Positions 1 to 64,000 of a stretch of DNA of 64,000 nucleotides are shown here, piece after piece. The stretch covers positions 1,544 to 65,543 of the forward strand of contig CALWUI010000003.1 of NCBI GenBank assembly GCA_944384705.1, written 5' to 3'. Under the pieces are notes generated by a model. It saw only the letters and a list, made by a program, of their open reading frames with translations, ran no database searches and was not told the origin of the DNA. This DNA is from an uncultured Clostridia bacterium. GTDB taxonomy: Bacteria > Bacillota > Clostridia > Oscillospirales > Acutalibacteraceae. Each line of letters starts with the position of its first letter. The first letter of the stretch is position 1. Both the position numbers and the translations under genes were made by a program.

Positions 1-117
1 GATTGTAAAGATCTTTTACCTGAGACTTATTTTGATAATGATATGAACATAATTTTATGTGTAGACGACTATAATCAGAAAGTAGTCAATTTGAAAGATT
101 TATCTATAAAAAATTAA
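1..117 (+). CDS. 3' end of an unidentified CDS truncated by the window edge
   Basis: Frame 1 is open from base 1 to TAA at 115-117 (DCKDLLPETYFDNDMNIILCVDDYNQKVVNLKDLSIKN*). Too short to assign a product. Confidence 0.3.
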   Translation, partial: DCKDLLPETYFDNDMNIILCVDDYNQKVVNLKDLSIKN

Positions 118-174
118 AACAAAGAAAGCAGTTATTTATGAAAAAATTTTAAAATATGAAAGAAGGAGCATATT

Positions 175-1164
175 ATGACCCGAGTTGCTTTTTTTGATAC
201 AAAATCTTACGATAAAATTTGGTTTGATAAGCTTAACATAGATTATAATATTTTATATTTTGAAAATAAGTTAAATAAACAAACAGCTTTTATGACACAA
301 AATTGTGCTGCTGCTGTGGTTTTTGTAAATGATGAGATTAATGAGAATACTATAAATGAATTAGTAAAAAATAAAATTGGCATTTTAGCTTTAAGATGTT
401 CGGGATATAATAATGTAGACTTAAAAGCAGCAAAGAATAAAATAAAAATAGTTAGAGTTCCAGAATATTCCCCTCATGCTGTTGCAGAACACGCAATGGC
501 ACTGCTTTTATCTTTAAACAGAAAAATTCATCGTGCATATATTAGAACTCGTGACAGAAACTTTAGTTTGGATGGTCTAATTGGTTTTGATTTGTATGGA
601 AAAACAATTGGAGTAATTGGCACTGGAAAAATTGGTAAGGTTTTTGTAGATATTTGTAAAGGGTTTGGGATGAAGGTTATTGCTTATGATCCGGTTCCTG
701 CTAAGGATAAAGACATTAATTATGTAACACTTGAAGAGTTGTTTAAAAACTCAGACATGATATCGTTACATTGTCCGCTTACTAGCGATACCTTTCATAT
801 TATAAATAAAAATAATCTTGCATGTATGAAAAATGGCGTCTATATTGTTAATACATCCAGAGGTGCATTAATTGAGAGCGAAGCTTTAGTAGAGGCATTA
901 AAATCAGGCAAAGTTGGTGCGGCAGCATTGGATGTTTATGAGGAAGAATCGGATTTTTTCTTTAAAGACTTGTCAAATTCTATCATTAGTGATGATGTTT
1001 TAACTGTTCTTTCTTGTATGCCAAATGTTTTAATAACATCTCACCAGGCTTTTTTAACCAACGAGGCACTTGAGAATATCGCAAAGACGACATTAAAAAA
1101 TTTAGATGAATATTTTAATAATAAAAAACTTACAAATGAAGTTAAATTTAAAGAGAAAGATTAA
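175..1164 (+). CDS. ldhA: D-isomer-specific 2-hydroxyacid dehydrogenase (D-lactate dehydrogenase-like)
   Basis: 329 aa. NAD Rossmann motif GVIGTGKIG, the NTSRGALIE region and a catalytic His in ITSHQAF, typical of the family. AAGGAG RBS 6 nt upstream of the ATG. Confidence 0.85.
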   Translation: MTRVAFFDTKSYDKIWFDKLNIDYNILYFENKLNKQTAFMTQNCAAAVVFVNDEINENTINELVKNKIGILALRCSGYNNVDLKAAKNKIKIVRVPEYSPHAVAEHAMALLLSLNRKIHRAYIRTRDRNFSLDGLIGFDLYGKTIGVIGTGKIGKVFVDICKGFGMKVIAYDPVPAKDKDINYVTLEELFKNSDMISLHCPLTSDTFHIINKNNLACMKNGVYIVNTSRGALIESEALVEALKSGKVGAAALDVYEEESDFFFKDLSNSIISDDVLTVLSCMPNVLITSHQAFLTNEALENIAKTTLKNLDEYFNNKKLTNEVKFKEKD

Positions 1165-1178
1165 ATCTGTATGAAAAG

Positions 1179-1583
1179 TTGTGGTTAATATTGTATACCA
1201 AGTTAGAAAAGGATTTTATTGTTTTTAATTTTAGTGGTATTTGTTATATTTTTATAGAGATGATGTGGCGAGGACAATCACATTATACTATGTTTTTTAC
1301 TGGTGGACTTTGCTTTTTTGTTCTTTATAAAATTTATGATAGATATAAAAAATTGAAATTTTTTCAAAAATATTTAATAGGTGCTACAGTTATTACTTTT
1401 ATTGAATTTTTAGCTGGTTATATAGTTAATATATTGTTTGGAATGAAGGTTTGGAATTATTCCACTTTGCCTTTTAATATACTTGGACAAATATGTTTAC
1501 TATATTCTTTTTTATGGGGATTTTTAGGCGTTTTTATAGAATATATTGTTAATCATACGAATAATAAACTGCTTTCAAAGTAA
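1179..1583 (+). CDS. small polytopic membrane protein (resembles the putative ABC-transporter type IV / DUF1113 family)
   Basis: 134 aa, about 4 hydrophobic helices, W/Y-rich motif KVWNYSTLPFNILGQICLLYSFLWG. Start codon uncertain (TTG at 1179, or an internal ATG near 1260). Confidence 0.5.
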   Translation: MWLILYTKLEKDFIVFNFSGICYIFIEMMWRGQSHYTMFFTGGLCFFVLYKIYDRYKKLKFFQKYLIGATVITFIEFLAGYIVNILFGMKVWNYSTLPFNILGQICLLYSFLWGFLGVFIEYIVNHTNNKLLSK

Positions 1584-1713
1584 ATTTGTTTGCAGTTTTA
1601 ATTTTTTAGCAGTTAAGTTTTTTTGTTAAATGAATAATTTTTTGTTAAGTTTTTGTTTATTTTATCTGTTGAAGAAAATATAAAAAAATGTTAAAATATA
1701 GTGGTATAATGTA

Positions 1714-3135
1714 ATGTGGAGGAATTTTATATTGAAAAATAGTAAAAGTTCTGATAGCTTGAGTGATTTTGAAGAATATTTTGAATCAATAAAAAACTTA
1801 TTACTCCAGAGATTTAACAATATACCAAAAGCTTTTGTTAGAACTTATGGATGTCAGCAAAATGTTTATGATTCGGAAAAAATAAAAGGTATTTTACATA
1901 AAATGGGTTGCAGTTTTGTGCAAACTTGTGAAGAGGCCGATATCATTGTATTTAATACTTGTGCTGTGCGCAAAAATGCGGAGGATAGAGTTTTTGGCAA
2001 TGTTGGAGCATTGAAATCTTTAAAAAAAAAGAAGCCAAACCTGATTATTGCTTTATGTGGTTGCATGACTGAACAAGATCATGTTGCTAAAAAAATAAAT
2101 GATACATTTCCTTTTGTAGATTTGGTGCTGGGAACTAATTCTATTCGTAATTTTCCTGAATTTATTTATGAGGTTTTGACTGACAATAAACATATATTTA
2201 AAACAAAAATAAATGATGTTTTGCTTTATGAAGGAACGCCAATAAGAAGAGAAAGTAAGTTTAGGGCTTTTTTGCCTATTATGTATGGATGCGATAATTT
2301 CTGCTCTTATTGTATAGTCCCTTATGTTAGAGGAAGAGAAAAAAGCCGAGCATCAGATGCGATTTTAAATGAATTTTCTCAACTTGTGCATGAAGGATAT
2401 AAGGATATTACTCTTTTGGGGCAGAATGTTAATTCTTATGGGAAAAATTTAGATGAAAATATAAATTTTGCAAAGCTTTTAAGAAAGATAGATAGTATAC
2501 CTGGTGATTATTGGATAAGATTTATGACGTCTCATCCAAAAGATGCTACTAAAGAGCTAATTGATGTTATGGCAGAAGGTAAGCATATTTGTCATCATTT
2601 ACATTTACCTGTTCAATCGGGAAGCAACAGAATTTTAAATTTGATGAACCGCAGGTATACTCGAGAAAAATATCTAGAGATAGTTCATTATTTAAAAGAA
2701 AAGATTCCGGATATTTCTATAACTAGCGATATTATTGTTGGCTTTCCGGGAGAAACTTATGCTGATTTTTGCGAGACTTTAAGTCTTATAAAGGAAGTTG
2801 AATTTAGCTCTCTTTTTACTTTTATTTATTCTAAAAGAGAAGGTACACCAGCTGCAAAGTTGGAAGATCCAATACCTTATAAAGAAAAGTCTGAGTGGTT
2901 TAAAGACCTTTTGCAGGTGCAAAATGGTTTAACTGAAAAAATTTGTAATAGTTATATTGGAAAAATTGTTAAGGTATTAATAGAAGGTACCTCTGCTAAT
3001 AAAGGGTATTTAACTGCAAGGACGCAAGGCAATATCATAGTCGATTTGCCTGGGAGCGAGCAGTTAATTGGTAAATTTGTAAAGGCAAAAATTACTGATG
3101 TGCAGGGATGGTTTTTAAAAGGAGAGGTAATTTGA
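1714..3135 (+). CDS. miaB: tRNA-i6A37 methylthiotransferase MiaB (radical SAM)
   Basis: UPF0004 N-domain (RTYGCQQN..FNTCAVR), radical-SAM CDNFCSYC motif and a TRAM-like C-terminus. The true start may be the in-frame TTG at 1732, which has a GGAGG 8 nt upstream. Confidence 0.9.
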   Translation: MWRNFILKNSKSSDSLSDFEEYFESIKNLLLQRFNNIPKAFVRTYGCQQNVYDSEKIKGILHKMGCSFVQTCEEADIIVFNTCAVRKNAEDRVFGNVGALKSLKKKKPNLIIALCGCMTEQDHVAKKINDTFPFVDLVLGTNSIRNFPEFIYEVLTDNKHIFKTKINDVLLYEGTPIRRESKFRAFLPIMYGCDNFCSYCIVPYVRGREKSRASDAILNEFSQLVHEGYKDITLLGQNVNSYGKNLDENINFAKLLRKIDSIPGDYWIRFMTSHPKDATKELIDVMAEGKHICHHLHLPVQSGSNRILNLMNRRYTREKYLEIVHYLKEKIPDISITSDIIVGFPGETYADFCETLSLIKEVEFSSLFTFIYSKREGTPAAKLEDPIPYKEKSEWFKDLLQVQNGLTEKICNSYIGKIVKVLIEGTSANKGYLTARTQGNIIVDLPGSEQLIGKFVKAKITDVQGWFLKGEVI

Positions 3136-3161
3136 GTGCTAAAATGAAAGGAGAAATATGC

Positions 3162-3575
3162 ATGGATATTATTGATTTAGCACGTGAATTTGGAGAAAAA
3201 ATTCAGCAGAACGAACTTTATTTAAAATTTAAAATAGCTTCACAGATTAATGATGAGGATAAAGATTTACAGAATTTAATAAAAGATTTTAATTTAAAAA
3301 GAATTAATGTAAGTAATGAATTGTCTAAGTCTGATCGTGATGAGAAAAAAATAGAATTATTAAACAAAGAACTACAAAAATGTTATAACGATATCATGAA
3401 CAACGAAAATATGATTAATTATAATAAGGCGAAGGCTGAATTTGACGAGCTTATGCGGAAAATAAATTTGATTATTATGAGAAGCGCAAATGGAGATAAT
3501 CCTCAGGATGTGAATGTGGATATTTATAATTCTGGATGTTCGGGAGAATGCTCCGGTTGTGCTGGATGTAATTAG
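3162..3575 (+). CDS. YlbF/YmcA (RicF/RicA) family regulator with a Cys-rich C-terminal tail
   Basis: Helical protein of about 137 aa from the ATG at 3162 (AAAGGAG RBS 8 nt upstream). Family-like LYLKF..A...I..D..L..LI..F motif and the tail SGCSGECSGCAGCN. The track ORF start at 3108 overlaps miaB and is less likely. Confidence 0.7.
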   Translation: MDIIDLAREFGEKIQQNELYLKFKIASQINDEDKDLQNLIKDFNLKRINVSNELSKSDRDEKKIELLNKELQKCYNDIMNNENMINYNKAKAEFDELMRKINLIIMRSANGDNPQDVNVDIYNSGCSGECSGCAGCN

Positions 3576-3618
3576 AATTTTTACGGTTTTGGTTATTGAT
3601 TAAAAGGGGGACGTAAAA

Positions 3619-6228
3619 ATGGCAGAGTTATCGCCTATGATGAGGCAATATTTTGAACTTAAAGAAAAGTGTAAAGATTCTATTTTATTTTTCAGGTTGG
3701 GCGATTTTTATGAAATGTTCTTTGATGATGCTATTTTAGTTTCAAAAGAATTGGAGCTAACTTTAACAGGTCGTGATTGCGGTTTAGAAGAGAGAGCACC
3801 TATGTGTGGAGTGCCTTATCATAGTTGTGAAGGCTATATTGCTAGACTTATTGACAAGGGATATAAAATTGCAATTTGTGATCAATTAAGTGAACCATCA
3901 TCTAAAGGACTTGTGAGAAGAGGAATTACTAGGGTTATTACGCCTGGTACTGTTATTGAAGGTACTATGTTAGACGAATCTAAAAATAATTATATCTGCT
4001 CTTTATATATTTCTGAAAATAATATAGGAATTTGCTTTTGTGATGTTTCTACTGGAGATTTATTAGCTACACGGCTATTTGGCTTGGATGTTAATAAAAA
4101 AATGATTAACGAACTGTCAAAATTTAATCCTAGAGAAATGATTATTAGTGGAAATATAGAGAAGTTCAAAGAGTTTGATGATTTTATAAATAACAGGTTA
4201 AAATGCAGTGTAGAAGTAAGGCCTATAGACAAGGATTTCGATTTTTATAGACAAGCCGTTTTAAAGCAATTTGAAAATAAATCTTTAAAAGAACTTAGAT
4301 TATCTAATAATATCGAAACTACGATCGCTCTAGCAATTTTGTTTGAATATTTAACAGAAACTCAAAAAATTGGTCTAGAACGAATTAATACTTTAAATAT
4401 TTATTCGGAAAATCAGTTTATGAGAATAGATATTTCTACTCGTAGAAATTTGGAACTGATAGAAACAATGCGAAACAAAGAAAAAAAAGGCTCACTTTTA
4501 TGGGTGCTTGACAAGACTAAAACCGCTATGGGCAAACGGTTGCTTAAGACATATATAGAGCAGCCACTACTTAATGTTGATGGCATTTTAAAAAGACAGG
4601 CAGCTGTTGAAGAAATTTACTCAGATATTGTGTTTATGGATACATTAAAAGAGCAGATGAGTGGAGTTTATGATTTAGAAAGATTAATGACAAGGGTTGT
4701 TTATGGTTCTGCAAATGCCAGAGATTTGCGCTCTCTATGTTTTGCACTTTCAAAACTGCCAGCTATTAAAGATAGTTTAATTAATGTAAAGTCTGAATTC
4801 CTTATTGAGGTAAATAATAATATTGATACTTTAACAGATATTTGTGAGTTGATTAATGAATCTATTGTGGATGAACCGCCGGTATCTGTGAGGGAAGGTT
4901 CGATAATAAAACATGGGTATGATTCTGAAATAGATCTTTTAAGAGGAGATATGTCTAACGGAAAAGGCATAATGGCTGAATTAGAACTTAGAGAGAAAGA
5001 AAAAACTGGAATACCAAAGCTTAAAATTGGTTATAACCGCGTTTTTGGTTATTTTATTGAGGTTTCGAATTCTTTTAAGAATAAAGTTCCTGTTGATTAT
5101 ATTAGAAAACAAACGTTATCTAATTGCGAAAGATATATTACTACTGAGTTAAAGGAAATTGAAGGAAGAGTGCTGGGAGCTAAAGATAGAGTTATTCAAT
5201 TAGAATATGAGCTATTTTGTAGAATTAGAAATAAAGTTGCAGAGAATTTGTTTAGAATTCAAAAAACCGCAAAAGCTATTGCTAAGTTAGATGTTGTGCT
5301 ATCTTTTGCTACAACTTCTTATGAAAATGGGTACATAAAGCCGATTGTGAATAACGGAGATAAAATCATTTTAAAGAATTCTCGGCATCCTGTGGTTGAA
5401 GCTTTAATGCAGGAGTCTTTATTTGTGCCAAATGATGCAACTTTAGACAATAATGAAAATATGATAGCTGTAATAACCGGTCCTAATATGGCTGGCAAGT
5501 CTACATATATGAGGCAGGTGGCTATAATAGTTTTGATGGCTCAAATTGGGTGTTTTGTTCCTGCATCTTATGCTGAGATCGGCGTTGTAGAGAGTATTTT
5601 TACTCGAGTGGGTGCTTCGGATGATCTTGCAAGTGGACAATCTACTTTTATGATAGAGATGATGGAAGTTGCACAGATTATGGATTCTGCAACAAAGAAA
5701 AGTCTAATTATTTTAGATGAAATTGGAAGAGGAACGTCCACTTTTGATGGAATGAGCATAGCTAGAGCAGTAATTGAGTTTATTGCTGACCGCGAAAAAT
5801 TGGGAGCAAAAACATTATTTGCTACACATTACCATGAATTAATTGAGTTAGAAAATCTTTTGCCTGGAGTTAAAAATTATAATATTGCAGTAAAAAAGCG
5901 TGGAGATGATATTACATTTTTGCGCAGGATTGTTCGAGGTGGAACAGACGACAGTTTTGGTATAGAGGTTGCTAAGTTAGCTGGGGTACCAGAATGGATT
6001 ATTGAGCGAGCTAAAGTTATTTTGAAGGATATAGAAAATAGTAGTTTAGTTAATAATAAGAATTTTAAAATAAAAGATAATGATTCAGAAATATTAGCCA
6101 AAGAAGTTGAGCCTTCTAAAATAGAAAAAGAAGTAATCGATAAACTTTTACAAATTGATGTTAATACGCTTACACCAATTGAGGCGATGGAAACTCTATT
6201 TAAACTGGTAAATTTACTTAAAAAGTGA
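3619..6228 (+). CDS. mutS: DNA mismatch repair protein MutS
   Basis: 869 aa. N-terminal mismatch-binding motif (MMRQY..K....ILFFRLGDFYE), Walker A GPNMAGKST, Walker B LIILDEIGRGTS. Confidence 0.95.
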   Translation: MAELSPMMRQYFELKEKCKDSILFFRLGDFYEMFFDDAILVSKELELTLTGRDCGLEERAPMCGVPYHSCEGYIARLIDKGYKIAICDQLSEPSSKGLVRRGITRVITPGTVIEGTMLDESKNNYICSLYISENNIGICFCDVSTGDLLATRLFGLDVNKKMINELSKFNPREMIISGNIEKFKEFDDFINNRLKCSVEVRPIDKDFDFYRQAVLKQFENKSLKELRLSNNIETTIALAILFEYLTETQKIGLERINTLNIYSENQFMRIDISTRRNLELIETMRNKEKKGSLLWVLDKTKTAMGKRLLKTYIEQPLLNVDGILKRQAAVEEIYSDIVFMDTLKEQMSGVYDLERLMTRVVYGSANARDLRSLCFALSKLPAIKDSLINVKSEFLIEVNNNIDTLTDICELINESIVDEPPVSVREGSIIKHGYDSEIDLLRGDMSNGKGIMAELELREKEKTGIPKLKIGYNRVFGYFIEVSNSFKNKVPVDYIRKQTLSNCERYITTELKEIEGRVLGAKDRVIQLEYELFCRIRNKVAENLFRIQKTAKAIAKLDVVLSFATTSYENGYIKPIVNNGDKIILKNSRHPVVEALMQESLFVPNDATLDNNENMIAVITGPNMAGKSTYMRQVAIIVLMAQIGCFVPASYAEIGVVESIFTRVGASDDLASGQSTFMIEMMEVAQIMDSATKKSLIILDEIGRGTSTFDGMSIARAVIEFIADREKLGAKTLFATHYHELIELENLLPGVKNYNIAVKKRGDDITFLRRIVRGGTDDSFGIEVAKLAGVPEWIIERAKVILKDIENSSLVNNKNFKIKDNDSEILAKEVEPSKIEKEVIDKLLQIDVNTLTPIEAMETLFKLVNLLKK

Positions 6229-6244
6229 TTTTAGAGGAAAGATT

Positions 6245-8218
6245 ATGGGAAAAATAAACGTACTTAATAAACATATTGCAGAACTAATTGCTGCTGGAGA
6301 GGTGGTAGAAAGGCCAAGCTCTGTTATAAAAGAGCTTGTTGAGAATTCTATTGATGCGGGTGCCACAGCTATAACGATTGAAATAAAAAATGGTGGTGTC
6401 ACATATATGCGCATTACTGACAATGGAAGCGGAATTGAAAAAGATGATATTAAAAATGCTTTTTTGAGAAACGCTACGAGCAAAATAAAATTTGAGGATG
6501 ACCTAAATAGTATTTCTACACTGGGCTTTAGAGGAGAGGCGCTTTTTTCTGTTTGTGCCGTTTCTAAGGTTGAATTAATGACAAAGACAAATGAAGAAAA
6601 TATTGGCACACATTATAAAATCGAGGGTGGAGAAGAGGTTTTATTTGAGGAGTGTGGATGTTCGGTTGGGACTACTTTAATCGTCAGGGATCTGTTTTAT
6701 AATACTCCGGCGAGGATGAAATTTTTGAAAAAGGATAGCTCAGAGGGAACATCTATTGCTAAAACTCTGGATAGAATTGCGCTTTCTCATCCGGAAATTG
6801 CCTTTAAGTTTATAAGAGAAGGTAAATTGGAACTTAATACTCCAGGAAATGGACAAGTGGCATCAGCTATTTATGCTGTTTACGGAAAAGAATTTTTTTC
6901 CTCTTTAATGGCACTGGACTATAATTTGAATGGTATAAATTTAAGTGGTTTTATAAGTAAACCAACTTCACCTAGAGCATCAAGAAATATGCAGCACTTT
7001 TTTATAAATGGCCGGTATGTTAAGAGCAGAACTGCTATGGTTGCTTTGGAAGAAGCATTTAAAGGATCTATTATGGTGCAGAAATTTCCAGCTTGTGTTA
7101 TGTACATAGAATTGCCGTTTGATTCTGTGGATGTAAATGTTCATCCATCTAAAGTTGAAATTAGGTTTGTGGATGAACGTCCAATTTTTGATGCGATATA
7201 TCATGGAGTAAAAACGGCTTTGTTAAAAGGTGAAAAGCCTGCATTGGTAACAGAAAAAAGTATTGCAAAAAATGATCATATGGGGAATAATGCTAAGTCG
7301 TTTGAAGTTAACAGTTTAAAAAAGAAAAATGAAATATCAAAGATAGATGTACGGCTAGATAAAAATCTGACTGAAAAAATTTTTAAGAATTTAACTGAAG
7401 TTAATTCTGAAACTCCTGAAATTTATGTACCAAAAAAATCTGAAAATATATATTCTCAAAAATCAGTTTTTACAGATGAGAAAGATTATAACGTTTTAAG
7501 TTTAGAAAAGAATTTTTCAAAACCAGAAGAAAAAAATAATCTACATAAAAAATTATTCGGCACTAATTCTGTTCCATTGGGTGAAGAAGAGGCAGTTTCG
7601 CAGAGTAAGATAGAAAAAAATGTGCAACTCGAGTTAGAGAATAATAATGTCATCGATATTAAAATTAAAGGAGAAATTTTTAGTACATACATTATTGTTG
7701 AGAAAAATAATGATGAAGTCGTTTTTATAGATAAACATGCGGCACATGAACGAATGATTTATGAAGAACTTAAGGCAAGTGAAAATGCTCCGTTGCCGCA
7801 ACTGTTTTTAGAACCTGTGATTGTTTCTTTGAGCAAGGATGAATATGTGGCGATTATAGACAATATTGATATGTTTGTTAAGGCTGGATTTGAAATTGAT
7901 GATTTTGGAAACAGTTCAGTTATTGTAAGGGCAGCACCTTCTTATCTTGATAATGTTGGTATAACTGATATTATAACAGAAATGGCAAATTATATTTTAG
8001 ATCATAAAAAAAATATACAAAGCAATTATGTGGAGTGGTTATATGAAAACATTGCATGTAGAGCAGCTATTAAGGCAGGAAAAGAAGCAAAGCTAGAGGA
8101 GATGCAAGCTCTTATTAAAAGAATAATCAAAGAAGATCCGCGGTTTTGTCCGCATGGAAGACCAATTGCAGTAACAATGAAACGGCGAGAAATTGAAAAA
8201 ATGTTCGGCAGGACGTGA
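6245..8218 (+). CDS. mutL: DNA mismatch repair endonuclease MutL
   Basis: GHKL ATPase N-domain (IAAGEVVERPSSVIKELVENSIDAG, DNGSGI). C-terminal endonuclease motif region (DKHAAHER) and CPHGRP. Confidence 0.95.
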   Translation: MGKINVLNKHIAELIAAGEVVERPSSVIKELVENSIDAGATAITIEIKNGGVTYMRITDNGSGIEKDDIKNAFLRNATSKIKFEDDLNSISTLGFRGEALFSVCAVSKVELMTKTNEENIGTHYKIEGGEEVLFEECGCSVGTTLIVRDLFYNTPARMKFLKKDSSEGTSIAKTLDRIALSHPEIAFKFIREGKLELNTPGNGQVASAIYAVYGKEFFSSLMALDYNLNGINLSGFISKPTSPRASRNMQHFFINGRYVKSRTAMVALEEAFKGSIMVQKFPACVMYIELPFDSVDVNVHPSKVEIRFVDERPIFDAIYHGVKTALLKGEKPALVTEKSIAKNDHMGNNAKSFEVNSLKKKNEISKIDVRLDKNLTEKIFKNLTEVNSETPEIYVPKKSENIYSQKSVFTDEKDYNVLSLEKNFSKPEEKNNLHKKLFGTNSVPLGEEEAVSQSKIEKNVQLELENNNVIDIKIKGEIFSTYIIVEKNNDEVVFIDKHAAHERMIYEELKASENAPLPQLFLEPVIVSLSKDEYVAIIDNIDMFVKAGFEIDDFGNSSVIVRAAPSYLDNVGITDIITEMANYILDHKKNIQSNYVEWLYENIACRAAIKAGKEAKLEEMQALIKRIIKEDPRFCPHGRPIAVTMKRREIEKMFGRT

Positions 8219-8227
8219 TTAATTTTT

Positions 8228-9187
8228 ATGGCAGATGAAATTTATAATCAAAAAATAAGGGTTATCGTAATTGTTGGTCCGACGGCTTGTGGTAAGACCA
8301 AACTTTCTATTGAACTTGCCAAGATTTTTAATGGAGAAATTATCTCTGCCGATTCTATTCAAGTTTATAAAAAGATGAATATAGGAGTCGCGAAACCAAC
8401 CAAGCTTGAAATGAGCGGTGTTCCACACCATTTAATAGATTTTTTGGATGTAGAAAAAGAGTTTAATGTATCAGACTATGTAAGGCTGGCAAAAAAATGC
8501 ATATCTGAAATTACAAAAAGAGGAAAGACTCCTTTTGTTGTTGGAGGAACAGGTTTGTATGTTAACTCTTTGGTTGATAATGTACATTTTCAGGTAGAAA
8601 AAAGAGCCCCTGAGTTGAGAAAATTTTTAAATGAAAAATTAAAAACAAAGGGAGTTGCAGCGTTATTAAAAGAATTAGCTACTTTTGATAGAGAGTCTGC
8701 AGAGAGAATCCACCCTAATAATTCTATAAGAGTTATTCGTGCGATAGAAATCTATAAAACAACTGGAATTACTATGACTGAGCATATTGCAAATTCTAAG
8801 AAAATAAAATCTGCCTACGACCCGATGTTTATTGGATTATCTTACAAAAATAGATCTTTTATGTATGAAAGGATAAATAAACGGGTTGATGAAATGATTG
8901 GCTCTGGTTTGATAGATGAGGCTAGAGAAATTTTATCTTTAAACTGCAGTAAAACGGCGATGAATGCAATTTGTTATAAAGAATTGATACCTTATTTTAA
9001 CAATCAATGTTCTTTATCGGATGCAATTGAAAAAATAAAATTAAACACGCGAAAATATGCCAAAAGGCAGCTAACTTGGTTTAAAAGAGATCCTAGAATA
9101 AATTGGATTTTTGTTGATGAATATAGTAATTTTTATGAAATTTTAAATTGTTGTGTAAAAATTATAGAATGTTTTAAATATACGTGA
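8228..9187 (+). CDS. miaA: tRNA dimethylallyltransferase MiaA
   Basis: P-loop GPTACGKT, then ISADSIQVYKKMNIG and GGTGLY motifs. mutS-mutL-miaA synteny. Confidence 0.92.
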   Translation: MADEIYNQKIRVIVIVGPTACGKTKLSIELAKIFNGEIISADSIQVYKKMNIGVAKPTKLEMSGVPHHLIDFLDVEKEFNVSDYVRLAKKCISEITKRGKTPFVVGGTGLYVNSLVDNVHFQVEKRAPELRKFLNEKLKTKGVAALLKELATFDRESAERIHPNNSIRVIRAIEIYKTTGITMTEHIANSKKIKSAYDPMFIGLSYKNRSFMYERINKRVDEMIGSGLIDEAREILSLNCSKTAMNAICYKELIPYFNNQCSLSDAIEKIKLNTRKYAKRQLTWFKRDPRINWIFVDEYSNFYEILNCCVKIIECFKYT

Positions 9188-9240
9188 TAAAATGTTATGT
9201 AATGTTATTTTAGAAAATAAAATCTAAAGGATGTCTAAAG

Positions 9241-10527
9241 TTGATAAGGAAATCTGTAAGAAGATTTATTTATTTTATTTTGAGCGGAGTTATTATTGGT
9301 TATGCTTTATACCATTTGTGGATGGCCTTCTGGCCTAACATAAAAACAGAAACTGCCCATATGGTTAATGTTTATGATAACATTGACGCGCAAGCATATG
9401 TTGTTAGGAATGAAAATACCATTGATGATGATTTATATGGGTTTGTAAATTTTAATTTGACAGATGCTGAAAAAATAGAAAAAAATGGTGTGATTGCGCT
9501 AGTTTATCCTTCTGAAAAAGAAGCCGTAATAGACAAAAAAATTAACTTTATTAAAAGAGAATTAAATAGGTTAGAAGACTTAAAAAAATTTGGATTGGGA
9601 CTATCTTTCAACCCAGCCTCAATTGATCCTAGAGCATATTTAGAAATTAATGATTTTATAAAAAATATAAATGATTTCGAATTTAATAAATTAAAAAAAA
9701 ATAGAGATAATCTTCTTTGTCTTATAAATGAAAGACAAATATCTGCTGGCCAAAATTTAAATATGGATGAAAAGATTAGTCAACTTAATAATGAATTATA
9801 TAAACTGAATTTGCAAAAAAACAAAAACATTAAAAAAGTTTTAGCAAAAGATTCAGGTTATTTTGTTGGCCATACAGACGGTTACGAAAATTCATTTTCT
9901 TATAATGATATACTTAACATTAAAGTAGATCAAGTTGATTCGTTAATAAAAAGTTATTCTGCTAACTGCAATAATAATTCAGCCAAATTAGTTACGGATT
10001 CGAAATGGTTTGTTGCATGTAATTTGGAAAGAAACGATGTTTTAAAATTAAATTTAGACCAGTATGTAGAATTATTTATACCTCTTGTTAGTGCAAATAA
10101 AATTAAAGCTAGAGTTGTTGCGATTAACCAGCAGGACAAAAATTCTGTTGCGGCGGTTGTATTGGAATGTGATTATATAGATGAAGAAATTTTGTGTATG
10201 CGTAGTGAGCCAATTAAAATTGGTATAGCAGAGTATAGTGGGATCTCTATAAGTAAGGATGCAATACACGAAAAATTGTTGACTCGCAACGTTATTGACA
10301 ATGAGACGGGAAAAGAAAAAAATGAAGAAAAGAATGTTACTGGTGTTTATGTTCGGCATGGAAGGCAAATGGCTTTTAGAGAAATAAATATTGTTTTTTC
10401 TGATGAAGATTATGTTATTTGTAATCCGGATGAAAATAATGCTAACTTATTTTCGGGTAGAACTATAAAAGAATATGATGAGATTGTTGTTAAGGGAAGA
10501 GATCTATATGATGGCAAGTTCATTTAA
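9241..10527 (+). CDS. membrane-anchored coiled-coil protein (HlyD-like / membrane-fusion-like)
   Basis: 428 aa with a TTG start, one N-terminal TM helix, a central coiled-coil and beta-rich flanks. Sits upstream of sepF, as in many Clostridia. Confidence 0.45.
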   Translation: MIRKSVRRFIYFILSGVIIGYALYHLWMAFWPNIKTETAHMVNVYDNIDAQAYVVRNENTIDDDLYGFVNFNLTDAEKIEKNGVIALVYPSEKEAVIDKKINFIKRELNRLEDLKKFGLGLSFNPASIDPRAYLEINDFIKNINDFEFNKLKKNRDNLLCLINERQISAGQNLNMDEKISQLNNELYKLNLQKNKNIKKVLAKDSGYFVGHTDGYENSFSYNDILNIKVDQVDSLIKSYSANCNNNSAKLVTDSKWFVACNLERNDVLKLNLDQYVELFIPLVSANKIKARVVAINQQDKNSVAAVVLECDYIDEEILCMRSEPIKIGIAEYSGISISKDAIHEKLLTRNVIDNETGKEKNEEKNVTGVYVRHGRQMAFREINIVFSDEDYVICNPDENNANLFSGRTIKEYDEIVVKGRDLYDGKFI

Positions 10528-10590
10528 ATTGTGCGACTGTAAAAGTTGCTGAAAATAGAAAATATTTTTATAAATCGTAAAATTTATTTA

Positions 10591-10619
10591 TTGACATTGA
10601 TAGAAAAATTGTTCATAAT
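10591..10619 (+). promoter_or_regulatory. sigma-A type promoter candidate upstream of sepF
   Basis: TTGACA (10591-10596), 17-nt spacer, CATAAT (10614-10619). Confidence 0.4.
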
Positions 10620-10735
10620 ATTATTATATAGTTTTTGCTTTTTATATTTTTATTTTGATTGGTAAAATTTACATTGAGAATAGTTTTGCTGTTTTTAAGT
10701 AAATTTTTATTTAAAATTTTTAGGAGGTTAAAAAT

Positions 10736-11185
10736 ATGTCAGGATTAGTGCAAAAATTTAAGGAAATATTAACTCCACCAGAGGATGAGTTTGACTATGA
10801 ATATGAAAGTGATAACGAGAGTTTAAACAAAAAAAATGATTCTAAATCTTCTCAAAATCGCGCTAGTGCCCAGAATAATAAAGTTGTAAACATTCATGCA
10901 ACAGCTCAGCTACAGGTGGTGCTTTTTAAACCAGAACGTTTTGGAGAGGACACTAGAGCAATTGCAGACGAGCTTATAAAAATGCATACGGTTGTTTTAA
11001 ATCTTGAAAATACTAATAAGGATGTTTCTCGTCGTATCATAGATTTTTTGAGCGGTGTAGCATACGCTAATAGTGGCCAGATAAAAAAAGTGGCTACAAG
11101 CACGTTTATTATTACTCCTTATAATGTTGGCTTAACAGGTGACGATCTTTTAGACGAACTTGAAAATAATGGCGTTTATTTTTAA
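10736..11185 (+). CDS. sepF: cell division protein SepF
   Basis: 149 aa. Conserved C-terminal SepF domain (VVLFKPERFGEDTRAIADEL..VVLNLE...DVSRRIIDFLSG). GGAGG RBS. Confidence 0.85.
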   Translation: MSGLVQKFKEILTPPEDEFDYEYESDNESLNKKNDSKSSQNRASAQNNKVVNIHATAQLQVVLFKPERFGEDTRAIADELIKMHTVVLNLENTNKDVSRRIIDFLSGVAYANSGQIKKVATSTFIITPYNVGLTGDDLLDELENNGVYF

Positions 11186-11214
11186 TGTTACCTGAGAATT
11201 TGGAGGAATAATTT

Positions 11215-11895
11215 ATGCTAACAGTTAATGATATAAAAGACGCTAAATTTAGAAAGACTAATATTGGTGGCTATAAGGCTGAAGATGTTGATAATTTTTT
11301 GGATGAAGTTCAAATTTCTTATGAAAAACTTCAGAAAGAGAATTTGAATCTTACTCAGAAGATTAAAATTTTAGCAGATAGAGTTAGTCAGTATAGAAAA
11401 GATGAAGATAGTGTAAAGATTGCACTTGTAGGGGCACAAAAATTAGCTAATTCTGCAATTGCCGATGCTAAAAAAGAGGCAAACACAATTATAGAGAATG
11501 CTAAAAAAGAAGCAGATTTTATTTTGAACAATGCTAATAGAGAAATAATGAGTCAAAAAGAAACTTTAGTTAATTTAAAAAAAGCGGTTAAGGATTTTCG
11601 TTCGAATATATTGTCTTTATATAAAGAACATTTGAAGTTGGTTAATTCTTTTAATGCAGAGGATAGACTACCAGCCGATTTTAAAGATAAAATTGAGAAT
11701 TCAAGCAATAACGAGTTAAAATCGGAAAAAGTAGATATTCATTCTGACGCTGGATTTGAGCAGTATGCTTGTAAAACTGAGCCGGAGAATGAGCCAAAGG
11801 ATATTTCTTCTGAAAAATTTTCTGATTTAAAATTCGGAGAAGATTATGACCTTAGTAAGGATATGAATGAAGAACCTGTGGGACTGTTAAATTGA
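11215..11895 (+). CDS. divIVA: DivIVA family cell-division/septum-site protein
   Basis: N-terminal DivIVA motif (LTVNDIKDAKFRKTNIGGYKAEDVDNFLDEV) followed by a coiled-coil. Confidence 0.85.
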   Translation: MLTVNDIKDAKFRKTNIGGYKAEDVDNFLDEVQISYEKLQKENLNLTQKIKILADRVSQYRKDEDSVKIALVGAQKLANSAIADAKKEANTIIENAKKEADFILNNANREIMSQKETLVNLKKAVKDFRSNILSLYKEHLKLVNSFNAEDRLPADFKDKIENSSNNELKSEKVDIHSDAGFEQYACKTEPENEPKDISSEKFSDLKFGEDYDLSKDMNEEPVGLLN

Positions 11896-11931
11896 TGCAG
11901 TCCCTAAAATTTTTGATTGGAGTTGTTATAA

Positions 11932-14727
11932 ATGCCTAAAGACTATAATGAAACATTAAATCTACCAAAAACTAAATTTTCTATGCGTGCAAATTTGCCT
12001 CAGACTGAACCGAATCTTTTGCAAAAATGGGAAGAAAATAATTTATATGATAAGTTAATGAAAAAAAATCAAGATAAACCAACTTATGTGGTACATAATG
12101 GCCCCCCATATGCAAATGGAAGTATTCATATGGGGCATGCTTTGAATCATATTTTGCAGGAGTTTGTAGTTAGATACAAGAATATGTCTGGATTTAAGGC
12201 TCCTTTTGTGCCGGGGTGGGATACTCATGGTCTACCAACTGAGCTCAAAGCGAGAAAAAAAGCTGGAGTAAATAATTCATTAGATATATCTGATATGAAA
12301 CTTCGTAACTTGTGTAAAGACTTTGTTATGGAGTATATAGAAGATCAAAAGACACAATTTAAAAGACTCGGCATTTTAGCAGACTGGGGTCATCCTTATG
12401 TGACGTTACAAAAAGATTATGAGGCTAAACAAATTGAAGTTTTTGCTAAGATGGCTTGTGATGGGCATATCTATCGCGGATTAAAGCCTGTTTACTGGTG
12501 TTCGGACTGCAAAACCGCACTTGCTGAGGCTGAAATAGAATATGCTAATGATATTTGCTATTCCATATACGTTAAGTTTAAGATAAAAAATGATAATGGT
12601 AAACTTACTAGTTTGGACCTAGATTTAAATCGGATGTATTTTGTTATTTGGACTACTACAGCTTGGACTTTGCCAGGAAATGTTGCTATTTGTGTCGGTC
12701 CAGACTTTGACTATAATATTGTAGAATGTGATGGCGAATATTATATTATTGCAGATAAGCTTTGTGATTCGGCAATGAAGAAGGCCGGAAAAGAAAATTA
12801 TAAAGTAGTGGCTTCGATAAAGGGTTCAGAACTTGAATTTATGACGGTAGAACATCCATTTTTGGATAGAGAATCATTAGTTATTGTAGGAGATCATGTG
12901 ACGCTAGATTCAGGAACAGGTTGTGTTCATACTGCACCAGGACATGGCGTTGAAGATTTTGAAGTCTGTCAGAAATATAAAAATATTAAAGTGATGGTTC
13001 CAGTTGATGATAACGGAGTTTTAACCGAAGAGGCCGGAATGTTTGCAGGACTTAGTACGGAAAAAGCTGGCAAGCCAATTGCACAATATCTCGATGATAT
13101 TGGAGCGCTGCTTGCTACAGAAAAAATAGAACATCAATATCCGCATTGTTGGAGATGCAAGAACCCTGTTATATTTAGAGCAACTGAACAATGGTTCTGC
13201 TCGATTGATGATTTTAAGGATAATGTGTTAAAAGAAATACAAAAAGTTAGATGGATCCCTACATGGGGCCAAGAGAGAATCTCTTCGATGGTTCGTGAGC
13301 GTAGAGATTGGTGTATTTCTCGACAGAGAAAATGGGGAGTTCCATTGCCAATTTTCTTCTGTGAAGAATGTGGAGAGCCATTAATAGAAAAAGATGCTAT
13401 GCTAAAGGTTGCAGAAATTTTTAGAGCTGAAGGTTCGGATTCTTGGTTTATAAAACCGGTTGAAGAAATTTTGCCTGCCGGAATATCGTGTAAAAAATGT
13501 GGAAGTAAAAAGTTTAAAAAAGAAACAGATATTATGGATGTTTGGTTTGATTCAGGAGTCTCACATGCAGCTGTTTGTGCACAGAGAGACGATCTTGCTT
13601 GGCCAGCGGATTTATATTTTGAAGGTGCAGATCAATATAGAGGCTGGTTTCAGTCTTCACTTTTAACATCTGTTGCAACTACTGGAAAGGCTCCCTACAA
13701 AATGGTGATTTCTCATGGATGGGTTGTCGACGGAGAGGGAAGAAAACAATCAAAATCTTTGGGCAACGGAATGGAACCACAGAAGATAGTTAATCAGTAT
13801 GGAGCGGATATTTTAAGATTGTGGGTGGCTTCTTCTGATTATCATGCGGATGTTCGGCTTTCGCAAGAAATATTAAAGCAATTATCTGAAGCCTATAGAA
13901 AAATTAGAAATACGATTCGTTATATGTTAGGAAATCTTTACGACTTTGATCCAAATAAGAATATGGTAGATTTAAGTAAGCTTTTGCCTTTAGATAAATG
14001 GGCTATTTGCAAATTAAATAAGCTTATTGAGAATGTTTTAACTTCCTATGAAGAATTTGAATTCCATAAGGTTTATCATGATGTGCATCGCTTTTGTGTT
14101 GTGGATATGTCTAATTTTTATTTTGATGTATTAAAAGACCGTCTTTATGTCGAACGTGCAGATGGAGTTTCTAGAAGATCGGCTCAAACGGTAATTTATT
14201 TAATTTTAAATGCTATAACTAGGCTTTTAGCACCGATTTTGGCATTTACAACTGAAGAAGTTTGGCAGTGTATACCTCATGTAAAAGGTGAAGAGACTGA
14301 ATCTGTATTATTTAATTCTATGCCAGAAATTTTAAATATAAATGTTTCAGAAGATTTTATAAGGACTTGGGATAAAATTATTAATATAAGAATAGAAGTC
14401 CAAAAAGTTCTTGAAGAGGCTAGAAAGAATAAGATTATCGGCTCTTCTCTTGAAGCTTGTGTGACTTTAAAATGCGATGAAGATTTGTATGACTTTATTT
14501 TGCCATTGCTTGGAGATTTAAAGGACATTTTTATAGTTTCTCAAGTAAAAATAGATAAAAACATTGAAAGAGGTAATACTTCTACAGACATAAAAGGATT
14601 AGATATTACGATAAGTCGTGCAGAGGGAGAAAAATGTGAACGTTGTTGGATTTTTAGTGAAACTGTAGGCAATAATGCTACAGGTGAACAGCTCTGTAGT
14701 CGTTGTGCAGAGATATTAAATAAATAA
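11932..14727 (+). CDS. ileS: isoleucine--tRNA ligase
   Basis: 931 aa. HIGH motif (PYANGSIHMGH), KMSKS-type motif (KQSKS), CP1 editing domain, C-terminal Zn-ribbon (CERCW...CSRC). Confidence 0.95.
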   Translation: MPKDYNETLNLPKTKFSMRANLPQTEPNLLQKWEENNLYDKLMKKNQDKPTYVVHNGPPYANGSIHMGHALNHILQEFVVRYKNMSGFKAPFVPGWDTHGLPTELKARKKAGVNNSLDISDMKLRNLCKDFVMEYIEDQKTQFKRLGILADWGHPYVTLQKDYEAKQIEVFAKMACDGHIYRGLKPVYWCSDCKTALAEAEIEYANDICYSIYVKFKIKNDNGKLTSLDLDLNRMYFVIWTTTAWTLPGNVAICVGPDFDYNIVECDGEYYIIADKLCDSAMKKAGKENYKVVASIKGSELEFMTVEHPFLDRESLVIVGDHVTLDSGTGCVHTAPGHGVEDFEVCQKYKNIKVMVPVDDNGVLTEEAGMFAGLSTEKAGKPIAQYLDDIGALLATEKIEHQYPHCWRCKNPVIFRATEQWFCSIDDFKDNVLKEIQKVRWIPTWGQERISSMVRERRDWCISRQRKWGVPLPIFFCEECGEPLIEKDAMLKVAEIFRAEGSDSWFIKPVEEILPAGISCKKCGSKKFKKETDIMDVWFDSGVSHAAVCAQRDDLAWPADLYFEGADQYRGWFQSSLLTSVATTGKAPYKMVISHGWVVDGEGRKQSKSLGNGMEPQKIVNQYGADILRLWVASSDYHADVRLSQEILKQLSEAYRKIRNTIRYMLGNLYDFDPNKNMVDLSKLLPLDKWAICKLNKLIENVLTSYEEFEFHKVYHDVHRFCVVDMSNFYFDVLKDRLYVERADGVSRRSAQTVIYLILNAITRLLAPILAFTTEEVWQCIPHVKGEETESVLFNSMPEILNINVSEDFIRTWDKIINIRIEVQKVLEEARKNKIIGSSLEACVTLKCDEDLYDFILPLLGDLKDIFIVSQVKIDKNIERGNTSTDIKGLDITISRAEGEKCERCWIFSETVGNNATGEQLCSRCAEILNK

Positions 14728-14750
14728 GTTTTATGTTGTTGTATATCAGT

Positions 14751-14779
14751 GGTGTATCGAAAGATACACCGTTATTTTA
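14751..14779 (+). terminator. intrinsic terminator after ileS
   Basis: GGTGTATC-GAAA-GATACACC hairpin followed by GTTATTTTA. Confidence 0.6.
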
Positions 14780-14803
14780 ATTTTAAAAAGTGAGGTCAAG
14801 TGA

Positions 14804-15259
14804 ATGAGGATAACTTTTTTAGTGTTTGTTTTTGTTGCTGTCGACCAAATTTTAAAATATATTGCTGCTGCAAATTTAAAAAATGCTGGGAGTATTATTG
14901 TTATTCCGGGTTTACTCGAACTCGTTTATATTGAAAATAGAGGTGCAGCCTTTGGAATACTTCAAAATCAACGATGGTTTTTTATCATTTTTGCTGTTAC
15001 TATGATTTTAGCTTTCATTTACTTAATAAATGTAAAAAAAATAAATAACAAGATTTTTCTAACTTCTGCTGTTTTAATAATTGCGGGAGGATTAGGTAAT
15101 TTTATAGATAGGCTTTTTTTAGGATATGTGATTGATTATATAAAACTTTCTTTTTTTCCTCCAGTTTGTAATTTTGCAGATTATTGTATAACTTTTGGTG
15201 TAGTAATTTTAACTGTCTATATATTATTTTTTTATAATAAAAAAGATGCTTTAAAATAG
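14804..15259 (+). CDS. lspA: lipoprotein signal peptidase II
   Basis: 151 aa, 4 TM helices, NRGAAFG and FIDR..LGYVIDY motifs. Confidence 0.85.
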   Translation: MRITFLVFVFVAVDQILKYIAAANLKNAGSIIVIPGLLELVYIENRGAAFGILQNQRWFFIIFAVTMILAFIYLINVKKINNKIFLTSAVLIIAGGLGNFIDRLFLGYVIDYIKLSFFPPVCNFADYCITFGVVILTVYILFFYNKKDALK

Positions 15260-15271
15260 GAGTCAACATTT

Positions 15272-16198
15272 GTGGGAGAAATTATTGAATTTTTTATCGA
15301 CGAAAGTTGTTTTGGAGAACGGTTAGATAAAGTTGTTAAAATAAAAACTAAAAATGAGATTACGCGATCTTATGCTCAAAAACTTATAAAAGGTAAATGT
15401 GTACAAATTGACGGTAATTTAGTTGAAGACAAGAATTATAAAGTTCAATTAAATCAAGTAGTAAAGATTTTTGTCCCGGAGCCGGAAATTTTAAATATAA
15501 AGCCAGAAAATATACTATTAGAAATTATCTATGAGGATAGAGATCTACTAGTAGTTAATAAACCTAAAGGAATGGTAGTGCACCCGGCATATGGCAATTA
15601 TTCTGGAACTTTAGTCAATGCTCTTATGCATCATTGTGGAGAAAATCTCTCAACTATAAACGGTATAATTAGGCCAGGAATTGTTCATAGAATCGACAAG
15701 GATACAAGTGGCCTTTTAATAGTTGCCAAGAATGATTTTTCTCATAAAATGTTGTCTGAACAAATAAAAAAACATTCTTTTTTGCGAGAATATGAGGCTG
15801 TAGTTTATGGCACGTTTAAAGATCTTGAAGGAACAATTAATGCTCCAATTGGAAGGCATAAATATGATCGCAAAAAAATGGCTGTAATTAAAGAAAATTC
15901 AAAAGATGCTATAACTCACTATAAGGTGTTAAAACAGTATAATAGATTTGCTCATGTCAGGCTAAAATTAGAAACAGGAAGAACTCACCAAATACGTGTA
16001 CATATGGCTTATATTGGGCATCCTGTTGCAGGAGACAAAGTGTATGGCCCAGGTCCAAAGCATGTTATCAATACTTTAGCTGGACAATGTCTTCATGCTA
16101 AATATATTGGTTTTGTGCACCCAAGAACATTGAGTTACCTTGAATTTGAAACAGATTTACCACCTTATTTTAAAGATTTTTTACTTACACTTTCTTAA
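15272..16198 (+). CDS. rluD: 23S rRNA pseudouridine synthase, RluD/RluA family
   Basis: S4 domain followed by the catalytic HRIDKDTSGLL motif. GTG start. Confidence 0.9.
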   Translation: MGEIIEFFIDESCFGERLDKVVKIKTKNEITRSYAQKLIKGKCVQIDGNLVEDKNYKVQLNQVVKIFVPEPEILNIKPENILLEIIYEDRDLLVVNKPKGMVVHPAYGNYSGTLVNALMHHCGENLSTINGIIRPGIVHRIDKDTSGLLIVAKNDFSHKMLSEQIKKHSFLREYEAVVYGTFKDLEGTINAPIGRHKYDRKKMAVIKENSKDAITHYKVLKQYNRFAHVRLKLETGRTHQIRVHMAYIGHPVAGDKVYGPGPKHVINTLAGQCLHAKYIGFVHPRTLSYLEFETDLPPYFKDFLLTLS

Positions 16199-16385
16199 GA
16201 TTTGCAAGGCATGTATTTAAATTATATTAGTTTATTGGTTAAGTAAGTTTGAATTTAATATTAGTATACAAAAAATTTGTGTGCTATTTTTACATATAAA
16301 CTATTTTTTTTACGACAGGTTTCCTCTTTTTTTTGTATTAGGATGAATTATAATTTACAGTAGTCAGAACTTTTGCAAATAAAAA

Positions 16386-16487
16386 GAAGGTGGGCATCCA
16401 AAATTTTACCTAACGGTAAGATTTTGATTTCAGCCACAAAATAAAGTGGCTGAAATGCTCGACGTTGTCGAGCGATGCCCCCACTTC
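16386..16487 (+). ncRNA. unclassified cloverleaf-like four-way-junction RNA structure in the 5' leader of the 16537 CDS
   Basis: Hand-paired. Closing helix 16392-16398/16474-16480. Hairpins at 16400-16425 (11 bp), 16427-16456 (11 bp) and 16457-16473 (7 bp). Junction linkers are 0-1 nt. The U16405-G16420 wobble is a valid pair only in the + strand RNA. It is a GC-rich island in an AT-rich spacer. Confidence 0.45.
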
Positions 16488-16536
16488 TGCTGTAATTTAT
16501 AGAAGATTAAGAACGTAAAGAAAGTGAAGAATTCTA

Positions 16537-17412
16537 ATGTCTCAAAAAAAGCTAAAAGAAATAGAGTATAATGTAGATTATAGAACAGAAGATAAAACAT
16601 CAGTACAAAAATCAAAGGCAATAACAACATCTATTCCAAAAGAAGATTTATCAAAAAAATATTTTCATAAAGATAAAAATGTAAGAATACCAATAAGTTT
16701 TGACAAAGAAAACAAAAAAGCATCTGAATTAGATGTGGGAACCATAAAAGTTTCACGTTATACAAGTTCACGAATTAACTTTTATAAAATTCTTTTTGCA
16801 AGTATAACTATAATTTTAGCGGTGCTTGGTACTATAATTTTGTTTTCTGCGATCAATCGCTCCACATCAGTTATAATTGATTCTTCTACATATGCAAAGT
16901 ATAATAATTATATTGCACCTGTTGTGATGCATGATCCGCATCCATTTAACTCTCCACAAGAAGCTGGATCAGATATGATAATATCCTCTTGCATATGGCG
17001 AAATATTTTTCAAAATGGCACTGATTACTATAAAGAAGTTGACGAACAAGGGTTAACATTGATGCAAATATCAGATGTAAAAAATGCAGCTATAGACTTA
17101 TTTGGAACAGACTCGGTTGTGAAGACAACAGAGAATATATATGGAAGTTTTTACTCATATACGCAGGGAGAAGATTGCTTCCATATTGGGCCGATTAGTA
17201 ATTTAGGAACATTTGTGCCGCATATTGAAGAAATAACCGAGAAAAATAATGATTTGAGCTTGTTAGTTTCGTATTTATCACGAGAAGATAAATTTTTTAG
17301 CACAGGCGAAGATAAATCTGAAACTCCTGAGCCAATTAAGCAAATGCTATATAAACTAAAGCTGAATGATATAAATAACAAATACTATATTTATGCAGTA
17401 GAGAATCCATAA
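16537..17412 (+). CDS. hypothetical single-pass membrane protein
   Basis: 291 aa. Lys-rich N-terminus, one TM helix (FYKILFASITIILAVLGTIILFSAI), extracytoplasmic C-terminal domain. No family recognised. Confidence 0.55.
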   Translation: MSQKKLKEIEYNVDYRTEDKTSVQKSKAITTSIPKEDLSKKYFHKDKNVRIPISFDKENKKASELDVGTIKVSRYTSSRINFYKILFASITIILAVLGTIILFSAINRSTSVIIDSSTYAKYNNYIAPVVMHDPHPFNSPQEAGSDMIISSCIWRNIFQNGTDYYKEVDEQGLTLMQISDVKNAAIDLFGTDSVVKTTENIYGSFYSYTQGEDCFHIGPISNLGTFVPHIEEITEKNNDLSLLVSYLSREDKFFSTGEDKSETPEPIKQMLYKLKLNDINNKYYIYAVENP

Positions 17413-17414
17413 CT

Positions 17415-17795
17415 TTAAGTTATTAAATATATCAGTGCAAATATAAGACTTAAATCGCAACCTTCATCGGCTAAAAGTAAAATTAACAGCAAGATTAAAC
17501 TTTTCTCTTTATCCTTTAAAAGCTCATTGAAGATGTCAAAATTATTTTGATTGTTTGATGATGTTAACGGTTGAATTTGCTTTTTATCGTACTCATCTGA
17601 ACTATTTTTGATATTTTGTGGACTGGATAATTTTTCTTCTTTTTCAGCAGTGCGATTGTTAGGTTCTTTTATTTCGTTAATTTTTTCGCTTGATTCTAGA
17701 GACTGCTTGGCTAGTTTTTGCATTTCTCTAACACGTCGTACAGCTTCTTGTTGCATACGTTGCATATCTTCTAAGTTTTCGAACCCATTATTCAT
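17415..17795 (-). CDS. small hypothetical protein with a C-terminal hydrophobic tail
   Basis: 126 aa. N-terminal MQRMQQEAVRRVREMQKLAK helix, low-complexity middle, C-terminal LILLLILLLADEGCDLSLIFALIYLI. Last gene of a three-gene minus-strand operon. Confidence 0.55.
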   Translation of the reverse strand: MNNGFENLEDMQRMQQEAVRRVREMQKLAKQSLESSEKINEIKEPNNRTAEKEEKLSSPQNIKNSSDEYDKKQIQPLTSSNNQNNFDIFNELLKDKEKSLILLLILLLADEGCDLSLIFALIYLIT

Positions 17796-17833
17796 AATAT
17801 TAACCTCAATAAAAATTGTAATAGTTAATTACT

Positions 17834-18202
17834 CTAAAAGATATCCTGACTTTTTAATATTGGTAAAATTTTAAACATCTGCATCATTTTTATTGACTCG
17901 TTAAGTTTTATCTGTCGTTTTGTGCTTAAAAAAGGTTTTAATGCCGAAAGTAACCGTGTGTTTTCGTCCTCTTTGTTTATAGAAGAGAGAATGGGCATAA
18001 GCTTTATTATTGTTTGCATAGCTTCTATTGAAAGAATCCCATCTTGACTTGTTTGTTCTGAGTCTTCTTTTTTTGTTGAAGAATTTTTTTCTGAACTATC
18101 AAAATTCATATTGGAATTTATAATATTACTTAAATTCTTTATGTTTGTCATATTTTCTTTATTAGAGAGCAAATCGATTAATTTTCCGGTCAAGTCATCC
18201 AT
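17834..18202 (-). CDS. small hypothetical protein
   Basis: 122 aa. LIDLLSNKENM.. N-terminus and ..LLSALKPFLSTKRQIKLNESIKMMQMFKILPILK C-terminus. Confidence 0.55.
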   Translation of the reverse strand: MDDLTGKLIDLLSNKENMTNIKNLSNIINSNMNFDSSEKNSSTKKEDSEQTSQDGILSIEAMQTIIKLMPILSSINKEDENTRLLSALKPFLSTKRQIKLNESIKMMQMFKILPILKSQDIF

Positions 18203-18203
18203 T

Positions 18204-18449
18204 TTAATTTTCTCCCAGTAGTTTTTTTATTAGATTTTGAGCCTGTGGTGTAGATAAAATTTTATTTGACATATTTTTATCTGATAATATTTTTTTTATT
18301 TTTTGTGCATCAGATGGATTTAAATTTCCTAATAAATTTTCAATATCTCCATTTTGAGAAGCTTGTGTTAACTCTTCGGGGCTTTTTCCTAATTGATTGG
18401 AAACTGATTTTAGTAAGTTTTCAAAGTCTCTATTATTCTCATTAGACAT
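18204..18449 (-). CDS. small hypothetical protein
   Basis: 81 aa, helical and charged, ends in STPQAQNLIKKLLG. Its stop is 1 nt from the next start (18202). Confidence 0.55.
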   Translation of the reverse strand: MSNENNRDFENLLKSVSNQLGKSPEELTQASQNGDIENLLGNLNPSDAQKIKKILSDKNMSNKILSTPQAQNLIKKLLGEN

Positions 18450-18605
18450 ATTATATCACCTCTTATATATGGTATGATTTAAGTAACAAAAGTATGAAAT
18501 TAAGAATTTTATATTTAAACTTTAAATTTTTCATGTATATAAACTTTGTAAGAAGGAAATAATTAACTTAAGATAATAGACTTTAGTTGTTAGGGAGATA
18601 TAATT

Positions 18606-19043
18606 ATGGAAGAGACTGTAAGAGATATAATGTCAAAAAATATTGTAGCTGTTATGCCAAATGATACGGCTGAAGTTGCGGCAAAGCTTATGTCTGACTA
18701 CGATATAGGGTCACTACCGGTTATTTCAGGAGGACATCTAAAAGGTCTTTTAACTGATAGAGATATTGTAACTCGTTGCATTTCAGAAGGTAAATCAGCA
18801 AATAGCACCAAAGTAGGTGATTTAATGTCGACAAACGTTGCGTTTGTTACCCCAGAACAAAGTGTGCATGACGCTATTAGTATGATGGCATCAGAACGCG
18901 TCCGACGTCTGCCAGTGGTTAAGGAAGGTTTTGTTGATGGAATGGTTAGTTTGGCGGATATTGCTAGAATTCATTCTGGCCCTGAAATTGCTTCAGCTTT
19001 AACAGAAATTAGTAAAATGGATAGCGGGCACTTACACAAATAA
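18606..19043 (+). CDS. CBS domain pair protein
   Basis: 145 aa with two CBS repeats (IMSKNIVAV..., LMSTNVAFV...RLPVV). GGGAG RBS. Confidence 0.85.
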   Translation: MEETVRDIMSKNIVAVMPNDTAEVAAKLMSDYDIGSLPVISGGHLKGLLTDRDIVTRCISEGKSANSTKVGDLMSTNVAFVTPEQSVHDAISMMASERVRRLPVVKEGFVDGMVSLADIARIHSGPEIASALTEISKMDSGHLHK

Positions 19044-19102
19044 AGTAAAAATAACTTTTATTTGTCTGCTGTGTTGATAATTAAAGACAAAAGGAGAAAT
19101 TT

Positions 19103-20434
19103 ATGGAAGAATTACCGCTTTATAGTGCATTAAAAAAACAAGAAAAACTAAGTCGAATATCATTTCACACCCCTGGGCACAAAAACAATAGTAAATTTCA
19201 GGCAATAGATTTCTTTAAGCTAGACTACACAGAACTTCCTGGAACAGACAGTTTATATGACGCACACACGGTTATTAAAAAATCAGAAGAACTAATGTCT
19301 AAGCTTTTTGAATCAAAACAGACGATTTTTTCAGCTGGAGGGTGTACATTATGTATCCAAGCAATGCTGAAATTAGCATTGCCATATGGAGGAAAAATAA
19401 TTGCATCCAGAATGATACATAAAAGCGCAGTTAACACGATGGCAATTTTAAATGCTAAAGTTAAGTGGGTAATTCCTAATATAAACCAAAGTTCTGGGCA
19501 ATTTGAGCAAGTTGATACGGCTGAGATAGAGAAGGCTCTGTTTTATAATAGGGATGCTTCATGTGTTTATGTAACTAGTCCAGATTATTTTGGCAAAATT
19601 GCAGATATAAAAAGTATTGCGAAAGTTTGCAAATCATATAATGTTTCACTAATTGTCGATAATGCTCATGGTACGCATTTAAAATTTTTACCTAAAGATA
19701 TTCATCCAATAACGTTAGGGGCAGATATCGTAGCGGATTCGGCACATAAAACCTTGCCGGTGTTAACGGGTGGTGCGCTTTTACATATTGCAAACAAAAA
19801 GTATATCTCAAAAGCAAAAGAATCCATGGCTATATTTGGCTCAACTAGCCCTTCTTATCCTATAATGGCATCACTAGACGTTTGTAGAGATTGGTTAAGT
19901 AAAAATGGAAGAGAGGCTTATTCAAAACTTGAAAAAAACATTTTAAAAATAAAGGATGTAGCATTAAAAAAATGTATTTTGGATGATTTTGAAAATGTTG
20001 ATCCTATAAGACTTTCTTTAAATACAGCCAAAGTTGGTGTGCTGGGGATAGATGCTGCTGAATATTTTAGAAAAAATGAAGTGGAACCTGAGCTTGCCGA
20101 CAGAGACCGAGTAGTATTTATTGCTACGCCGTTGAATTCTGACGATGATTTAGCAAAGTTAAAAAGTTTGATTATAAATTTTTCATCAAATAAAGCTATC
20201 AAAAATTATATTCCTATTTTTGAAGAGCCTATTGTAGCAAAAACACTACATGAAGCAATGTTTAGTCAATCGGAAAAAATTAGTTCTGCTAATTCAGTAG
20301 GAAGGATTTGTGCTAGTACAGTTTGTCCATGCCCTCCGGGAATTCCAATATTGGTACCAGGAGAAGTTATTACTGAAAATTCTGTCCAAAATTTGTTGCA
20401 CTATGGAATTCTTTCAATAGATGTGATAAAATAA
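19103..20434 (+). CDS. Orn/Lys/Arg decarboxylase family PLP enzyme (YaaO-like)
   Basis: 443 aa. FHTPGHK N-terminal motif and PLP-lysine region DSAHKTLP. Sits in the yaaO position of the yaaO-darA-holB-ricT synteny. Confidence 0.85.
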   Translation: MEELPLYSALKKQEKLSRISFHTPGHKNNSKFQAIDFFKLDYTELPGTDSLYDAHTVIKKSEELMSKLFESKQTIFSAGGCTLCIQAMLKLALPYGGKIIASRMIHKSAVNTMAILNAKVKWVIPNINQSSGQFEQVDTAEIEKALFYNRDASCVYVTSPDYFGKIADIKSIAKVCKSYNVSLIVDNAHGTHLKFLPKDIHPITLGADIVADSAHKTLPVLTGGALLHIANKKYISKAKESMAIFGSTSPSYPIMASLDVCRDWLSKNGREAYSKLEKNILKIKDVALKKCILDDFENVDPIRLSLNTAKVGVLGIDAAEYFRKNEVEPELADRDRVVFIATPLNSDDDLAKLKSLIINFSSNKAIKNYIPIFEEPIVAKTLHEAMFSQSEKISSANSVGRICASTVCPCPPGIPILVPGEVITENSVQNLLHYGILSIDVIK

Positions 20435-20457
20435 ATTTATAAATCTTATTCCGTAGG

Positions 20458-20790
20458 GTGATTGCTTTGAAATTAGTCCTTTCTATTATAAATAGTGACG
20501 ATGCCAGTGCGGTATCTGATGCGCTTACTGATAACGGTTTTTCTGTTACTAAACTTTCTACAACTGGTGGTTTTTTAAAAGTTGGAAATACTACTTTCAT
20601 TACAGGAGTTGCGGACGATCGCGTAGATGACGTTATAAAAATTATCAAAAGTAAAAGCAACAAACGTAAACAGAGTGTTCCTAGTGCTACGCCATTTGAA
20701 GCAGAAATGTATAGTACTATCCCGTTTGAAATTACTGTGGGTGGTGCAACTGTGTTTGTGTTAAATGTGGATCGATTTGAAAAACTTTAG
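20458..20790 (+). CDS. darA: cyclic-di-AMP receptor, PII-like (DarA/PstA)
   Basis: Strong resemblance to B. subtilis DarA (VTKLSTTGGFLKVGNTTF..., EITVGGATVFVL.V..FEK). The real start is probably the TTG at 20467 (MKLVLSII). Confidence 0.85.
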   Translation: MIALKLVLSIINSDDASAVSDALTDNGFSVTKLSTTGGFLKVGNTTFITGVADDRVDDVIKIIKSKSNKRKQSVPSATPFEAEMYSTIPFEITVGGATVFVLNVDRFEKL

Positions 20791-20803
20791 GTAGATTATT
20801 GTT

Positions 20804-21796
20804 ATGAACTTTAAAAATTTTGTCGGGAATGATTCTATAAAAAAACAATTACTGCCGCTGTTTTTACAAAATAAAATTTCTCATGCTATTATATTAGTGG
20901 GAGAAAAAGGGCTGGGAAAGAAAACCTTCGCAAAGATAGTTGCTCAAAGACTTATATGCTCGAGTGTAACGGATAATAATCCTTGCGAAAATTGTCTAAA
21001 TTGCAAAAAAATAGAAAATAATGTCCACCCCGATGTTATATACCCTGAAAAAAGTGGTACTTTGCAAAGCTATAGCATTGCGACAATAAGAAAAATTCGA
21101 TTGGATGCATATATTGCACCAAATGAAGCGAACAAAAAAATTTATATATTTTCTAATATTGATAATATGGGGATTCCTGCACAAAATGCTTTGCTCAAAA
21201 TTTTAGAAGAACCGCCTAAGAATGTATTTTTTATACTCACTTGTATTTCTTTGTCGAATATTTTGCCCACCGTTTGCTCTAGAGTACAGCAGTTTTCGTT
21301 AGATCGTGTAGATATTTTAGATTTACAAAATTATTTATTAAAGAGATATCCTGAAAAATCTGAAGAAAATTTAAAAAAAATCGCAGAAATTTCTCAAGGA
21401 AACATCGGTTTGGCCAATGATTTGCTTGCCTCTGCTGACTTTGAAGCTTTGATATATGAAACAAAAAAAATTATATTAGCTTTATGTTCGGCTAAAGAAT
21501 TCGATCTGATTGAGGCTGTTGGGAAAATTTCTGAAAATAGAAAAGATTTTTTGATTGGTCTGGATTTTTTACTTAATATTTTTAGAGAGAGTATGATTTT
21601 ATCGGTAAACGAAGATTTTGATGGAGATAATGTCTGTGTAAAGAGAATATCAGAGACTTTTTCAACAAAACAAATTTTAAATTTGCTTGACGTTATTTCT
21701 AAAACTAAAAATTATATAGATAAGAACGTGAATATGTCTATTTTATCAACATATTTTGCTTCTAGTGTGTTTAGTGAAGCGTATAGAAAAAATTAA
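20804..21796 (+). CDS. holB: DNA polymerase III delta' subunit
   Basis: AAA+ clamp-loader fold (HAIILVGEKGLGK), Zn module CENCLNC, SRVQ motif (TVCSRVQQF). Confidence 0.85.
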   Translation: MNFKNFVGNDSIKKQLLPLFLQNKISHAIILVGEKGLGKKTFAKIVAQRLICSSVTDNNPCENCLNCKKIENNVHPDVIYPEKSGTLQSYSIATIRKIRLDAYIAPNEANKKIYIFSNIDNMGIPAQNALLKILEEPPKNVFFILTCISLSNILPTVCSRVQQFSLDRVDILDLQNYLLKRYPEKSEENLKKIAEISQGNIGLANDLLASADFEALIYETKKIILALCSAKEFDLIEAVGKISENRKDFLIGLDFLLNIFRESMILSVNEDFDGDNVCVKRISETFSTKQILNLLDVISKTKNYIDKNVNMSILSTYFASSVFSEAYRKN

Positions 21797-21814
21797 AAAG
21801 CATAAGGAGGACAA

Positions 21815-22678
21815 ATGGCTGAGATTGTAGGTATCAGATTTAAAGAAGTTGGAAAGATTTTTTATTTTTTGTCCACTAAACAAAAGTTTAATATTAATGA
21901 CTTTGCTATTGTGGAATCTACAAAAGGCTTAGACTGTGGCAGAGTAGTGGTGGTTAAAGAAAAACTAAATGATATCAAATTAGAAAAAAATTTAAAAAAA
22001 GTTGTAAGAAAAGCAGAATTTAAAGATATTGAACGTTTAAAAAAATTAAAAGAAAAAGAAAATCGTGCAGCAAAAATTTTTAATGAGAAGATTCGCAAAC
22101 ATAGGCTTAATATGAAACTTATTCAAGTAGAGTATACGTTTGATGGAAGTAAGATCCTATTTTATTTTACTTCAAATAGCCGTATTGATTTTAGAAATTT
22201 GGTTAAAGATTTAGCTAGCATTTTTAAAACTCGTATAGAACTCAGGCAAGTTGGAGTTCGAGACGAAGCTAAATCTCTGGGTGGATTGGGAATATGTGGC
22301 AAGCCTTTTTGCTGTTCTACTTTTTTGGACGAATTTCATCAAGTTTCGATAAAAATGGCTAAAGAACAAGGATTATCCCTAAACCCTGTAAAAATTTCTG
22401 GAACCTGTGGTCGTTTGATGTGCTGCTTGAATTTTGAACAAAAAGCTTATGAGGACTTGCTAAAAAAAGCTCCTAAAATAGGTGCTATTGTTGAAACTCC
22501 AAAAGGGATCGGGACTGTTGTTGAGCAAAATCTTTTAATTGGTTCACTAAGAATTCGTTTGGATTCACTTCCGCAAGCAGTTCCAGTTACATTTAATTTG
22601 AATGACGTGAAAATTATTAAGGATGCAAAAATTTGTGTTGATGAGAAGGAAATAAACAAGTTTAAAAATTTGGAGTAA
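21815..22678 (+). CDS. ricT: PSP1-domain protein RicT (YaaT)
   Basis: PSP1 C-terminal domain with conserved Cys clusters (GICGKPFCCSTF, GTCGRLMCCLNFE). Follows holB, as in Bacillus. Confidence 0.85.
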   Translation: MAEIVGIRFKEVGKIFYFLSTKQKFNINDFAIVESTKGLDCGRVVVVKEKLNDIKLEKNLKKVVRKAEFKDIERLKKLKEKENRAAKIFNEKIRKHRLNMKLIQVEYTFDGSKILFYFTSNSRIDFRNLVKDLASIFKTRIELRQVGVRDEAKSLGGLGICGKPFCCSTFLDEFHQVSIKMAKEQGLSLNPVKISGTCGRLMCCLNFEQKAYEDLLKKAPKIGAIVETPKGIGTVVEQNLLIGSLRIRLDSLPQAVPVTFNLNDVKIIKDAKICVDEKEINKFKNLE

Positions 22679-22839
22679 TTTATTTGTTTGAAATTTTTTT
22701 ATAATCATGCTAAGATTATTACATTATACTGTTTTGAGGAGAGGATGTTTTTGAAAAATAATTCTAATGAATTTTTTGGTAATAAACTTTCTAATTCTTA
22801 TTTAAAAGATATTTCTGCGTGAAAAGGAGGAAATGATAA

Positions 22840-23010
22840 ATGCCTTATAAAATTAATAATGATTGTATTTCTTGTGGTGTCTGTGCTGAGGAATGCCCTG
22901 TAGATGCTATTTCTGTTGGCGATGGTAAGTATGTAATCGACCCAAATCTTTGTATATCTTGCGGGGCATGTGCTGCAATTTGCCCCGTTGGAGCGCCTTC
23001 TCAAGAGTAG
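22840..23010 (+). CDS. fdx: 2x[4Fe-4S] clostridial-type ferredoxin (56 aa; below the ORF-track length cutoff)
   Basis: Translated by hand: MPYKINNDCISCGVCAEECPVDAISVGDGKYVIDPNLCISCGACAAICPVGAPSQE*. Two CxxCxxCxxxCP motifs. GGAGG at 22826-22830, 9 nt before the ATG. Confidence 0.88.
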   Translation: MPYKINNDCISCGVCAEECPVDAISVGDGKYVIDPNLCISCGACAAICPVGAPSQE

Positions 23011-23111
23011 ATATTTATTTTTAATGCATGAGGCGAGCTATAACTGTTGCGTTGTGATAGTTTGGCTCGCTTATCTAGTTAATTTTTATGATACCAATAA
23101 GAACATAATAA

Positions 23112-23203
23112 GCTGCGGCCGCACGATTTTTAATCGTGCTAGTTGTCAGAAAACGGTTTCTGGCAACTACCGCGGTTTGAATAACAAACCGCATGGCCGC
23201 AGC
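23112..23203 (+). ncRNA. unclassified cloverleaf-like four-way-junction RNA structure between the ferredoxin gene and the methyltransferase gene
   Basis: Hand-paired. Closing helix 23112-23120/23195-23203 (9 bp GCUGCGGCC/GGCCGCAGC). Hairpins at 23121-23139 (6 bp), 23140-23169 (13 bp including a U-G wobble valid only on the + strand) and 23172-23192 (7 bp). Very GC-rich compared with its surroundings. Confidence 0.45.
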
Positions 23204-23250
23204 CTAGATTTGAGTATAGTTTCTTTAGAAGAAAAAAGGAAGGATAAAAT

Positions 23251-23988
23251 TTGTTGTTCCCAGGAGAAAAAATAGAAAAATTATCATCTAAAGTAAAAGT
23301 GATTATTTCAAAAGAATATACATTTGGTACGGATACTTTAATTTTAGCAAATTTTTCTCTGCCGAAAAAGCATGAAATAGCTGTTGATATTGGAACGGGT
23401 TGCGGGGCGATTCCATTATATTGGTTTAGTTTGACAGAAATAAACAAGATTTTTGCAATAGATATCCAAAAAAAAGCTTGCGACCAGTTGAAAAGATCTT
23501 TAAAAATTAGCGATATAGAAGATAAAATAGAAGTTATAAATAAAAGTATTAAAAGTGATATTCCGCAAATTTTGCGACATAGTTGTGATTTAGTTGTATG
23601 CAATCCTCCTTATAAAGCTATTGGAAGTGGCATTGGTAGCAAAACTACTGAAAGGCTCCTTGCAAGACACGAACAAGAGTGTACAATTGATGATATTGTA
23701 AAAAGTGCAGAAAAATTTTTGAATTTTTGGGGCAGACTTTGTATGTGCCATAGAGTTGAGCGTTTATGCGACGTGATCGAAATTATGAGGGAACACAAGA
23801 TAGAACCTAAAAAAATTCGTTTTGTTCAACAGAGAAAAAATTCTCCTTCAAAGTTATTTTTAATAGAGGGCAAAAAGGGCGCAAAGCCAGGGTTAGTTGC
23901 CCTCCCAACACTTTTGATTGAAGATGAATGCGGAAAATTATCTGCTGAAATGAATCAGATTTATAAATGCTATGGAGAAAAATTATGA
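23251..23988 (+). CDS. SAM-dependent N6-adenine methyltransferase, YabB/TrmN6-like (tRNA m6A37 type)
   Basis: SAM-binding DIGTGCGAI motif and catalytic VCNPPY motif. Sits in the yabB position upstream of rsmI. TTG start. Confidence 0.8.
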   Translation: MLFPGEKIEKLSSKVKVIISKEYTFGTDTLILANFSLPKKHEIAVDIGTGCGAIPLYWFSLTEINKIFAIDIQKKACDQLKRSLKISDIEDKIEVINKSIKSDIPQILRHSCDLVVCNPPYKAIGSGIGSKTTERLLARHEQECTIDDIVKSAEKFLNFWGRLCMCHRVERLCDVIEIMREHKIEPKKIRFVQQRKNSPSKLFLIEGKKGAKPGLVALPTLLIEDECGKLSAEMNQIYKCYGEKL

Positions 23989-24818
23989 TCGGAAAGTTAA
24001 TATTGGTAGCAACACCAATAGGCAATCTTTTAGATATTTCTGCAAGAGCTATAGAAACTTTAAAAATTGCAGATTTTATCGCTGCAGAGGATACTCGCGT
24101 AACAGTAAGACTTTTGAATTATTTTGATATAAAAAAACCTCTAATAAGCTATTTTGAACACAATAAAAATAGTAAGGGAAAGTATATTATAGATAGAATT
24201 TTAAAAGGAGAGACATGTGCGCTTGTAAGTGATGCCGGCATGCCGGCTATTTCTGATCCTGGAGAAGACCTTGTTAGGGAGTGCTACAAAAAAAATATAG
24301 AAGTTTCTATTGTTCCTGGAGCTTGTGCCTTTGTTTCTGCGCTTGTAATATCTGGGCTACCTACTGGAAGATTTACATTTGAAGGTTTTTTGAGTGTAAA
24401 TAAAAAAAATAGATTTTCTCATCTTGAATCTTTAAAAAATGAACCGCGAACAATGATATTTTATGAGGCTCCGCACAAATTATTGAGAACTTTAAAGGAT
24501 TTTTATAAATTTTTTGGTAATCGAAAAATTTCAATTGTACATGAAATTACAAAAATTCATGAGGGAGTCTTATTAACTACACTCAAAGAGGCGTCAAGAA
24601 TTTATGGAAATAAAGTTATTAAAGGAGAATTTGTCTTAGTTCTTGAAGGCTACAAAAATGATAAATCTTTGGCTCAAGAAGTAAATTTAGAAACAGCAGT
24701 AAAAATGGCACAACCATTGTTAAAAGAAGGCTGTGCCATATCGGATGCCGCTAAACAGATTTCTAAAATTACAGGTTTTAGAAAAAGCGATATTTATAAG
24801 GGACTTCTAAAAGGGTAA
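23985..24818 (+). CDS. rsmI: 16S rRNA (cytidine1402-2'-O)-methyltransferase RsmI
   Basis: Tetrapyrrole-methylase fold (LILVATPIGNLLDIS, AEDTR, SDAGMPAISDPG). The ATG at 23985 overlaps the upstream stop as ATGA. Confidence 0.9.
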   Translation: MIGKLILVATPIGNLLDISARAIETLKIADFIAAEDTRVTVRLLNYFDIKKPLISYFEHNKNSKGKYIIDRILKGETCALVSDAGMPAISDPGEDLVRECYKKNIEVSIVPGACAFVSALVISGLPTGRFTFEGFLSVNKKNRFSHLESLKNEPRTMIFYEAPHKLLRTLKDFYKFFGNRKISIVHEITKIHEGVLLTTLKEASRIYGNKVIKGEFVLVLEGYKNDKSLAQEVNLETAVKMAQPLLKEGCAISDAAKQISKITGFRKSDIYKGLLKG

Positions 24819-24874
24819 ATAAAAAAAGTCCTATCGCTTTATTTTAGCGGCATAGTAATATTATAAAACTTGCG

Positions 24875-24906
24875 CACTAATTTTGCAAGACAAAATTAGT
24901 GTTTTT
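24875..24906 (+). terminator. intrinsic terminator after rsmI
   Basis: 11-bp hairpin CACTAATTTTG-CAAGA-CAAAATTAGTG followed by TTTTT. Confidence 0.7.
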
Positions 24907-24951
24907 AAGTGCCATTATTTTCTAGTAAAATAGTTGCATGAGGTGAGTTTT

Positions 24952-25158
24952 ATGTTGACAATAGAAAAAGGGCATGATTCAATATCTAAAACGTTTAGAT
25001 TACCTATAGACTTGGTAAATGAGATGGAAAAAATTGCAGATAATAATAAAATTTCATTGAATAACTTGGTTATTCAATGTTTGGAGTATGCTGTAGCACA
25101 TATTGAGCCAAATGATAAAAAGAATATGAGCATTGATTCTTTTAAAAATAAAAAATGA
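24952..25158 (+). CDS. small ribbon-helix-helix (CopG/Arc-like) protein, orphan
   Basis: 68 aa from the ATG at 24952 (GAGGTGAG RBS). KTFRLPIDLVNEMEKIADNNKISLNNLVIQCLEYAV fits a beta-strand/helix/helix RHH pattern. Confidence 0.5.
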   Translation: MLTIEKGHDSISKTFRLPIDLVNEMEKIADNNKISLNNLVIQCLEYAVAHIEPNDKKNMSIDSFKNKK

Positions 25159-25272
25159 TAAAAATAATTAATTGATTTTGCTATTATGAAATAACTTTAA
25201 TTTTTTGTATGCATATCATAGTTACTGATAAAAAGAGTTAAGCTATGTAAATATTTTTAAGAAGGTGCTTTT

Positions 25273-26160
25273 ATGGTTGGCTTTGATATGCTTATGCGCG
25301 AGGATTTTATTGGAGACCTTCGCAACAAATATAAATTTATAGAGTATAATATTGTTGGAAAAAGTCTCTGTGGTCGAGATATAGGCTGTTTAAAAATTGG
25401 AAGTTCAAAAGAGCCAGTACTTTTTGCGGCAGCCTTTCATGGTATGGAATGGTTAACTAGCTTATTAGTGCTAACTTTTGTTAAAAATTTGTGTAAAGCT
25501 ATTTATGATAATAAATTTATAAATCATTTAGATATTAAAACGGCATTGAATAAAAATGGTTTGATAGTTGTTCCTTGCGTTAATCCAGATGGAGTAGAAA
25601 TCTCTATCAATGGAGCTAAGACTGCAGGAGAATACAAAGATTTAGTTACAAAGATCGCGAATTATGACAGTACAGATTCATGGCAAGCAAATGCTCGAGG
25701 AGTAGACTTAAATCACAATTTTAATGCTAACTGGGAGCAACTTCACCAGTTAGAAGAAAAAAATAGCATAGTCGGCCCTGCACCTACCAGATACGGTGGA
25801 GAGAATCCAGAAAGTGAGCCAGAGACAAAAGCATTGATCAAGCTCTGCAAAAATATAAATTTTAGACACGTTGTTGCTTTTCATAGTCAAGGGGAAGAAA
25901 TTTATTGGAATTTTGGCGAAAAAACGCCAGAAAAATCTAAAAAGATAGCAGAATCGATGGCAAAACTTAGTGGATATAAAATTTCTTCACCAGAAGGGTT
26001 AGCCGTTGGAGGAGGCTTTAAAGATTGGTTTATACAAGAATTTGGCCGTCCAGGTTTTACTGTAGAAATAGGAAGAGGTAAAAATCCACTTCCACTAGGC
26101 GATATTGAAGATATTTATAAAAAAATTGAAAATATGCTACTTTACTGCTGTATTATTTAA
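25273..26160 (+). CDS. M14 family zinc carboxypeptidase (gamma-D-glutamyl-diamino-acid endopeptidase-like)
   Basis: Zn ligand motif FHGMEW and NPDG, DLNHNF, FHSQGE motifs typical of M14 peptidoglycan peptidases. Confidence 0.8.
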   Translation: MVGFDMLMREDFIGDLRNKYKFIEYNIVGKSLCGRDIGCLKIGSSKEPVLFAAAFHGMEWLTSLLVLTFVKNLCKAIYDNKFINHLDIKTALNKNGLIVVPCVNPDGVEISINGAKTAGEYKDLVTKIANYDSTDSWQANARGVDLNHNFNANWEQLHQLEEKNSIVGPAPTRYGGENPESEPETKALIKLCKNINFRHVVAFHSQGEEIYWNFGEKTPEKSKKIAESMAKLSGYKISSPEGLAVGGGFKDWFIQEFGRPGFTVEIGRGKNPLPLGDIEDIYKKIENMLLYCCII

Positions 26161-26208
26161 CTAATTAATTACAAATCTTTTAAATTATCTTAAACTAAAA
26201 AATACTTT

Positions 26209-26991
26209 TTAAATATCACCTTTTACCTTATCAAGTGCATATTTTTCTAATCTAGATACTTGCGCTTGACTTATGCCTATTTCTGACGCTACTTCCATTT
26301 GAGTTTTTCCTGCTAAAAATCTCAGATTGAGAATTTTTTTTTCTCGTTCATCAAGTTTTGCAATAGATTCTTTCAGAACAATTTCATCTAACCAATTTGT
26401 TTCTTCATTCTTATTGCCAATTTGATCCATAACATAAATAGTGTCGCTGCCATCAGAAAAAACAGGCTCATAAAGAGATACAGGCTCCACAATAGATTCT
26501 AAAGCTACTACAAGGGTTTCTCTTTTAACATCTAATCTTTTGGCAATTTCGTCAATAGTTGGTTCGTGATTTGATTTTGCCATCAGCTGTTCTTTCATCT
26601 GCATGGCTTTATATGCAACATCCCTCATTGACCGGCTCACTCGTACAGAATTATTGTCTCTTAAATAACGTCTTATTTCTCCTATTATCATCGGAACACC
26701 ATAAGTTGAGAATTTCACATTAAGGTTAATATCAAAATTATCTATAGCCTTTATTAAGCCGATACAGCCTACTTGAAACAAATCGTCAAGATTTTCACCT
26801 CTATTTGTAAATCGTTGAATAACACTTAAAACGAGTCTTAAATTTCCATTTACCAAGGCTTCGCGAGCTTTTTTTCTTTCTTTTTTTGTTCCCGTTTGCA
26901 TTATTTTTAAAAGTTCAAGTTTTTCCTTTTCAGATAATACTTCTAACTTGGCCGTATTGACTCCACATATTTCCACTTTATTATATTGCAT
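26209..26991 (-). CDS. sigG: sporulation (forespore) sigma factor SigG
   Basis: Near-collinear with B. subtilis SigG (NKVEICGVNT.KL.VL, LVNGNLRLVLSVIQRF.NRGE..DDLFQVGCIGL.K.IDNFD....VKFSTY.VPMIIGEIRRYLRDNN..RVSRS.RD.AYKA). Confidence 0.85.
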   Translation of the reverse strand: MQYNKVEICGVNTAKLEVLSEKEKLELLKIMQTGTKKERKKAREALVNGNLRLVLSVIQRFTNRGENLDDLFQVGCIGLIKAIDNFDINLNVKFSTYGVPMIIGEIRRYLRDNNSVRVSRSMRDVAYKAMQMKEQLMAKSNHEPTIDEIAKRLDVKRETLVVALESIVEPVSLYEPVFSDGSDTIYVMDQIGNKNEETNWLDEIVLKESIAKLDEREKKILNLRFLAGKTQMEVASEIGISQAQVSRLEKYALDKVKGDI

Positions 26992-27145
26992 CTAATAAAG
27001 AACTCCCTTCAACTTTTATTTCTCCTTTAAATATAAGTATTGTCTTTTGAAGTTCTTTTAATGCAAATTTAAAAATAAAAAATAAAGTACAAATTAAACA
27101 ATCTTTTTGACTAAAAATAAATTTGTGATTTAGAATGTAAAAAAT

Positions 27146-28426
27146 CTATCTTATAGATTTTTTATTATAATTGCTAATACTAACAGATGCCGTTTTGTTG
27201 GAGCTATAATTTTTATTTTGGGGATTGCTATTTAGACTTTTTTTATTTGATTCCTGAGAATCTTTATTTTTGCCATCAGAGCTTTTGTTTTGATAGGGCT
27301 GGCTTTTAATTGAATCTTCATATATAAATTTTGCAAGATCGTATCTTGCTTTGTTTAGATCGCTTATAACAAGTACAGATGCACCATTAATGTTTTGACC
27401 AGTAAAATTGCCTTCTTCTGGGAGTCTAAACTCTTCAAAATCATACTTAATGTATTTGAGCGCATTCTTGCTAAGTGTTATGATTTCATTCTTTTTAAAA
27501 TTAGTATTTATATATGGCCCAGCTTTTTCGATTATACTAATAATCTGAGGCAAGCTGCTGGATTTAAATTTTTGTAAAACCAAAGAAATTACATGACGTT
27601 GCCTAAAAGTTCTAGCGTAGTCATCATGGAGCCCTTCTGCAGTAGGAACTTTACGGCTTCTAGCGTATTGCAAAGACTGTGCACCATTTAAATGTTGTAT
27701 GCCGTCTACTTCCTTAAGAAGTGGAGATTTAAATGGTGTTAAGCCACCTTTAACTAGTGCAGCGTCTAGCTCTACAAGCAAGTTATTTATATGATGCGCT
27801 TCTTTTGCAGTAATTTCAATATCGAGGCCACCAATAATATCGATAATATCTTTAAATCCTTCAAAATCAACTGTGCAGAAGCGATCTATTTTTATACCAA
27901 AGTTGTGTTCAATTGTTTTTATTGCAAGCTCTTCTCCTCCGAGCGCAATTGCTGTATTAATTCGGTTATTTTTATACCCAGGAATATTAAGCCACATATC
28001 TCGCATTAGAGAAGTGAGCTTAATTTTTTTTCTCCTACTATCAAGTGATAAAATCAAAATAGAATCACTTCTGCTATGCACATCGGCTTCTTCATGGCGA
28101 TCCACTCCGAACAAAGCTACATTTAAAACCATAGGATCCTGCGCTGACCCTGAAACATATTCTGACTCATTTCTGTCTATAGGGGTATAATTTAATGAAT
28201 CTAACATTTTGTATGCATATATTAAAGATCCACCAATTAATCCTATAATAATAGAAATAATTATTCCAAAAGAAAAAACAATCTTTCTTTTTCGAATTTT
28301 TTTTAAATTAATATTTGAACGATTATTTATATGATGCTTAGAGCTACTATAGATATCTTTTTTTTCGTTCAAATTTTCAAATCCATCGTTATAATCATAA
28401 TCCGAATTTTTGTCTTTGTACGACAT
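27146..28426 (-). CDS. LytR-CpsA-Psr (LCP) family cell-envelope phosphotransferase
   Basis: Cytoplasmic tail, one TM helix and an LCP domain (NVALFGVD......RSDSILILSLD, LTSLMRD). Ser/Asn/Lys-rich C-terminal tail. Confidence 0.85.
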   Translation of the reverse strand: MSYKDKNSDYDYNDGFENLNEKKDIYSSSKHHINNRSNINLKKIRKRKIVFSFGIIISIIIGLIGGSLIYAYKMLDSLNYTPIDRNESEYVSGSAQDPMVLNVALFGVDRHEEADVHSRSDSILILSLDSRRKKIKLTSLMRDMWLNIPGYKNNRINTAIALGGEELAIKTIEHNFGIKIDRFCTVDFEGFKDIIDIIGGLDIEITAKEAHHINNLLVELDAALVKGGLTPFKSPLLKEVDGIQHLNGAQSLQYARSRKVPTAEGLHDDYARTFRQRHVISLVLQKFKSSSLPQIISIIEKAGPYINTNFKKNEIITLSKNALKYIKYDFEEFRLPEEGNFTGQNINGASVLVISDLNKARYDLAKFIYEDSIKSQPYQNKSSDGKNKDSQESNKKSLNSNPQNKNYSSNKTASVSISNYNKKSIR

Positions 28427-28445
28427 ATAATAACTCCTTAAATTT

Positions 28446-30398
28446 TTATTTATTTTTTATTTTTGAAGCAAAAAAAGTAAAAATAAACCATAAGATTGAG
28501 TATACAGTTACCTCAAGTGTATGTAGATAAGAAACACTTGAGCAAAAAATTAAATATAAAATTAAAAATATATTTAAAATTAACTGCAAAATTTGTAATG
28601 ATGCCACTAAAACAATGTTGCTTTTTGCAATGCAACAAATACTAATAGTTTTAATAAACGAAAAGCAGGAGCCAAAAGTAGATAAAAAAGCTTCAGACTT
28701 TGGCTCTGTTTTATCGTATACTTCATTTATAATTTGCGCATCTTTATATGAAAGAATTTTTAAAAACTTTTTATCTATGCTAAAATCATGCGATATTTTA
28801 TGAATAGTTATATTGCTATCGGATGTTTTTATAAAAATTTTTATGTCTTTATTTTTTATGCAAGAAACTAAAGCTGGAGCTAAACTTTTGGATGGAGCAT
28901 ATTCTAAAATAAACATAGCAACCAGATTCTGGCCAACGGCAAAATAAGTTAGCTCGCAGTTAGGCACTCGATATTTTTCCTCATAATCTCTACTGGGAGG
29001 TATAATTTTAAAATCTTTTAAAAGGTCACGATTGCCAACTAAAATTCTTTTTCCATTAACCCATCCAACAACGCCTTTTTCCTCATTATAAACTATGTCA
29101 GAGGCTTTCGTCAAAATTTTTCTTTTTCCAAGGATTATTTTGTCAAAGACTCGGCTAATAGGAGTATTTAACTGACAAACGACAGCTGCCGCATAGAGTA
29201 TTGCCTCATCTATACGTTGCCCATCAAAGGTTTTTATTCCTCGCAAGACAACATTATTAGGTGGATAAAGATCAGAATCATTTAAAACAATGCTTTTAAT
29301 ATTTGACAATTTATTTATTGCATTTTCGCTAATAATCATAGCACGACTTTTTAGCGCATACCTACAAGCAGAAGAAATAACTGTGTTTATTATAAATGAA
29401 AAAACAATAGGATTAAAAATCACTAAGCAAATATTAGTAATTTCTAGAGATAATATTAAATTTTTGCCAAAAACAAAATTAACAATACCGCAAAATAAAG
29501 AAAAAATTATACTGACCGGAATAAAATTAGCAACTATAAAGTCAAGAAAAGTGACTTTAAAAGAATTATTAATAAAATTGCTAAGGTACTTTGTTTTATA
29601 TTGATAAGCTGTTAAAAGGCTACTTTTAGTTTTTCTTAAATTCAAAAGTTCTTTTAAAGAATAAATATCTATATTGTATTTAGGGCGCAACGAGTTAATA
29701 AATTTAAAATTATAAAGAATTCGCTTTTTTATTGATATTGAATTTAAAACAGTGAGCATAAAAAGAAAAATAAAAAGACTTGTAAGTGCATTATAACTAA
29801 AATAACCATAAAAAAAAGAAAAAATAATCAAGACTATATTGTGAAAAAAGGTAAAAATTAATGGAAAAATAATTGCTGTGTCCAAAGTAAAAATAGCACA
29901 AGAGAAGTGTAAAAAAGCAGATTTTATAATTTTAAAACCGACTAAACAACTTAGAATTAATAGAATCATTGAGCAAATTGAATATATAGTGGAAGTATTT
30001 GAGCAAAACTCAATCAAAAATTTTGGTTTTACCCTAATTAAAGCATCAAAACAAACAGAGATAGAAAAAAGTAAAAAAAGTATTACCGCACCTGTTTTTA
30101 AAGAATTTACTTCTCTCTTCAATTTTTCTTTTATATTTTTATCATCTTCTGGATATAAGAGTTTAGTTTCTTCTGATAAAAATTCAGCCAATCTTGTTTC
30201 GTTGTAAAATTCATCATTTAAATAAGATTTAACTTGAGCTTTGTCGGAAGTAGGACTGTCAGGAACTTCTAAAGGACTTGTATTTTTAAAATTTAATTTA
30301 TTTTCTGTTGTACTAAAAATCTCTTTGTATTTTACTTTCTTTTTATTTTTAAAAGAATTAATCAAACCATCAAAAAATCGATTCAAAAATAAAAACAC
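28446..30398 (-). CDS. P1B-type-ATPase-like polytopic membrane protein with degenerate catalytic motifs (probable pseudoenzyme)
   Basis: 650 aa. The layout follows heavy-metal P-type ATPases, but CPC is replaced by FNP, DKTGT by NDSDL, TGD by TSD and GDGxND by FGSCFS. No recognisable actuator TGE. Confidence 0.6.
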   Translation of the reverse strand: MFLFLNRFFDGLINSFKNKKKVKYKEIFSTTENKLNFKNTSPLEVPDSPTSDKAQVKSYLNDEFYNETRLAEFLSEETKLLYPEDDKNIKEKLKREVNSLKTGAVILFLLFSISVCFDALIRVKPKFLIEFCSNTSTIYSICSMILLILSCLVGFKIIKSAFLHFSCAIFTLDTAIIFPLIFTFFHNIVLIIFSFFYGYFSYNALTSLFIFLFMLTVLNSISIKKRILYNFKFINSLRPKYNIDIYSLKELLNLRKTKSSLLTAYQYKTKYLSNFINNSFKVTFLDFIVANFIPVSIIFSLFCGIVNFVFGKNLILSLEITNICLVIFNPIVFSFIINTVISSACRYALKSRAMIISENAINKLSNIKSIVLNDSDLYPPNNVVLRGIKTFDGQRIDEAILYAAAVVCQLNTPISRVFDKIILGKRKILTKASDIVYNEEKGVVGWVNGKRILVGNRDLLKDFKIIPPSRDYEEKYRVPNCELTYFAVGQNLVAMFILEYAPSKSLAPALVSCIKNKDIKIFIKTSDSNITIHKISHDFSIDKKFLKILSYKDAQIINEVYDKTEPKSEAFLSTFGSCFSFIKTISICCIAKSNIVLVASLQILQLILNIFLILYLIFCSSVSYLHTLEVTVYSILWFIFTFFASKIKNK

Positions 30399-30413
30399 TC
30401 CTTAATCGTTAAG

Positions 30414-31181
30414 CTATATGGCAGAGAACTCTAATCTTTGCCGAGCAACTTCATACATAAGAATTCCTGCGGCAACAGATGCATTAAGAGAATTTATACT
30501 TCCATAAAGAGGCAAAGAAATTAAAAAGTCACATTTTTCTTTTACAATCCGACTCAAGCCAAATCCTTCGTTACCAATAACAAGTGCCATTGCGTCTTTA
30601 AAATCTGTTTGACAATAAGTTCTTCCAGACATATCTGCGCCAAAAATCCAAAGTTTTCGTTTCTTTAATAATTCTAAAGTTAAAGCAATGTTACTAACTT
30701 TAGCTATCTTTATGTATTCAACAGCGCCAGCTGCAGCTTTTGATACAGCAAAAGTTAAGCCCGAAGCTCTTCGGTTTGGAATAATAACTCCATGAGCACC
30801 AGCACATTCAGCGGTGCGTATAATTGCGCCAAGATTATAAGGATCATTAATTCCGTCAGCAACTATTATAAAAGGAGGCTCATTCTTTTGTTGAGCAATA
30901 TCAAATATTTCGTCGATGGTTGCATATTTATGTGCAGCAGCAAAAGCAATGATTCCTTGATGATTGGCGTTTTGGCACAAAGAATTTAATTTTTGAGTAT
31001 CGGATATTTTTATAGGAATTTTAAGTTTTTTAGCTTTGGCAGTAATATCGTTAATAGCCCGATTATGAGCTTTGTTAGAAATTAAAATATAGTCTATAGT
31101 TCGACCAGAAATAAGGGCTTCTTTTACAGAATTTCTTCCAATAATAATTTCATTTTGAACTTTTTCAACTTTATTTTTCAA
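30414..31181 (-). CDS. rlmB: 23S rRNA (guanosine-2'-O)-methyltransferase RlmB (SpoU/TrmH family)
   Basis: SpoU substrate-binding N-domain plus SPOUT motifs (GINDPYNLGAIIRTAE, LVIGNEGFGL, PLYGSINSLNASVAAGILMYE). Confidence 0.85.
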   Translation of the reverse strand: MKNKVEKVQNEIIIGRNSVKEALISGRTIDYILISNKAHNRAINDITAKAKKLKIPIKISDTQKLNSLCQNANHQGIIAFAAAHKYATIDEIFDIAQQKNEPPFIIVADGINDPYNLGAIIRTAECAGAHGVIIPNRRASGLTFAVSKAAAGAVEYIKIAKVSNIALTLELLKKRKLWIFGADMSGRTYCQTDFKDAMALVIGNEGFGLSRIVKEKCDFLISLPLYGSINSLNASVAAGILMYEVARQRLEFSAI

Positions 31182-31291
31182 AATTATACCTCTTATACTT
31201 TACATTTATCTTAAAAACATTTTTATTATAGCATATTTTACAAAATTTTAATATACTAAGAAATCATAAAAAAAATATTTTAAAGTAACTA

Positions 31292-31320
31292 TTGACAAAG
31301 AAATACCGAACTGTTATAAT
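31292..31320 (+). promoter_or_regulatory. consensus sigma-A promoter for the tRNA(CAU) gene
   Basis: TTGACA (31292-31297), 17-nt spacer, TATAAT (31315-31320); 27 nt upstream of the tRNA 5' end. Confidence 0.65.
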
Positions 31321-31347
31321 TTTATTGTTCATCTAAAAAGATGAAAA

Positions 31348-31424
31348 GGGCCATTAGCTCAGTTGGTTAGAGCAACCGGCTCATAACCGGTTGGTCCGGG
31401 GTTCAAGTCCCTGATGGCCCACCA
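31348..31424 (+). tRNA. tRNA with anticodon CAU, most likely tRNA-Ile2 (lysidine-modified); elongator Met not excluded
   Basis: GGGCCAU/AUGGCCC acceptor stem, D-arm AGCUCAGUUGGUUAGAGC, anticodon loop CUCAUAA, T-arm GGGGUUCAAGUCCCU, encoded CCA. G1-C72 is paired, so it is not an initiator. Closely resembles B. subtilis tRNA-Ile(CAU). Confidence 0.9.
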
Positions 31425-31493
31425 GCAAGTTTATTTTTTATAAACTTTTTATTGCTCCTTTATATTTAAATTTACTTTTTTTAAAGCAATAAG

Positions 31494-31525
31494 CCGTCCT
31501 AATAAATTAGGTCGGTTTTTATTTT
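31494..31525 (+). terminator. intrinsic terminator downstream of tRNA(CAU)
   Basis: CCGTCCTAA-TAAA-TTAGGTCGG hairpin (one mismatch) followed by TTTTTATTTT. A weaker AT hairpin with a T-run lies at 31428-31450. Confidence 0.5.
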
Positions 31526-31606
31526 ACATTTTTGTGGCAATATTATATTATAGAAACATACTATGTTTTTAAGCTTATATAATTTGATTTTTAAAGGTGA
31601 CATAAT

Positions 31607-33076
31607 ATGAAACTCGCGGATTTAGTCAAAAAAATAGATTTTTCACTTGTTCAGGGCAATTTAGAGGTAGAAATAAGTGATATTTTTTATGATTCGAGAA
31701 AGTGTATAGATAATTCAGTTTTTGTTTGCCTTAAGGGTTATGAAGCTGATGGCCATAAATTTATAAATTCTGCTTTAGACAAGGGTGCTGTAGCTGTAGT
31801 CGTTTCGGATGAAGTGCAGATTAAGCAAGGCGTTACCGTTATCAGGGTGGAGAATACTAGAGAAGCTTTGGCTTTTATGTCGGCAGAATTTTTTGGCAAC
31901 CCAGCTTTGCAAATAAAAACCGTAGCTATAACTGGAACAAAAGGCAAAACTACAGTTTCTTGTATGATAAGAACGGTTTTGCAAAAGGCCGGAATAAAAA
32001 CAGGATTGATAGGAACTTTAGGCGTAATTATTGATGACAAGGTGACTAAAACTATTAATACTACTCCGGAATCTTATGAAATTCAGCGTTTTTTGAGAAA
32101 AATGGTTAATTCCGGATGTAAATGCGCTGTTATGGAGGCTTCTTCGCAGGGTTTAAAATGGCATCGTATGGATGGTTTTGATTTTGATTATGGCGTGTTT
32201 ACAAATCTTTCTGTAGACCATATCGGTGGCAATGAACATAAAGACATGCAAGAGTATCTAAAGTGTAAAAGTCTGTTATTTAAAAAATGTAAAGTTGGTA
32301 TTATTAACATAGATGATAAAAATTATAGAGAAATTTTAAAAAATCATACCTGTAGTGTAGAAACTTATGGATTTTCACGTGATGCAGATATTGTTGCGTT
32401 TAATGAAAAATTAATATCTAAGGCGGGGTATATCGGTATTCATTTTGAAACAAAGGGAAAGATAAATTTAAGTTTAGATGTAGATATCCCTGGTAAATTT
32501 AGCATATACAATGCTTTAGCTGCTGTATCTGTTTGCCGATATTTTAATATTCCTGAACTTGCTATAACAAAAGGTTTAAACGAAGTTAAAGTTAAGGGAA
32601 GAATAGAATCGGTGCCAGTACCTGGAAACTTCACGCTTTTGATTGACTATGCTCATAATGCTCTTAGTATGGAAAACATTTTGACAACGCTTAGGGAGTA
32701 TAGGCCCAATCGGCTTATCACTTTGTTTGGCGCAGGCGGCAATAGACCAAAAATAAGAAGATATGAGATGGGAGAAGTTTCTGGTAGGCTTTCGGATTTA
32801 TCTGTGGTTACAGCGGATAATTCTCGCAATGAGGACGTTATGGATATCATTTCGGATATTGAGGTAGGGCTGCGAAAGACTCGCGGAAAATTTATTGTTA
32901 TTCCCGATAGAAAAGAAGCAATCCGATATTGTATTTCTATTGCAAAAGATAATGATATTATTGTTTTGGCCGGTAAGGGGCATGAGGATTATCAGGAGAT
33001 AAACGGAAAAAGAATTCATTTTGATGAGCGGGAAGTTGTTGCAGATATTTTAAAGGAACTAAGTGAGGTTCGATAG
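31607..33076 (+). CDS. murE: UDP-MurNAc-L-Ala-D-Glu:meso-DAP ligase MurE
   Basis: Mur ligase motifs (ITGTKGKTT, DYAHNA) and DNPR-like DAP-selectivity region (GAGGNRP). Confidence 0.92.
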   Translation: MKLADLVKKIDFSLVQGNLEVEISDIFYDSRKCIDNSVFVCLKGYEADGHKFINSALDKGAVAVVVSDEVQIKQGVTVIRVENTREALAFMSAEFFGNPALQIKTVAITGTKGKTTVSCMIRTVLQKAGIKTGLIGTLGVIIDDKVTKTINTTPESYEIQRFLRKMVNSGCKCAVMEASSQGLKWHRMDGFDFDYGVFTNLSVDHIGGNEHKDMQEYLKCKSLLFKKCKVGIINIDDKNYREILKNHTCSVETYGFSRDADIVAFNEKLISKAGYIGIHFETKGKINLSLDVDIPGKFSIYNALAAVSVCRYFNIPELAITKGLNEVKVKGRIESVPVPGNFTLLIDYAHNALSMENILTTLREYRPNRLITLFGAGGNRPKIRRYEMGEVSGRLSDLSVVTADNSRNEDVMDIISDIEVGLRKTRGKFIVIPDRKEAIRYCISIAKDNDIIVLAGKGHEDYQEINGKRIHFDEREVVADILKELSEVR

Positions 33077-33080
33077 TTAT

Positions 33081-34469
33081 ATGGAAAAATTGTCTGTGAG
33101 TGAGGTTTTAAAAGCGACAAGCGGCATTTTGCTTAATGGTTCGGCTGAGTTTTTTGTTGATTCTGTGAGCATCAACAGTAAAAAAATAAAAAAAGGAGCT
33201 CTGTTTGTTCCAATAATAGGAGAAAATGTTGATGGTCACAATTTTATAGAAGAAGCCTTTGCAGCTGGTGCAGTGGCGGCTTTAGTTTCGAAAAGCGATT
33301 TTGTAGCTAAGGATCGAGATAAGGCCTGCATAAAAGTTAAAGATACAAAGTTAGCTTTGCAACAATTAGCTGCTTATTATCGAAAAAAATTTGATATTCC
33401 GATTATAGGAGTAACAGGAAGCGTGGGGAAGACTTCTACAAAAGAGATGATTGCAAGTGTTTTATCGGAAAGATTTAATGTTCACAAAACTTATGGCAAC
33501 TTAAATGGGCAATTGGGTCTACCATTGACAATATTAGAATTGGAGCATAAGCATGAAGTTGTAGTTGTAGAAATGGGAATTAGTGAACCAGACGAAATGG
33601 ATAAACTTGCAAAGATAGCTATGCCTAATTGCGCCGTTATAACAAATATCGGTGTGACGCATATAGAAAACTTACATACAAGGGAAAATATTTTTAAAGA
33701 GAAATTTAAAATTACAAATTATTTTAAAAATTCGAATTGTCTGTTTATAAATGGCGATGATCCGTTACTCTGTAAAATTCAAAAGAATAACATGTTTAAA
33801 GTGGCTTCTTTTGGAATAAAAAATGACTGCAAATTTAAAGCAAAAAATATTTTTTGTCAAGATGAAAAGACAAAATTCGATGTTATTTGCGACAATGGCT
33901 GTAGAGAATTTGTAATTCCTACAATAGGAGAACATAACGTTTATAACGCTTTGGCTGCAATTGCAGTCGGTTCTTTTTTGGGGTTAAGTTTAAATGAAAT
34001 TCAAAACGGATTATTAAAGTTTAAAAATATAGCAATGAGGCAGAATGTGCATCATTTAAATGGGGTAACACTAATAGATGATAGCTACAATGCGAATCCG
34101 GATTCTATGAAAAGTGCTCTAAATGTTTTAAAGCAGATATCAAAAAATAACGGCAAAAAAATAGCGGTTTTAGCAGATATGTTGGAACTAGGTGAGTTAA
34201 CTCAAGAACTTCACTTTGAAGTTGGAGAATTTGCAGCACATGTCGGTGTGGATGTTTTGATAACTGTTGGGGATTTGGCAAAATTTATTGCAAAGGGTGC
34301 TTTGCAGCATAATAAAAATATAAAAGTTTATTCGCTTTGCTCGAACATAGATGCGCTTGAATGCTTAAAAAAAGTCATTACTAAAAATGATTCTATTCTT
34401 GTTAAAGGTTCCAGAGGAATGCACACAGAAGAAATTTCTAAAGAGATTATCTCTTTATACAAAAAATAA
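33081..34469 (+). CDS. murF: UDP-MurNAc-tripeptide:D-Ala-D-Ala ligase MurF
   Basis: Mur ligase P-loop GVTGSVGKTSTKE and DDSYNANP motif. The ATG at 33081 lies just after the murE stop. Confidence 0.9.
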   Translation: MEKLSVSEVLKATSGILLNGSAEFFVDSVSINSKKIKKGALFVPIIGENVDGHNFIEEAFAAGAVAALVSKSDFVAKDRDKACIKVKDTKLALQQLAAYYRKKFDIPIIGVTGSVGKTSTKEMIASVLSERFNVHKTYGNLNGQLGLPLTILELEHKHEVVVVEMGISEPDEMDKLAKIAMPNCAVITNIGVTHIENLHTRENIFKEKFKITNYFKNSNCLFINGDDPLLCKIQKNNMFKVASFGIKNDCKFKAKNIFCQDEKTKFDVICDNGCREFVIPTIGEHNVYNALAAIAVGSFLGLSLNEIQNGLLKFKNIAMRQNVHHLNGVTLIDDSYNANPDSMKSALNVLKQISKNNGKKIAVLADMLELGELTQELHFEVGEFAAHVGVDVLITVGDLAKFIAKGALQHNKNIKVYSLCSNIDALECLKKVITKNDSILVKGSRGMHTEEISKEIISLYKK

Positions 34470-34529
34470 TTTGTTTTTTAGTTTGTTGTGATATAAGAAA
34501 AAAGAAGTGTTAGATAAGGAGTTTTTGTA

Positions 34530-35927
34530 ATGTGGTTTAATAATTTATTAGATACTATTGGCAACAATTTGTATGCTTATATTTTAATTCCACTATTGGT
34601 TTTTGCTGGAGTTTATTTTACTATCAGAACTAAGTTTGTGCAGTTTAGACTTTTAAAAGATGCCTGCAAATCTTTGACAGAAAAAGCAGAAAAAGGCAAA
34701 GTTTCTTCATTTAAATCGTTGATGATATCTACAGCCTCAAAGATTGGAGTGGGTCATATTGCAGGAATTTCATCTGCGATTATAATCGGAGGGCCGGGCT
34801 CAGTTTTTTGGATGTGGATAATGGCCATTTTAGGCAGTGCATCAGCTTTTATAGAGAGTACTCTTGCGCAAATATATAAAGTTAAAGACAAAAATGGCGG
34901 GTTTAGAGGTGGTCCAGCTTATTATATACAAAAAACTCTGAACAAAAAGTGGCTTGGCATTTTATTTTCTTGCCTGCTGATTGCTGGCTACGCTTATGGA
35001 TTCAATGCACTACAGTCATTTCAGCTATCTTCAGCTTTAACACCGTATATTGAAAATTATAAAAATAGTGTTTATCCTGTTATTGTCGGCCTGATTTTGG
35101 TTATAATTACAGCACTTGTTATCTGGGGTGGTACGTATCGAATTGGATTTATTTCGGTGTATATTGTACCTGTTATGTCAATTATTTATATTTCTTTGAG
35201 TTTGTATATTGGCATTAAAAATTTTTATAAATTCCCGCAGATTATTTCATTAATTTTTAAAGAAGCTTTTGATTTTAAGGCAATATTCGGAGCTTTTTTT
35301 TATAAGAGCGCACTGATGATGGGAACAAAAAGAGGTTTATTTTCTAACGAAGCTGGTATGGGTAGTGCACCTAATGCAGCTGCTACTGCGGATGTTTTAC
35401 ATCCGGTTAACCAAGGATTAGCACAGATTTTATCTGTGTTTATCGATACATTGCTTATTTGCACGGCGACGGCTACGATTGTGCTTTTTTCTGGTGCGGA
35501 TCTTAATTCTGGTCTTGAGGATATTCCATTGGTTCAAGAGGCGGTAAAGAGTCAAGTAGGCCCAGTAGGCGTACATTTAATTGCATTTTCTATTTTTGCG
35601 TTTGCGTTTACGTCTATAATAGGGAACTACTGCTATGCAGAGACTAATGTGCTTTTTATAAAAAATAATAAAACTTTACTGAATATTTTTAGAATAACTT
35701 GTCTCATAACAGTATTTTTAGGTGCTAATGCCGACTCTAGAACTGTTTGGAATATTGCCGATTTGCTTATGGGTTTGATGGCTGTTGTAAATATCATAGT
35801 AATCTTGCGCGTAGGAGGAATTGCTATTAAAGCACTAAAAGATTATGTAAAACAGAAAAAAGAAGGTAAAGTACCTGTATTTATAGCAGAGAATGCCGCA
35901 ATAAAAAACACCGATGTCTGGAAATAA
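34530..35927 (+). CDS. alanine/glycine:cation symporter (AGCS family)
   Basis: 465 aa, about 11 TM helices, family motifs (FRGGPAYYI, GLFSNEAGMGSAP). Confidence 0.9.
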   Translation: MWFNNLLDTIGNNLYAYILIPLLVFAGVYFTIRTKFVQFRLLKDACKSLTEKAEKGKVSSFKSLMISTASKIGVGHIAGISSAIIIGGPGSVFWMWIMAILGSASAFIESTLAQIYKVKDKNGGFRGGPAYYIQKTLNKKWLGILFSCLLIAGYAYGFNALQSFQLSSALTPYIENYKNSVYPVIVGLILVIITALVIWGGTYRIGFISVYIVPVMSIIYISLSLYIGIKNFYKFPQIISLIFKEAFDFKAIFGAFFYKSALMMGTKRGLFSNEAGMGSAPNAAATADVLHPVNQGLAQILSVFIDTLLICTATATIVLFSGADLNSGLEDIPLVQEAVKSQVGPVGVHLIAFSIFAFAFTSIIGNYCYAETNVLFIKNNKTLLNIFRITCLITVFLGANADSRTVWNIADLLMGLMAVVNIIVILRVGGIAIKALKDYVKQKKEGKVPVFIAENAAIKNTDVWK

Positions 35928-35932
35928 AAAAT

Positions 35933-35958
35933 AGATTATAGCTTTTAAGCTATAATCT
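35933..35958. terminator. bidirectional terminator between the AGCS gene and the convergent small-peptide locus
   Basis: AGATTATAGC-TTTTAA-GCTATAATCT hairpin. T-rich on the + side, and ATTTTTTATTT follows it on the minus-strand transcript. Confidence 0.6.
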
Positions 35959-35969
35959 TTCCTTAATTT

Positions 35970-36092
35970 TTAATATAAATATTCTTCAGCCCAATTTTCT
36001 GCTTCTCTTTCTGTATTAAAGTAAGTTGTACAACGGTGTCCTGCAGCTACACATCTGTGTAAATGTGTATTTGATCGACCATCTTTTTTCAT
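35970..36092 (-). CDS. 40-aa ORF overlapping the stop of the GG-leader peptide ORF (TAATG), or the out-of-frame C-terminal part of that gene
   Basis: Hand translation: MKKDGRSNTHLHRCVAAGHRCTTYFNTEREAENWAEEYLY*. No RBS of its own. It becomes contiguous with the upstream ORF if the A7 run at 36114-36120 is read as A8. Confidence 0.4.
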   Translation of the reverse strand: MKKDGRSNTHLHRCVAAGHRCTTYFNTEREAENWAEEYLY

Positions 36093-36217
36093 TATACCAG
36101 AGACCATCCATTGTTTTTTTCATCATCAAAATATATTTCGTACCCACCTGAGATATTATTTAATGATTTGTTGTTAACTTTTTTTAGATTTGAACTATTT
36201 TGCCCTTTATCACTCAT
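36092..36217 (-). CDS. small peptide with a double-glycine (bacteriocin-type) leader
   Basis: MSDKGQNSSNLKKVNNKSLNNISGG|YEIYFDDEKNNGWSLV*. Hydrophobic residues at -4, -7, -12 and -15 relative to GG. AAGGAGAAGAGGA RBS and a consensus promoter upstream. The track ORF start at 36277 lies upstream of that promoter and is unlikely. Confidence 0.6.
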   Translation of the reverse strand: MSDKGQNSSNLKKVNNKSLNNISGGYEIYFDDEKNNGWSLV

Positions 36218-36248
36218 AGTAAGTCCTCTTCTCCTTAGCTTTGATATA

Positions 36249-36277
36249 ATTATACTAAATTTAAAATAAAAAGTCAA
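36249..36277 (-). promoter_or_regulatory. near-consensus sigma-A promoter for the GG-leader peptide
   Basis: On the minus strand: TTGACT (36277-36272), 17-nt spacer, TATAAT (36254-36249). Confidence 0.6.
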
Positions 36278-36356
36278 CTATTTTGTTTATAATTTCAAAA
36301 ATATTTTATTTCAGCGCACTATACTGTGCGCTGAGAGTTTAAATCTAGCATTTCGA

Positions 36357-37622
36357 TCAAATCTTTTTAATTTTATTCCAATAAGAATTAAAAGCTTCTT
36401 CAGTTTTATTTTGGCTAGGAATATAATACTGTATATTCTTTAGCTCTTTTGGTAGATATTGCTGAGCCACCCAGTGATTTTTAAAGTCATGCGGGTAAAG
36501 ATAAAATTGTCCTTTATTTTTTATATCTGAGCCATCATAATGTTTGTTTTGGAGTTGACGTGGAAAGGGAAAAACTTTTCCAGATGAGATATCACTCATA
36601 GCATTGTTTATTGCAACGTAAGCCGAATTCGATTTTGGCGATAAACAAACCATAATCACCGCATCAGCAAGTGGAATTCTAGCTTCTGGGAGTCCCACTT
36701 GCATGGCAATGTTTACACAGGAGTTTACAATTGGAATAATTTGTGGATATGCCAAACCAACATCTTCGCATGCACAAACCATTAACCGTCTGCAGGCAGA
36801 AATTAAATCTCCGCTGGATAATAGCCTTGCAAGATAATAAATAGCCGCATCTGGGTCGGAACCTCGCATAGATTTTTGAAAAGCAGATAATGTATCATAA
36901 TGTTCGTCACCAGTCTTATCATAACGAATATTGCCAGAAAAATTAAGTTGTGTTGCAGTTTCTATAGAAATCTCTTTTACTTTATTTTCTATAGGCGTTG
37001 ATAGGTCACACAGTTCTAAAAAATTTATAGCTCTGCGTACATCTCCGGCTGCGAGCGTAGAAATATAATTTAAAACATCGTCAGCGGCAATAATCTTGAC
37101 TTTTTCTTCTTTTTCAATAATTTTAACAGCTCTAACAAGAGCTTTTTTTATTTCGTCAACAGATACAGCTTTAAATTCAAAAATAACCGATCTACTTAAT
37201 ATCGCATTATAAATATAAAATGCAGGATTTTCTGTTGTAGATGCAATCAATGTTATTTTACCATTTTCTATAAATTCTAAGATTGTTTGCTGTTGCTTTT
37301 TATTAAAGTACTGAATCTCATCCAGATACAATAAGATCCCATTTGGAGCAGTAAATGTATCTATTTGAGCAATAATATCTTTTATATCCGAAGTAGAAGC
37401 TGTAGTCGCATTTAATTTAAATAATTTTTTACTTGTGTTGTTGGCTAAAATTTTGGCAAGAGTTGTTTTTCCAACTCCAGCTGGTCCATAAAAAATCATG
37501 TTTGGTAGCGTGCCAGAATCAATAATATTGCGCAACAATTTTCCATTGCCCAAAAGATGTTCTTGTCCAACCATATCTTCAATAGAAGTTGGGCGTATTT
37601 TATCGGAGAGCGGAGCAGACAT
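36357..37622 (-). CDS. rarA: replication-associated recombination protein A (RarA/MgsA AAA+ ATPase)
   Basis: Start at MSAPLSDKIRP. Walker A GPAGVGKTT, Walker B LYLDEIQ, MgsA C-terminal domain (DAAIYYLARLL..GD). A 9-bp hairpin at 36311-36334 lies downstream. Confidence 0.9.
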   Translation of the reverse strand: MSAPLSDKIRPTSIEDMVGQEHLLGNGKLLRNIIDSGTLPNMIFYGPAGVGKTTLAKILANNTSKKLFKLNATTASTSDIKDIIAQIDTFTAPNGILLYLDEIQYFNKKQQQTILEFIENGKITLIASTTENPAFYIYNAILSRSVIFEFKAVSVDEIKKALVRAVKIIEKEEKVKIIAADDVLNYISTLAAGDVRRAINFLELCDLSTPIENKVKEISIETATQLNFSGNIRYDKTGDEHYDTLSAFQKSMRGSDPDAAIYYLARLLSSGDLISACRRLMVCACEDVGLAYPQIIPIVNSCVNIAMQVGLPEARIPLADAVIMVCLSPKSNSAYVAINNAMSDISSGKVFPFPRQLQNKHYDGSDIKNKGQFYLYPHDFKNHWVAQQYLPKELKNIQYYIPSQNKTEEAFNSYWNKIKKI

Positions 37623-37710
37623 AATAAAGCAAAGATCCTTTCTAAATTGATTTATAACTGTAAAACATAATAGGTGGCCATTTAAATATAAAGCCACCTA
37701 TTTTTCTTGA

Positions 37711-38961
37711 TTAATTATATATAGGATATTTTTTACAAATTTCGGCCACAGAATTTTTTATGTAATCCTTTTTATTTTCAAAATCGTTAACAGCCCAGGC
37801 AATGAACTTAGCTATTTGTTTCATTTCTTCCTGGCCAAGCCCTCTAGTTGTAACTGCTGCCGTACCAATACGAATTCCGCTAGTAATAAATGGGCTGAGG
37901 GGTTCATTAGGAATCGTATTTTTATTGACAGTAATATAAACCTCGTCTAAGCGTGTTTCTAATTCTTTTCCGGTAACACCAGTACCTCGTAGATCCAACA
38001 GAGCTAAGTGGTTATCTGTTCCACCAGAAACCAAAGTTAGCCCATTATCAATCAATTCTTTAGCGAGAGTTTTACAGTTTCCTACAACTTTTTTATTATA
38101 TTCCTTAAACTCAGGAGTAAGTGCCTCACCAAAACATACAGCTTTGGCCGCAATAATATGCATTAAAGGGCCGCCCTGAGTGCCAGGGAAGATCGCTTTA
38201 TCAATTGATTTTGCATATTTTTCTTTGCATAGAATCAATCCTCCACGAGGGCCTCGCAAAGTTTTATGCGTAGTAGTTGTAACAAAATCGGCAAAAGGCA
38301 CCGGGTTAGGGTGCAGCCCGCTTGCTACAAGACCTGCAATGTGAGCCATATCTACCATAAGATAAGCTCCAACAGAATCTGCAATTTGTCTAAATTTTTT
38401 AAAATCAATTATTCTAGGGTGGGCGCTAGCACCACATACGATAAGTTTTGGAGACACTTTTTTTGCAATTTGAGCAACTTTATCATAATCGATAAAATGA
38501 GTGACAGGGTCAACACCATACTCAACAAAGTTAAAATATCTTCCAGAGATATTAACAGGAGATCCATGAGTTAAGTGACCGCCTTCAGAAAGATTCATTC
38601 CCATTACAGTGTCACCAGGTTCCAAAATAGAAAAGTATACCGCAGTGTTTGCCTGTGCGCCAGAATGCGGTTGAACATTGGCATGTTCGGCGCCAAAAAG
38701 TTGTTTTGCACGGTTTCTTGCGATGTCTTCTACAACGTCAACATATTCACAGCCACCGTAATATCTTTTTGATGGATATCCTTCTGCATACTTGTTTGTA
38801 AGAATACTGCCCATGGCGGCCATTACAGCAGGAGAAACGATATTTTCAGAGGCAATAAGCTCTAAATTTCTTCTCTGACGAGCAAGTTCATCTTTAATAG
38901 CTGCTGCAATTGGAGGATCATAAATATTTAAAAAGTCCAGATTATTTTCCACGTAGTTCAT
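37711..38961 (-). CDS. glyA: serine hydroxymethyltransferase
   Basis: LELIASEN, the PLP-Lys motif [14 protein letters not shown] and VTGKE motifs. Start at the ATG at 38961 (MNYVENN). Confidence 0.95.
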
Positions 38962-39119
38962 AAATAAACACATCCATAAATTTAATTTATGATTATTATA
39001 AAACATTTGATTTATTATATCAATACAGATTAATTTTACTGACGTAAATAAAAGAATTGAATATAATATATTTTGGAATATAATAGAAAAAGAGGTTTTT
39101 GAAAGAAGGATTTTTTATA

Positions 39120-40319
39120 ATGGATCATTTTTTAAGAAGAACATGGGCACAAATAGACTTGGACGCAATAAGACATAATTATTTTCAGATAAGAAATAAC
39201 ATATCGTCTAAAACTATGCTTATGTGTGTAATAAAGGCAGACGCTTATGGACATGGTGCGGTTACACTTGCAAAAGAGTACGAAAAATTAGGGGCTGATT
39301 GGTTTGCTGTTTCTAACTTAGAAGAGGCAATTCAACTTAGAAACAATGGCATAAAAAAACCTATACTGATTTTAGGGTATACTCCAACGAATATGGCTTA
39401 TAAACTTGCAAAGATGAATATTTCTCAAGCGGTTTTCTCAGAAGAATATGCGCGGGAGTTATCTAAAAATGCATCAAAAAGTAGTGTAAGAGTTAACGTC
39501 CATCTAAAAATAGATACTGGAATGAGCCGGATAGGCTTTGTTTTTAAAAATAAAGAAAAAAATTTTGATTCTATAGAGCAGTTAAAAAAGGTATGTGAGC
39601 TAGATAGTTTAAAAGTAGAAGGCATATTTACTCACTTTGCTGTGGCTGATGAACCAGGTGAAAGCATTATTGCTACAAATGAACAAATTTCTTCTTTTAA
39701 TGCAGTTTGCAAGGATTTAGAATATAGCGGAATAGATATAAAAATTCGGCATTGTAGCAACAGTGGCGGAATTTTAAACTATCCGCAGGCAAATTTTGAT
39801 ATGGTAAGGGCAGGAATAATTTTGTATGGGCTTTTTCCATCAAATTACGCCAAAAATAAATTGGATCTTTTGCCAGCTATGAGTTTAAAAACTGTTGCAT
39901 CACAGGTAAAAATTGTAGATGTTGGGACGGCAGTTAGTTACGGAGGAAGTTTTGTCACAAAAAGAAAAACTAAAATTGCTACAGTTCCAATAGGTTATGC
40001 CGACGGATATTTGAGAGCGTTCTCCAGCAAAGCATATATGCTTGTAAATGGACAAAGTGCTCCAGTAATCGGCAGAGTTTGTATGGATCAGACTATGTTA
40101 GACATAACTGATATTGAAAATGTAAAAGAAAATACAATAGTTACTGTTTTTGGCAAAGATAACGGAGCAGAGATAAAAGTTGAAGAATTGGCAGAATTTG
40201 CTCACACAATTAATTACGAGATTTTATGCCTAATAAGCAAACGCATTCCGAGAATTTATATAAAAAATGGAGAAAAAATTGGTCAATTAAACTATATTTG
40301 TCCGGCATCTCCTTTTTAA
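39120..40319 (+). CDS. alr: alanine racemase
   Basis: PLP-Lys motif VIKADAYGHG and C-terminal VSYGG..., GRVCMDQ motifs. Start at the ATG at 39120. Confidence 0.92.
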   Translation: MDHFLRRTWAQIDLDAIRHNYFQIRNNISSKTMLMCVIKADAYGHGAVTLAKEYEKLGADWFAVSNLEEAIQLRNNGIKKPILILGYTPTNMAYKLAKMNISQAVFSEEYARELSKNASKSSVRVNVHLKIDTGMSRIGFVFKNKEKNFDSIEQLKKVCELDSLKVEGIFTHFAVADEPGESIIATNEQISSFNAVCKDLEYSGIDIKIRHCSNSGGILNYPQANFDMVRAGIILYGLFPSNYAKNKLDLLPAMSLKTVASQVKIVDVGTAVSYGGSFVTKRKTKIATVPIGYADGYLRAFSSKAYMLVNGQSAPVIGRVCMDQTMLDITDIENVKENTIVTVFGKDNGAEIKVEELAEFAHTINYEILCLISKRIPRIYIKNGEKIGQLNYICPASPF

Positions 40320-40352
40320 AAGCTTGTAAAAAGAGCAATATACAAAAAATGT

Positions 40353-40381
40353 TTGCATCATGCACAAAAATATGATATAAT
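40353..40381 (+). promoter_or_regulatory. sigma-A promoter with extended -10 upstream of the AAA+ gene
   Basis: TTGCAT (40353-40358), 17-nt spacer, TGATATAAT (TATAAT at 40376-40381). Confidence 0.55.
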
Positions 40382-40418
40382 TTTGTTAATTAAGCTTTAC
40401 TAAAGGATGGGTATTTTT

Positions 40419-42104
40419 ATGAAAAAATTTTTATCAGCATTTTTAGCGCTGACCTTATTTATGTGTGGTGAAACTAAAAGTTTTGCAGAGAATAATATCA
40501 CTGCAGCAAACGTACTAGGCAACAGTGAAGAAAATGATGAAGAACTTACTTTCTTGGGTGAACTTTTTGGAAATAGGGGCATTTTTTATTCCACTATTAA
40601 TGGAACAAAAAATATTGTAAACCGCGCTATAAACAGTATAGAAAAATTTGGTCAGCTTGGGTTTAGACTTAGTGGAATTAGCTACGGATTATCTGCACTT
40701 ATGTCTTTATATGTTTCAGCAAAAAGTTTGTACGACAAAATAAAATTGAGATTTTCAAAAATTAACCAAGATGTGGATGTTGTAAATGAAGCATTTGATA
40801 AAGAATTGCAGTGCATTAAAGGTCAAGATAAAGCAAAAAAGCGAATGAAAGAGATTGTAGCTTCGGTTATTGATGCTAGAAACGAGGCAAAAGAAAACAA
40901 TAAACCATATGGCAAAGGTGACATTATATATATGATTGGGCCATCGGGTGTTGGTAAAACTTTCTCTGCAGAGTGCTTGGCTAGAGCTATAATGGGTGCT
41001 AACGCTCAGCCGGTCAGAATAGATTCGTCTTGCTTTGAAAAAGACTCGACTACAAGCGTAAAAAGCCAGATTCTTTATATGAGAGAACAACAAAGAAATA
41101 CCAGTGCCTCAAGCTACTATTATGTGGATAACTCAATTGCTGCGCAGATAGCCTCGAATCCCAATACTGTACTTATATTTGATGAATACGATAAATGGTG
41201 TACGCCAGATACTGATGAATTTCTTAGAGCTATTATGGATAAAGGTGTAATCTATAGAGATGGAGAAAAGATAGATTGTTCTGGTATACTGGTTATAGTC
41301 ATTTCGAATGAGGATATTTCTTCTGTAACGGCAGGAAATAACTGCGGTGTTTTTAAGGATGACGGGACAGGTTCTAGAACCCATAATGTACATGATAAAT
41401 CATTTTTAAATAGATTGAATATCATAGAATTTGAAAATTTAAGTGAGGATGATTATGAGTTAATCACTCAGTATCAATTGAAAATTATAGCTGATAGGTA
41501 TCAAAAATTGTTCTCGATAAATTTGGATTTTGGCGATACGGCAAGAAAAATTGCAATTGCCACAGCTAGAAGAAATCAGGGCGCTAGAGAAATAGAAAAA
41601 ATACTTGCAAGCCTAAAAATGGAAGTAATCTCTGCAAGGCAGGATAGTAAAAAATCTTTAGGATTATTTGAGCATAGATTTTTTAAAATTAATTATGACT
41701 GCGATAATGATAGATTTACTGTAAAAGAAAAAAATAACGAAGAATTTGATAGTGCAGAAGATCTAGAAAATAAAATTGTAAACAGAACACCAACGCTGGA
41801 AAAAAGTAAACGACGTGTTGAAATTTCATTAGAAAATAAGTCTGAGAAAACTCCTATGCAAACTTCTAAACAGGAAGTTAAAAAGCAAATTGAAGAAAGT
41901 CAGAATGAAAATACTGATAACTTGAGTTTAGAAAATATTGACGATGTTGAAAGATCAGCACATGCAAAGGTTTCAGCAGAGAATTCAACATTTGTAAAAC
42001 TTGAAGATGAGAATTTAACAGGGAATATATCAAAATTAACAGAAAAAAATTCAAATTTAATTGAATCAAGATGTGTTGAGCAAATTTTTTCTGTTGTGGA
42101 CTGA
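40419..42104 (+). CDS. membrane-anchored single-domain AAA+ ATPase of the ClpA/B-D2 (AAA_2 plus D2-small) type
   Basis: N-terminal signal-like helix MKKFLSAFLALTLFMCG and a second hydrophobic helix (GISYGLSALMSLYVSA). Then IKGQDKAK, Walker A GPSGVGKT, Walker B VLIFDEYDKW, sensor-1 VIVISN, a D2-small-like FLNRLNIIEF..L and GAREIEK. Low-complexity acidic C-terminal tail. Confidence 0.65.
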   Translation: MKKFLSAFLALTLFMCGETKSFAENNITAANVLGNSEENDEELTFLGELFGNRGIFYSTINGTKNIVNRAINSIEKFGQLGFRLSGISYGLSALMSLYVSAKSLYDKIKLRFSKINQDVDVVNEAFDKELQCIKGQDKAKKRMKEIVASVIDARNEAKENNKPYGKGDIIYMIGPSGVGKTFSAECLARAIMGANAQPVRIDSSCFEKDSTTSVKSQILYMREQQRNTSASSYYYVDNSIAAQIASNPNTVLIFDEYDKWCTPDTDEFLRAIMDKGVIYRDGEKIDCSGILVIVISNEDISSVTAGNNCGVFKDDGTGSRTHNVHDKSFLNRLNIIEFENLSEDDYELITQYQLKIIADRYQKLFSINLDFGDTARKIAIATARRNQGAREIEKILASLKMEVISARQDSKKSLGLFEHRFFKINYDCDNDRFTVKEKNNEEFDSAEDLENKIVNRTPTLEKSKRRVEISLENKSEKTPMQTSKQEVKKQIEESQNENTDNLSLENIDDVERSAHAKVSAENSTFVKLEDENLTGNISKLTEKNSNLIESRCVEQIFSVVD

Positions 42105-42109
42105 ATTAA

Positions 42110-42141
42110 GAAGCCCCATTTACTTAAGTAAGTGGGGCTTC
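42110..42141. terminator. bidirectional terminator (near-perfect 32-nt palindrome)
   Basis: GAAGCCCCATTTACTT/AAGTAAGTGGGGCTTC lies between convergent genes. Confidence 0.7.
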
Positions 42142-42184
42142 TATTATATATAAATAAATACGATTTGTTTGTTTGAAATTTTTA

Positions 42185-42610
42185 TTAGTTGCTAAACCTA
42201 AAGCTAAAAGATAGAGGATAGCGCATAAAAGTTAAAGTTAGAAGTGCAAAAAATGAAAGAATAGCAGCAATTATTAGCCAGATCAACATAGAACGTGCAT
42301 AAGCCTTTAGATTATCATTTATGTCATTTTTTAACGACCAATAAATTATAAAGAAAATATTTAAAATAGGAATTAAAAATAAAACTTGAATTAAAAAGAA
42401 ATTTACAGTAGTTAATGGTTTACTGTGTCTAGTTGAAAGAGAATTTTTATCTGGGTTATAGGTGCTAGAATTACAATATTCAGAGTGATTTTTTTTGTTA
42501 ATTGAATCCGAATTAAAAGTGGTATCTTCAGTAATATCGAGTTTAAATCCGCAATTGCTACATACTTTTAGGCCTTCAGGGAGTTCTTTACCACAATTTG
42601 TACAGAACAT
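42185..42610 (-). CDS. zinc-ribbon membrane protein
   Basis: N-terminal CTNCG...CSNCG zinc ribbon, then a linker and two TM helices. Confidence 0.6.
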   Translation of the reverse strand: MFCTNCGKELPEGLKVCSNCGFKLDITEDTTFNSDSINKKNHSEYCNSSTYNPDKNSLSTRHSKPLTTVNFFLIQVLFLIPILNIFFIIYWSLKNDINDNLKAYARSMLIWLIIAAILSFFALLTLTFMRYPLSFSFRFSN

Positions 42611-42752
42611 TTTTAAACCTCCTTTAAATTATTTTTTATTATATATTTATATTTAAAATTTTTCAACTAAAATATAAATTTATTAATATAGTCTCCAGTT
42701 TTTTTTTTAGTATATAATATATTAAAGAATTTTTTTGGGGAGGAATTAATGT

Positions 42753-43304
42753 TTGAAAAAATCCAATACATATAAATTAGTTATGACTAGTATTATGTCG
42801 GCGTTTGTCTTGATTTCTACATTTTTAGGAGTTGTAATACCTATAGGTAATTCTAGCACAACATTTCATCTTGGAAATATAACTTGTTTGTTATCAGGAG
42901 TAATTCTGGGTCCATTTTATGGAGGACTATCTGCAGCAATTGGGTCAACTCTTTTTGATATTTTAAACCCTATTTATATTACTTCCCTTCCATTTACCTT
43001 TATTTTTAAGTTTATTATGGCATTTGTGTGTGGATATATTTCACAAAAAAATAAAAAAAATGATAAAGATTATTTTTATGATATAGTGGGAGCGGTTTTG
43101 GGCAGTTTAATTTATATAACGCTTAGAGCAATGAAAGTGCTAATAGTCAATTTATATTTGTTAAAAATGGAATTTTTGACTGCATTATTATTTACGCTGA
43201 ATGGAACATTAATTTCTTTGATAAAAACGGTGTTTACAATCATTTTTCTTGCAATGATACTTCCATTGTTAAGAGAAAAGCTAAAAGAAAATAATTTTCA
43301 ATAA
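42753..43304 (+). CDS. ECF-transporter S component-like membrane protein (substrate unknown)
   Basis: 183 aa, 5-6 TM helices, Gly-rich helix pattern (GNITCLLSGVILGPFYGGLSAAIGS). TTG start 9 nt after GGGGAGG. Confidence 0.6.
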   Translation: MKKSNTYKLVMTSIMSAFVLISTFLGVVIPIGNSSTTFHLGNITCLLSGVILGPFYGGLSAAIGSTLFDILNPIYITSLPFTFIFKFIMAFVCGYISQKNKKNDKDYFYDIVGAVLGSLIYITLRAMKVLIVNLYLLKMEFLTALLFTLNGTLISLIKTVFTIIFLAMILPLLREKLKENNFQ

Positions 43305-43407
43305 TACATGACTCTTTTTCACAAAAACTTTTATTGTTTTTTCTCTAATATATACTAAATTTAATAAGATTTGTTTAAAATTATGTTAGAAATAAGGGAA
43401 TGATAAA

Positions 43408-44523
43408 ATGAAAAAACTTTTTTCTTTAATACTAGCGGCAATTTTTATGTTTTTCTCTTTTGATAATAGATTTCAAACGTACTCAGAAACTGAGAACCAA
43501 AAGTTGCGAATAGGCTATGTTGAAAGTGAACGACTAGATAATTTTTCTCGAAATTTATCTGGAATATTAGCAAGCTTTATAGATTTAGGACTAATTAATA
43601 GCAGTTATAAAGTAGATCTAAACGAGCTGGATACTTTAAAGATTTGGAACGATATCTGTGATAATTATAGCTCAGATAAAATTGAGCTTGTAAAGAATAT
43701 GTACTTTAATGTAAAAGAAATGTCAGAAAGTGAATACTCTCAAATGGTGAATAGAGATGATGTTGATCTTATTATCGCAATGGGAACTGTTGCTGGAAAG
43801 TATTTTCTTGAGAATGAAACAAAAAACAAATTTATGGTGTTTGCATGTGCAGATCCGGTTTCTGCAGGGATAATCAAAAGTGAAATAGAACGCTATACAG
43901 ATAATTCTTTTGCTCATCTAGACAGAACCCGTTATGAAAGACAGATAATTGCTAGTCACAATATTTTAAAATTTAAAAAGATAGGTGTAGTTTATCAGGA
44001 TACTGCAGAGGCATTTTCTTATTCCGCTATAGACAAATTAAGAAAACTTTCTGCTGAACTGAACTTTGAAATTGTAGAAAAACATGTTGTAGAATCTCAA
44101 AACGAAAATGACTACGATAGATATTATAAAGATTTAAAACAAGCTTATAAAGAATTGGTAGAAGAGGGGATAGATAGCTTATATATAACTACTGCCACAA
44201 TTGAAAATGATAAGTTGTTGGGTTTATTAGAACCAGATATTTATGCCAATAATATTCCTACAATTGCACAGTTTAGTGAAGAACAGGTTGAATACGGTGC
44301 GTTGATGGGTTTTGTAATAAATGACGCTATGGAACAAGGATATTTTGCTGCAACTCAAATAAAAGCCTATCTAGAGGGGACTCCTTTTAATCAGTTAGAA
44401 CAAGTCAATGATGACACACCTAAAATGTCTTTAAATTATGACATTGCTAAACAAATAAAATTAAAAATTCCATTCTCAACGTTGCTAATTATTGATAAAA
44501 TATATTCTGATGAAAGTAAATAG
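43408..44523 (+). CDS. secreted substrate-binding protein of the ABC_sub_bind (PF04392-like) type
   Basis: Signal peptide, then DLIIAMGT...FACADPV and KKIGVVY family-like motifs. Confidence 0.7.
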   Translation: MKKLFSLILAAIFMFFSFDNRFQTYSETENQKLRIGYVESERLDNFSRNLSGILASFIDLGLINSSYKVDLNELDTLKIWNDICDNYSSDKIELVKNMYFNVKEMSESEYSQMVNRDDVDLIIAMGTVAGKYFLENETKNKFMVFACADPVSAGIIKSEIERYTDNSFAHLDRTRYERQIIASHNILKFKKIGVVYQDTAEAFSYSAIDKLRKLSAELNFEIVEKHVVESQNENDYDRYYKDLKQAYKELVEEGIDSLYITTATIENDKLLGLLEPDIYANNIPTIAQFSEEQVEYGALMGFVINDAMEQGYFAATQIKAYLEGTPFNQLEQVNDDTPKMSLNYDIAKQIKLKIPFSTLLIIDKIYSDESK

Positions 44524-44538
44524 TTAGGAGAAAATAAA

Positions 44539-46815
44539 ATGAGTAATAAGTTATCATATTCTAGGTTCTTAATAATTTTTATTGTGGTTGCAGTTCCATT
44601 AGTATTTTTATCCTCAGTATTAAATGTTATGTCGTATTCAAACATGATAACTGAGGTTTATGTAAATGCAAACTCTACAAGTACAATAGGTACAGTTCAG
44701 CGGATAAATTACTCTTTAAGCTTTGGCAAGACTATAGAGAAGTTTTATGGTTTAGAAGACTTATTAAACGATACGTTAATCATATCTGAACATATAATAA
44801 GTGTTAATGTTATAAACTCTAAAAACGAAGTTATTTCTTCAGTTGGGCAAAGTGACGTTAAAATTCCTGAAACCTTAACAACGGAAAACTACGTTAGCAA
44901 TGGTTCTGGGATATTTTGTGCTGTACCTATTAATGACGAACATAGGATAGTTTTATTGCTTTCTACAAAGTACGTAAATGATTTAACTTTTGAATATATT
45001 AAATCAATTTTAATAACAGGTGCAATTATTTTATTAGCTATAATTTTAGTTACTTTTACTATATATAATGTTATTGCTAAAAATAGTATAATTGGTGGAG
45101 TATCTATAAGGTCATTTAAAAATTTATTGATGACTTCACTTATATTTTCTCAGGTAGCCCTTGGTGGCTATGTTCTTTCTAATTACACAAATGAATACCA
45201 AAAGTCTTTAAGCGAAATGGTGCATATTGTTTCGAATGTTATCGATAGAGATATTGAATATGTTGTTAATCAAGGAGTCCCGTTCGGAGAGTTAACAGGT
45301 ATAGAAGACTATTTAGAAAATATCTGCGGCAATATAGAAGAACTTGTAAAAATAAGTGTAACTGATTCACATCAGAGAAGCTATCAAACTAAAAACAATT
45401 TTATATCGAATAAAATTCAAATTTCAGACCAGGATTATTATATTAACGTTGAGTATAAGGTTAATCAAGATCTTATAAATAAAAATATAATTAATCTTTT
45501 AATAGAAGCTTTAATTTTGATTGTTGTTACTATATTGATATCTATTGAAATTAGCTTGTTTATTAGCAATTCTCAAAGCAAGAAAAGAAATGAGTTGAAA
45601 AACCAGCAAGAAAAAATTATAAAAGAACAAAGTATTAGCCAGAGTGGAATAAGAATATTTTACTTTGTATTATTTTTAGCTTTAGGTCTAGATTCCAGCT
45701 TTGTGTCTATTGTTTCATATCAACTATTTAATAAATTGGGTTCTGCCTCTAACTTTTTAGTGAGCTTACCAACTACAATAAGTGCGGTAGCTACTATAGC
45801 TGGATTATTAGTTTGTCTGTTTATTGTGAGCAAAATAGGAGTACAAAAACTAATAATATTTGGATCAATATTAGCAGCAGGAGGGTCATTACTATCTGGC
45901 TTTTGTGATGATTTATTTAAATTTTCAGTTGCAAGAGGGATTTTAGGACTAGGAATGGCAGCTCTAATTTCTTCTACAAAATTATGTGCAATATTCGAAA
46001 AAGATGCTGATTTGAGGGTTAAGCTTTTGGCTACAGTTGCTGCGGGCAAAATCGCTGGCCAAAGTTGTGGAATCGTTATTGGTGGTCTTATTTCAGAACG
46101 ATTGTCATATTTTTTTGTATTTATTTTAGAATCCATTTTAGTTCTAGTAAGTATCTTGCTTGTTGGAATTACCAATTTAAAAAGCAGCAATGACAATCAA
46201 AAAAGTTTTTCTTTTGCTAATTTAATAGACATCTTTAAATCAGTAAAAATAATTATGTATATACTTTTAATAATAATTCCAATATATATGGCAAGCATTT
46301 TTGTTTCTTATTGCATACCATTATATGGTAATGAAATCTCACTTTCGCAGTCTTTAATATCTGGTTTGATGATGTTAAATTTTATGCTCAGTGCTTACAC
46401 TTCTGGAATAGAAAGTAGGCTGACTATGAATTTGATTGGAGTACAAAAATCTACATTCTTATATATTTTGTTTATTGTGCTTTCAATTGGAATATTTTCT
46501 GTATTTAATAATTTAGCTGTAGCAATAGTTGCAATAGTTTTATTAGGAATTGCAGATGGATTTGGATTAAATGTAATTTTTGAAGAAATATATATAATTC
46601 AACCAAAGATTGACAAGATAACAGTTACATTTTTATTTTTGCTTGCCTCTAAAGTTGGTGAGGCAATTGCTCCAGCTTTGGTTTCTTCCAATATCGGAGA
46701 AGGGATTTCAAAAGCTTCAGCAATTCTAATCTATGTAATAGCAGGCGGTACAATATTATACTTTTTGTTCTCACTGTTTAATCGTATATTTAACAAAAAA
46801 ATAGAACATGTATAA
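44539..46815 (+). CDS. large membrane protein: N-terminal TM-flanked extracytoplasmic sensor-like region fused to an MFS-type 12-TM domain
   Basis: 758 aa. TM1 about aa 10-32, a loop of about 130 aa, further TM helices and a soluble insert, then about 12 TM helices with MFS-like loops (ARGILGLGMA). Starts 15 nt after the SBP gene. Confidence 0.6.
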   Translation: MSNKLSYSRFLIIFIVVAVPLVFLSSVLNVMSYSNMITEVYVNANSTSTIGTVQRINYSLSFGKTIEKFYGLEDLLNDTLIISEHIISVNVINSKNEVISSVGQSDVKIPETLTTENYVSNGSGIFCAVPINDEHRIVLLLSTKYVNDLTFEYIKSILITGAIILLAIILVTFTIYNVIAKNSIIGGVSIRSFKNLLMTSLIFSQVALGGYVLSNYTNEYQKSLSEMVHIVSNVIDRDIEYVVNQGVPFGELTGIEDYLENICGNIEELVKISVTDSHQRSYQTKNNFISNKIQISDQDYYINVEYKVNQDLINKNIINLLIEALILIVVTILISIEISLFISNSQSKKRNELKNQQEKIIKEQSISQSGIRIFYFVLFLALGLDSSFVSIVSYQLFNKLGSASNFLVSLPTTISAVATIAGLLVCLFIVSKIGVQKLIIFGSILAAGGSLLSGFCDDLFKFSVARGILGLGMAALISSTKLCAIFEKDADLRVKLLATVAAGKIAGQSCGIVIGGLISERLSYFFVFILESILVLVSILLVGITNLKSSNDNQKSFSFANLIDIFKSVKIIMYILLIIIPIYMASIFVSYCIPLYGNEISLSQSLISGLMMLNFMLSAYTSGIESRLTMNLIGVQKSTFLYILFIVLSIGIFSVFNNLAVAIVAIVLLGIADGFGLNVIFEEIYIIQPKIDKITVTFLFLLASKVGEAIAPALVSSNIGEGISKASAILIYVIAGGTILYFLFSLFNRIFNKKIEHV

Positions 46816-46893
46816 AATATGCATGTCGAATTTGGAATTAACTATTTTGTTCTCTTAATTGTTTTGGTATCTAGCTTGTAAATACAAATCAAA

Positions 46894-46920
46894 AAGTTGC
46901 CTCTCTTGGCAACTTTTTTT
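46894..46920. terminator. bidirectional terminator between the MFS-fusion gene and tRNA-Tyr
   Basis: AAGTTGCC-TCTCTT-GGCAACTT hairpin flanked by AAAAA and TTTTT. Confidence 0.65.
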
Positions 46921-47004
46921 GGTGGGAGATGGTGGATTCGAACCACCGAAGTCATAGACAACAGATTTACAGTCTGCCCCATTTGGCCGCTCTGGAAATC
47001 TCCC
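46920..47004 (-). tRNA. tRNA-Tyr (GUA)
   Basis: Reverse complement GGGAGAUUUCCAGAGCGGCCAAAUGGGGCAGACUGUAAAUCUGUUGUCUAUGACUUCGGUGGUUCGAAUCCACCAUCUCCCACCA. Long variable arm, anticodon loop CUGUAAA, encoded CCA. Confidence 0.92.
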
Positions 47005-47124
47005 TTAAAAATATTTAATTTGAAATTTATATCAAACATAATATTTACTTACTAAACATTTACTCACGTAAAAAATAAAAAATTTGGAATAAATTAATAT
47101 CGAAAATGAATTAAAAAATTACCG

Positions 47125-47200
47125 TGGAGCTGGTGGACGGACTTGAACCCCCGACCTGCTGATTACAAATCAGCTGCTCTACCAACTGAGCTACACCAGC
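47125..47200 (-). tRNA. tRNA-Thr (UGU)
   Basis: Reverse complement GCUGGUGUAGCUCAGUUGGUAGAGCAGCUGAUUUGUAAUCAGCAGGUCGGGGGUUCAAGUCCGUCCACCAGCUCCA. Anticodon loop UUUGUAA, encoded CCA. Confidence 0.92.
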
Positions 47201-47225
47201 GTAAGAGCCTTTACAGTTAATTATT

Positions 47226-47254
47226 AATATACCATGATAATAATAAATTGTCAA
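47226..47254 (-). promoter_or_regulatory. sigma-A promoter for the tRNA-Thr/tRNA-Tyr unit
   Basis: On the minus strand: TTGACA (47254-47249), 17-nt spacer, TATATT (47231-47226). Confidence 0.6.
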
Positions 47255-47356
47255 TGAATTTTTAATTTAATTTAAATTTTTTGCGCGTCAATCACCAATC
47301 GACTAAAATTTTCATAGATAATAATAGGAAGAAAATTAAGATGGAGTGAACATGCT

Positions 47357-48340
47357 ATGCCATATAAAGGAATAGATGTAAGTTTTTATCAAGGAGATAT
47401 AGATTGGGCACAGGTAGAAACAGCCGGAATTGAATTTGCGATGATTAGAGCTTCTTATGGAAGTGAGGGGATAGATTCAAAGTTCGTTGAAAATATTAAT
47501 AATATCTCAAGAACATCCATAGCAAGAGGTGCTTATCATTATTGCTATGCATTGTCAAAAGAAGAAGCAGTAGACGAAGCGAATCATTTTTTAAATACAG
47601 TTAAACCTTATAAATTTAATTATCCTCTTGCTTTAGATTTTGAATATGAGCCACTTTTATCTTTAAGTAAAAAAGATTTAAGTGAAATAGCTTTAGCCTT
47701 TTGTAACACTATAGAAAAAGCTGGATATTATATGATCATATATTCGAACCTGAATTGGCTGGTTAATTATCTTGATATGGATATTTTAAATAGATTTGAT
47801 ATATGGTTGGCACAATGGGGTCCAAAACCTACTTTTAGTGGAGACTTTGGTATGTGGCAATATTCCTCAACAGGAATGATTGATGGAATTAGCGGCAACG
47901 TCGATTTAGATATTTCTTATAGAGACTATCCTACAATAATCGAAGAAAATAAATTAAATGGACAAAGTACTTCAGAAGCGGTGCCAGGGGATTCTGAACC
48001 TGCAACTCAGAAATCTTTTGATTATACAGTTATAGAAGGGGATAATCTGTGGACTCTAGCACAAAGATTTTTAGGTTCTGGTTCAAAATATCCAGAAATA
48101 GTCTCATTAAATAATTTAAGTTCAGATACTATTTATCCCGGACAAACATTAAAGATTCCAACTTCAAGTTCACCTAATTTACCAAAATACAAAACTTATA
48201 CAGTAGAAGATGGAGACAATTTGTGGAATATTGCACAAAGATTTTTAGGCTCTGGCTCAAAATATCCAGAAATAGCCTCATTAAATAATTTAAACTCAGA
48301 TATTATTTATCCTGGCCAGATATTAAAGATTCCAGATTAA
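47357..48340 (+). CDS. GH25 muramidase (lysozyme) with two C-terminal LysM domains and no signal peptide
   Basis: GH25 N-terminus (KGIDVSFYQGDIDWAQV...FAMIRASYG) and DxE-type region (LDFEYE). Two LysM repeats. Confidence 0.85.
   Translation: MPYKGIDVSFYQGDIDWAQVETAGIEFAMIRASYGSEGIDSKFVENINNISRTSIARGAYHYCYALSKEEAVDEANHFLNTVKPYKFNYPLALDFEYEPLLSLSKKDLSEIALAFCNTIEKAGYYMIIYSNLNWLVNYLDMDILNRFDIWLAQWGPKPTFSGDFGMWQYSSTGMIDGISGNVDLDISYRDYPTIIEENKLNGQSTSEAVPGDSEPATQKSFDYTVIEGDNLWTLAQRFLGSGSKYPEIVSLNNLSSDTIYPGQTLKIPTSSSPNLPKYKTYTVEDGDNLWNIAQRFLGSGSKYPEIASLNNLNSDIIYPGQILKIPD
48023..48334 (+). repeat. near-identical direct duplication encoding the two LysM modules (48023-48160 and 48197-48334)
   Basis: The two 138-bp copies are offset by 174 bp with high nucleotide identity (..AAAGATTTTTAGG.TCTGG.TCAAAATATCCAGAAATAG.CTCATTAAATAATTTAA..). 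Confidence 0.8.
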
Positions 48341-48348
48341 CATAAAAA

Positions 48349-49740
48349 TTAACCGACAATTATTTTACTAGAAGGTAAAACTTTTGTAGAGTTTTTATCT
48401 TTCGTTAATGATACTGAAAAAATAAATGAGATCGGACCAACTCTTCCAATAAACATCGTTAAAATAATAAGTATTTTCGATAAATTAGATAACATACTCG
48501 TAATGCCAGTAGTTAAACCTACTGTAGCAAAAGCAGACACAGTTTCAAAAACTATATCAAGAACAGTAATATCCTTCGTGGCTTCTGTTATTGCAATTAT
48601 TGCAGTAACAATTGAGATTAAAAAGAAAGCTAAAATTGTTAGTGCAAAAGATTTATAAACTGTAAATTTTTCTACTTTATGTTTAAATAGCACTGTATCA
48701 TCATAACCTTTAATAACGCTACGCAATGTTGCCAAAATCACAACAAATGTTGTAGTTTTGATGCCTCCACCAGTGGATGCAGGAGAGGCTCCAATAAACA
48801 TAAGTACAATAGTAAGCAACTTAGTTAAAGCTTTTTCCTCGCCTATAGGAACAGAGAAAAATCCTGCTGTTCTTGCTACGGTAGACTGAAAGAAAGATAT
48901 ATTTAATTTTTCAAAAAAGCTAAATCTGAGTAAAGTTCTGTCATATTCAAAAAACATAAACAATATGGTTCCAACTGCCAACAAAGTCAATGTCATTATA
49001 ATAACGATAAACGAGTGTAGATTTAATTTAGGATGCGACTTGTGATCTTCTATTTTTCGAGTAATGCAAGAATAAATATCGCTTATAACAACAAAGCCGA
49101 TGCCACCAAGAATAACCAAAAAAGAAATAGTCAAAGATACCAGTGCATCTGTAGCATAGCCAATAAAGCTTGCTCCAGGATTAACAATGCCCATAATATC
49201 AAAACCTGCATTGCAATAAGCCGAAACAGCAGTAAAAATAGATATCCAAGATCCACTTTTGAGCCCAAATTGTGGAACAAACCTGAAAGCCAATATTAAT
49301 GCACCTAAAAGTTCGCATCCAAGCGACCAAACTAAAATAGTTTTTATCAATCTAGGTAAATTAAGCACACTTCCACTTGTATATTCTTTTGCGATTTGCA
49401 TATCTCTAAGACCTAATTTTTTATGAAAAAATAAAGTAAATCCTGTTGCAAACGTAATAATTCCAAGACCACCAAACTGAATTAGCAGCAATATTACAAT
49501 TTGGCCAAAAGTTGACCATTGAGTATAAGTATCAAAAGGAGTAAGCCCGGTAATACAGGCTGCAGATGTGGCTGTAAATAAAGCGTCTATAAAATTGACA
49601 GGAAGCATATTTTTAGAGGCAAATGGCAAGTGCAAAAGAGATGCACCTAAAATAATTATAGAAAAAAAACTAGATACAATTAGTCTAACAGGAGACAAAT
49701 CCTTTAGTGTTTTAGACGTTTTTTTCACAGATTCGTTCAA
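48349..49740 (-). CDS. TrkH/KtrB family potassium transporter
   Basis: 463 aa. Four MPM repeats with selectivity-filter-like glycines (TAACITGLT, NAGFD, TAGF, TVGLTTG). Confidence 0.88.
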   Translation of the reverse strand: MNESVKKTSKTLKDLSPVRLIVSSFFSIIILGASLLHLPFASKNMLPVNFIDALFTATSAACITGLTPFDTYTQWSTFGQIVILLLIQFGGLGIITFATGFTLFFHKKLGLRDMQIAKEYTSGSVLNLPRLIKTILVWSLGCELLGALILAFRFVPQFGLKSGSWISIFTAVSAYCNAGFDIMGIVNPGASFIGYATDALVSLTISFLVILGGIGFVVISDIYSCITRKIEDHKSHPKLNLHSFIVIIMTLTLLAVGTILFMFFEYDRTLLRFSFFEKLNISFFQSTVARTAGFFSVPIGEEKALTKLLTIVLMFIGASPASTGGGIKTTTFVVILATLRSVIKGYDDTVLFKHKVEKFTVYKSFALTILAFFLISIVTAIIAITEATKDITVLDIVFETVSAFATVGLTTGITSMLSNLSKILIILTMFIGRVGPISFIFSVSLTKDKNSTKVLPSSKIIVG

Positions 49741-49780
49741 TTCAAAATTCCTCCCAAATTAATTATTTCTTTATATTATT

Positions 49781-50296
49781 TTATTCTTTAAATATTTTTA
49801 ATTTTTTTATAATAAAAAATAATGGGATTCCTAATCCGTAACAAACAGCAAACTGACCTGCGCCAACGCTTAATGCAAATATAATAAAATAATAAAAGCT
49901 AAATCCTTTTGGCAACAAAAACGATAGCATAGCTCCCACAAAAATAGCTCCAACAATTACCGGAGGAAGAGGAGCCAGTATAGGAATTTTTTTTAAAGTT
50001 ATAAAGGCCAACTTTCTTGTTAAAACAGCAGAGAGAAACGTAGAAAGGGTCCCAAAAACTATATCAATTATACCCAAAGGACTAGCAAAGTTTGAAATAA
50101 AACAACCCAAAGTTAATCCTGTTATTGCATAAGGAGAAAACACAGGCAAAATCGTCAAAGCTTCAGATATTCTAAACTGCACACCATAATAAGACAAACC
50201 AAAAAGACCTGAGATAGCTGTTAAAACCACATAAATCGCCGCGATAACAGATGGCATAACAATTTTTTCAACGAGTGTATTTCGGCATTTAAACAC
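49781..50296 (-). CDS. queT: queuosine-precursor transporter QueT
   Basis: 171 aa. Characteristic VQFRISEALTILP motif and IDIVFGTLSTFLSA. GTG start 6 nt after GGAGA. Confidence 0.8.
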   Translation of the reverse strand: MFKCRNTLVEKIVMPSVIAAIYVVLTAISGLFGLSYYGVQFRISEALTILPVFSPYAITGLTLGCFISNFASPLGIIDIVFGTLSTFLSAVLTRKLAFITLKKIPILAPLPPVIVGAIFVGAMLSFLLPKGFSFYYFIIFALSVGAGQFAVCYGLGIPLFFIIKKLKIFKE

Positions 50297-50337
50297 AATC
50301 TTTCTCCTATATTTTAATACAGCAAAGTTTTTTACTT

Positions 50338-51282
50338 TTATTTTATAAATTCTTTTAACAAAGAAGTCTTAGGAATCAATTTTTCACTTATATATTCAAA
50401 CATACACAATTTTTTGTTTAATTTTTGAACAGATTCATATAAATCAAAATTTTCATTGATAGAGCTGCATAAATTAATCATTTGTTGAGCCATAACACAT
50501 AGTTCATAAGCGTGAAATGAATTTATCGAAACATCACTTTCGGCCTGTAGTGGTTTTATATAAAGATTTTCTCCTCTGCAAACATTGTTCCACATTAAAA
50601 TGGTTCGCTCGGCCGAAGTTGCTCTAAAATAAAAATCTCTTAAAACACGCCTAGTTAGTCTTATTGATTTAGCTGAAATTGTTTTATTTTCACTTAAAAC
50701 CACATCATTTTCTACACTTACATAAATTTTAAATATACTATCAAGCGGCAACCCATCTGTAATTATAGGATTAAGAGCATGCAGCCCTTCTATTATTATC
50801 ATTCCGTTTTCTGGCAGATTTATCTGCCTTCTCTTGCCAGATGGTGCCATTATAGAAAAGTCATATATAGGCATGTCGCAAAAGCCTTTATATACGATAT
50901 CGCTTATACATTTTTTTATTTGCTCTATGTCAAGCCCATTTATAGATTCAAAGTCCTTGGCTCCATTTTTTAATAACGGTAATCTTGCGATACCAACATA
51001 AAAATCATCCAACGAAATTATAGTACTCCAAATATCGCGACGCATTAATTCATCTTTTAACATATTTGCGGTTGTTGTTTTTCCGCTAGATGATGGTCCA
51101 GATATCATCAATATTTTGCATTTTGGAAGTTTTTTTTCAATATAATCCACTGTTTCTTCTATTTGCCTAGCAAAAGCCTTTTCTATGTAATCCACAAAGT
51201 CTTTTGGACATGTTTTTGCGTTATGATTTATTTTTTCTAAAGTCCAATGTTCCTTTTCAAAATAATTCTCAAAAATTGTCAT
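50338..51282 (-). CDS. uridine kinase-family nucleoside kinase-like protein
   Basis: P-loop ISGPSSSGKTTT and IIIEGLHALNP, as in the PRK/Udk family. Start at the ATG at 51282 (MTIFENY). Confidence 0.7.
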   Translation of the reverse strand: MTIFENYFEKEHWTLEKINHNAKTCPKDFVDYIEKAFARQIEETVDYIEKKLPKCKILMISGPSSSGKTTTANMLKDELMRRDIWSTIISLDDFYVGIARLPLLKNGAKDFESINGLDIEQIKKCISDIVYKGFCDMPIYDFSIMAPSGKRRQINLPENGMIIIEGLHALNPIITDGLPLDSIFKIYVSVENDVVLSENKTISAKSIRLTRRVLRDFYFRATSAERTILMWNNVCRGENLYIKPLQAESDVSINSFHAYELCVMAQQMINLCSSINENFDLYESVQKLNKKLCMFEYISEKLIPKTSLLKEFIK

Positions 51283-51352
51283 AAAAAAACAACACCTCAT
51301 CGTTTTAGTTTATGTCTGTTATAAAAAAAAGTTCTTAACTTAAAAAATATAT

Positions 51353-51967
51353 TTATATATTTTTAAGATACAAATTTTTTTCTTCTTGCAATGTTGTAGG
51401 ATCACCGTGCCCAGGATATATTATATAATTTTTTGATAGGCCTAAAATTTTCTTTATAGATTCTCTCATCTGATTAAAATCTCCAGTTTCAAGATCATAT
51501 CTACCAATACTTCCATTCATAATTGTATCTCCAGAAAACAAAAAATCTTCAGTAATAAAGCAGACTCCACCAACTGTATGACCTGGAGTATACATGACTT
51601 TTATTTTGGTTTCTCCCAAGCTAATAATATCATTATCATTCAATAATACATCAGCCTCAAAGGGAGGCATAGGTATCCGACAAAGATTTAACTTTTTATT
51701 TTTTGTAAATTCAGCCTCATTAACGCCTATCATTAATTTGGCTCCAGTTAATTTTTTATATCTTGTAGCTTTTCTTATATGATCAAAATGGCCATGGGTC
51801 ATTAAAATATAATTGACATTTTCTTCACCCAACGAATATATTTTCTTATCCAACTCAGCAGAAATTCCACCAGGATCTATAATAGCCGCCTTTTGAGTTT
51901 TTTTATCGATTATCAAATAGCAATTTGTCTCTAAAGGACCAACTTTAAAATTTTCTACAATCAACAT
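51353..51967 (-). CDS. MBL-fold metallo-hydrolase
   Basis: THGHFDH zinc motif plus downstream His/Asp ligands (TPGHT, SGDT, PGHG). Confidence 0.85.
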   Translation of the reverse strand: MLIVENFKVGPLETNCYLIIDKKTQKAAIIDPGGISAELDKKIYSLGEENVNYILMTHGHFDHIRKATRYKKLTGAKLMIGVNEAEFTKNKKLNLCRIPMPPFEADVLLNDNDIISLGETKIKVMYTPGHTVGGVCFITEDFLFSGDTIMNGSIGRYDLETGDFNQMRESIKKILGLSKNYIIYPGHGDPTTLQEEKNLYLKNI

Positions 51968-51985
51968 ACAGAATCCCTCATTTTA

Positions 51986-54172
51986 CTAAGCCCGTTCAAC
52001 AGATATAACTCCATTTATTTTTGATATTTTATTTATAACGGACTTTAAATGTTCCATATTTTTTATAAGAACCGACATATAAATTTGAGCCATACCATCA
52101 TTAGATTTATTAAGTGTAAAAGATCGAATTTCTACATGCATATAAGAAATCTGCATATTTATCTCAGCAATTATATTAGGCTTGTCTGTAGTTAATATTT
52201 TTACATCAGAATTAAATTCTTCTTTAACGTTGTTAGCCCAACGAGCATTTACCCAACGATTAGGTTCTGCAGAATTTTTTATATCTCGTGGAACATTTAT
52301 GCAATTCCTTTTATGCAAAGACACCCCATAACCTCTAGTAATAAATCCGATAATTTCATCTCCAGGAATAGGGTTGCAACACTTAGAGAATTTTACAAGA
52401 CAATTTTCTACTCCGTCAATAACTACACCTTTAGTTTTTACTTTGTTTTCAAAAATAAAGTCTTTTTTTATTGTTTTAACAGGATTAATAATTTCATTAT
52501 TTTTAAATTTATTATACTCATCCTTAATTTTAGGCATTACACGGCTAAGTATTATTCCACCGTAACCGATTGTTTCATAAAATTTATCAACAGTTTCGCA
52601 GCGATGCATTTTAGAAATAGAAGTCAAAAATTGCTTTAAATTGTTTTCATCAAGTCTAATTCCCACTCTGTAAAATTCTCGCTCTACCTCGGCTTTGCCT
52701 TGAACAATATTTTCTTCACGTCGCTCTCGTTTAAACCATTGCCGGATTTTACTCCTAGCCTCACTAGTCTTTACAATCTTTAACCAATCTCGGCTTGGCC
52801 CTCTGTTATGGTCTTTAGTGGTAAGAATCTCAATAATTTGGCCAGTTCTAACCTTATAATCTATAGGAACAATTCTCTTATCTACTTTTGCACCTACCAT
52901 ATGATTCCCGACTTCTGTATGAATTGCATAAGCAAAATCTATGACAGTAGCACCAGCCGGTAAATTTATTACATCGCCTTTTGGAGTTAGAACAAAAACT
53001 TCTTCTGGCACCAAATCAGATTTTATCATTCTAACGATGTCTCCGGCATCGCCGTTTTCGTTTTGATTTGCAAGCATATTTCTAATCCAGGCTAAACTAT
53101 CATCAAGAGAATCTTTTTTATTCTTTAACCCCAACTTATACTTCCAATGAGCGGCGACTCCATACTCTGCCATATAGTGCATTTTCCAAGTTCGTATCTG
53201 TACTTCAAAAGGGATTCCCTCTTTGCCAATAACCGTGGTGTGCAAAGACTGATACATGTTTGGTTTTGGTGTAGAGATATAGTCTTTAAATCGGTTTGGA
53301 ATAGGTCTAAAAGCTTCATGAATAAGACCTAATATATTATAGCAATCATTAACCGTATTAACAATGATTCTAACAGCATAAACGTCATAAATTTCTTCCA
53401 TCAAATGATTTTTTATAAACATTTTTCTATATATTCCGTTTATACTTTTTACTCTTCCTTCAATGTATAGATCAGGAACAAAAGGCATAACTTTTTGTTC
53501 TATTCTTTTTTTAATAATAGCCAAAAGATGTTCTCGATCTTCTTTTCCTAATTCAAGTTCATTTTCTATTTCTTCATAAGCCACAGGGTCGAGATATTTT
53601 AAGGATAGATCTTCAAGCTCTTCTTTTATCATCCGAATACCCAGTCTATGTGCAATTGGAGCGTAGACTTCCATATTTTCTCGTGCCTTGTCTCGTCTTT
53701 TTTGAGGATCCATACAATCTATTGTGCGCATGTTGTGCAGCCTATCTGCGAGTTTTATAATTATAACTCGAATATCTTCCGACATAGCAATTAACATTTT
53801 TCTGATATTTTCTGACTGTTCTTCTTCTTGTGACGAAAAAGGTATCTTTCCAAGTTTAGTAACACCATCCACGAGGTTAGCGATTTCTTTTCCAAAATTT
53901 TTTTCTATATCAAAAATACTATAAGAAGTATCTTCAACAACATCATGCAACAAAGCTGCAACTATTGACTGAGTATCCATCCCGAGTTCTACCAATATGC
54001 AAGCAACAGAGGTAGGATGCAAAATATAGGGGATTCCGGATATGCGTCGTTGAGAATTATGTGCATTAATTGCAAAATTATAAGCCTTATCTATCAGATC
54101 TAAGTCAAAATTTTTATTACAAGCGGCTATGTCTTTTTTTAATTGTTCATAATCTTTATAAAAAGCTTTCAT
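51986..54172 (-). CDS. relA: bifunctional (p)ppGpp synthetase/hydrolase (RelA/SpoT homolog)
   Basis: HD hydrolase domain (HPTSVA..LLHDVVEDT), synthetase domain (YQSLHTTV), TGS and ACT domains. Confidence 0.95.
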   Translation of the reverse strand: MKAFYKDYEQLKKDIAACNKNFDLDLIDKAYNFAINAHNSQRRISGIPYILHPTSVACILVELGMDTQSIVAALLHDVVEDTSYSIFDIEKNFGKEIANLVDGVTKLGKIPFSSQEEEQSENIRKMLIAMSEDIRVIIIKLADRLHNMRTIDCMDPQKRRDKARENMEVYAPIAHRLGIRMIKEELEDLSLKYLDPVAYEEIENELELGKEDREHLLAIIKKRIEQKVMPFVPDLYIEGRVKSINGIYRKMFIKNHLMEEIYDVYAVRIIVNTVNDCYNILGLIHEAFRPIPNRFKDYISTPKPNMYQSLHTTVIGKEGIPFEVQIRTWKMHYMAEYGVAAHWKYKLGLKNKKDSLDDSLAWIRNMLANQNENGDAGDIVRMIKSDLVPEEVFVLTPKGDVINLPAGATVIDFAYAIHTEVGNHMVGAKVDKRIVPIDYKVRTGQIIEILTTKDHNRGPSRDWLKIVKTSEARSKIRQWFKRERREENIVQGKAEVEREFYRVGIRLDENNLKQFLTSISKMHRCETVDKFYETIGYGGIILSRVMPKIKDEYNKFKNNEIINPVKTIKKDFIFENKVKTKGVVIDGVENCLVKFSKCCNPIPGDEIIGFITRGYGVSLHKRNCINVPRDIKNSAEPNRWVNARWANNVKEEFNSDVKILTTDKPNIIAEINMQISYMHVEIRSFTLNKSNDGMAQIYMSVLIKNMEHLKSVINKISKINGVISVERA

Positions 54173-56232
54173 TGCCGATCGTCCTTTTTCATTAAAAATT
54201 TCATAACCTCAGAAGACTTAAGATTTACCTTGTTATCAACTTTATTTATATCTATTGAGTAAATATCACCGTTGATTTTTACAGATATAAGTTTGCAATC
54301 TGACATTGCATCTAGCATAACAAGCAACTTACAAAAACTAATATTAAAACTTTTCACCTTATAATAAAGCACAGAAATATCAATGCTAAGAGAATTTTTT
54401 GCTTTTAAAAATTTATATAAAAGAGAAAAATCATTTCGATTTGGAATATGCTTTTTTAAAATACCTAAATCAACAAATTCTTTTCTTTTTATTGCTTCGT
54501 AAATCCTATTCTCATTAAGTAAAACCTCATTATCAACACAAGAAAATTTAATATCCTCAATTATTAAATTCAAGTTTTCTTGACCTTTATACTCAGACTT
54601 TGAGATTTTAACGGCTAAATCGACAACATTATTTAACTCATATGAGAATTCCTTTTCAGTTGTAAAAAATTTCATAGCAGAAACTCTACAGTTATTTCGC
54701 ATTAATGTTAGTCTAAGGTGATTTTTTTCTGAACCAACAAATTGAATGCCACAAATAGTCATTTTACATAAACCAAAAACAAATTCCTGGTTATCTTTTC
54801 CAAATGGCTGCAATGGCTCCAATTGATTAATCAAATCAATGCTGAGCACATCCGGATTTAGTTTGCAATCTATATCTAAATTTAAATAAGGCATCTCTCC
54901 CAAATTTCTTGCAAAAGAATTAATATCATCTTTAAATCTGTTTAGATCATCGTAGTTTAATTCAAATCCTGCAGCTAAAGGGTGCCCACCAAATCTTATC
55001 AAATAAACAGAACAAGCTCTTATTGCATCATATATAGAAAACCCTTCAATACCCCTGCATGAGCCTCTTGCTCGATCTCCCATAATAGAAATTACAATTA
55101 CGGGCTTACCGTATTTTTCTAAAAGTCTTGAAGCAACAATTCCTATAACTCCAGGATGCCAATCTTTGCCTTCAACAATTAAAACTCGTTGATAAATTCG
55201 GTTGGGTTCATTTTTTAAAAGTTCTTCTGCTTGCACTAGAATATTATTTTCTATTTCTTTGCGTTTTATATTATCGTTTTCTACCTGAGATGCAATAGCT
55301 TGAATTTCTTCATAATTTTCAGAAGTCAAAAGCTCAACTAGTTTATTAGAAAAGCTCAATCGTCCCGAAGCATTTATTCTTGGAACAATGCTAAAAGCAA
55401 CATTTATTGAATCTATCGGTTTATCTTCTAATTTAGCCATTTTTAAAATCTCTTTAATGCCTAAATTATTTGTATTTTTTAAATATTCTAATCCTTTTTT
55501 TATTAAAAATCTATTTTCGCCAGTTAATGGAACAACATCACCTATGGTGCCGATTAAAATTAAATCTGCATAGTTTTCTAAAATAAAGTCAATATCAACA
55601 TCATTGCCCTCAAGTGCACAGATTAGTTTAAAAACCACACCGACTCCGGCAAGATTTTTAAAAGCACTCATGCAATCAGTTCTATGCGGATCAACAACAG
55701 CAACTGCTTCAGGTAAGCGCTCTGGAGGTTGATGATGGTCTGTGATAATAGTATCAATTCCCAGAGAATTTGCATATTCAACTTCATTAAATGCAGAAAT
55801 TCCATTATCTACAGTAACTATTAAAGATACATTCTCGTTATTAAGTTTATCAATGGCAGAAATATTTAAACCATAACCTTCGCTATTTCTGTCTGGAATA
55901 TAATATGTAACATTTGCACCGCAGTTTTCGAGGTAAAGATAAAGTAACGCAGTAGAAGTTACTCCATCGGCATCGTAATCTCCATAAACACAAATTTTTC
56001 CAAAATTATCAATAGCCAACTTAATCCTGTCAACAGCTTTTTTCATATCGATAAAACTGAATGGATCTGAAATTTCGATTTGGTCCGATAAAAGTTCTTG
56101 TATTTTTATATTATCCACAATATTCCTTACATCCAGCATCATTGCAAGAAAAAATGGGATTTTATTTTCATAAGCTATTTTTTGTGCATTAATCTTGTTC
56201 AACTGAGAAAATCTCCAATTTTTCAGTTTCAA
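54169..56232 (-). CDS. recJ: single-stranded-DNA-specific exonuclease RecJ
   Basis: DHH motifs (VYGDYDADGVTS, VDNGI, ITDHH) and DHHA1 (GGHPLAAG). The 4-nt overlap with relA suggests an operon. Confidence 0.92.
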   Translation of the reverse strand: MKLKNWRFSQLNKINAQKIAYENKIPFFLAMMLDVRNIVDNIKIQELLSDQIEISDPFSFIDMKKAVDRIKLAIDNFGKICVYGDYDADGVTSTALLYLYLENCGANVTYYIPDRNSEGYGLNISAIDKLNNENVSLIVTVDNGISAFNEVEYANSLGIDTIITDHHQPPERLPEAVAVVDPHRTDCMSAFKNLAGVGVVFKLICALEGNDVDIDFILENYADLILIGTIGDVVPLTGENRFLIKKGLEYLKNTNNLGIKEILKMAKLEDKPIDSINVAFSIVPRINASGRLSFSNKLVELLTSENYEEIQAIASQVENDNIKRKEIENNILVQAEELLKNEPNRIYQRVLIVEGKDWHPGVIGIVASRLLEKYGKPVIVISIMGDRARGSCRGIEGFSIYDAIRACSVYLIRFGGHPLAAGFELNYDDLNRFKDDINSFARNLGEMPYLNLDIDCKLNPDVLSIDLINQLEPLQPFGKDNQEFVFGLCKMTICGIQFVGSEKNHLRLTLMRNNCRVSAMKFFTTEKEFSYELNNVVDLAVKISKSEYKGQENLNLIIEDIKFSCVDNEVLLNENRIYEAIKRKEFVDLGILKKHIPNRNDFSLLYKFLKAKNSLSIDISVLYYKVKSFNISFCKLLVMLDAMSDCKLISVKINGDIYSIDINKVDNKVNLKSSEVMKFLMKKDDRQ

Positions 56233-56523
56233 CTTAAGCCCTCACTTCACTTAAAATACATTTAATTTTATCATTTTATATAAATTTTTTCAAGATTTAG
56301 TAATATGCAAATTAAAAGAAAAATCAGTAATGATATTTTTTCTATTAATAGTAATTTAGGATTTGACTTAATAAAAGAAATATGGTATATTTCTTTAAAA
56401 TATATTGTAATAATAAATATAAAAAGCTATAATTGCATATTCGATGATATTTCTTATAATTTATTTTTAGATATGTTTTAATTTGAGTTAATAATAAATA
56501 AAATAATCTGGGAGGCCAACAAA

Positions 56524-57720
56524 ATGAAGGCATTTTTTTATAAATATAATTTGCTTATAAAGATAATTATCGCAATTTCTTTAGGAGTTTTAATAGGTCT
56601 TTTTTTGCCTTACGAAATTACAGAGCTTTTTATTGCAATAAATATCATTATAAGTAAGTTATTAAATTTTGCGGTTCCTCTTATAATTATAGCTTTTGTT
56701 ACAAATGGAATTAGTTCTCTAGAAGCTTCAGGTAAGATGTTAGGAATAACAACAGGTATTTCTTATATTTTTATGATATGTGCAGCGTTTTTATCATACT
56801 TTATTTCTATCAACCTTTTTCCAAAATTTCTATATGATGTTCCCCATAATATTTTTGACACAATTTCATCACCAAATGGAACAGTCTTTTCTCAGTTATC
56901 TCAAATTAATATTACTCCGATTATGGATGTTGTTCCTGCACTTATTTTAGCTTTTATTATTGGGATCGGTGTATCAACAATAAAAGAAAGTTACATAAAA
57001 AAATGTCTTAATGAATTTCATAATATTATAAATCTTATGGTTCAAAAATTAATTATTCCAATTCTTCCTTTATATGTACTTGGAATTTTTGCAAAAATGT
57101 CTGCATCCGGTCAGGTTTTTAAAATTCTTTCAGTTTTTTCAAAGGTATTTATCGTTATAATTACACTGCATATTTTTACACTATTTGCTCAATATTTTAT
57201 TGCAGGAGTGATAGCTAAAAGGAATCCATTTAAGCTATTAAAAAATATTATTCCAGCGTATTTGTCTGCAATTGCGACTCAATCTTCTGTGGCGGTTATT
57301 CCAATCACTATCGACTGTTCCAAAAAGAATGGAGTATCTTCTAATATTGCAGATTTTGTATTGCCTTTATGTTCCACAATTCATTTATCTGGGAGCGTAA
57401 TTTCTATAACGGCGTGTTCTATTGCTGTAATGCTAGTTAGTGAAAAACCAATTGAATTTGCAGCTATGCTACCGTTTATAATGGTTCTGGGTGTAATGAT
57501 GGTTGCAGCACCTGGAGTCCCATGTGGAGCTATTTTGGCAGCATCCGGAATTTTACAGTCAATGTTAGGATTTGATGGATCTATGTTATCATTAATTATA
57601 GCGTTACATGTAGCTCAAGATGGTTTTGGAACCGCTTGCAATGTTTCTGGAGATGGTGCTATTGCCGTAATATTAGAAGCATTAAATCAAAGGATTTTTA
57701 ATAAAGAGCTATCCATTTAA
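56524..57720 (+). CDS. dicarboxylate/amino acid:cation symporter family transporter (SstT-like)
   Basis: 398 aa. DAACS-like reentrant loop motifs (ATQSSVAVIP, NVSGDGA). Confidence 0.8.
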   Translation: MKAFFYKYNLLIKIIIAISLGVLIGLFLPYEITELFIAINIIISKLLNFAVPLIIIAFVTNGISSLEASGKMLGITTGISYIFMICAAFLSYFISINLFPKFLYDVPHNIFDTISSPNGTVFSQLSQINITPIMDVVPALILAFIIGIGVSTIKESYIKKCLNEFHNIINLMVQKLIIPILPLYVLGIFAKMSASGQVFKILSVFSKVFIVIITLHIFTLFAQYFIAGVIAKRNPFKLLKNIIPAYLSAIATQSSVAVIPITIDCSKKNGVSSNIADFVLPLCSTIHLSGSVISITACSIAVMLVSEKPIEFAAMLPFIMVLGVMMVAAPGVPCGAILAASGILQSMLGFDGSMLSLIIALHVAQDGFGTACNVSGDGAIAVILEALNQRIFNKELSI

Positions 57721-57755
57721 AGAAAACATTAATATTTTTATATCAAATTTAGCCA

Positions 57756-57815
57756 AAATCACCTCAAGTTACTATACCACTGGAAGTGGTGCAACATGAG
57801 GTGATTTATATTTTT
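57756..57815. terminator. long imperfect hairpin terminator between convergent genes
   Basis: AAATCACCTCA ... TGAGGTGATTT outer stem (11 bp) enclosing a CCAC-TGGAA-GTGG apical hairpin, followed by ATATTTTTG. Confidence 0.55.
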
Positions 57816-57850
57816 GCTTAAAACATACAAATAATATGTTTAGAATTAGT

Positions 57851-60367
57851 TTATGTTGTTGAAATTTCAAATCCACATTGAATTCCGCAATTGTGTGCCA
57901 AATCAACTAGATCTTGTAATTCGTCTTCTGAGAAAGCTGAAATGGTACCACTTAAGGATAACGAACCATCATCGTTTTTCGTAATACGTTGTGCAAGATA
58001 GGTAACATCATTCTTGAAAGCATCGACTGTGTCAGGCGAAATTCGAGTTAAAATTTGATCATTATTAACCATATTGTTGGCATAGAACCAATCAAAAATG
58101 TGTGAATATTGCGAATCTGCAGAAGTAAACCTACCGCGACTGAAAGAGGTATAATTAAAGGTTTTTTCAAATCCACATTGAAATCCAGCTTCATGAGCAA
58201 AGTTAATTATACGCTCGAATTCCGCGCTATTGCTATTCCAGTAACCACGACCTGTTCTTCCGGCAAAGTAATATTTTCCACTTTTATCCTTATTAAGCTG
58301 GTCAGCCAAGTGCTGTATATCAGTTTTTAAACCTGCTAAATCTTCCGATTTAACTTGCTCAAAACTTGAGATTTTATTTAAAGTTTCTAACAGATGCTTA
58401 GCTTGTTGTGTTGCTGTCCGTCCCAAATGCCCAAACTGAGTATATGAAACCGAATTTTCAGAAGGTATGCCTAATTCATTACTCATATCATCAAGAATTT
58501 TTTGAACTGCATCTATATCGAAGTGTATTTCGGATAAATGAGTATTATAGTCACGTTCAGCGTCGACTATTGCAGGGTGAGCAACAGTAATTGATTCATT
58601 CCAAACACTAGAATTGTTAACATTATCCAGCGTAATAAAAGCACTACCTTCAGGGAAATCAATAGAGAAGTAATATGACTTTATTGTTCTAATATGATCA
58701 ACTATAGCATCTGTATTCTTCATTACATTAAACAACGCAAGTTTACCAGCATCTGTTTTTGCAATTTCTTGTATGTTAGAGTCGTTGGATGAGGCACCGT
58801 AAGTAACAGGTTTTTCCGGCAGTAATTTTAGAATTGCTTTTTCAACTACATCGGCTTGGCCGGCTTTAATAGCCCTATCATTAAATATAAAGTTTTCATT
58901 CGTTGTGCTTCTTAGAGAACTCAAATAAGCATCAGGAAGCGACTCCAAAAAATTATTTTTATTATTATCTTGATAGTTCTGGCATAGTTTTAAAACATCG
59001 ATCTCATGCGTAATAGATGATTTGTTGTCGGCAGAGCGAATAGTAAACTTAATGTCAGTCGAATTGCGCTCATGTATAATGGTAGTACGATCTTTGCAAT
59101 CTAAATGTTCGATCTCAGATTTAAATGAGGAAGAAAGCATGTTGGAAATACTTCTAGCTTGAGATGTTAACTGGGCTGGAGTGAAGGGAACAGAAACGTC
59201 AGTCGAACCATAGCGAGAATTATAAATATTATATAATTGTTCGCGCACATAATTAGCCACAACGTTGGCCACTTCAGAGACTTCATCATTCAGCTCGGGT
59301 GACACAGAGTTATCCGGGCTGTCACCTGTCATCGCACCTGCCAGCAGCATCGCGGGCGTAATAATCTTAGTTAATTGGTATGAAGGTGGCACTTCATCAT
59401 TCAGCTCAGGTGGCACAGAGGTATCCGGGCTGTCATCTGTCATCGCACCTGCCAGCGGAATCGCGGGCGTAATAATCTTAGTTAATTGGTATGAAGGTGG
59501 CACTTCATCATTCAGCTCAGGTGGCACAGAGGTATCCGAGCTGTCATCTGTCATCGCACCTGCCAGCGGCATCGCGTGCTTAATAGGCTTAATTTCTAGG
59601 TGTGAAGGTTGCAGCTCAGAGTCAGTATCAACTGAAGAACGTGGAGTTTCAGAAGAAGGTGTTACTGTTGGAGTATTTGTAGTATGCCGAATGGAATTTG
59701 TAGTCGTGCTGCTAGAAACCGCCGGTGCGCCTGTCGTCGCACTTTCTAAACGATTATTATCAGCGGCTTGCTCGGCAACAGGTTGCACACCACTTTGCAT
59801 AGTTTCCTGAAAGTTTTCAGTAAGAGCCTGTTCTTCACCATCTTGAGTTATTTGGCCAGCTGGGGTTGCACTTTCGGACCTTAGACCTGCTTCCGAATTA
59901 ATTTCGTCGCTATTGGAATCAACATCTTCACTTTGAGATTGTTCTACACGTGGATCCGCTTGATTATTTTCTTCATCTGTTTTTGAATAAGTAGTTGATA
60001 TGGATTGGCTTTGTTCAGGGGAAGATGGGAGAAGATTGACTGTAGCTGCTGTACCAAGTGACAAAAATAACACAGAAGCCAATCCAATAGCAGTATTACG
60101 AGGAGAAAGCCCCCCACTTACATCTAATAAATCTTCATCGCTTAATTCCATATATTTTTTGTTAGCATATTCAATCAGTTCGTCAGCAGAAAACTCTAAG
60201 TTTCTTTTCTTTGCTAAAGGAATTATTTTCTCCTCAACAAGATCTTTAAGTTTTGCAAAGTCCGAAGTTTTTAGTTGTACTTCTTTATCCAAACCATTTA
60301 AACTTTTTGCTAACTCTCTATCGCTAGCTACCAAATCATAAAATTTTTTTACGTTTTCTCTAGACAT
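57851..60367 (-). CDS. large (838 aa) protein with a Nif11-like double-glycine leader domain, a hydrophobic helix, an S/T/P-rich repeat region and a duplicated C-terminal module
   Basis: Start at the ATG at 60367 (GGAGAG RBS 8 nt upstream). aa 1-86: MSRENVKKFYDLV..D.EL......IIPLAKKRNLEFSADELIEY....ELSDEDLLDVSGG. A hydrophobic segment follows the GG. 3x37-aa tandem repeat. The two C-terminal modules end in GFQCGFE and GIQCGFE. Confidence 0.7.
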   Translation of the reverse strand: MSRENVKKFYDLVASDRELAKSLNGLDKEVQLKTSDFAKLKDLVEEKIIPLAKKRNLEFSADELIEYANKKYMELSDEDLLDVSGGLSPRNTAIGLASVLFLSLGTAATVNLLPSSPEQSQSISTTYSKTDEENNQADPRVEQSQSEDVDSNSDEINSEAGLRSESATPAGQITQDGEEQALTENFQETMQSGVQPVAEQAADNNRLESATTGAPAVSSSTTTNSIRHTTNTPTVTPSSETPRSSVDTDSELQPSHLEIKPIKHAMPLAGAMTDDSSDTSVPPELNDEVPPSYQLTKIITPAIPLAGAMTDDSPDTSVPPELNDEVPPSYQLTKIITPAMLLAGAMTGDSPDNSVSPELNDEVSEVANVVANYVREQLYNIYNSRYGSTDVSVPFTPAQLTSQARSISNMLSSSFKSEIEHLDCKDRTTIIHERNSTDIKFTIRSADNKSSITHEIDVLKLCQNYQDNNKNNFLESLPDAYLSSLRSTTNENFIFNDRAIKAGQADVVEKAILKLLPEKPVTYGASSNDSNIQEIAKTDAGKLALFNVMKNTDAIVDHIRTIKSYYFSIDFPEGSAFITLDNVNNSSVWNESITVAHPAIVDAERDYNTHLSEIHFDIDAVQKILDDMSNELGIPSENSVSYTQFGHLGRTATQQAKHLLETLNKISSFEQVKSEDLAGLKTDIQHLADQLNKDKSGKYYFAGRTGRGYWNSNSAEFERIINFAHEAGFQCGFEKTFNYTSFSRGRFTSADSQYSHIFDWFYANNMVNNDQILTRISPDTVDAFKNDVTYLAQRITKNDDGSLSLSGTISAFSEDELQDLVDLAHNCGIQCGFEISTT
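59280..59612 (-). repeat. 3 x 111-bp in-frame tandem repeat inside the large Nif11-leader protein gene
   Basis: Units at 59280-59390, 59391-59501 and 59502-59612. They encode PLAGAMTDDS.DTSVPPELNDEVPPSYQLTKIITPA.. The segment is locally much more GC-rich than the rest of the window. Confidence 0.9.
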
Positions 60368-60396
60368 TTTAAACACTCTCCTTTTAATTTTAATAT

Positions 60397-61359
60397 TTAC
60401 TTAACCTCATTATAAAATTCTAAAATCATTTTTAAATCTTCCTGATCCAAATTAGCATCTTCTGCAGAATACCGTCTGAATTGACCTTGTAAATACAATG
60501 TTCCGTCTGGTGCTTCTTTTATTTGATTCCCAACATGTTTTATATCTGATATAAGCAATGGTCTATGGTTTTCGTCCACATCGTCTAAGGATATATATTG
60601 AACCTTATTTAAAAATTGAACCAATCTATTTGCTTGATAATTAAGGCTGATAGCAAAGTCTTTCACACTTTTAACATAACTTTTAACATCTATCGAAATT
60701 TCATCTTCAAGTTCTTGAATTTTTGAGTTAGCCTCTTGTAATTCTTCCTCTAGATCTTGGATTTCCTTAGACTGGTTTGAAATTTGTAATAAAAGTTTTT
60801 GCTCATCGTCAACTTTATATCCAAAACGAACATGTTTACTCTTTTTTAGCTCTTCTTGAATCTTCGCTATTTGTTGTTTAAGTCCTTCATTTTCTTGTTG
60901 CAATTGAGCAATTTGAATATTTTCTTGTTGTGTTTGATTTGTAGCTTCATTTGCTTGCTCAGTTTGCGTTTCAACACTATTTGTTTGAACAATTGGCGGT
61001 GGATCAACAGCATAGGTTGAGTGAGACAATCCTCCTGCAATAGGTCCAGCTAAGCTCATAAAAGAGAAGAGTCCTGCAACTGCTTTGCCAGCTAAATTTA
61101 AACCTCCGGAAACATTTAATAAATCGTCTTCATCTAGTGCCCCAATTTGTTCTTTTGTGTAGTCAATAAATTCCTCTGGTGTAAAGTCTAAATGATTTTT
61201 CCTTGCAATTGGAATAATTTTTTGAGAAATAACGTATTCATCATTAAAAGTTTTATTATTTTCTTGATGAACTTTCTCCTTAACATTTATTATTTGTTTT
61301 CTAATTTTATTATCAGACTTTAACAGTTCATAGAATTTTTCTACGTTCGCTCGAGACAT
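60397..61359 (-). CDS. 320-aa paralog with the same Nif11-like double-glycine leader domain, a hydrophobic helix, a coiled-coil and one copy of the shared C-terminal module
   Basis: MSRANVEKFYELL.SD..I....IIPIARKNHLDFTPEEFIDY....ALDEDDLLNVSGG, with GG at aa 85-86 exactly as in the downstream paralog. Q/E-rich coiled-coil. 20-nt gap to the next gene. Confidence 0.7.
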   Translation of the reverse strand: MSRANVEKFYELLKSDNKIRKQIINVKEKVHQENNKTFNDEYVISQKIIPIARKNHLDFTPEEFIDYTKEQIGALDEDDLLNVSGGLNLAGKAVAGLFSFMSLAGPIAGGLSHSTYAVDPPPIVQTNSVETQTEQANEATNQTQQENIQIAQLQQENEGLKQQIAKIQEELKKSKHVRFGYKVDDEQKLLLQISNQSKEIQDLEEELQEANSKIQELEDEISIDVKSYVKSVKDFAISLNYQANRLVQFLNKVQYISLDDVDENHRPLLISDIKHVGNQIKEAPDGTLYLQGQFRRYSAEDANLDQEDLKMILEFYNEVK

Positions 61360-61425
61360 ACATTTTTTCGCCTCCTTATTAACTGAAATACCTATTTTAT
61401 TAATATTTTATATTAGCTTATTTGT

Positions 61426-61454
61426 ATATTATCACAAATAAAAAACAATGTCAA
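61426..61454 (-). promoter_or_regulatory. sigma-A promoter for the two-gene Nif11-leader operon
   Basis: On the minus strand: TTGACA (61454-61449), 17-nt spacer, TAATAT (61431-61426). Confidence 0.55.
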
Positions 61455-61556
61455 CACTTTTTAAAGAAAATAAATAAAAATAATTGAAACATAATTAATT
61501 TTATGATAAAATTAATAAAAATAAGACTTATTAGCAAGAAAGTAGGCGTAAGAAAA

Positions 61557-63020
61557 ATGTTTTTTAGCAAATATTTCAAAGATAAGAAAAAAATTTTTAT
61601 ATCAGGGGTCATAATTACTTTAATTATTTTCTTTACTATATTTTTAATACAATATAATAATCGAATAAGTGCTATTGGCTGGCACGAATCGGAAAATGGA
61701 AGATACTACATATTAGAAAATAATCAGAAAGCATTAGGCTTTACAGATATTGATGGAAATACATACTATTTTGGCAGTGATGGATTTTTACGCACATCTT
61801 GGCAAGAGATTGAAGGTGAAAAATATTATTTCGATTCAGATGGTATTCTCCAAAAGGGTACAAAAAAAATAGACGGACTAGATTATCATTTTGATGAAGA
61901 TACTGGTATTCTTTATACTGGATTTAGAGATATAAATAATCAAAAATATTATTTTGATGATCAAGGATTTGCTAAAAGTGGATTTTTAAATCTTAGTGGA
62001 AGAAAATATTTTCTTAACGATGATGGAGCGGTTCAAACGGGGTTAAAAGATATCGACTCTAAAACATATTTTTTTAGTAACGATGGTGTCTTACAAACGG
62101 GACTAATATCAGATGGAAATGATACGTACTATGCAAATGAAGATGGTGTTTTGCAGACAGGCTATGTGGATTTAAATGGGAAAAACGTATATTTTAATGA
62201 TTCATACAATTTAGCAAAAGGCTGGACAACAATAAATGGGATAAATTATTATTTTAACAACGATGGTGAAAAAGTTACCGGTAAACAAGAAATTGACTCG
62301 CAGTTATATTATCTAAACGATGACGGAGCACTAATTACTGGCTGGGTAAGTGAAAATGGTAAAAAGTATTATAAAGACAAATATGGTAAAAATTTAGTTG
62401 GAACTCATAGAATAGGGCAAAAAATATATGTCTTCGATAATTCAGGAGCACTAACCAAAACTCAAAATGTATCCAATATAAAAAACAAAAAAGCAAACAA
62501 AGAAAATAAAGAAAGTAAAGAAAAAGATCCGCCACAAAAGGACGAACCAAAGCAAGAAGAATATTATGCCAAAACATATAATAATCCAGAGTATAACATT
62601 TTGCCAATAGATGAGCCGGATGAATTAGATGTTGAAGCCATAGAAGAAATATTGTGTGATACAAATAGCAGCAAATTTAGTATAAGCTCTATATTAGATT
62701 CTACCGGAACAAGTTTAGTTAGTATTTATAACTATGTTCGAAATAATATGCATTATGTTAATGCTCCTGGAGGAAGTACTGAAGAATTAGTAAATTTTGC
62801 GTTAGAAAATGGTGGGGGTACTTCTCAACACTATGCCGCGTTAATGTACAAATTATTAACTAAAGCAGGTTACAATGCAAAAATAGTTCAAGGCTCATTG
62901 CGAGGTAACCCACATTATTGGAATCAGGTGGAATTAAATGGAGTATGGTACCATATAGATGCGTTGCTTGGTAAGTATATGATTCCTGAAGATCAGCTTG
63001 GTGCAGCATATTGTTATTAA
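61557..63020 (+). CDS. cell-wall-binding-repeat protein with a C-terminal transglutaminase-like domain
   Basis: N-terminal TM/signal anchor. About 12 choline-binding/CW_binding_1-type 20-aa repeats (..G..YYF..DG.L.TG). Lys/Glu-rich linker. C-terminal transglutaminase-core-like region (GGGTSQHYAALMYKLL...PHYWNQV...WYHIDAL). An alternative upstream ATG lies at 61503. Confidence 0.7.
   Translation: MFFSKYFKDKKKIFISGVIITLIIFFTIFLIQYNNRISAIGWHESENGRYYILENNQKALGFTDIDGNTYYFGSDGFLRTSWQEIEGEKYYFDSDGILQKGTKKIDGLDYHFDEDTGILYTGFRDINNQKYYFDDQGFAKSGFLNLSGRKYFLNDDGAVQTGLKDIDSKTYFFSNDGVLQTGLISDGNDTYYANEDGVLQTGYVDLNGKNVYFNDSYNLAKGWTTINGINYYFNNDGEKVTGKQEIDSQLYYLNDDGALITGWVSENGKKYYKDKYGKNLVGTHRIGQKIYVFDNSGALTKTQNVSNIKNKKANKENKESKEKDPPQKDEPKQEEYYAKTYNNPEYNILPIDEPDELDVEAIEEILCDTNSSKFSISSILDSTGTSLVSIYNYVRNNMHYVNAPGGSTEELVNFALENGGGTSQHYAALMYKLLTKAGYNAKIVQGSLRGNPHYWNQVELNGVWYHIDALLGKYMIPEDQLGAAYCY
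61677..62455 (+). repeat. array of about 60-bp coding repeats (cell-wall-binding repeats)
   Basis: Recurrent G(W/F)..(I/L)(D/N)G..YYF..DG....G peptide period seen throughout this span. Boundaries are approximate. Confidence 0.6.
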
Positions 63021-63043
63021 AAATTACTGAAGAAATTTGCTTT

Positions 63044-63298
63044 TTAATATTGCATTCGAATTATCTCTTCAAGGGCTTTAGATAACTGGTCTGGACAAGA
63101 AGTTCCTCTGCCAGCACAATCGATTCCTCGACATTTGTTTATTACATTCTCAATCTTCATACCCTTTACTAGAGCGGAGATACCTTGAGTGTTTCCGCTA
63201 CATCCGCCTATAAATTCTACTTCTTTTATTATGCCTTCCTCAACATTAACTATTATTTGCCGAGAACAAGTTTTATTAGTTTTATAAGTATAAATCAT
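63044..63298 (-). CDS. TSCPD-domain small protein (TIGR03905-like)
   Basis: 84 aa from the ATG at 63298. GGCSGNTQGISALVKG and RGTSCPDQLSKAL motifs. Confidence 0.7.
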   Translation of the reverse strand: MIYTYKTNKTCSRQIIVNVEEGIIKEVEFIGGCSGNTQGISALVKGMKIENVINKCRGIDCAGRGTSCPDQLSKALEEIIRMQY

Positions 63299-63419
63299 AA
63301 GCAACCTCAAATAAATTAAAATTTTTATATATTTTCTTATTCATTTTTGAACTCAATTTGTATTATAAAATAGCTAAAACTTCTTGTCAATTTGAATGTT
63401 TTATCTATATTAATGCACT

Positions 63420-63448
63420 TTGTAAGTTTAGATATTTTGTGTTATAAT
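63420..63448 (+). promoter_or_regulatory. sigma-A promoter with extended -10 upstream of the DnaD-like gene
   Basis: TTGTAA (63420-63425), 17-nt spacer, TGTTATAAT (TATAAT at 63443-63448). Confidence 0.5.
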
Positions 63449-63466
63449 AAATTTGAGGTGCAAAAA

Positions 63467-64000
63467 ATGAATTTATCTATTAATCTCGGTGCTTGGAATT
63501 CTTTATTTGCGATTCCTTGTGACGTTGTTGACAAACATATAAAGCTAGCTGGTTCAGCTCAGCTAAAAGTGCTTTTGTTTATATTAAGGCATGCTGGAGA
63601 GAAAATTTCTACAGTAGAAATTGCAAATGCACTTTCTATGAGCGAAATCGATGTTAAAGATTCTATGCAGTATTGGTTAGAAACTAATATAATTTCAAGG
63701 GATTCTTTAACTAATTTTGATGAGAATTTTACTGTTCGAAAAGAAGCTAGTGATAGCAATAGTATATGTGTTATTGATAAAAGTGAATTTAATGGAAATT
63801 TAAATAGGTTGCCCTGTAGAGCAGAAAAGCCTGATTCTGCATTTGTGGCAAAACGAATTAATGAGTCGGATGAAATTTCTTTTTTGATGCAGGAAGCACA
63901 AGTTATTTTATCTAGACCAATTTCCAATGGAGATAGTGCAACTTTATTAATGATACATGATACAGATGGATTACCTGTTGATGTGATTTTAATGCTGATG
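63467..64000 (+). CDS. DnaD/DnaB_2-domain replication-initiation-like protein, 5' part (runs off the window)
   Basis: Not in the ORF track because it has no in-window stop. Hand translation: MNLSINLGAWNSLFAIPCDVVDKHIKLAGSAQLKVLLFILRHAGEKISTVEIANALSMSEIDVKDSMQYWLETNII..., a winged-helix N-domain typical of DnaD-like proteins. GAGGTG RBS. The frame is open to base 64000. Confidence 0.6.
   Translation, partial: MNLSINLGAWNSLFAIPCDVVDKHIKLAGSAQLKVLLFILRHAGEKISTVEIANALSMSEIDVKDSMQYWLETNIISRDSLTNFDENFTVRKEASDSNSICVIDKSEFNGNLNRLPCRAEKPDSAFVAKRINESDEISFLMQEAQVILSRPISNGDSATLLMIHDTDGLPVDVILMLM

Follow-up and report, generated by a model that had tools for sequence, protein, structure and literature searches.

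Genes and Predicted Transcription Signals of the Locus

The window, which is the whole stretch of 64,000 nucleotides analyzed here, contains two co-oriented open reading frames on the minus strand at the coordinates reported in the earlier note. They code for two paralogous proteins, and the following features were assigned to the locus.

57851..60367, minus strand: long paralog, 838 aa from the ATG at 60367
60397..61359, minus strand: short paralog, 320 aa, with leader, putative signal sequence, Q/E/K-rich coiled coil and C-terminal module
59280..59613, minus strand: three tandem 111-bp (37-aa) repeats within the S/T/P/D/E-rich linker of the long paralog
61454..61426, minus strand: putative sigma-70-type promoter for the operon of both genes (TTGACA and TAATAT spaced by 17 nt, −10 preceded by TG), assigned by consensus match only
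61503..63020, plus strand: divergent neighbor and possible partner, with an N-terminal TM segment, choline-binding (cell-wall-binding) repeats and a transglutaminase-like core

The start of the long gene was assigned to ATG 60367 (MSRENV...) and not to GTG 60376, because AGGAG precedes it and all homologs begin with MSRENV. With this start, the intergenic gap is 29 nt instead of the 20 nt claimed before. The short gene carries AAGGAGG 10 nt 5′ of its ATG. Both genes are best explained as one operon. A match to the TTGACA-17-TAATAT promoter described previously was located, and 17 such consensus matches were found in the region compared to 14.9 expected from shuffled sequences.

An identical 838-aa protein (P0025) is present in an NCBI assembly, and the nearest homolog of the long protein is 75 aa shorter. 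An apparently split long gene (pseudogene) in a metagenome scaffold (L003) was found to be a run of N, i.e., a scaffold gap, inside the tandem repeat. PADLOC returned only coiled-coil noise (LmuB/JetC) for the short protein.

The Nif11-Type Leader

In both proteins the first 86 residues form a leader, with the double glycine at positions 85-86, followed by 752 aa in the long and 234 aa in the short protein, as described in the earlier note.

61102..61359, minus strand: short paralog aa 1-86, Nif11-like helical leader ending ALDEDDLLNVSGG
60110..60367, minus strand: long paralog aa 1-86, Nif11-type double-glycine leader ending ELSDEDLLDVSGG

The HMM searches suggested in the earlier note gave a divided result. 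The long protein passes the Pfam model Nif11 PF07862 (28.0 bits, cut-off 23.8), whereas the short protein alone remains below it (15.8 bits). For TIGR03798, the RiPP-precursor leader subfamily, the long protein stays under the cut-off (28.1 bits compared to 32.3; E 1.8e-6, aa 48-89), and a search of the short protein gave no match. The short protein is nevertheless a clear paralog, since the two N-termini align with a BLASTP E-value of 2e-18 and 33% identity across 144 aa. In addition, the profile of the family N-terminus matches PDB 9zn4_A, a “Nif11 domain-containing protein” with a 77-aa chain ending in ...AVAGG (E 7.7e-6), and 46 of the 72 long members of the family match PF07862 at E ≤ 1e-4. 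The leader was correctly identified in the earlier note.

An AlphaFold2 model of the full-length short protein, which is poor overall (pLDDT 52) and was used for secondary structure only, shows helices at aa 2-73 and an unstructured GG region. Both leaders end in LxxxDLLxVSGG. The hydrophobic residues claimed for the double-glycine consensus were found at the expected places, namely V at −4, L at −7, L at −12 and Y or I at −15.

Size and Conservation of the Family

A profile of the first 120 aa matched 687 protein clusters (E ≤ 1e-3). Among the best 150 of these, 109 have a length of 250-4018 aa, and the median length of the family is 719 aa, compared to the short cores of RiPPs. The C39-peptidase recognition motif is intact in all 109 large proteins from the best 150 clusters: L at −12 was found in 103, D/E at −8 in 93, L at −7 in 106 and V/I at −4 in 108, while the count for GG (109/109) is not independent, as each site was located by searching for [SATNDCV]GG. 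Conservation extends beyond the last 13 residues and covers the helical domain throughout.

The middle regions are hypervariable. Downstream of the leader, S/T/P-rich linkers and extracellular-type content were identified, including BspA-type LRR_5 repeats in three giant members. An ADP-ribosylglycohydrolase was found in two members and a weak LytTR match in one; these domains are more usual inside cells and therefore count against an envelope location. The genes occur in arrays of 2-3 paralogs, each with its own conserved subtype of the hydrophobic segment described below.

The large leader-bearing proteins are carried mostly by uncultured gut and rumen Clostridia. In JGI metagenomes, a narrow N-terminal alignment found nothing and a later alignment found 4 loci. 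No match to the leader was found by tblastn among PLSDB plasmids and INPHARED phages. One candidate member (L017, Inconstantimicrobium porci) lies in a glutamyl-tRNA-synthetase-like ORF and was discarded as a false positive. The size of the family and the conservation of the transglutaminase-like neighbor are not mentioned in the earlier note.

The Segment Following the Double Glycine

A hydrophobic segment directly follows the leader in both proteins.

61009..61101, minus strand: short paralog aa 87-117, LNLAGK, AVAGLFSFMSLAGPIAGGL and SHSTYA↓V; n/h/c organization as in Sec signal peptides, and a candidate site for signal peptidase I (arrow; pattern-based)
60029..60109, minus strand: long paralog aa 87-113, LSPRN followed by TAIGLASVLFLSLGTAATVNLL; putative hydrophobic signal or anchor segment

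The earlier note referred to a TM-like helix. The hydrophobic segment is present, and its anatomy is more specific, with features of a Sec signal peptide or anchor. The short protein shows K at +6, a 19-aa core, GP/GG helix breakers and TYA↓V, and its homologs retain AYA↓G, SYA↓E and AFA↓M at the candidate site. In the long protein, R at +4 is followed by a 22-aa core that is highly conserved among homologs. No clear small-x-small site follows it, so that this segment is probably a signal anchor.

Within the 109 large family proteins, K/R is found at +4 in 66, the n-region is net positive in 77%, and the core has a median length of 22 aa. An [AVST]xA motif follows the core in 46% compared to 15.5% of control windows, clustered 27-31 residues past GG; these are simple pattern statistics over related, non-independent sequences. 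By these features, the segment resembles a signal sequence or signal anchor of the Sec type. It is not located at the extreme N-terminus, as 86 residues stand in front of it; only cleavage at GG would place it there.

The Shared C-Terminal Module

60403..60672, minus strand: short paralog aa 230-319, single module copy (jackhmmer E 4.9e-25)
58163..58459, minus strand: long paralog aa 637-735, module copy 1, ending GFQCGFE (AlphaFold2 pLDDT 91, pTM 0.84)
57866..58168, minus strand: long paralog aa 734-834, module copy 2, ending GIQCGFE

The shared module reported previously is real and occurs twice in the long protein and once in the short protein, but its length is about 95 aa and not about 50 aa. 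A Foldseek search of the PDB found no relative (best E 0.35), the sequence profile matched only designed coiled coils in the PDB, and no PDB relative was found for the mature part of the long protein. The module profile found nothing at E ≤ 1e-3 among 5.8 billion proteins. A new, confidently predicted C-terminal domain of about 95 aa without structural relative is thereby defined, which marks otherwise unannotated surface proteins of abundant gut anaerobes.

Gene Neighborhood and Search for an Exporter

The head-to-head pairing with the transglutaminase-like neighbor recurs at three related loci (L001, L015, L016). This neighbor has Ser at the position expected for the catalytic Cys.

The reported lack of a C39/ABC exporter and of RiPP-modifying enzymes within 64 kb is consistent with our scans. 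No ABC signature was found in six frames of the window, and no C39 peptidase, LanM, YcaO or SPASM radical-SAM protein among the window ORFs scanned with Pfam, the sole radical-SAM enzyme there being MiaB-like (UPF0004 and TRAM domains). Two downstream ORFs of 687-728 aa, considered as C39-peptidase ABC exporters (PCATs) by size, were assigned to RecJ and RelA/SpoT. Likewise, no PCAT was found beside the arrays at 12 related loci (up to 10 kb). A GNAT-like gene directly follows the arrays in one distant subclade (L020, L021-23, L025) and is conserved there; no homolog was found among the window ORFs and none was seen at the closest loci.

Proposed Maturation of the Proteins

The earlier note offered two readings, a PCAT-dependent secretion signal or a retained cytoplasmic domain. 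Neither fits as stated, and the evidence favors a hybrid of Sec insertion and C39 leader cleavage. We tentatively propose, at slightly less than an even chance, that the proteins are Sec-inserted envelope proteins, encoded in arrays of 2-3 paralogs, from which an unlinked C39 peptidase removes a cytoplasmic RiPP-type leader. From the observed architecture, conservation and gene neighborhoods we infer cleavage, topology, assembly and the peptidase as follows. The folded leader (aa 1-86), ending in the canonical double-glycine site, would stay in the cytoplasm, while a Sec-type signal of about 25-31 aa, with a short K/R n-region and a core of about 20 residues, would send the C-terminal portion across the membrane (N-in/C-out). 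A C39-type cysteine peptidase encoded elsewhere, whether as the protease domain within a PCAT or as a separate relative, would cut off the leader at the inner membrane face. Signal peptidase I would then probably cut the short protein after TYA and so free it from the membrane, and the long protein would probably remain anchored via its helix. Outside the cell, the paralogs sharing the 95-aa module could assemble into a hetero-oligomeric surface structure, on which the adjacent wall-bound transglutaminase-like protein may act.

Cleavage of the leader, rather than its mere retention, is likely because the C39 motif is nearly invariant in 109 diverged large proteins. L at −12, D/E at −8, L at −7, V/I at −4 and GG are the positions read by C39 domains, and the last 13 residues are enough for LahT150 (PMC6363468). 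Since about 13 residues suffice for recognition, the strong conservation of the whole 70-aa helical part is not accounted for. The leader might gate export or dock a partner.

Alternatively, a C39-ABC exporter encoded elsewhere could cleave the leader and also translocate or laterally insert the whole 234-752-aa cargo, a reading that we regard as unlikely. The intact recognition motif is consistent with it, as are weak matches to a class IIb bacteriocin model that span the GG site and the helix. Precedents exist in other clostridial proteins with a GG leader, namely MAM of Faecalibacterium and CtA/PCAT1 of Acetivibrio thermocellus, which are unmodified and PCAT-handled. The final location of MAM is the cell envelope, and its gene adjoins that of a PCAT in most Faecalibacterium species (PMC12184118). 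In contrast, neither the array in the window nor the 12 related arrays adjoin a PCAT, although MAM and RiPP loci usually do. The leaders of MAM and CtA have about 21-24 aa and their cargos about 66-114 aa, compared to a leader of 86 aa and cargos up to 35 times larger here. The cavity of PCAT1 measures about 15,000 cubic angstroms compared to about 9,000 for a 66-residue cargo (PMC6959990). It holds about one such cargo, whereas cargos of the family reach 3,900 aa; because of the size of the 234- and 752-aa cargos, export of the whole protein by a PCAT is unlikely. Furthermore, the signal-peptide features after GG (small-x-small sites) would be needless for a PCAT cargo. Such a system would be a Gram-positive counterpart of the type I secretion of giant proteins, which appears improbable.

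A type II membrane topology in which the proteins retain the Nif11-like domain uncleaved also seems rather unlikely; in this reading, the domain would act inside the cell, for example in oligomerization of the paralogs or in signaling. The conservation of the entire helical domain, and not just of its last 13 residues, is in line with such a role, and co-operonic paralogs could pair via their N-domains; in addition, no peptidase was found in the 64 kb window. However, without a C39 protease it is difficult to account for the near-invariant LSxxDLxxVSGG tail of 109 diverged proteins, and stand-alone Nif11 domains are not known to need this tail. For about half of the members, cleavage at a signal-peptidase site would in any case separate the domain from what is exported.

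Very improbable is a role as protein-sized RiPP-like substrates or polymorphic effectors, in which the leader recruits a modifying enzyme, for example an acyltransferase acting on K/R just past GG, or delivers a variable toxic payload: the GNAT-like gene of the one subclade (in selidamides with a Nif11 leader, GNATs act as acyltransferases on the first Lys; PMC13647313), the hypervariable middle regions and the two ADP-ribosylglycohydrolase members fit it, but no homolog of a GNAT or of another maturase was found in the window or at the closest loci. Small immunity-like genes were not seen after the arrays, and conservation lies in the C-terminal module instead of a variable toxin tip, so that a polymorphic toxin was ranked low.

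Implications for Protein Export

Sec insertion with C39 leader cleavage remains the preferred reading. The combination of leader and signal-like segment hints at an unknown protein-export step. It is possible, though rather doubtful, that Clostridia possess an unrecognized maturation and export route in which a RiPP-type Nif11 leader controls the export of large surface proteins and, in some clades, would also recruit a GNAT that modifies them. C39 cleavage may unmask a Sec signal peptide, which could be called leader-gated secretion, or a PCAT may be specialized in translocating or inserting proteins that are hundreds to thousands of residues long. C39 peptidases and double-glycine leaders are regarded as small-peptide machinery for bacteriocins, pheromones and RiPPs, and yet at least 109 diverged clusters of 250-4,000-aa proteins keep the leader ahead of a signal-like segment. 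With such a route, whole proteins and not only small peptides would come under leader-peptide logic. Cleavage of the leader would mean that a large class of protein substrates of C39 peptidases has been overlooked, that genome-mining tools mis-call these genes when they count Nif11 leaders as RiPP precursors, and that a new, testable control point exists in Gram-positive surface-protein export. In agreement with the earlier note, no description of this use of the Nif11 leader, on large proteins with a signal-like segment next to it, was found in the literature searched.

Comparison With Known Systems

Extended signal peptides are known from autotransporters and TpsA proteins (ESPR) and from serine-rich-repeat adhesins, whose 90-aa signal peptides use the accessory Sec system. 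As in the proteins described here, a conserved N-terminal extension precedes an ordinary n/h/c signal on unusually large surface proteins. There is no sequence relation, and those extensions lack a folded RiPP-type leader and a double-glycine site.

Type IV prepilins (class III signal peptides) resemble the proposed processing in that the leader is removed on the cytoplasmic side, immediately ahead of a hydrophobic helix that keeps the protein membrane-bound. The G↓F(T/S)LxE motif and the Glu at +5 are absent here, and the leader has 86 aa compared to 6-25 aa. The peptidase families also differ, with the aspartic PilD for prepilins and a cysteine C39 peptidase proposed here.

As for LapA/LapG, a large surface protein is encoded beside a papain-fold, transglutaminase-like protein that works outside the cytoplasm. 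LapG is a transglutaminase-like cysteine protease, whereas the neighbor found here has Ser for Cys and carries choline-binding repeats. It is unlikely to cut the GG site, because, relative to the hydrophobic segment, this site is on the cytoplasmic side.

The precursors of Nif11-leader RiPPs (N11P; prochlorosins ProcA, LahA) share a conserved, homologous leader (about 85 aa) that likewise ends in LSxxELxxVxGG, a hypervariable downstream part and several paralogs side by side. They differ in a Cys-rich core of 20-60 aa, compared to 234-3,900 aa with a signal-like hydrophobic start here, and no maturase or PCAT was found in the present locus. Weaker matches of the family profile are genuine short precursors next to a radical-SAM enzyme (L024).

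Operon structure and genomic context

The window has a G+C content of about 31% and carries housekeeping chromosome content, including MutS/MutL, MiaA/MiaB, IleRS, Mur ligases, SHMT, RelA, RecJ and others identified by Pfam scans. The two minus-strand ORFs of the operon are present as claimed in the earlier note.

57851..60376, minus strand: long-paralog ORF as first delimited; actual start ATG 60367
60397..61359, minus strand: short-paralog ORF, 320 aa
61454..61426, minus strand: match to TTGACA-17-TAATAT with a TG before the −10 hexamer

The real start of the long gene is ATG 60367 (MSRENV...), giving a product of 838 aa, since this codon is preceded by AGGAG and all homologs likewise start with MSRENV. 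The intergenic gap is therefore 29 nt instead of the 20 nt described before. The promoter named there is present in the sequence and is a candidate by its match to the consensus only. No terminator-like site was detected in the region scanned. Identical 838-aa and 320-aa proteins are recorded in an NCBI assembly and in gut-type metagenomes, and among named relatives the nearest are MAGs carrying the labels uncultured Clostridia, Acutalibacteraceae and Eubacteriales.

A Nif11-type leader on large proteins

The proposed Nif11-like leader was tested with both Pfam Nif11 and TIGR03798. The long protein passed the Nif11 cut-off (28.0 vs. 23.8 bits), whereas the short protein reached only 15.8 bits; for TIGR03798 the long protein remained below threshold (28.1 vs. 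32.3; E 1.8e-6, aa 48-89). The two N-termini are nevertheless clearly paralogous (E 2e-18), and a profile of eleven family N-termini matched PDB entry 9zn4_A (E 7.7e-6), a 77-aa "Nif11 domain-containing protein" ending in ...LEAVAGG. The double glycine at residues 85-86 was confirmed in both proteins and is found in every close homolog. The leader of both proteins belongs to the Nif11 double-glycine leader family.

Word-indexed searches with the two proteins returned only 13 and 8 relatives. An exhaustive profile search with the first 121 aa against 1.84 billion representatives yielded 687 clusters (E<=1e-3), of which 150 reach E<=1e-10. Proteins of at least 250 aa make up 109 of these best 150 clusters, with a median of 719 and a maximum of 4,018 aa. 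The motif at the leader end of the 109 long proteins consists of L at −12 (103/109), D/E at −8 (93/109), L at −7 (106/109), V/I at −4 (108/109), S at −3 (97/109) and GG (109/109), the last count not being independent because [SATNDCV]GG was the search pattern used to locate the site in every protein. These conserved positions are those read by C39 peptidase domains. For LahT150, the final 13 leader residues were described to be sufficient (PMC6363468). Here, the entire helical leader of about 70 aa is conserved, beyond the approximately 13 residues that a C39 domain requires, which points to a putative second binding partner.

The weaker profile matches were Cys-rich proteins of 100-140 aa. 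At one sampled locus, L024 (96..2747), a radical-SAM enzyme follows two short precursors of this kind with Nif11 leaders (136 and 132 aa; Cys-/Gly-rich cores); this is an ordinary RiPP locus, and the profile that finds the large proteins also recognises its leaders. One leader family thus also serves genuine RiPP precursors. The two proteins of the window are not RiPP precursors, since they have neither a short core nor a maturase.

Signal-peptide features after the double glycine

Directly after GG, a short stretch of the type xSP(K/R) or similar was found, with K/R at position +4 in 66 of 109 proteins, followed by a hydrophobic stretch with a median length of 22 residues. Many family members then show a helix breaker together with a small-x-small site, for example SANA|M, TAHA|T, SASA|E, SAKA|M, TANA|E or LAFA|D; the short protein's clade has TYA|V, AYA|G, SYA|E and AFA|M. 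Within 12 residues of the core end, [AVST]xA without a following proline was identified in 53 of 114 distinct sequences, compared to a rate of 15.5% in control windows of the same proteins. The sites cluster 27-31 residues past GG; in 77%, the n-region carries a net positive charge. The binomial P of 6.5e-15 overstates this enrichment because the sequences are related to one another. Even so, the predicted geometry matches a Sec signal peptide of Gram-positive type.

In the clade of the long protein (SLGTAATVNLL, SLGSAAAINLM) no clear small-x-small site was found, and its hydrophobic segment looks like a signal anchor. The TM-like helix described earlier thus most resembles a Sec signal peptide or anchor.

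Downstream regions and the C-terminal module

Beyond Nif11, Pfam is almost empty for the 72 long members scanned. The BspA-type LRR_5, a surface-protein domain, occurs in three giant family members; the other matches are to ADP-ribosylglycohydrolase (twice), Transglut_core (once) and, weakly, LytTR (once). The S/T/P/D/E-rich linker of the long protein holds three 37-aa tandem repeats, and aa 133-252 of the short protein form a predicted Q/E/K-rich coiled coil.

59280..59613, inside the long gene: tandem repeat, 111 bp x 3, 91% matches
Long protein, aa 637-735 and aa 734-834: two copies of the C-terminal module
Short protein, aa 230-319: one copy of the module

The repeat part has the highest G+C content of the window (0.40 vs. 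about 0.30). The closest homolog of the long protein is 75 aa shorter, and the copy number of the repeat is probably variable. On metagenome scaffold L003, an N-gap falls exactly in the tandem repeat.

The earlier note had already placed the shared module twice in the long protein and once in the short, and jackhmmer recovered it in 58 proteins, mostly at the extreme C-terminus and at times repeated. AlphaFold2 with a 35-sequence alignment (pLDDT 91, pTM 0.84) predicted a fold of helix, helix, three short strands and helix. No structural relative was found in the PDB (best Foldseek E 0.35), and none by sequence profiles. Some paralogs (L010 5055..7721, L002 3..2489, L015 9980..16612) end in an alternative conserved element, ...(A/S)CG(T/S)(G/S)(K/E)TDYKHKAML..., in place of the 95-aa module.

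Gene neighbourhoods

The genes are organised in arrays of 2-3 paralogs, each with its own conserved hydrophobic-segment subtype and with the biggest gene last; assembly GCA_030920305.1 carries two such arrays. L001, L015 and L016 share with the window a head-to-head neighbour whose product combines a TM segment with choline-binding repeats and a transglutaminase-like core; its identity between loci is 58-85% despite differing flanking genes.

Window 61503..63020, plus strand: transglutaminase-like neighbour
L001 7380..8837: transglutaminase-like neighbour
L015 4917..6386: transglutaminase-like neighbour
L016 6028..7482: transglutaminase-like neighbour

A Ser occupies the position of the expected catalytic Cys (GGGTSQHYA) in 4/4 orthologs, and the His (PHYWNQVE) and Asp (HIDAL) are retained. 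These residues would fit either a Ser-His-Asp variant or a binding protein without activity. In L001, a fragment matching aa 42-97 of this neighbour (12135..12392, minus strand) sits just upstream of a third paralog (559 aa, 12618..14297); the divergent promoter region seems to have undergone a segmental duplication here.

Proposed export and processing

The earlier note had weighed secretion through a C39-peptidase ABC exporter (PCAT) against retention of the leader as a cytoplasmic domain. A hybrid of the two is favoured here, tentatively and as something just short of probable: Sec-inserted proteins whose cytoplasmic Nif11 leader is cut off by a C39 peptidase. Architecture, conservation and gene neighbourhood are observed directly; topology, cleavage and assembly are inferred as follows. 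Sec would insert the hydrophobic segment N-in/C-out, bringing the large C-terminal part outside, and the leader would remain cytoplasmic, where a C39 peptidase encoded elsewhere would sever it past GG. The short protein would then probably be freed by signal peptidase I and the long protein would probably remain anchored, and the paralogs could associate extracellularly via their shared modules.

A PCAT is unlikely to export the whole protein. The two proteins miss the size expectation for PCAT cargo, as the cavity measures 15,000 cubic angstroms and a 66-aa cargo about 9,000 (PMC6959990), and the post-GG segment has signal-peptide features. A linked PCAT gene is also missing. The Pfam scan of the window (all ORFs of at least 120 aa except three overlapping larger genes, plus one of 88 aa) revealed neither a C39 peptidase nor an ABC exporter nor a RiPP maturase, and none of the six reading frames encodes an ABC signature alongside a Walker A motif, in agreement with the earlier note. 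Likewise, no C39/ABC exporter was found within up to 10 kb on each side at 12 related loci (L001, L002, L008, L010, L014, L015, L016, L018, L019, L020, L021-23 and L025).

A Nif11 domain that stays cytoplasmic and is never cleaved is to be doubted to the same degree, because the protease motif is invariant.

A leader-guided modification or effector role is very improbable, its only points of support being the selidamide precedent (PMC13647313) and one subclade in which a conserved GNAT-like gene (product of 191-196 aa) lies immediately downstream of the arrays.

L020 9695..10282: GNAT-like gene
L021 12651..13223: GNAT-like gene
L022 and L023 12892..13464: GNAT-like gene
L025 17579..18166: GNAT-like gene

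These proteins match each other with a phmmer E of about 1e-93, score 19-20 bits on Acetyltransf_1, slightly under the cut-off, and share the C-terminal motif CxxCxGPCKCDAA. In this subclade, xSPK forms the first residues past GG. The window holds no homolog of the GNAT-like protein.

One of the nearest functional precedents is the 135-aa envelope protein MAM of Faecalibacterium, whose gene adjoins a PCAT gene in most Faecalibacterium species (PMC12184118). The extended signal peptides of giant adhesins and the type IV prepilins are similar by analogy only. No description of Nif11/GG leaders on large signal-sequence-bearing proteins was found in the full-text literature searched, the coverage of which is partial, so that an earlier mention is possible.

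Additional observations

HlyD-family accessory proteins go with some Gram-positive PCATs. The window encodes an HlyD_2-family protein of 428 aa (9241..10527, plus strand), flanked by miaA on one side and sepF/divIVA on the other; it lacks an ABC partner in its vicinity, and nothing ties it to the operon 50 kb away. A 650-aa ORF without Pfam or PADLOC match (28446..30398, minus strand) adjoins a LytR_cpsA_psr gene (27146..28426). An AAA_2-type ATPase of about 570 aa is encoded both in the window (40407..42104, plus strand) and in L015 (238..1968, minus strand), distant from the arrays. L015 also contains a small ORF (19295..19540, plus strand), 2.7 kb downstream of a 2,210-aa family member, whose GG-type motif (LDESTLETVSGG) precedes 41 residues including CxxC; its product may be a peptide of the bacteriocin type, or the match may be due to chance.
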